The notes: generated by a model not told the origin, from the letters alone. Shown: positions 1 to 25,637, counted from the first letter of the stretch. The stretch is 25,637 bases of DNA from Pseudomonadota bacterium (GCA_043718025.1 JAYSWN010000141.1:1-25637), one strand, 5' to 3'. Program-made: numbers and translations.

Positions 1-2
1 AC

Positions 3-1394
3 CTGAACCCGAATGCCAAATTTTCTGATGGAAAACTGATCACCGCCGATGACGTTAAATACACGTGGACCGAAATTTTTAATCCCAAAAATAAAACGGC
101 ACCTTTTCAATCGTATTTCGGCTCGTTTACTTCGTGCGAAGTGGTGAACGCAAAAACGATTAAATTTGTCTCTAAGCAAAAGCATTTCAAAAATCTAGAA
201 AAGTTTGCAAGTTTGATCGTGTTGCCCAAACATTTTTACAGCAAAGGCGACTTCAATAAGGCCTTCAACACTAAAATGATGGGATCGGGCCCTTATACGT
301 TGGACAAACTTCAGCACGGGGAAAAGATCACCCTCAAACGCAACCCCGACTACTGGGGCGCCAAATTGCCACTCAACGTTGGTCGCTACAATTTCGACAA
401 AGTGATCTTCCGTTCGATTGCCGATCATAACGTCGCCTTCGAATTATTTAAGAAGGGCGAGGTAGACTATTACTACTTTCTTATTTCAAAGACGTGGGCC
501 ACCGAAACGCTTACCGGCCCCTTCGAAAAAAATTACATCGTAAAACTTAAAGTAGAAAACAAACAGCCGTTCGCCACCCAAGGGGTGTCCTGGAACTTAC
601 GGCGCCCCCTGTTTGCTGACGCGCGTGTACGCAAAGCGTTGGCCCACCTTTATCATCACGAGCGAATCAACAAAGAGCTTTTGTACAACAACTACCGGCC
701 CGCCACCGGCGTATTGGCGACGACCTCTGATTACCATTCCCCAAAAGTGATGCCGATTCCCTACGATGCAAAAGCGGCGCGAAAACTTTTAAACGAAGCG
801 GGCTGGAAAGCCGGTGCCGACGGGGTGCTTGAAAAGGACGGCAAGAAGTTTGCGTTTGAACTCATCACCGACAATCCAGTCTATCTGCGCTGGCTCACCA
901 TGTATCAAGAGGAGCTTAAAGCGATGGGCATTCAAATGAATATTCGCGTCGCCGACTGGGCCACCCGTTTGAAGTTGATGGACGACTGGCAATTTGACGT
1001 GGTGGATTCGGCGCGCGGCCGTGACATTGACCCGAGCGACTTCGAGGGCGCTTGGGGTAGCAAACAGGCGGAGATCAAGGGCAGCAGCAATTTCATGGGT
1101 TATAAAAACCCCCGAGTCGACGAGTTGGCGGCCAAGATAGATCTCACCTTCGACAGAAAAGCTCGCATCGCCCTGGTACGAGAACTGGACGAGATCATTT
1201 CGAACGACCAACCAATGCTATTCACCTACGAAGGCATTTTCAGCCGTCTTGGCTACTGGAATCGCTTTGGGTTTAAGGGCAAAGGTTATTTCAATTACTC
1301 AAACTGGAAAGACGCCTTTCACTACTGGTGGTTTGATAAGTCTAAAGATGACACTCTAAAAGCGGCGATGGCCAAAGGCGTGCCGGTTTCATGA
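3..1394 (+). CDS. ABC transporter substrate-binding protein, family 5 (YejA/OppA-like), 5'-truncated by the window
   Basis: The frame is open from base 3 (LNPNAKFSDGKLITADDVKYTW, the family-5 'FSDG..ITA.DV' motif). It also has GSGPY, RNPDYWG and 'FADARVRKAL', and is followed by two OppB/C-type permeases. Confidence 0.93.
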   Translation: MNPNAKFSDGKLITADDVKYTWTEIFNPKNKTAPFQSYFGSFTSCEVVNAKTIKFVSKQKHFKNLEKFASLIVLPKHFYSKGDFNKAFNTKMMGSGPYTLDKLQHGEKITLKRNPDYWGAKLPLNVGRYNFDKVIFRSIADHNVAFELFKKGEVDYYYFLISKTWATETLTGPFEKNYIVKLKVENKQPFATQGVSWNLRRPLFADARVRKALAHLYHHERINKELLYNNYRPATGVLATTSDYHSPKVMPIPYDAKAARKLLNEAGWKAGADGVLEKDGKKFAFELITDNPVYLRWLTMYQEELKAMGIQMNIRVADWATRLKLMDDWQFDVVDSARGRDIDPSDFEGAWGSKQAEIKGSSNFMGYKNPRVDELAAKIDLTFDRKARIALVRELDEIISNDQPMLFTYEGIFSRLGYWNRFGFKGKGYFNYSNWKDAFHYWWFDKSKDDTLKAAMAKGVPVS

Positions 1395-1395
1395 C

Positions 1396-2415
1396 ATGAG
1401 GGATTATCTTCTCCGGCGTTTTCTCTATGCGGTACCAACGCTGCTAGGCATCAGCCTGATCTGCTTTTGCCTGGTTCAGCTGGCCCCCGGCGGGCCGGTG
1501 GAACAGACGCTAGCCGAATGGCGTCACGCCAGTGCCGGAGAGACCGGTGGTTCCGAAAAGTCTTCCGCGATAACCGAAGAACAACGTCAGGCCCTCATTG
1601 AATATTTTGGTTTTCACGAGCCACTTCTCACCCGCTATGTAAAGTGGGTGAAAAAGGTGGCAACGCTCGATTTAGGTGAATCGTATCACTACGGAGAACC
1701 GGTTTCAGCGCTGATCGGTCGGGCGCTACCCGTGTCAATGTCGTTAGGCTTCTTCAGCTTTTTTTTGGTTTATCTCATTTCAATTCCTCTGGGCATTCGT
1801 AAAGCGGTGGTGCACGGCAGTCGTTTTGATGCGGCCAGTTCCTCGATCCTGTTTCTCCTCTACGCCATTCCCTCTTTTGCCCTCGGTGTTTTGTTGATCG
1901 TGTTTTTTGCCGGCGGTAGTTTCTATAATATTTTTCCTTCGCAAGGGCTCACTTCAGAAAACTGGGATGAGCTGGGCTTTTTTGCCAAGCTAGGCGACTA
2001 CCTTTATCACTTGGCCCTACCTCTTTTCTGCTCGGTGATCGGGTCTCTGGCTAGCGTCACCCTGCTGATGAAAAACTCGCTGCTCGATCAGCTTAAGCTC
2101 GACTACGTGCTCACCGCACGGGCCAAGGGTTTAAGCGAAAAGCGAGTGATTTGGGCGCACGCCGTGCGTAATGCGTTGCTACCCATCGCCAGCGGCATGG
2201 GCCAATGGCTCTCGGTATTTTTTTCGGGCAGTGTGCTTTTGGAAACGGTGTTCGGGCTGCAGGGAATGGGAAGGTTGAGCTACGAATCTATCATCCGACG
2301 CGATTACCCCATCGTGCTCGCCAATATTTTAATTCTGAGCGTAATGCACATCGCCGGCAATTTACTATCTGATCTGGCTTACGTGTTGCTTGATCCTAGG
2401 ATCGACTTCGCATGA
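1396..2415 (+). CDS. yejB: Peptide/microcin C ABC transporter permease (YejB/OppB-like)
   Basis: N-terminal 'YLLRRFL..VPTLLGI...QLAPGGPVEQ', 'LDLGES', EAA-type loop 'DYVLTARAKGLSE' and C-terminal 'RDYP...LDPRIDF'. Confidence 0.88.
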   Translation: MRDYLLRRFLYAVPTLLGISLICFCLVQLAPGGPVEQTLAEWRHASAGETGGSEKSSAITEEQRQALIEYFGFHEPLLTRYVKWVKKVATLDLGESYHYGEPVSALIGRALPVSMSLGFFSFFLVYLISIPLGIRKAVVHGSRFDAASSSILFLLYAIPSFALGVLLIVFFAGGSFYNIFPSQGLTSENWDELGFFAKLGDYLYHLALPLFCSVIGSLASVTLLMKNSLLDQLKLDYVLTARAKGLSEKRVIWAHAVRNALLPIASGMGQWLSVFFSGSVLLETVFGLQGMGRLSYESIIRRDYPIVLANILILSVMHIAGNLLSDLAYVLLDPRIDFA

Positions 2416-3461
2416 AGCAGATTTTGCTTTTTCAACTGCATCCCACGACCAAGAAACGGCTTCTCTATTTTCGTAAAAGCCCGCGCGCGTACTATTCATT
2501 CGTAATTATTACTTTTACTTTTCTGCTCACCCTGTTTGCCGAACTGCTCTGCAATAATCGCCCGTTGGTGCTTCAGTATCAGGGCCAATGGTACTTTCCC
2601 CTTTTTAAACATTACCCGGCCCAAATTTTTGGCGAGAACGTGCGCACCGAAGTGAATTTTAAGGCATTGGCTCAGAGTGAAGCGTACAAGAGGGGCAATG
2701 GTTTCGCGCTCTTTCCCTTAATCAGCCACCACCCCAACGTAAGCATGGAGAATTTGGTGGATCCGCCGCCCACAAAACCCACGCTTCAGAACTGGCTAGG
2801 CACCGATGATAGAGGGCGAGATCTGCTGGCGCGATTGATCTACGGCTTTCGTAATTCAATGGTGTTTGCGCTGATCTGTTGGGCGTTTACGATCGTATTC
2901 GCCTTTCTGGTGGGCGCCTCGCAAGGCTATATCGGGGGAAAGTTCGATCTCATCGGCCAGCGGTTAATCGAGATCTGGAACGCCCTACCCGTACTGTATT
3001 TAATTTTATTTTTGCTGAGCCTGTTTCCGCCTACCCTGTTTCTACTGGCGGTGATTTGGGTCACTTTTAGCTGGATAGGCTTGTCGGGGTACGTTCGAGC
3101 CGAAGTCTTAAAGATTAGGAAGCAGGAATTCGTGGCGGCTTCCAAAATTTTGGGGGGTGGGCCGTGGTGGATTTTGCGGCGGCACATTTTGCCCAATTCG
3201 CTCACGCCACTATTAACCTTTTCACCGTTCTTACTCTCCGCCGCGATCGGCAGCCTGGCGGCCTTGGACTATTTGGGGCTGGGCTTACCGCCTCCCACCG
3301 CGAGCTGGGGCGAGTTGCTTCGGCAGGGTAAAGAAAACCTTTCGAGCTGGTGGCTGGCCCTGTTCCCTTTCCTGAGTCTATTCCTGACGCTGTTGCTGCT
3401 GGGGTTCGTAGGCGAGGGAATACGCGACGCTTTTGATCCCCGATCTTCGGCAAAGCGATAA
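2412..3461 (+). CDS. yejE: Peptide/microcin C ABC transporter permease (YejE/OppC-like)
   Basis: 'FAELLCNNRPL', 'WLGTDDRGRDLLARLIYGFR', 'LDYLGLGLPPPTASWGELL' and 'GEGIRDAFDPR'. ATGA overlap with the upstream permease. Confidence 0.88.
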   Translation: MKQILLFQLHPTTKKRLLYFRKSPRAYYSFVIITFTFLLTLFAELLCNNRPLVLQYQGQWYFPLFKHYPAQIFGENVRTEVNFKALAQSEAYKRGNGFALFPLISHHPNVSMENLVDPPPTKPTLQNWLGTDDRGRDLLARLIYGFRNSMVFALICWAFTIVFAFLVGASQGYIGGKFDLIGQRLIEIWNALPVLYLILFLLSLFPPTLFLLAVIWVTFSWIGLSGYVRAEVLKIRKQEFVAASKILGGGPWWILRRHILPNSLTPLLTFSPFLLSAAIGSLAALDYLGLGLPPPTASWGELLRQGKENLSSWWLALFPFLSLFLTLLLLGFVGEGIRDAFDPRSSAKR

Positions 3462-3501
3462 CGGCTTTATCGTCGTAGCGAAATTATTTTCTCTTCCTTT
3501 A

Positions 3502-3530
3502 TTGACTTGCCGAGTCACCGCCGTTAAACC
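3502..3530 (+). promoter_or_regulatory. Possible sigma70-type promoter pointing into a non-coding convergent intergenic region
   Basis: TTGACT (3502-3507), 17-nt spacer, TAAACC (3525-3530), with an AT-rich tract upstream. The -10 box is imperfect. Confidence 0.3.
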
Positions 3531-3561
3531 CTGCCCTTACGACGTTTTTGAGTCTTAAACA

Positions 3562-3620
3562 GTCCAGAGGGTGGCGGGGTGTCGAGTCCCCCCAAATCTT
3601 GCTCTCGCCGCCTCTGTGAC
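3562..3620 (+). other. Extended imperfect stem-loop (candidate structured RNA or termination element)
   Basis: GTC-CAGAGG-G-TGGCG (3562-3576) pairs with CGCCG-CCTCTG-T-GAC (3606-3620), enclosing an inner GGG-TGTCGAGT-CCC hairpin. Confidence 0.45.
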
Positions 3621-3649
3621 CGTCTCTTCGATTACTTAATTTCCATTTT

Positions 3650-4399
3650 TTAAGCGGCTTTTTTCTTATTGGAGGCTTCTTTTGGCTGGGGAAGCTGTGT
3701 GGTCTCTCCCGAAACCAAAAACTGCCACAACTTGTTTGCCGGTAGCGGTGGATCAAGCGCGATAAGAATTTGCGAGGCCTGCTCAAAGATCATGGATTTT
3801 TGCTCTTCGGTCGTAGCCAGTGAATCTTCGGGACCAAGTCCGTTTGCCGAAAGGTTCTGTAAAAAAGGGGAAGCCACGTGGCCGGCTTCGGGTGATTCTT
3901 GAACCGTACGAGCTGCGTACTGCCCATTCCACTCAAGGTGTAGGCGTTTCAACACCTGGGGACCATTTTGTATCCAGAGGGTAAGCACGGCACCGCTGGG
4001 GCTCTCATAAACCGAACGCTCGAAACCAGTTTCCGTATCTTCTTTCGGCGTTTCACACGGCTTCATACCCATTGCAAAATTTGCCGGCTGCAGCATCTCA
4101 TGAAGCTTTTTCTTAAGCTCGTTGGTTATCTTTTTGAATTCGAGACCCACCAGGCGGGGGGCGCCGTGGTGAGTGATGCGAGCTTCTAACTCGTACACTT
4201 CTTTCTTTGACCAATGAAAACGAAAGGTGCAGATGGCACCGTTTTTTAACTCCGCCGGCATCGGCTCCGGCACCCAAATGCCCAAGCCGCCCTCGCTAAT
4301 ATTGCGAACCGGGTAACGCGTTCCGCTCATCTCCACTTCAGGAGTGATCGAACGGGCCAGAGTGGTTACTGGAATTCTAGGCTGACGTTGATAGCTCAT
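3650..4399 (-). CDS. PilZ domain-containing protein with a C-terminal domain of unknown function
   Basis: N-terminal 'QRQPR' and 'NISEGGLG' (D/NxSxxG), beta-strands ending in 'VGLEF'. SD GAGGAA lies 5 nt before the ATG. Confidence 0.8.
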   Translation of the reverse strand: MSYQRQPRIPVTTLARSITPEVEMSGTRYPVRNISEGGLGIWVPEPMPAELKNGAICTFRFHWSKKEVYELEARITHHGAPRLVGLEFKKITNELKKKLHEMLQPANFAMGMKPCETPKEDTETGFERSVYESPSGAVLTLWIQNGPQVLKRLHLEWNGQYAARTVQESPEAGHVASPFLQNLSANGLGPEDSLATTEEQKSMIFEQASQILIALDPPLPANKLWQFLVSGETTQLPQPKEASNKKKAA

Positions 4400-4416
4400 C
4401 GTAATTCCTCATTTAC

Positions 4417-4444
4417 CTATCGGCAAAAAACCCGCCGCACTTTA
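4417..4444 (-). promoter_or_regulatory. Sigma28 (FliA/SigD)-type promoter for the PilZ gene
   Basis: The minus strand reads TAAAG-tgcggcgggtttttt-GCCGATAG (TAAA-N16-GCCGATAG), ending 17 nt before the start codon. Confidence 0.65.
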
Positions 4445-4539
4445 ACGGCATGGGAGGGGCTGACTTTAGCCGCCGATAGCGCTTTAGAGGCCGTTTTGGG
4501 ATTGACTCAAGCGGCAAAATTGCGTTCTCTGCCTGCTTT

Positions 4540-5112
4540 ATGTGGAACCTACTTTCTGCGACGCCAATGGCCTGGGTTGAGGCCGTACTAGCTGATTTTC
4601 CAGCCTTTTTAATCGATCACGCCAGTTGCGAACGCAAAGCCTCGGCGGTGGGAATGTCGTTCGTGGTGCGCTACCCCGACCGTCCTGAGTTGATGGAGCC
4701 GATGATTCACTTCGCGCGCGAAGAACTCGAACACTTTCACCAGGTCTACCGGGTGATGGCGCGCTTAGGACTACGCCCTGCCCCCGACACCGAAGATGAG
4801 TACGTGAATCGACTCATGAAGAGTGTGCGTTTCGGTCGTGAAGAGCGTTTCTTAGACCGGCTGCTTGTTTCTGGAGTGATCGAGGCCCGCGGCGCCGAAC
4901 GACTGCAATTGATTGCCGATCATCTGTTGGACCCCGACCTTCAACAGTTTTATTTACGACTGGCTCGCGCCGAAGTGTCGCATAAAAATCTTTTCGTCGA
5001 CATGGCCTTGAAATACTTCGACGAAAAAACAGTGCTGAATCGCCTCAACGAATTTTTAGTGTTGGAAGACGTGGCGATCCGCGCGGTTCCCGTGCGAGCC
5101 CTGGTTCACTAG
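4540..5112 (+). CDS. miaE: tRNA-(ms2io6A37) hydroxylase MiaE (ferritin-like di-iron enzyme)
   Basis: 'LIDHASCERKAS', 'AREELEHF', 'DRLLVSGVIEARG.ER' and 'LARAEVSH' supply the E/H di-iron ligands; length 190 aa. Confidence 0.92.
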   Translation: MWNLLSATPMAWVEAVLADFPAFLIDHASCERKASAVGMSFVVRYPDRPELMEPMIHFAREELEHFHQVYRVMARLGLRPAPDTEDEYVNRLMKSVRFGREERFLDRLLVSGVIEARGAERLQLIADHLLDPDLQQFYLRLARAEVSHKNLFVDMALKYFDEKTVLNRLNEFLVLEDVAIRAVPVRALVH

Positions 5113-6359
5113 TGAACGCCTCACCAACCGAAAAATATTTATCCACCTACGCCACACCAGAAATTGCGATCGCTTCCGAACTTCCCGCAAAAAAATGGGG
5201 CCGAGTTTTAGTCGTGCCCGCGTTAGCCGAGGCCGAACTGTTCCCCAATCTCTGGCGGTCGGTAATTACCGCAAGCCAAAACTTCTCTCTGCCGACTTTA
5301 GTTATCGTGGTGATTAACGCCAAAGACAGCGCGCCAGCGGAGGCCCACGCGGCCAATCAAAAACTGGCGCACTGGCTAAACCTTGCTCTATCTCCCACCG
5401 CTTACGAATGGGGACAGTGGGCGCAAACCCCTTTGGTAGATTTAGTAGCCATCGATCGTTATCAATCTGGCCGTCGGCTCAAAGAGAAGCAGGGTGTAGG
5501 TCAGGCACGAAAAATTGGTTGCGATCTGGCGCTTGAACTTTTTAATCGGCGGCAAATTGAAATGGTGGGCATGGATGTCACCGATGCCGATGCTGAACTT
5601 CCCGCCGATTATTGGGCGGGAGACTTTCTCCAAAGCGCGTTTGCCGGACTAAGAAAACAGCGTCCGGTCGTAGGGCTACACGCTTTTACCCACCGTGCGG
5701 TGCCCGGCCACGAACGCGCCATCCAAGAGTACGAAACCTTCTTGCAGTATTACGTCGACGGCTTAACGTACGCCGATTCTGCGTACGCGTTTCAAACCGT
5801 GGGTAGCACCTTACGCCTTGGATTTGAAGCCTACGCTGAAGTGCGCGGTTTTCCCGATCGCGAGGCCGGCGAAGATTTCTATTTGTTGAACAAGCTTGCA
5901 AAAGTGGGCGGCGTTTTTCATTCGCGAAAAACTATTTCGTTGAGCGGCCGACCCTCGTGGCGGGTTCCCTTCGGTACCGGACAGCAGGTGAATCGCCTGT
6001 CCGAACTCTATGGCGCGGGCTCGGACTATTTAGTTTACGATCCACGAGTATTTGAAAATTTGAAGAAGTGGAACCGACTATTGCGCGAGTGGGCCGAAAC
6101 CCCCGATGACGCGATATGGCGCGATCAACTGGGTGAGTTGGCATGCGTCGCCGAAACGCTGGGGGCCGCCGAATCCATGGCCGCGGCAAAGAAGGGGCGT
6201 AAGGACGCTCAATCTCGAGCCCTACATTTACAGGAATGGTTTGACGCGTTTCGCACTCTAAAGTTTGTACACCTGGTCACCGGTTCGCTTTATCCGAAGA
6301 TTCCGCTGCAAGAAGTGCAACGCCAGCGAAACCGCCAAAAAGCTCTTTTCAAGAACTAA
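5112..6359 (+). CDS. GT-A fold (GT2-like) glycosyltransferase
   Basis: 'VLVVPALAE', 'GVGQARKIG', DxD motif 'TDADAELP', 'YAEVRGF' and 'GEDFYLLNKL'. The GTG start overlaps the miaE TAG by 1 nt. Confidence 0.75.
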   Translation: MNASPTEKYLSTYATPEIAIASELPAKKWGRVLVVPALAEAELFPNLWRSVITASQNFSLPTLVIVVINAKDSAPAEAHAANQKLAHWLNLALSPTAYEWGQWAQTPLVDLVAIDRYQSGRRLKEKQGVGQARKIGCDLALELFNRRQIEMVGMDVTDADAELPADYWAGDFLQSAFAGLRKQRPVVGLHAFTHRAVPGHERAIQEYETFLQYYVDGLTYADSAYAFQTVGSTLRLGFEAYAEVRGFPDREAGEDFYLLNKLAKVGGVFHSRKTISLSGRPSWRVPFGTGQQVNRLSELYGAGSDYLVYDPRVFENLKKWNRLLREWAETPDDAIWRDQLGELACVAETLGAAESMAAAKKGRKDAQSRALHLQEWFDAFRTLKFVHLVTGSLYPKIPLQEVQRQRNRQKALFKN

Positions 6360-6381
6360 AAAAATGCCGATATAGACCCCA

Positions 6382-7185
6382 GTGAAACTCCGTTGCCTTA
6401 CCATTTTGCTTAGCCTGATCAGCGGGATCGCCGTCGCTGAACCCACCGTAGACAATTTGCCGGGTATCCGGCGCACTCCTCTCACCGTTACTTTGGAGCG
6501 AACAGAATATGAAGAGATTCGCGCGCTGAGTCGTAAGATTCGCCCCAGCTCCACCTCCGTGGTTATCGGCATTGGCCAGAGTAGCACCCCGTGGGTAACT
6601 TACTTGAGCGAACTGTCTCCGCGTTCTTCATTCAATTTTCCCCTTTCCGGTTTTCGCTCCCTTACCCCGGGCTCCCTAACCGAGGACGAACTAACGCAAC
6701 TGCACGACCATCTCGATGCGGTTTTTCCCGCCAAAGAGAAGGTGCGCAACAAAAAGCTCATTCTCACTGACTTTGCCAATCGGGGGGCGTCGTTCACTAA
6801 CCAACAACACTATCTACTGGAGTGGCTAAAACTTCGCGGCTACACCAACGAAGTGGAATGGGTGGCCGTTTGTACCGTTGAGAATGAAGGCATCGTAAAA
6901 CGCCATTTGGCAATGGCCACGCAAGCGGTGCGCTTGATTGCCGTGGACGGAATTCTCGGCGGCCGTCTCGATAGAGCAGAATACGATTTATATTCTGAAG
7001 TAGGCAGTGCCGATCGAAAGAACGAGTATCAAAAGCACGATTACGAAGGAGTGAGGCACGGCGCGTTCAAAAATCAGTTGCGCCAGTTCATAAACGACGA
7101 TCGCAGAGTCTTTTCCGATCAAACCGAACGGTATTCACTTCCCACCACTATGAATTGCCCATTCCGTTTTCTGGGCCCACTCTAA
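6382..7185 (+). CDS. Secreted hypothetical protein, possible PRTase-like fold
   Basis: Signal peptide MKLRCLTILLSLISGIAVA. 'VVIGIGQS' and 'KLILTDFANRGAS' loosely resemble the type I PRT loops. Confidence 0.6.
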   Translation: MKLRCLTILLSLISGIAVAEPTVDNLPGIRRTPLTVTLERTEYEEIRALSRKIRPSSTSVVIGIGQSSTPWVTYLSELSPRSSFNFPLSGFRSLTPGSLTEDELTQLHDHLDAVFPAKEKVRNKKLILTDFANRGASFTNQQHYLLEWLKLRGYTNEVEWVAVCTVENEGIVKRHLAMATQAVRLIAVDGILGGRLDRAEYDLYSEVGSADRKNEYQKHDYEGVRHGAFKNQLRQFINDDRRVFSDQTERYSLPTTMNCPFRFLGPL

Positions 7186-7290
7186 CTCAGTTGCGTCTTA
7201 GATGGCCGGCGACCAATTTGAAGGATAGAATTTATCCGCCGATTCAGCGTGTGCCCGGCAACTCAGCAAAATATTTACGGAGAGACTACC

Positions 7291-9345
7291 GTGACGCCAA
7301 TGCCTCCAAAAACTCGAATTTGGCTCGCTTTAGGCGTGCTGTTTCTCTGCCACACCGCTTTTTGGGTAAACCTGAGGCACCTTCATTTTTCTGATCCCGA
7401 TACGTTCATCTATTTGGGCATGGCCCGGGAAGCGGCTCAATCCGGCATTATCACCACCCTTGCGCAGGTCGAAGATTTAGGCTGGGCTAAAAAATTCGCC
7501 GATAAAAATCTGGCTTTCAATCTCATTAATGGCGCTTTCTATCGAGCCGCCGGAGATGCCGGCGTAGAGTTTTCGCTATTCCTCATGTCACTCGCAGTGG
7601 TGTTCGCGCTATTTATTGGGGTGGTTCGCTTTCTGTCTCCCTTTTGGGCAACGCTCGTGGTTTCGATGACCTACCTCAACGCGAACTTTGCCATTCGACT
7701 TTTTCTGTTGCGGCCACACGTCTGGGCCATTTTCTGCTTTGTCGGTCTGCTGGCCGCGTTGATCCACCGGGCCCCCACCGCGGCACTCATCTTTGGCGCC
7801 CTTTTTGGCTGGGGCTACCCGCTCTACCCCCTGCCCATCGCTCTACTGCTGGTGGCGGCGCTGTTTTTCAATTTTCGCCGGGTCAATCCACTCATGAAAA
7901 AAGCCTGCCAGTGGGGCCTAGCCGGGGTGGCCTTGAGCATGATCTTGCACCCAGCGTTTCCGGCAAATCTAAATTGGACTTCAAAAATTTCGCAGATTGC
8001 CGTCAACGGGATGTCGCTGAGCACGCAAGAGCTGCCGATTGAAAATGTGCCCCAGCGTTCCGACGAATTTTTAAAACGGTTCTTCCTATTTTTTCTGATG
8101 CTTTTGGGCAGTATTTCGTTCGAGGCTTTTTACCAACGCAAGTGGCAATCTGAAGAGAAACGGTTGGAGTACTACTTTCTATCCTTCATTAGCTTGGGGC
8201 TCTGGACCGTGGCTTTCTTTCAACCTCGCGCCGCCGAATACGCCATTCCCTGCACGGTCATCTTCATGGCTCTTTCGCTTTCGCGCCTTTCCGAATTCAC
8301 CGAACCTCGCCGTTTAGCCACGGCATTCGTAACGGTTTGCGTTTTGGGAAATATTTATTCGCTCATAGACTTTTACGGCAAGGGGGCCAGATTCTCGCTC
8401 AATCCCAGAGTGCCGTTGGCGGTGATGGCGGCATTACCAAAAGACGCCAAAGGTAAAAAGGTCTTCAACTGCGAGTGGGAAACCGGGGCCTTTTTATTTT
8501 ATCGCCGGCCCGAGATGCGCTTTGTCGATATTTTAGATCCAACGTTTCTTCCCAAGGCTAATCCCACCTTGGCGGCGCAACGGCAGCTGCTGTTCGAGGG
8601 AAAATTACTGCCCTATAACGTTATCCGGGGGCAATTTTCTGCCGACTATGTGGTTTGCCGTAATCCCAGTCTAACCGAACGATTAGACCGAGATCCCTTT
8701 TTCGTACGTCTGTTTCCTCCGCCACCTGATCCCATTCGCCAAGAGGTCGCCGGCTACTCGGCGGTTTACGCGGTGAATGACAAAATGATGCGCCACTTCG
8801 TAAAGTCGATAGCAACATCAACTGAAAAGAACAAACCAGAAACGAACGTCAGTCGCGATCTTAGCTCACCCCCCAACCTCACTCCCGATCCACAATCGAT
8901 GCCGTACTGGAACCTGATTGCGCTCGCGACGAAACACATTCCCGATGAAGCGACCGCTTGTTTCGAAATGACTCTGCCCTCCGAAGAGCTGGATAAATTT
9001 AAGGGTAGCGAGTGGTTGGGGATTGGCGGGGGACCGTTGGTCGAAGTGTGGTGGAACCAAACTCCGCTTTTTAAATCGGTTGATAATAATGGCGACGTTG
9101 ATTATTTGCGCGACCTGGTTGCGTTACCCCAGGCTTTGAAAACCAGCGACAAATTAGTTTTTAAAGTGTGTAGCCGGCGTGAGGACAGCTACCACGGCGC
9201 CGCCATAAGTTTTTGGATGGCAAATGAGATGGCCGCGGTGTGCGCGCAGAAGGGCTATCCCGAGCCAGCCCGCGACGCAATTAAATGGCGTTTCGGAATG
9301 CCGAAAAAACCGCACTGCCTGGGGCGTATTGCCCTCGCCAAATAA
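7291..9345 (+). CDS. Polytopic membrane protein, GT-C-like glycosyltransferase with a C-terminal soluble domain
   Basis: About 11-12 hydrophobic segments; acidic 'SDPDTFIY' in the first loop after TM1; 'LRPH' motif. The GTG at 7291 follows GGAGA (the ORF track starts at 7249). Confidence 0.65.
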   Translation: MTPMPPKTRIWLALGVLFLCHTAFWVNLRHLHFSDPDTFIYLGMAREAAQSGIITTLAQVEDLGWAKKFADKNLAFNLINGAFYRAAGDAGVEFSLFLMSLAVVFALFIGVVRFLSPFWATLVVSMTYLNANFAIRLFLLRPHVWAIFCFVGLLAALIHRAPTAALIFGALFGWGYPLYPLPIALLLVAALFFNFRRVNPLMKKACQWGLAGVALSMILHPAFPANLNWTSKISQIAVNGMSLSTQELPIENVPQRSDEFLKRFFLFFLMLLGSISFEAFYQRKWQSEEKRLEYYFLSFISLGLWTVAFFQPRAAEYAIPCTVIFMALSLSRLSEFTEPRRLATAFVTVCVLGNIYSLIDFYGKGARFSLNPRVPLAVMAALPKDAKGKKVFNCEWETGAFLFYRRPEMRFVDILDPTFLPKANPTLAAQRQLLFEGKLLPYNVIRGQFSADYVVCRNPSLTERLDRDPFFVRLFPPPPDPIRQEVAGYSAVYAVNDKMMRHFVKSIATSTEKNKPETNVSRDLSSPPNLTPDPQSMPYWNLIALATKHIPDEATACFEMTLPSEELDKFKGSEWLGIGGGPLVEVWWNQTPLFKSVDNNGDVDYLRDLVALPQALKTSDKLVFKVCSRREDSYHGAAISFWMANEMAAVCAQKGYPEPARDAIKWRFGMPKKPHCLGRIALAK

Positions 9346-9348
9346 AAG

Positions 9349-11310
9349 CTAGGATGCCAATTGCACGTTCTGTTTTTTGGGCAACCGGAGAGTGAACTTG
9401 GTACCCTTTCCCACTTCACTGGTCACGCTGATAGAGCCGTTGTGCTTTTGCACCAAGCCGTAAGCGATACTTAAACCCAGACCCGTTCCCTGCCCTACTT
9501 TCTTTGTAGTGAAAAACGGGTCAAAAATCTTTTCCACTGAATCCTTAGGAATTCCCGCACCGCTATCCTCAATTTGAATCTCAACCATCTCTCCCAGGCT
9601 TTTGGTGCGAATCCAAATGTCACCGCGCCCTGAAATGGCTTGCGCGCCGTTTGAAAGCAGGTTCATGAACACCTGGTTCATCTGCGATAAATTACATTCA
9701 ACCAGCGGTAGTTCGCCAAATTCTTCGTGTATCACTACTCGGTCTTTAAATTCGGTAACGAGTAAACGAACGGTGGTGCGCAACCCCTCGTGCAGGTCCG
9801 ATGGCCGAAAAGAAGATTCATCCATACGAGAAAATGTGCGCAACCCCAACACGATCTCCTTGGTGCGGTTGGCGCCATCGACGCAACTCTTGGTAAGATC
9901 TTCCATGTCTTTCAAGATGAAATCGAGATCAATACTCTTCTCCAGAGTATTGATGGCCAATTGGTCTTTTTCGGAAAGATTCGCTTTCAGGTCGCGATAT
10001 ATTTTTACAATTTCACGGATTTTATCAACGTAATCCGACAAATGGTGCATGTTACTGTAAATGAAGGCAATCGGGTTGTTTAGCTCGTGCGCCACTCCGG
10101 CCACGATTTGGCCGAGCGAAACCATCTTTGCCGACTGAACCAACTGGGTTTGTGCATTCTTAATTTCTTGGTTCGCGCGGTGCAGCTCTTCAAGTTTCAT
10201 CTCCAATGTGCGCTTTGCCGCCGAAACATTGCGAGCCATGTCATTAAATGCGTGCACCAAGTATTCGATTTCGTAAGTGGACTCAAGCGGAGGAATTTGC
10301 TCAATGCGGCCGGTGCGAATTCGTTTCATCGCGAGCACGAGAAGTTCAATCGGTTTCACCAGCCGATTTGAAAAAATAAAAATCAAAAGTGAGGCAATCA
10401 AAATGAGAAAGGTCGCCAAATAGATCATGGCGGTCTTTAACTTTTGGATGGTGGCATCCGCCGAAGTCATCGATATAAAAACGGCAACGTAACCCCACTT
10501 GCGGTTACGCTCAAGGGTAGAGGGGAAATCATATACGAACGCGGCGTAGCGCGCATCGCCCAACGTAATAATTGCCGGATCACGGACCTTGGCCTCCTCG
10601 GCACGTAACGCAATCGAGGAGAGTGATTTAATAATTTCTGGGGCCAGCGCAAAGCTGGCGGCCACCGAAGTTAGGTCACGAGAAAGAAAAACCACATCGA
10701 CCTGCCGACGACTGCGAAGGTCATTCAATTGCGGCGCACCGTAGATCAACTCTTGTTCAATGATGCCGTACAGACGGCGCTTATCGCGCACCAAGGCGCG
10801 GGTCACGGTGAGAATTCCCCGGTCTTCGTTGGTTAAAAAACGCTCGATCACTTCACCGCGCATTTTCACGCGCTTAAGACTCTCTTTTCCGAGGTAGGCC
10901 ACGCGCGGCGCGATTCCCGGTGGAGTTCGTCCCCAAAGGTATTTTCCGTCCGGAGAGTAGACGCGGATTAAAACATTGGGTTTAGGGGCACCGAAGGCGT
11001 CTTTAAAGGCGTCCTTAGCTTTGGAATTGAAGGCGTTGAGGATACGAGTAGAGGTGGCGTATAACTTCAAGTTGGAGAAAAGGTCGCTCTCAACCGCTTC
11101 GAGTTCACTTAATATAGCGTCGCGTTCCGACTGAGCCCGGCGAACCAGCCCTTCTTTGGTGTTGTCTTCAAAAACCTGGGTAACGTAGTAGCTGAGCAGG
11201 ATGGTGGGCAACACCGCAATGGGCACGAAATAGACGGCCAACACGGTTTTGAGAGAAAAGGTACCGGGTCGATACGAACTGAGAAATTTTTTAATTCGAT
11301 TCAGCCGCAT
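9349..11310 (-). CDS. Membrane sensor histidine kinase (TM, periplasmic sensor, TM, HAMP, HisKA, HATPase), NtrB-like
   Basis: H-box AHELNNPI, N-box [11 protein letters not shown]1 DSGAG, F-box [10 protein letters not shown]2 GTGLGL, and HAMP 'KPIELL...[12 protein letters not shown]'. Confidence 0.95.
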
Positions 11311-11315
11311 TCTAA

Positions 11316-11945
11316 TTAGAAGTACCAGTGAAACGAAGCCCCGGCGTAAGTTCCGTTGGCCAACGTCATCAGTTTAAACAACATCATCACTTCAAACGAC
11401 ACCGCAAAGCCAGAATGATGCATGAACTGCACTCCGACGCTGGGATACGCCATAAAAATGTTGTAGCCCTGCGAGAGATCATCGCTCGGACTAAGAAATT
11501 TGTTGCGTAAGATCGATGGCGAAACGTCGCGCGACGCATTGGCGCTGGCCCACCAATGGGCAAAGCCGAAGCCAACGTAGGGGCTGACCCATTCACCGAG
11601 CAGGTAATAGCGGGCGCGGATGCTGAACGAAGAGTAGTCAATCCCCGTACCCCAGCCGATCGAAGCGGCCAGCTGCGGGGTGATGTTTATATCGCCCTCA
11701 AGTCCCATGATGGCCAGGCCACCGCCGGCAGTAATCCCTAACCCAAAACGTTTTCTCATCTTCAATGACTCCAGAGCCGTCATTGGATCACCGCCCTCAC
11801 CCACCTCGGCTCCGAGCTTGGTTTTTCTTCTGGATACCGTACTTTCAGTTTCCGCAGGCGGCATCAACGGCAATTTTCCGGCGGAAGCATTGGTACACAA
11901 AATGACGAGGCAAAACTGAAGCAAAAACCGGACAGACTTCGGCAT
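11316..11945 (-). CDS. Predicted small outer-membrane beta-barrel protein
   Basis: Signal peptide ending ASA; amphipathic Gly/aromatic strands ('SIRARYYL', 'SPYVGFGF', 'VGVQFM'); C-terminal beta-signal 'ASFHWYF'. Confidence 0.7.
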   Translation of the reverse strand: MPKSVRFLLQFCLVILCTNASAGKLPLMPPAETESTVSRRKTKLGAEVGEGGDPMTALESLKMRKRFGLGITAGGGLAIMGLEGDINITPQLAASIGWGTGIDYSSFSIRARYYLLGEWVSPYVGFGFAHWWASANASRDVSPSILRNKFLSPSDDLSQGYNIFMAYPSVGVQFMHHSGFAVSFEVMMLFKLMTLANGTYAGASFHWYF

Positions 11946-12008
11946 GGCGAACCCTTTCGATTCAGGCGGTGGAACTCAAGCTTTTTTGGGGCAGTAAAAA
12001 GAAGGCGG

Positions 12009-12797
12009 CTAAAAAATTCGCGCGCGTACGCCTTCTTCTTGCAGAAACTTCTTCAGCGCAGGCTTGTCGATGTCGTTAGCCCGCTCGACCAGCTCATTTA
12101 GCCGGCGAAAAAAATCTTTGGTCTTGGCATCACTCAAGTGGTGCGAAACCGATCGAATGTCGGTGGTAATTGACGCCATGTTATCGAGAAGCGTCACCAG
12201 CTTCCTTTTTTCACTACCCTTGAGAGTTTTATTTAAGTCGGCTACCAGCGTCTCTAACGACTCTACAATCTCTTGCATCGGCTTTTCATTGCGCTCTAAA
12301 AATTCTTGGACTTTGCCAAAAACGTTGTAACCCTGCGAGAGCAGCTGATCGACGCGGGGAGGATCAATGCCGCGCGCCGTCGCCCCAGCTAGCAGCGGCT
12401 TTCCACCGTCGGTACCGGGCGTAATTTCAAGATAACGCTCACCAATAATGCCGGCCATGTTGACGTAAAATTTAGAGTCGTCTTTTAACGTCGACACTGC
12501 CTTGTTTGCCACCGAGATGACCACTTTAAGACTCGGCACGTCCCGCTCCGCGGGCAAAGCTTTGCGCTCGCTCTCGGTCAAAAAATCAATTCGTTCGACC
12601 TGCCCGACCTTCACCCCAGAAACTCGCACGGGAGAACCCACTTCAATGCCCCCCGCAAAATGGAAGAGCACGTGAATTCGCATTCCACTAAAGCCGAACG
12701 AAAAAACTCCCAACAGCCAGGCAAACCCAAGTGCAGAGGTCAAGGAGGCGACGACCAGAGCTAGGACGCCAATTTGCTTTTGCTTCACGGTACTCAT
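12009..12797 (-). CDS. mlaD: MCE/MlaD family protein (N-terminal TM, one MCE domain, helical extension)
   Basis: 'AGGIEVGSPVRVSGVKVGQVERI' and 'GIIGERYLEITPG'; lies downstream of the mlaE and mlaF genes. Confidence 0.9.
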   Translation of the reverse strand: MSTVKQKQIGVLALVVASLTSALGFAWLLGVFSFGFSGMRIHVLFHFAGGIEVGSPVRVSGVKVGQVERIDFLTESERKALPAERDVPSLKVVISVANKAVSTLKDDSKFYVNMAGIIGERYLEITPGTDGGKPLLAGATARGIDPPRVDQLLSQGYNVFGKVQEFLERNEKPMQEIVESLETLVADLNKTLKGSEKRKLVTLLDNMASITTDIRSVSHHLSDAKTKDFFRRLNELVERANDIDKPALKKFLQEEGVRARIF

Positions 12798-12865
12798 GTA
12801 AGTAGTTGTACTGGATTTACGCGTCGCGGAAAAGGGAGGCTGGTGTCTTATTTAGTATACTAGGT

Positions 12866-13540
12866 TTAGGTGTGAAGAAGGTAGGTGAGAAAGAAGTCAG
12901 AAACGATAATGCTTACCGAACTTCGCACCACAGCCTCGGTAGCGGCCTCGCCCACGCCTCGGCTGCCAAAGCGGCTTTGCAGCCCCGAGCGTGATGCCAG
13001 AAGCGCAATCAACACTCCAAATACGATGGCTTTCACACTGGCCCCCCTAAAATCACTCCAATGCGTAAAGGCAAACATTGAGTTTCCGTACTCGCCCGGC
13101 GAATACCCGATTGACCACGACGCAACGAGCCAAGAGATGGCGCAGGCTACGGTCATGGCAAGCCATGTCAAAGTAAGCGTCGAAAAAACGCAGCCCAACG
13201 AGCGCGGAATAACCAAATATTTCATTGGATCTACCCCGAATGATTTTAAAGCATCGAGCTGATCGGTGCCTTTCATCGTAGCAATCTCTGCCGCCAGGCT
13301 CGCGCCAATGCGACTGCCCAGAAGCAGACAGGTGACCACCGGGCCCAACTCCCGAAACAGAAGCTGGGTCGAGAATGCCGGCACCAGCGATTGCTGCTTC
13401 AACACCAACTTCATATGAAAGGCGAATTCCACCACTAGAATCAACGCTAAAAATGAAATGGCCAATGCCAACACCGGAACACTTTGCACGGCAAAGGTGT
13501 AACAACTGTCGATAAACGCGTGGCGAAAACGACGATTCAT
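12866..13540 (-). CDS. mlaE: MlaE family ABC permease (second paralog)
   Basis: 'RELGPVVTCLLLGSRIGASLAAEIATMK..DQLDALKSFGVDP..YLVIPR' and 'GVGEAATEAVV'. The ATG at 13540 overlaps the upstream TGA (ATGA) and has SD GGAGG. Confidence 0.92.
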   Translation of the reverse strand: MNRRFRHAFIDSCYTFAVQSVPVLALAISFLALILVVEFAFHMKLVLKQQSLVPAFSTQLLFRELGPVVTCLLLGSRIGASLAAEIATMKGTDQLDALKSFGVDPMKYLVIPRSLGCVFSTLTLTWLAMTVACAISWLVASWSIGYSPGEYGNSMFAFTHWSDFRGASVKAIVFGVLIALLASRSGLQSRFGSRGVGEAATEAVVRSSVSIIVSDFFLTYLLHT

Positions 13541-14304
13541 AGCGCAATGCCTCCCCAACCGAAAAAGTCGCACAATCGATTAAAGAAAAATGAGGTCACA
13601 TAGTCAGCGATCAAAATAAATACGAGACATTCGACCGAGGTGCGCCGCACCGACGCCCCCACGCCCGCGCTACCGCCGGTCGTGTAGTAGCCTCGATAAC
13701 AGCTCACCCAGGCAATGAGCACGCCAAAGATAAAGCACTTTACTAAAGCCATCGCGAAGCTTGGTACGGTCACAAAGCGCGGCACCTCCCGCAAGAAGTA
13801 CAATGAATTCACTCCTAGCTGGGCGGCCGAAATTCCGAGACCGCCCAACAAGGTAAAGAGTAAACCGATCATCAAAAGACAAAACGCGGACAGCACCACA
13901 GCCAAAAAGCGCGGGGCGATGAGAAACCCGATGGGGGAAATTCCCAAGCAGCGGATGGCTTCAATTTGGTCGGTAACCCGCATATTGCCCAACTCAGCCG
14001 AGGTGTAGGCACCCACTTTTCCGGCAAGTAGAAATGCAATGAGCACCGGCCCGACATTGCGCAAAGTGACGGATGTGGTCAGCCCACCTAAAAAACCCTG
14101 AGCGCCAAAATCTCTCAGCTCGAGACTCACCTGCACCGCCATAATGGCGCCCACGAAGAGACCCGTGAACACAACGGTAGCAATCGATCCCACGCCGACT
14201 CGATACATTTGATCCATTACCGCCCCCCGCGGCCATGCCTTTAACGGAAGCGCTTGAATGGTTTCGTACAGAAACTGCACTGGCCTAATGATCTTGATGG
14301 TCAT
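13537..14304 (-). CDS. mlaE: MlaE family ABC permease (first paralog)
   Basis: 'RNVGPVLIAFLLAGKVGAYTSAELGNMRVTDQIEAIRCLGISP..FLIAPR' and 'GGSAGVG'. Confidence 0.93.
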   Translation of the reverse strand: MTIKIIRPVQFLYETIQALPLKAWPRGAVMDQMYRVGVGSIATVVFTGLFVGAIMAVQVSLELRDFGAQGFLGGLTTSVTLRNVGPVLIAFLLAGKVGAYTSAELGNMRVTDQIEAIRCLGISPIGFLIAPRFLAVVLSAFCLLMIGLLFTLLGGLGISAAQLGVNSLYFLREVPRFVTVPSFAMALVKCFIFGVLIAWVSCYRGYYTTGGSAGVGASVRRTSVECLVFILIADYVTSFFFNRLCDFFGWGGIAL

Positions 14305-15047
14305 GGAGTGAGCTCAACTAATCTACTGGCCTGTATAAATTCTCGCGCGATCGGATGCGGGCAAGCGGAAAACTGCTCTGGAGTCCCTTGAAAAACAATC
14401 TCGCCCTTCTCCAGTAAAAAAAGGCGATCGGCCACGCGGAGAGCCCGTCTCAAATCATGCGAAACTACCACCGCCGTCATGCGGCGAGCGCGCGCCACCC
14501 CACGAATCAAATCGTGGATGGCATCTGATGCAATCGGGTCCAGCCCCGTCGTCGGCTCATCAAAAAGCAGATGCCGGGGGCCCACGGCCAAAGCGCGGGC
14601 TATAGCCACCCGCTTTTGAATGCCAAAACTGAGTTCGGTCGGATACTGGCTCGCGATTCGGGGCGCCAAAGCCACTTGCGCAAGCCATTCGGTGGCCAGG
14701 CCAGCGGCCGTTTCGGGGGTAAGTTTGGCAAACCCTTCAACCGCCATCATCACGTTTTCACCAACCGTCAAAAAATCGAGTAGCGCCGGAAATTGAAAGA
14801 CGATGCCGCACCGGCGAAAAAGTCGGCGATGCTCGTTCGCAGAGATGCCATTTACCAAAAATTCATCGATGAAAATCTTGCCCTCGTCGGGCTCCATGAG
14901 GCCAAGCAAGACTTTAAGCAAAACTGACTTGCCGGTGCCGCTCTTACCAAGAAAAAAGCAGATCTCACCGTCGGGTATTTCAAATGAAAAATTACCGAGC
15001 ACCTTTTTTTCGCCGAAACTTTTACTCACGTTTTCTAGGCGAATCAT
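14301..15047 (-). CDS. mlaF: MlaF family ABC ATPase (second paralog; degenerate signature LSFGI)
   Basis: Walker A GKSGTGKS, Q-loop FQ, Walker B LLFDEPT, D-loop GLDP, H-loop VSHD. Confidence 0.92.
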   Translation of the reverse strand: MIRLENVSKSFGEKKVLGNFSFEIPDGEICFFLGKSGTGKSVLLKVLLGLMEPDEGKIFIDEFLVNGISANEHRRLFRRCGIVFQFPALLDFLTVGENVMMAVEGFAKLTPETAAGLATEWLAQVALAPRIASQYPTELSFGIQKRVAIARALAVGPRHLLFDEPTTGLDPIASDAIHDLIRGVARARRMTAVVVSHDLRRALRVADRLFLLEKGEIVFQGTPEQFSACPHPIAREFIQASRLVELTP

Positions 15048-15814
15048 GGAATAGGCTCCGGCTCAATTTCGCGAAAAAAATAGCGTTTGGCGGTTCCACG
15101 GGCCTGATGCAGAACCTCTTTGACCGATCCGTGCTGGGTGATTCGCCCCCCATCAATAAACGCAATACTATCGCACAACGGCAACACCTCTTCGGGCTGA
15201 CTGCCCACCACCACCACGGTCAGCTTCTTTTTTGCACGCAGTCCAGCCACCAGATCCAAAATAGCTACCGAAGTCACCGGATCCAAGCCGGCGGTGGGCT
15301 CATCCAATATGACCAGCCGACGCGCCATTAAAAAAGCCCGCGCCACCCCCAGTCGCTTCTGCATGCCGCCGGAGAGTTCATGGGGAAACAGGCGCTCATT
15401 TCCTAATAGCCCCACCCCCTCCAATGAGGCATGTACCCGCTCGGTGAGGGCAGAACCTTTAACCCCTTCAACCTCGGCCAAGGGCAATTCAAGATTTTCG
15501 GCTACGGTCAGGGCGTCGATTAGCCCACCTTTTTGAAACGCTATTCCGAGATCCCGCGCCAATTCTCGGTGCTTTACCGTCGACATGGGATAGAGCGGCC
15601 GTCCCAAAAATTCGACCTGGCCCTGGGTTGGCGGCATCAGACCGGCCAAGACCCGCAACAAAACGCTCTTGCCCGCACCACTAGGGCCCAGCACGGCTAA
15701 GGTTTCACCGTCTTTTATAGCCAAATCAATGCCGCTAAGCACTTGGCTTGCCTGGTTCACACCGGCAAGTTGCAATGACATGGATCGGGCCTGGAGAATG
15801 ATTTCATTTAACAA
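15044..15814 (-). CDS. mlaF: MlaF family ABC ATPase (first paralog; H-loop His absent)
   Basis: Walker A GPSGAGKS, signature LSGGMQKR, Walker B VILDEPT, switch region VVVGSQ. The exact start codon is uncertain. Confidence 0.9.
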   Translation of the reverse strand: MLNEIILQARSMSLQLAGVNQASQVLSGIDLAIKDGETLAVLGPSGAGKSVLLRVLAGLMPPTQGQVEFLGRPLYPMSTVKHRELARDLGIAFQKGGLIDALTVAENLELPLAEVEGVKGSALTERVHASLEGVGLLGNERLFPHELSGGMQKRLGVARAFLMARRLVILDEPTAGLDPVTSVAILDLVAGLRAKKKLTVVVVGSQPEEVLPLCDSIAFIDGGRITQHGSVKEVLHQARGTAKRYFFREIEPEPIP

Positions 15815-15887
15815 TCTCTATGGTTTATCAGAAGTCCGGGTTGCCGCAAAGGCACACCGACCACTCCCGACCGCTGCGCATTTGGGA

Positions 15888-15916
15888 TTGAATAGGCCCG
15901 GAGCCTACGCTAACTT
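15888..15916 (+). promoter_or_regulatory. Sigma70-type promoter for the BMP/nucleoside ABC operon
   Basis: TTGAAT-N17-TAACTT upstream of SD AAGGGG (15925-15930) and a TTG start at 15938. Confidence 0.5.
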
Positions 15917-15937
15917 GCCGTGCCAAGGGGTGCTGTT

Positions 15938-16942
15938 TTGAAATTAAATCGTAGTTTGTCGGTGCTGGTTTTGCTTAGCCTCTTAACTCTGAGTTTGGCC
16001 GGCCAAGCCGCGGCACTGAAAGTGGGGCTGGTTCTCGATAAAGGGGGACGTGACGACAAGTCTTTTAACGCCGCCGCCTTCAAGGGTGCCACCGAAGCCC
16101 AAAAAAAATTAGGCATCGAACTGAAAGTGGTCGAGGCTTCTGACGATACCGCCATCGAACCCTCACTCCGAACTTTTGCCCAACGTGGCTATCCGCTCGT
16201 GATTGGCATTGGCTTTGTGCAGTCTTCGGCCATTGAAAAAGTGGCGAAGGATTTTCCAAAGACCCAATTCTTGGCCATCGATTGCGATGTAAAACTTCCC
16301 AACGTACGATCGGTAACTTTTAAGGAGCACGAGGGCTCCTTTTTGGTCGGCGCCATTGCCGCCCTTACTTCAAAGACCAATAGTGTGGGCTTTATTGGCG
16401 GCATGGACATTCCGCTTATCCGCCGCTTTCAAATGGGCTACAAAGCCGGCGCTGAAACGGTCAACGCAAAGGTAAAAGTGGTGAGTCAATACGTTGGCTC
16501 AACCTCCGATGCCTGGAAAAACCCAACCAAAGCGAAGGAGTTGGCGGCCTCACAGTACCAGAAGTCAGTAGACGTTATTTTTACCGCAGCCGGAGCTTCG
16601 GGCTTGGGCGTATTCGACGCCGCCGAAGAGCTAAAAAAATTCGCCATCGGCGTGGATAGCAATCAAAACTGGGTCAAGCCTGGACGGATTCTCACCAGCA
16701 TGGTCAAGCGGGTAGATTTTGCGGTTTACGACGCCATTGAAAAGAAAGCCACGGCTAAGCTTGAAACCGTCTCGGTGTCGCTGGGTCTTAAAGAAGATGC
16801 CGTTGATTTTGCTTTGGACGAACATAACAAGGTTCTGCTCACTCCCGAAGTGCTAAAAAAGGTAAATGATTTCAAACAAAAAATCATCAAGGGAACGCTG
16901 AAGGTTCCCGACTACTACGAAGTGCAAAAGAAAAAGTCGTGA
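15938..16942 (+). CDS. BMP family ABC substrate-binding protein (purine/nucleoside binding, PnrA-like)
   Basis: 'GGRDDKSFN', 'FKEHEGSFLVG', 'GFIGGMDIPLIRRF', 'AIGVDSNQ' and 'LTSMVKRVD'. It has an SPI-type signal (AAA) and no lipobox. Start placed at TTG 15938 (ORF track gives 15920). Confidence 0.92.
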   Translation: MKLNRSLSVLVLLSLLTLSLAGQAAALKVGLVLDKGGRDDKSFNAAAFKGATEAQKKLGIELKVVEASDDTAIEPSLRTFAQRGYPLVIGIGFVQSSAIEKVAKDFPKTQFLAIDCDVKLPNVRSVTFKEHEGSFLVGAIAALTSKTNSVGFIGGMDIPLIRRFQMGYKAGAETVNAKVKVVSQYVGSTSDAWKNPTKAKELAASQYQKSVDVIFTAAGASGLGVFDAAEELKKFAIGVDSNQNWVKPGRILTSMVKRVDFAVYDAIEKKATAKLETVSVSLGLKEDAVDFALDEHNKVLLTPEVLKKVNDFKQKIIKGTLKVPDYYEVQKKKS

Positions 16943-16943
16943 T

Positions 16944-18452
16944 GTGATGAGTGCCGTAGCCCTAGAATTTCGGGCCGTCACCAAAGCTTACGGTAGCTTC
17001 CTCGCTAACGATGGTGTCTCTTTTTCTGTCCTCCCTGGCCATTTTCACGGCATCGTCGGAGAAAATGGCGCCGGTAAATCGACGCTGATGAAAATGCTCT
17101 ACGGTTTGGAAACACCTACCTCGGGCGAGATTTTTCTAAAGGGAAAGGCCACCAGCCTGAACTCTCCCCAACAGGCAATTCTGAATGGCGTGGGAATGGT
17201 GCACCAACACTTCCATTTGGTGGGAAGCCTTCCCGCTTGGAAGAACGTGGTGCTGGGGGCCGAAAAATGGAAGTTAGACAAAGACGAATTACTGGCCCGT
17301 CTAAAAACGATTTCGGACGACGCCGGAATATCTGTACCGCTTGACGTGCCGGTGGAGGCCTTGAGCGTTGGCGAACGGCAGCAAGTGGAACTCTTAAAGC
17401 TACTGTTTCGCGACCCGAGCATTCTCATTCTAGATGAACCCACCGCGCTGCTCACCCCCCAAGAGGTCGATAAATTGCTCGAACGCCTTTCTAAGCTAAA
17501 GGCCCGGGGCAAGACCATTCTGTTCGTAACCCATAAATTGCGCGAAATTTTAAAATTTACCGATTCGGTCACCGTGCTTCGCCTCGGTAAAGTTACCCTC
17601 AACGGCGATACCGGCCAGTTTAATCAAGACTCCCTGGCCGAAGCAATTATCGGCAAAAAAAGGGTGAAACTGGTGCGGCCCGAAATTGTGCCAAGTACCG
17701 ACATCGTTTTAGAACTGAAAGAAGCGACGCTAGCCGGGGATACGAAGCGCGGCGCATGTGCCCTACTCGATAAGATTTCGCTTAAAGTTCATCGGGGTGA
17801 AATTTTGGGCATTGCCGGGGTTGAAGGCAATGGACAGCACGAACTTGTGGAGATTGTGGCCGGACTTCGTCAGCTCACCTCGGGGGACTGCCTCGTTGTG
17901 GGTAAGCATTTAAAGCGAAGTGCCGAGGGCAGCCGTAACCCTGACGTGGCCGTCATTCCACCCGATCGCCATCACGACGGATTGGTTTTAGATTTTTCGG
18001 TTTGGGAAAATGCCTTGCTCGGACACCAGCGCCAAGGCCGCTACTGCAAAAGAGGCTGGGTCGACCTAAACGAAGCTAAAGTTGGCGCCGATGAAATTAT
18101 TTGCGATTACGACGTGCGGCCAACCGACGCCACCCTGGCGATTCGGAGTCTATCGGGGGGGAACCAGCAAAAGGTAATAATGGGTCGCGAGCTCGCCCTC
18201 CACCGGAAGTTGGTGGTTGCCGCCCACCCCACACGCGGAGTCGACATCGGCGCCATGGATGCCATTCACCAAAGGTTGCTAGCGCTGAAGGAAAGCGGCG
18301 TTGGAATTCTGCTCTTATCCTCTGAGCTTGACGAAATTTTAAGATTAAGCGACCGCATCATCGTCTTTTACCGCGGTGGTATCCAAGGCGAAACCTCGTG
18401 GAAAGAGGCCTCGGAACAGAGGCTGGGCAGTTGGATGATGGGTGCCCAATGA
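16944..18452 (+). CDS. Nucleoside/sugar ABC transporter ATPase with tandem ABC domains (CUT2 type)
   Basis: GENGAGKS, 'GMVHQHF', 'LILDEPT'; the second domain has 'GIAGVEGNGQ', 'LSGGNQQK' and 'PTRGVDIG'. Confidence 0.94.
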   Translation: MMSAVALEFRAVTKAYGSFLANDGVSFSVLPGHFHGIVGENGAGKSTLMKMLYGLETPTSGEIFLKGKATSLNSPQQAILNGVGMVHQHFHLVGSLPAWKNVVLGAEKWKLDKDELLARLKTISDDAGISVPLDVPVEALSVGERQQVELLKLLFRDPSILILDEPTALLTPQEVDKLLERLSKLKARGKTILFVTHKLREILKFTDSVTVLRLGKVTLNGDTGQFNQDSLAEAIIGKKRVKLVRPEIVPSTDIVLELKEATLAGDTKRGACALLDKISLKVHRGEILGIAGVEGNGQHELVEIVAGLRQLTSGDCLVVGKHLKRSAEGSRNPDVAVIPPDRHHDGLVLDFSVWENALLGHQRQGRYCKRGWVDLNEAKVGADEIICDYDVRPTDATLAIRSLSGGNQQKVIMGRELALHRKLVVAAHPTRGVDIGAMDAIHQRLLALKESGVGILLLSSELDEILRLSDRIIVFYRGGIQGETSWKEASEQRLGSWMMGAQ

Positions 18453-19573
18453 AGAGTGAAAACGGATTTCGCACCCGAACCAAACACTTAGCACCTGCGG
18501 TGCTCGCCACTTTTTTTGCGTTGCTCATGGCGAGTCTCTTGCTAGTGCTCGTGGGTGAACGGCCTACTCTTTTGGCCGAAGCCATTGCCCACTCTTTGTT
18601 CACCAGTTTTGGTTTGGGTTATACGCTTTTTTATACCACCCCTCTTATCTTCACCGGACTGGCCGTCGCCATTCCTTACCGAGCCGGTTTATTTAATATT
18701 GGGGCTGAAGGGCAGCTAACCTGGGGAGCGATTGCGGTAGTGATTGCGACCCGTTTCTTTTCGTTTCTGCCCGCCCCATTAGGAATTTTGGTTGGAATTT
18801 TTTCGGGAATGCTGATGGGCGCCGCTTGGGGCGGCCTGGCCGGTTGGTGGAAAGCAAAGCGCGGCGCCCACGAAGTGATCGTCACCATTCTCTTAAATTT
18901 TATTGCCGTGGGCATCGTCGATTACTTGTTGCTCTACTCCTTCGATGATCCAGAAATACAGGCACCGCAAACGCTTCCCATTCCGCCCGAGTTTCAGCTG
19001 CCCTTGCTTTCCGATCTGTTTTCAAAGCTCGGGCTCGATTGGTTTACCACCACGCCCGTAAATTTTTCGCTTTTTCTCGCCGTAGCGCTCGCCATTCTTT
19101 GTCACACTTTGATGAAGCACACGCCCCTTGGTTTTGAACTTCGCGTAGTGGGACGCAATCCGCGCGCCGCCGCGTTTTCGGGAATGTCGGTGCCCAAACT
19201 TACCGCCTTGGCCATGGCCATTGGCGGAGGCCTCGCCGGATTAGTCGGCGTGAACGAGGTGATGGGGTACCGCCACGCCATGATCGAAGGATTTTCTCCG
19301 GGCTACGGCTTCACCGGAATTGCCGTGGCGCTTTTAGCCCGAGCCAACCCGGTGGGAATTTTAGGAACGGCTTTTCTCTTTGGCACTCTTCACAACTCGG
19401 CCCGCGAGCTTGAGTTTCTTTCGGACCACGTTAGTAAAGAGCTGTCGATGGTGCTGCAAGGGGTACTGGTGGCCTTGGCCGCGAGCAATGGACTGGGCGA
19501 TTGGCTGAAGAAGAAATGGCACGACCGTCGGCCAAAAAAACGCTCCGAAACTACGGAGGCCAATAATGGATGA
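18449..19573 (+). CDS. Nucleoside ABC transporter permease
   Basis: 'PLIFTGLAVA..RAGLFNIGAEGQ', 'HEVIVTILLN' and 'GYGFTGIAVALL'. ATG at 18449 overlaps the ATPase stop (ATGA). Confidence 0.93.
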   Translation: MKSENGFRTRTKHLAPAVLATFFALLMASLLLVLVGERPTLLAEAIAHSLFTSFGLGYTLFYTTPLIFTGLAVAIPYRAGLFNIGAEGQLTWGAIAVVIATRFFSFLPAPLGILVGIFSGMLMGAAWGGLAGWWKAKRGAHEVIVTILLNFIAVGIVDYLLLYSFDDPEIQAPQTLPIPPEFQLPLLSDLFSKLGLDWFTTTPVNFSLFLAVALAILCHTLMKHTPLGFELRVVGRNPRAAAFSGMSVPKLTALAMAIGGGLAGLVGVNEVMGYRHAMIEGFSPGYGFTGIAVALLARANPVGILGTAFLFGTLHNSARELEFLSDHVSKELSMVLQGVLVALAASNGLGDWLKKKWHDRRPKKRSETTEANNG

Positions 19574-20483
19574 GTTACTGGCCTCTACACTTCGGTTGGC
19601 GACACCGCTGATCTTTGCCGCCATGGGTGGCGTGATTGCCGAACGCGCCGGTATTGCCACGATCTGTCTGGAAGGTGCCTTAATTATGGCCGCGTGGGTT
19701 GCGGCGGTAATCAACCTCACCTCGCACGATCCCTATCTTGCCACCTTTGGCGCGCTGTTTGCTGGCGCGTTTGCGCTGGGCCTTCACTCGCTGTTGGTTC
19801 AACACGGAAAGGCGGGTGCCATCGTTAGTGGCGTCGCGGTCAACTTTATCTGTAGCGGCTTGCCGCCGGTGTTGAACAAGGCTTTCTTTGGAAGCCCCAC
19901 CAACACCCCGTCGCTGCCAATGGCCATCCGTTTTTCGAACTGGACCGTTCCGGGCTTAAGCCAAATTCCCTTTCTGGGTAAAGTGCTGTTCGATCACAAA
20001 CCGCTCGTCTATCTGGCGCTGATTCTGCCCTTTGGCCTTCACTATTTTTTGCAACACACGGGCCCGGGTTTGAGATTATGGGCAGCGGGTGACGGGGCCG
20101 CGGCGCTCAGAGCGGCCGGGGGTAATGTGGTGCGAGTGCGTTGGTGGGCGCTTCTACTCGCCGGCGCCGTGGTGAGTTTAGGGGGAACGTTTCTATCGAT
20201 CTCTCACGCCAGTCAATTCACTCGCGACATGACCGCGGGACGCGGTTTCATCGCTTTGGCGGCCGTGATTTTCGGCAAATGGAAACCGGTGCCGGCGTTC
20301 CTAGCTTGTCTGCTATTTGGGCTGGTCGACGCATTGCAGATTCGCCTGCAAAGCAGTGATCTCATCGGAATTAACTTTCCGGTGCAATTCATTCAAATAT
20401 TTCCGTACGTGGTAACGCTAGTTGTGCTGCTCGGTTGGGTAGGAAGTTCACGGCCGCCGAAGGCGATCACTGAAGAGAACTAA
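19566..20483 (+). CDS. Nucleoside ABC transporter permease
   Basis: 'TPLIFAAMGG..AERAG...LEG', 'GRGFIALAAVIFGKWKP' and 'FPYVVTL'. SD GGAGG. Confidence 0.93.
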   Translation: MDELLASTLRLATPLIFAAMGGVIAERAGIATICLEGALIMAAWVAAVINLTSHDPYLATFGALFAGAFALGLHSLLVQHGKAGAIVSGVAVNFICSGLPPVLNKAFFGSPTNTPSLPMAIRFSNWTVPGLSQIPFLGKVLFDHKPLVYLALILPFGLHYFLQHTGPGLRLWAAGDGAAALRAAGGNVVRVRWWALLLAGAVVSLGGTFLSISHASQFTRDMTAGRGFIALAAVIFGKWKPVPAFLACLLFGLVDALQIRLQSSDLIGINFPVQFIQIFPYVVTLVVLLGWVGSSRPPKAITEEN

Positions 20484-20498
20484 AATCCGCGTTCGCAA

Positions 20499-21650
20499 TT
20501 ACTCGTCGCCGTAAGGATAACCAACCGGCGATCCGCCCGGATTGCGGTAAGAATACCAGTTGTTGTGATCGTAAAAATCAAAACCCACGTTCCATGGCGA
20601 AGGCTCCGCCCCACTCACTTGATAGGCGGCGGGGTTGGCCACCAGATCCAAAAAGTTGCTTTTGCGGGTCCACGATCGCACGTAAAGTTGAATTTCGGCG
20701 ATGATTTCTTGTGAGGTGTCTAAGCAGTAAAAATCATAAACGGGGCTGGTCGTGTAAGAACGAATTCCATCGCTTACCGTTGTAAAGGCGACCGGTTTAC
20801 CCGCCGAGCCACTAAAGTCAGCGCTATCGTAGAAGTTAGCGGCATGAACGTTTTGTGATTTGCCGAGCGTGACTGGCCCGGCCACGGAGTAGACTTCGTT
20901 CAATCCGGTACCACCGACGTAGACAATAGACATGCGCGGCCGCCCGTAATTGTCCTTGGCTTGGGTCTGCATCGCGGGGCCAGACAGACAATTCGCGGGG
21001 TTGCCACCCCAAGGAACATTATTGGTCGTCGCCACCTTGTAACTCAAAAGCGTCGTATCCCAACTACGCGAGGTCAACGTATACGTTCCGCCGCAGCAGT
21101 TTTTACCTTCGTCCACGTAGTTAAAAGCACACGGCGGAGTTTTGTACGCCGTATCTATGATGCCATCGTTGTTAGAATCAAGACCGGTGTTGTTGGTAGA
21201 GTCGGTATCGAGCTGTGCGGTCAGATTGCCCCGACCGGCCGGACGCTGAAAATAGTGGTAAGGCACGTGCACAAAATAAGAACACATCGAAGGCGGTATG
21301 TTGTACTGAATGCCTATGCCTTGAACGTAGAGATCCAACTCTTGAGCTTCGATATAGCAGGTGATCTGTTCGCCCGCGACCGCCACGCATTTTGTACCCA
21401 TGGTGCTGTTCCCCTTGTGGGAAACATACGTATATTTTGTATTCTGAAGATGCTGTACGTAAAAACCATCGGTTTCGCTCGCCACGCCAACCGGAGGATT
21501 CGGGGGGGCGGTGGGCAAACCGGGAATAGAGGGCTCTGCGGCCGGGGCCGGAAGGCCATCGATCTTTCCGCAGCCTACTAGGTACGCCTCGACGAGCAAA
21601 AATGACAATACGCCCAACATTTTTGCCCAGAACAATCTCTGTGGTTTCAT
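20499..21650 (-). CDS. Cys-rich lipoprotein of unknown function
   Basis: Lipobox LVG-C, Pro-rich linker, 8 further Cys and a DSNNDGIID motif. The ATG at 21650 has SD GAGG; an alternative GTG at 21662 overlaps the upstream stop. Confidence 0.75.
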   Translation of the reverse strand: MKPQRLFWAKMLGVLSFLLVEAYLVGCGKIDGLPAPAAEPSIPGLPTAPPNPPVGVASETDGFYVQHLQNTKYTYVSHKGNSTMGTKCVAVAGEQITCYIEAQELDLYVQGIGIQYNIPPSMCSYFVHVPYHYFQRPAGRGNLTAQLDTDSTNNTGLDSNNDGIIDTAYKTPPCAFNYVDEGKNCCGGTYTLTSRSWDTTLLSYKVATTNNVPWGGNPANCLSGPAMQTQAKDNYGRPRMSIVYVGGTGLNEVYSVAGPVTLGKSQNVHAANFYDSADFSGSAGKPVAFTTVSDGIRSYTTSPVYDFYCLDTSQEIIAEIQLYVRSWTRKSNFLDLVANPAAYQVSGAEPSPWNVGFDFYDHNNWYSYRNPGGSPVGYPYGDE

Positions 21651-21658
21651 TGCTTGCC

Positions 21659-22348
21659 TCACCAGCTAAAGCCTATGTCGTAAAGCACGGCGGGATAGAA
21701 TACGCCGATACGGTATCGAAAATCGTTGACGTGAATTTGTTCGTAGTAAAAGCCTCCACCCGAAATTCCCGTATTAAAATGTCCCCACCGCCAGCGATAT
21801 CCCACGGTGGCGCCCAATACGAATGACGGTTGGTTGCCGGCGGCACTTCCATCTAAGAACCGCACTTTAGCTGTACTGAATCCCAATCCCGCAAAAACCC
21901 AAACTCCCTTTAGATCACTTAAGGAGTAGGCAGAAACACCGAGCATGCCGCCCAGATGTTCGCTCTCCGTTCCTTCAAATTGGTATTTGAAGGTGAATCC
22001 CGTGACTCCAATCGAAACGCGTTTGGCGACAAGAAAATTTACCGAAACTTGCGGGTAGATGAGATTGGCGCCTACGTTGATGCTAATTAGGTCGCGCTCA
22101 TTCTTTTTTGGAAATCGGTAGTTAGGAATCCAGCCTTCCGGCACTTCGCGGGTTCGAGTTTTTTCGCCCTCTTCTTCCTCTTCCGGAATCAAGGGGCGCT
22201 CCACCGTGCCCACCTGCGGAGCCGGAGGTACGATACTTTCAGGGCCGGGGGCGATTTTTTTTGGGTCGGCAGGGGCTGATTTGTCAGCTCCGGCCGCAAA
22301 GGCGTGGAGTGAGAAAAGTAGCCCAATAATGAGTGTCATGGCCTTCAT
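21659..22348 (-). CDS. Predicted outer-membrane beta-barrel protein with a Pro/Glu-rich N-terminal linker
   Basis: Signal peptide ending AFA; strands 'VWVFAGLG', 'GATVGYRWRW', 'GISGGGFY'; C-terminal 'YDIGFSW'. SD AGGTG. Confidence 0.7.
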   Translation of the reverse strand: MKAMTLIIGLLFSLHAFAAGADKSAPADPKKIAPGPESIVPPAPQVGTVERPLIPEEEEEGEKTRTREVPEGWIPNYRFPKKNERDLISINVGANLIYPQVSVNFLVAKRVSIGVTGFTFKYQFEGTESEHLGGMLGVSAYSLSDLKGVWVFAGLGFSTAKVRFLDGSAAGNQPSFVLGATVGYRWRWGHFNTGISGGGFYYEQIHVNDFRYRIGVFYPAVLYDIGFSW

Positions 22349-22365
22349 CGATTCACCTACTGAAG

Positions 22366-22393
22366 GTTTCGGTAAAAGGCTTAACTTTCTTTA
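22366..22393 (-). promoter_or_regulatory. Possible sigma28-type promoter for the barrel-lipoprotein pair
   Basis: The minus strand reads TAAAG-aaagttaagcctttt-ACCGAAAC, with the same spacer length and the same 17-nt distance to the ATG as the PilZ promoter. Confidence 0.45.
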
Positions 22394-22402
22394 GAGTAGC
22401 GG

Positions 22403-23470
22403 CTACTTAACCGCGTCAACCAGGCGGGAGCGGACTTCCCCTAACATTTCAAGGGTGTGCTCAACCTCATCGGGGGTGTGTAACGCCAAGCCACAGGCGG
22501 GCGTGAGCAGCGAGTTGGTCAAAACCTGAGTACGCTGCTCAAGGGACAGGCCACTGCCGTAAAGTTTTTCTAGGAAATTTTTAGCGATGACTTCGGCGGT
22601 GAGTTCTTTGCCCTTGATTGAAGGGATCATGCCGAACGATAAGCGCCCCCCCCGATCGATAAAGGCCCCCAATTCTGGGGTCGAAAGTATCGATTCCAAA
22701 GACAAGTTCACGTCAACCGATAACACATCGACTTCCGTCAACATCAAAGCCCCCCACGCGGTATCACTGCAACAATGGATACCCACTTCCGCCCCCTCTT
22801 TGCGCAAGGTCTTTACGCAGACTCCCAATTCGCTCAGGCCCAAGGCGTGGCGAAGGTGACCGGGATTTAGTCCGTAGAGTCCGGGCTCATCAAAAAAGAA
22901 TAGAGAATTCATGCCGCGCCGTTTTGCCGCGCGAACCATGGCAATTGAACGCGCGAGCACTAAACGATAGGCCTGCGACGCCACGTCGGTCCAATCCTTG
23001 CCCCGCGAAGACCCTTTCACTCGCACCGACCATTGAGTGGTAAGCGGCCCGGCCAGTTGCATTTTACAAAACTTTAGCTGCCGTTCCTGCAACTCCCACA
23101 GAAACGGCTGGAAGCAACTATAGGAATGTGGTTTGGGTTCAAACCGCGAAAAAGCGTCTTCATCGGTGGAACGAGAAAAACTTTCGAGTAACGCCTCGTC
23201 AATTTCTCTAGCCCGAGTTGCCCAGACATCAAGGTTGAGATCCGCGCCGCCCTCGAGCGAAACCTCGAGGCCCGGCAGTCCATCGAGCGCCTGGGGAATC
23301 ATATATTCGGCAGGTTTACGAATAGGAATTTGCGGCAGGTACGGAATGGAATACCGAAATGAATACTCCAACGCCGAATCCACATTGTGGTGAGGCAAAC
23401 TTCCAATCGCCGTAGTGGGAAGTACGCTGTCCATCGTCGTAATTTTCTCTTTTTTGTCTTTTGCGTTCAC
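22403..23470 (-). CDS. Core (single-barrel) MetE-like methionine synthase family protein
   Basis: 'PTTAIGSLPH', 'PYLPQIP', 'KMQLAGPLT', 'FFDEPGL', and Zn ligands in 'GIHCCS' and 'TPACGL'. GTGA overlap with the metH stop; alternative ATG at 23434. Confidence 0.82.
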   Translation of the reverse strand: MNAKDKKEKITTMDSVLPTTAIGSLPHHNVDSALEYSFRYSIPYLPQIPIRKPAEYMIPQALDGLPGLEVSLEGGADLNLDVWATRAREIDEALLESFSRSTDEDAFSRFEPKPHSYSCFQPFLWELQERQLKFCKMQLAGPLTTQWSVRVKGSSRGKDWTDVASQAYRLVLARSIAMVRAAKRRGMNSLFFFDEPGLYGLNPGHLRHALGLSELGVCVKTLRKEGAEVGIHCCSDTAWGALMLTEVDVLSVDVNLSLESILSTPELGAFIDRGGRLSFGMIPSIKGKELTAEVIAKNFLEKLYGSGLSLEQRTQVLTNSLLTPACGLALHTPDEVEHTLEMLGEVRSRLVDAVK

Positions 23471-25635
23471 GACTCAACTCCCCCAAAATCTGCGCCGCCC
23501 TGGCCAACCGAAAAATAACAGGCCTGGGGATGGTGAAAGGCCAGAGCCGAAACGCTCGCTTCGGGATCCATCATGAACCCCTCGGTTAGCTGCATGCCGA
23601 TCTCTTCGGGCCTTAAGCAATCAAATAACAGACGCTGATCGTCTAACCTCGGACAGGCCGGGTAGCCAAAGGAATACCGTTTGCCCGAGTACTTGGCTTG
23701 AAATCGTTCGAGCATCGTCATCTCCGGAGGATCGGCCTTACCCCATTGGCTGCGTATTTTAGAGTGAATAAACTCGGCATAAGCTTCCGCCGATTCCATG
23801 GCCAGAACTTGAATGATGTGGGATTTTAAATAGTCGCCGCGTAGTTTCAGGTTTTCGGATAGCTCGCGTACTCCGCGACCAACGGTTACCGCAAATAACG
23901 CAAGATTGTCTTTGAGGTCATCTAACTTGGGCACTTTAACGCCCTCTGCCAAAGGCTGAATGAAATCCGCCAAGCAAAGCCCATCGAGCGCACTTTGCCG
24001 AGGAAACTCGATCACTTTTAAAACCGGCTTGCCGCCGTCACGAAAGCCCAGCCAAATCTGATTGCCCGAACTGGCCGCTCTCGCAAAACGGTAAACTGCC
24101 CCCGTCTTAAAAAACTCGGTGCCGCGGTACTCGCCCTTCACTTCGTTTACCGCTTGGTAAATTGCGTAAGTTTTGGGGTCGCTAATTTTCAGCGCCTCTT
24201 CCTCTTTCTTGCCAATCCCCTCTAAGTTACGAGCGATACCACCCTTAATTCCAAGGTGCCGACCGTAGAGCATCATTGGGTTCATAAACGGCCACAACAA
24301 TTCGGCCGGTGTGTTGCGGATCACATGCCGTTCCTCGTCAGGGGCCGATGGCACCGCCGCGAGCACAGGAATTTTTGTCGATCGTTTAGTCGAAACCGGC
24401 ACTGGGGCGGCGGTTGATTTCACCACCTCGGGAAGCACTTCCGCCGCAAATTTAGCTTCTAGTGCCGCACGCAGAGCGGGATCAACGATAGTTTTAGCCA
24501 GGTCTAAACCGGTCATCGCATCTTTCGCGTAAGCCACGGTTCCGCCATAAGCGGGCCGAATTTGCCGTTGCACGAAACCCGGAGTCAGGGCGGCGCCGCC
24601 AACCAACATGGCCGGCGTGGCTCCGGAGCGGGTCATGTCTTCGGCGGTGATCACCATTTGCTGCGCCGATTTCACCAGCAAGCCAGAAAGCCCCACGATG
24701 TCGGGCTTGTGTTCTCGAATCGCCTCAATCAGTTTCTCGGGGGGCACTTTAATCCCCAGGTTCACCACGTGGAAACCGTTGTTGGCTAAAATAATTTCGA
24801 CCAAATTCTTTCCGATATCGTGAACATCGCCTTTCACCGTGGCCAACAAAATCTTGCCTCGCGATGACATGTTTTTGCGTTCCATTTTGGTTTCTAAGAA
24901 ACCCACCGCGGCTTTCATCACTTCGGCCGATTGCAGCACTTCAGCTACAATTAGCTGATTCTTGCCAAACAACTTGCCCACTTCATCCATGCCGGCCATG
25001 AGCGGTCCGTTAATGACCTCAAGCGGCGGGTACTTCGCCAACGCTTCAGTGATGTCGGCAATCAACCCTTCTTTGCTGCCTTCCACCACGTAGCGGGCCA
25101 ATCGTTCTTCGAGGGTAAGCAGCGATTTTGCCTCTTCTTTGATACGCGGCTTTTTTGAACGGAAGTGATCGGCAAAGGTCATGATCGGATCGGCACCACG
25201 GTTGTAGAGCAGATCTTCAGAAAGCTTTCTCTCTTCTGCAGAAATGTCGGCGTAACGCTCAAGTTTCTCGCTGTTTACAATGGCGTAGTCCAGACCAGCC
25301 TGAACGCAGAGGTAAAGAAATACGGAGTTTAGGACCTCGCGCCCCTCGGGAGGCAGGCCAAAACTGACATTCGAAACGCCCAAGATCGTTTTTGTCTCGG
25401 GGAATTTTTGTTTGATGAGCCGAATGCCTTCAATGGTTTCAACCGCCGATCCCACGTAATTCACGTCGCCCGAAGCGCACGGAAACACCAACGGGTCCCA
25501 GATAATATTTCGTGGGTGTAGCTTATATTTTTTTGTTAGCAGTTCGTAAGATCGTTCGGCGACCGCCAATTTACGATCGCGCGTTACCGCCATGCCTTGA
25601 ACAGGATCTTCGTCGATTGTGCCAACCACCACCGC
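23467..25635 (-). CDS. metH: Cobalamin-dependent methionine synthase MetH, 5'-truncated by the window
   Basis: End of the pterin-binding domain ('GVSNVSFG'), cap domain ('GPLMAGMDEVG'), B12 motif 'GDVHDIGKN' with 'SGLL' and 'GGA', and reactivation domain 'RYSFGYPACP'. The frame is open to the window edge. Confidence 0.96.
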   Translation of the reverse strand, partial: AVVVGTIDEDPVQGMAVTRDRKLAVAERSYELLTKKYKLHPRNIIWDPLVFPCASGDVNYVGSAVETIEGIRLIKQKFPETKTILGVSNVSFGLPPEGREVLNSVFLYLCVQAGLDYAIVNSEKLERYADISAEERKLSEDLLYNRGADPIMTFADHFRSKKPRIKEEAKSLLTLEERLARYVVEGSKEGLIADITEALAKYPPLEVINGPLMAGMDEVGKLFGKNQLIVAEVLQSAEVMKAAVGFLETKMERKNMSSRGKILLATVKGDVHDIGKNLVEIILANNGFHVVNLGIKVPPEKLIEAIREHKPDIVGLSGLLVKSAQQMVITAEDMTRSGATPAMLVGGAALTPGFVQRQIRPAYGGTVAYAKDAMTGLDLAKTIVDPALRAALEAKFAAEVLPEVVKSTAAPVPVSTKRSTKIPVLAAVPSAPDEERHVIRNTPAELLWPFMNPMMLYGRHLGIKGGIARNLEGIGKKEEEALKISDPKTYAIYQAVNEVKGEYRGTEFFKTGAVYRFARAASSGNQIWLGFRDGGKPVLKVIEFPRQSALDGLCLADFIQPLAEGVKVPKLDDLKDNLALFAVTVGRGVRELSENLKLRGDYLKSHIIQVLAMESAEAYAEFIHSKIRSQWGKADPPEMTMLERFQAKYSGKRYSFGYPACPRLDDQRLLFDCLRPEEIGMQLTEGFMMDPEASVSALAFHHPQACYFSVGQGGADFGGVES

Positions 25636-25637
25636 CG

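Follow-up and report, generated by a model that had tools for sequence, protein, structure and literature searches.

The window analysed here—a 25,637-nucleotide stretch of DNA from a Pseudomonadota bacterium (GCA_043718025.1, JAYSWN010000141.1)—carries an operon in which two MlaF-type ATPases, MlaF1 and MlaF2 (F1 and F2), have complementary motif changes. In an F1/F2 dimer the non-consensus motifs are confined to one composite ATP site and the other site is consensus, across 111 ortholog pairs as well as at loci picked by synteny; the full motif set, which would give a homodimer two consensus sites, is present in neither ATPase. Together with the two permeases of the operon, MlaE1 and MlaE2 (E1 and E2), these sequences point to an F1F2-E1E2 transporter with one site that hydrolyses ATP and a degenerate one that binds it, an arrangement known from TM287/288 and CFTR—a reading to which we assign a probability of about 0.78.

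The locus consists of six co-oriented genes on the minus strand, mlaF1-mlaF2-mlaE1-mlaE2-mlaD and a beta-barrel gene (Table 1). Two PF02405 permeases, an adjacent PF02470 protein and ATPases of the MlaF/Mkl type place it in the MCE/Mla-type (type VIII) class of ABC transporters; the fusion of membrane domain to ATPase that characterizes the type IV exporter fold is absent. Both ATPases score 131–133 bits against the NCBIfam MlaF model, below its equivalog cut-off of 441 bits. The genes overlap by ATGA at F1/F2 and at the F2 stop and E1, and probably at E1/E2 too, where MlaE2 likely starts at an ATG (13540) overlapping the stop codon of E1; the start codon of F1 is uncertain, either TTG at 15814 or a later ATG. 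A scan of positions 11000–16200 for promoters and terminators returned none in excess of shuffled sequence, and the operon contains no mlaB, mlaC or mlaA. One MlaC is encoded on another contig of the source genome, and no MlaA was found in that genome, which is 92% complete.

Table 1. Genes and motifs of the operon, in coordinates of the window.
Feature	Position	Strand	Remarks
MlaF1 (ABC ATPase)	15044..15814	-	PF00005; Walker A and signature intact, switch His absent
F1 Walker A, GPSGAGKS	15665-15688	-	
F1 signature, LSGGM	15362..15376	-	Canonical MlaF type; SGG in 110/110 readable F1 orthologs
F1 Walker B, ILDEP	15296-15310	-	
F1 H-loop, G-S-Q	15197..15205	-	Ser codon AGT (15200-15202) in place of the switch His
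MlaF2 (ABC ATPase)	14301..15047	-	Walker A, Q-loop, Walker B Glu and His intact; signature degenerate
F2 Walker A, GKSGTGKS	14925-14948	-	
F2 signature, LSFGI	14619..14633	-	Aromatic residue replaces the first Gly
F2 Walker B, LFDEP	14553-14567	-	
F2 H-loop, SHD	14454..14462	-	His retained
MlaE1 permease	13537..14304	-	PF02405, E 3e-62; nearer the canonical MlaE consensus
MlaE2 permease, divergent	12866..13573	-	PF02405, E 1e-55
MlaE2 polar motif, E-x-x-F-H-M	13403-13429	-	Conserved
MlaD, 262 aa	12009..12797	-	PF02470, E 9e-16
Small outer-membrane beta-barrel, 209 aa	11316..11945	-	OmpA/OprF-like fold; PF13505 just below cut-off

The argument for a heterodimer begins with the way in which ABC sites are built: one site combines the Walker A and B motifs and the A-, Q- and H-loops of one subunit with the signature of the other (PMC7756269). 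The original prediction relied on this logic, which is correct, and all of its motif positions, like the limits of both reading frames, were confirmed exactly. Because each site is shared in this way, the missing H-loop His of F1 and the altered signature of F2 meet in a single F1/F2 site. A pairwise alignment of the two window proteins (92 of 233 aligned residues identical) puts the F1 Ser opposite the F2 His; the Walker B Glu is still present in the window's F1. In known degenerate sites an altered signature goes together with an E-to-D change in Walker B and with changes in the H-loop (PMC7756269, PMC3971661).

Orthologous loci were drawn from 31 related genomes, 401 genomes of the phylum, a named genome collection and wider regions; 23 of the proteins counted had also gone into the F2 profile. 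An F2-like ATPase lies directly upstream of mlaE in 152 loci, 117 of them distinct, and 111 of these have an upstream F1; the remaining six F2 comprise three from short loci (F1 is present in the longer loci of those genomes), two with F1 about 4 kb upstream and one at a contig edge. At the switch position the 111 F1 proteins carry Asn (69), Ser (32), Thr (5), Gly (2), Ala (1), Leu (1) or His (1), and at the catalytic position of Walker B we counted 47 Glu, 62 Asp, one Asn and one Ser. The sole F1 with His has Asp at Walker B, so that Glu and His occur together in 0 of 111 and are both absent from 63. Walker A is GK[ST] in all 109 readable F1, and the signature helix SGGMxKRL is invariant or almost so.

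F2 shows the reverse pattern. Its Lys, Gln, Glu and His are each present in 117 of 117, and the third signature position is non-Gly in all 116 readable proteins, being Tyr in 78 and Phe in 31 (109 Tyr/Phe); the signature Ser is kept in 113 of the 116 and the second Gly in 109. Three kinds of defect—loss of the F1 His, of the F1 Walker B Glu and of the F2 signature Gly—thus fall in one composite site, and the motifs of the other site are kept. The co-occurrence of H-loop loss and signature degeneracy in orthologs, which had been proposed as a test of the original prediction, is therefore borne out, and the asymmetry holds in all 111 pairs. The F1F2-heterodimer interpretation is in this respect supported, at the level of sequence.

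Neutral decay after duplication, or plain sequence error, would leave such a pattern without functional meaning. Duplicated genes often decay, and the source genome has a second complete mlaEFD locus; however, the frames are open, the losses are limited to one composite site, and 111 of 111 pairs across many families share the pattern. Three genomes of the same genus have GSQP in F1 and LS[FI]G[VI] in F2, and since these genomes and all 111 distinct pairs share the asymmetry, the defects are not sequencing error or chance. Median dN/dS is 0.08 for F1 and 0.06 for F2, with a maximum of 0.13 (computed for those 8 of 13 close pairs whose dS is unsaturated), and both genes are under purifying selection. 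Conservation and dN/dS together refute this explanation, to which we give next to no weight. The counts come from relatives and so are not independent; they attest long conservation rather than repeated origin, and the 111 pairs may reflect one ancestral event.

Single-copy proteins served as controls: of 114 MlaF-like proteins filtered by profile score, one proved to be a mis-sorted F2 and was dropped. All 113 that remained have both Glu and His, and 107 have SGG. The six exceptions are stand-alone acidobacterial MlaF-like ATPases with STG (LSTGM or MSTGM) and otherwise intact motifs, and their existence as orphans means that a non-Gly residue at signature position 3 need not require a special partner. 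The original prediction held that either homodimer would be impaired at both sites; this stands firmly for F1, and for F2 it is weakened by these six proteins.

The same contrast appears when loci are chosen without regard to their ATPases. We scanned 45 hand-picked genomes with the Pfam MlaE model and found 12 tandem mlaE pairs, 10 of which have two ATPases upstream on the contig. At the tandem loci the F1 His is absent in 10 of 10, and the F2 signature is non-Gly in 10 of 10 readable cases (one is masked, and one extra locus has F2 only). Eighteen of 20 high-scoring single mlaE loci have an adjacent ATPase, canonical in all 18. At eight low-scoring single mlaE loci the ATPase has lost nearly all motifs, which is a different phenomenon; the score filter had excluded these proteins from the controls. 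The second, single-copy MlaF of the source genome (contig C200) is canonical, and this genome has a canonical mlaE-mlaF-mlaD locus. A canonical MlaF, usual in each genome, could pair in trans with subunits of the operon.

This last point bears on whether F1 is a motor subunit at all. F2, alone or with a canonical MlaF from another locus, might be the motor; F1 would then be a regulator without catalytic role, an assembly factor or a decoy instead of a stable second nucleotide-binding domain. Such a role would suit the faster evolution of F1 (mean identity 45%, vs 53% for F2), the canonical MlaF in the same genomes and the orphan LSTGM ATPases, as well as the spacing of some loci: the end of F1 is no more than 30 bases from the start of F2 in 100 of 109 pairs, F1 lies more than 200 bases away in five, and in two Bdellovibrio-like genomes it is about 4 kb upstream. 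However, the near-invariant SGGMxKRL helix of F1 works only across a dimer interface and would be needless in a free regulator, an F2F2 dimer would bear a non-canonical signature at both sites, and two ATPases match two permeases. We regard an F2-based motor as very unlikely.

A second alternative accepts the heterodimer and asks only how inactive the odd site is; it may hydrolyse ATP more slowly yet usefully, so that both sites contribute to transport. The Walker B Glu is kept in 47 F1, the window's included, and sites with E-to-D changes retain slow hydrolysis (PMC7756269), so the degenerate site may not be dead; the residue that replaces His is mostly polar (Asn or Ser in 101 of 111), and most F2 signatures keep their Ser and second Gly, at the frequencies given above. 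Against this, 63 of 111 F1 have neither Glu nor His, and the Glu/Asp state differs between related lineages, as would fit a position freed from catalytic duty. A useful contribution from both sites seems to us quite unlikely, and a single hydrolytic site remains the preferred reading of the F1F2 dimer.

Indirect support for pairing comes from the linkage, the overlaps and the shared inheritance of the two genes. In two quick trees the F1 proteins group together, and so do the F2 proteins; the support is 56 and 90 in the tree of 144 rows, and 91 and 97 in that of 55. Pairwise identities among F1 correlate with those among F2 (r 0.81). F2 falls within the MlaF proteins, and neither F1 nor F2 joins the other ABC families; the placement of F1 involves long branches. 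A single duplication may have given rise to F1 and F2 (p-AU 0.136 on 55 rows, in a sampling from which six long-branch pairs were left out). We also considered fused MlaF-MlaF proteins as F1-F2 fusions and rejected them, as they form their own group on the tree and have Glu and His in both halves; for one of them, P0153 from another lineage, the single-sequence fold had a pLDDT of 40.6, too low to use.

Most named records that bear the operon carry a Bdellovibrionota or Oligoflexia label; the others are a Leptospirales genome and a record labelled simply Proteobacteria. The Leptospirales genome sits inside both the F1 and the F2 group, which may reflect a transfer or a fault in binning. About 180 of the 401 phylum genomes, counted by hand, reach E 2e-86 or better with their best match, and none of the 107 in the largest family sampled does. 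Two phyla other than that of the window were also examined. Canonical MlaF proteins in the phylum of genome G406 reach E 2e-87; score by itself is no test for F2, and the loci were therefore inspected one by one. In the phylum of genome G405, 34 of 201 genomes passed E 1e-80, and among the best 20 loci the pair occurs only in G405 itself, the Leptospirales genome; in that of G406, 94 of 251 passed and the pair occurs in none of the best 15 loci. Bdellovibrio bacteriovorus has the operon (F2 is CAE81166.1).

Three features lie beyond the original prediction: the loss of the Walker B Glu in most F1 orthologs (64 of 111), the difference between the permeases, and the beta-barrel gene after mlaD. 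E1 and E2 carry distinct conserved motifs; E1 is close to canonical MlaE, and E2 has its own polar motif (Table 1). MlaD has an N-terminal hydrophobic segment, one MCE domain (residues 39–128) and then about 130 residues that end in a conserved tail, QEEG[IV]R-x-x-x-F-like. The barrel gene is present in 40 of 104 loci (not deduplicated), always directly after mlaD and on the same strand. Its structural model has eight strands (pLDDT 86.5) and matches OprF/OmpA barrels, with the OprF barrel as the best Foldseek match (E 7.7e-6); the modelled protein is a candidate outer-membrane partner of the transporter. A further asymmetry is a C-terminal tail, G..GP[LIVM], found in 78 of 111 F1 and 0 of 117 F2, and absent from the window's F1. 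In E. coli a C-terminal extension of MlaF stabilises the dimer (PMC7367683), and by analogy the F1-only tail is possibly a one-armed version of that extension.

One-site asymmetry is common among ABC transporters generally; that it is unusual, as the original prediction had it, holds for the MCE (type VIII) class. Both homodimers named in support of that view check out: E. coli MlaF (PMC7367683) and mycobacterial MceG (bioRxiv 10.1101/2022.12.08.519548). The MlaFEDB complexes of E. coli, A. baumannii and P. aeruginosa (PDB 6xbd, 7d06 and 7ch8 among the matches) resemble the operon in their MlaE-family permease, single-MCE-domain MlaD, ATPases of the MlaF grouping and Mla-type SGGM signature, here in F1; LSGGM is the signature of E. 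coli MlaF (PMC7367683). In contrast to the two ATPases and two permeases here, MlaFEDB has an MlaF homodimer with two canonical sites and one MlaE (PMC7367683), and the operon here is without mlaB, mlaC and mlaA and encodes a longer MlaD. Mycobacterial Mce1 shares with the operon two different MlaE-type permeases (YrbE1A/YrbE1B), a heterodimer proposed to suit asymmetric substrates (bioRxiv 10.1101/2022.12.08.519548). Mce1 uses a shared homodimeric MceG and a ring of six different MCE proteins, whereas the operon encodes two distinct ATPases and one MCE protein. The trans-envelope bridge MlaEFD of Veillonella parvula (PMC10665443) is likewise minimal, without MlaA, B or C and with an extended MlaD; it has one MlaE, one MlaF and an MlaD of 419 aa, where here MlaD has 262 aa and a separate barrel gene is present in part of the lineage.

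In TM287/288, TAP (ABCB2/B3), MRP1 and CFTR the same set of changes falls in one composite site—an altered signature on one subunit facing a Walker B E-to-D change and H-loop loss on the other (PMC7756269, PMC3971661). The dead site of CFTR has Ser605 at the H-loop His and an LSHGH signature (PMC4380215), a close match to the Ser and LSFGI of the window. These proteins have the exporter fold with membrane and nucleotide-binding domains fused, in contrast to the free ATPases of about 250 aa on MlaE-fold permeases here, and the shared degenerate-site pattern would thus be convergent. Free heterodimeric ATPases with complementary changes have an importer precedent in a LivG/LivF-like pair of the source genome (contig C91), which follows the same logic with LSYGD in the LivG-like protein and VEQN at the H-loop of the LivF-like one; LivF/LivG belong to another ABC subfamily, which the tree places apart from the MlaF group, and they serve other permeases and a binding protein. 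Our search found no paper on complementary motif changes in LivFG. Nor did it find a description of a two-ATPase asymmetric MCE operon in the literature covered, which was mostly outside the subscription journals; a brief prior mention is possible.

On the observed gene order, motifs, conservation and selection, we infer the following assembly and cycle. The two ATPases and two permeases would assemble as F1F2-E1E2 beneath a ring of MlaD. The consensus site would be formed by the Walker A, Q-loop, Walker B Glu and His of F2 with the SGG signature of F1, making F2 the catalytic half. The degenerate site would combine the F1 Walker A, its Lys kept, with an H-loop lacking His and often Asp for Glu, and would be closed by the Tyr/Phe signature of F2; it is predicted to bind ATP, which fits the presence of the Walker A Lys in all 109 readable F1, and to show little hydrolysis or none. 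On the model of TM287/288 and CFTR, ATP may stay at this site and tether the dimer, so that one hydrolysis per cycle at the consensus site would power the permease pair. The family suggests that a lipid or other hydrophobic cargo is moved across the envelope. Beyond this, the cargo, direction and role of the barrel are speculative, and the following proposal is somewhat less likely than not: a polar-ended lipid or amphipathic molecule would travel between outer and inner membrane via MlaD and, in some lineages, the downstream barrel.

A bolder version goes further still. Early in the Bdellovibrionota, an MCE machine asymmetric throughout, F1F2-E1E2-D6 plus its own outer-membrane barrel, might have arisen and converged on the one-site motor of CFTR and TM287/288, spending one ATP per cycle; a lopsided E1/E2 pocket might import a specific amphipathic lipid, for example a lyso-lipid or fatty acid from prey membranes; and the Myxococcota, a second predatory lineage, might have independently evolved an asymmetric motor of fused MlaF-MlaF. 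Taken jointly, these statements are unlikely all to be true.

Transposon sequencing of a predator that has the operon provides in vivo data. By convention, a fitness value W near or above 1 indicates no defect. For B. bacteriovorus 109J, a Tn-seq study (PMC6561027) lists EP01_RS11310-11335 with W of 0.95–2.1 under four prey conditions, values that many genes nearby also show. We matched these genes to the operon by the annotation and order given in that source (hypothetical, substrate-binding, two permeases, two ATPases, then sucC). On these values the operon looks dispensable for laboratory predation, and the lack of a predation phenotype in these published data limits its significance. As a separate observation, sucC is also a neighbour of operon loci in the census.

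What is unusual here is the degenerate-site pattern in the MCE class; degenerate sites are well known elsewhere. The MCE structures compared, MlaFEDB and Mce1, have a symmetric ATPase homodimer, and both the coupling of ATP to lipid movement and the need for two active sites are unsettled. If the predicted F1F2-E1E2 transporter is real and one of its sites is switched off, one hydrolysis per cycle would suffice for the MlaE fold, and the degenerate-site design would have reached the MCE class by convergence. The two sites and the two permeases could also be mutated one at a time, which is impossible in a homodimer—and with the operon present in the harmless and genetically tractable B. bacteriovorus, the question is directly testable.

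The complementary degeneracy that distinguishes the MlaF1/MlaF2 pair is also found in an amino-acid importer of the same genome (G000), in a LivG-like/LivF-like pair encoded on a different contig. RbsA/MglA-type ATPases carry asymmetric motifs in their two domains, and the motifs of the nucleoside-type ATPase neighboring the operon look, from the sequence, likewise asymmetric—domain 1 has LSVGE, while domain 2 has GVEGNGQ, AAHPT, and LSSEL.

Features near the operon and elsewhere in the genome
Feature	Location	Strand	Remarks
HAMP-domain histidine kinase	window 9349-11310	-	comes after the outer-membrane beta-barrel gene
Fused two-domain ATPase, nucleoside-type ABC importer	window 16944-18452	+	neighbor of the operon
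LivG-like + LivF-like pair	G000 contig C91, L312:2210-3696		LSYGD (LivG-like); H-loop VEQN (LivF-like)

Linkage of the histidine kinase to the operon is kept in 9 of 104 loci. Six further ORFs of 229-698 aa in the window, at 5112-9345 (+) and 20499-23470 (-), have no match in Pfam; one of them, 7249-9345 (+), has the look of a membrane protein with several passes.

Outside the main phylum, a record labelled uncultured Leptospirales (L040) holds the complete F1-F2-E1-E2-D operon, possibly through transfer or mis-binning; its MlaF2 has an unusually altered signature region (TPFSI) and the H-loop SHN. Relatives within the phylum also provided eight single mlaE loci (L251-L258), each adjoined at the MlaF position by an ATPase in which Walker A, signature, Walker B, and H-loop are all degenerate. 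Several of these genomes also have the F1F2E1E2 operon (L240-L243, L245), but the DNA retrieved around it showed no mlaD. MlaF-like ATPases of Acidobacteriota (L074, L075, L078, L079, L093, L098) have the signature LSTGM or MSTGM and otherwise intact motifs; neither mlaE nor mlaD was detected within 6 kb of them, and riboflavin-synthesis and ftsY-like genes lie nearby in two of the three loci with neighbors listed.

Fused MlaF-MlaF proteins of ~550 aa (P0151, P0153-P0155, P0301-P0419; loci L302-L311) form a separate family, and most of its few named matches come from Myxococcota. An mlaE adjoining the fused gene was detected in only one of ten loci. Among the best 120 proteins listed, domain 1 always has SGGM (120/120), the third signature residue of domain 2 is something other than Gly in 118 (Asn in 69, Ala in 40), and both domains retain the Walker B Glu and the His. 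The fused family is a second, milder asymmetry that has arisen independently.
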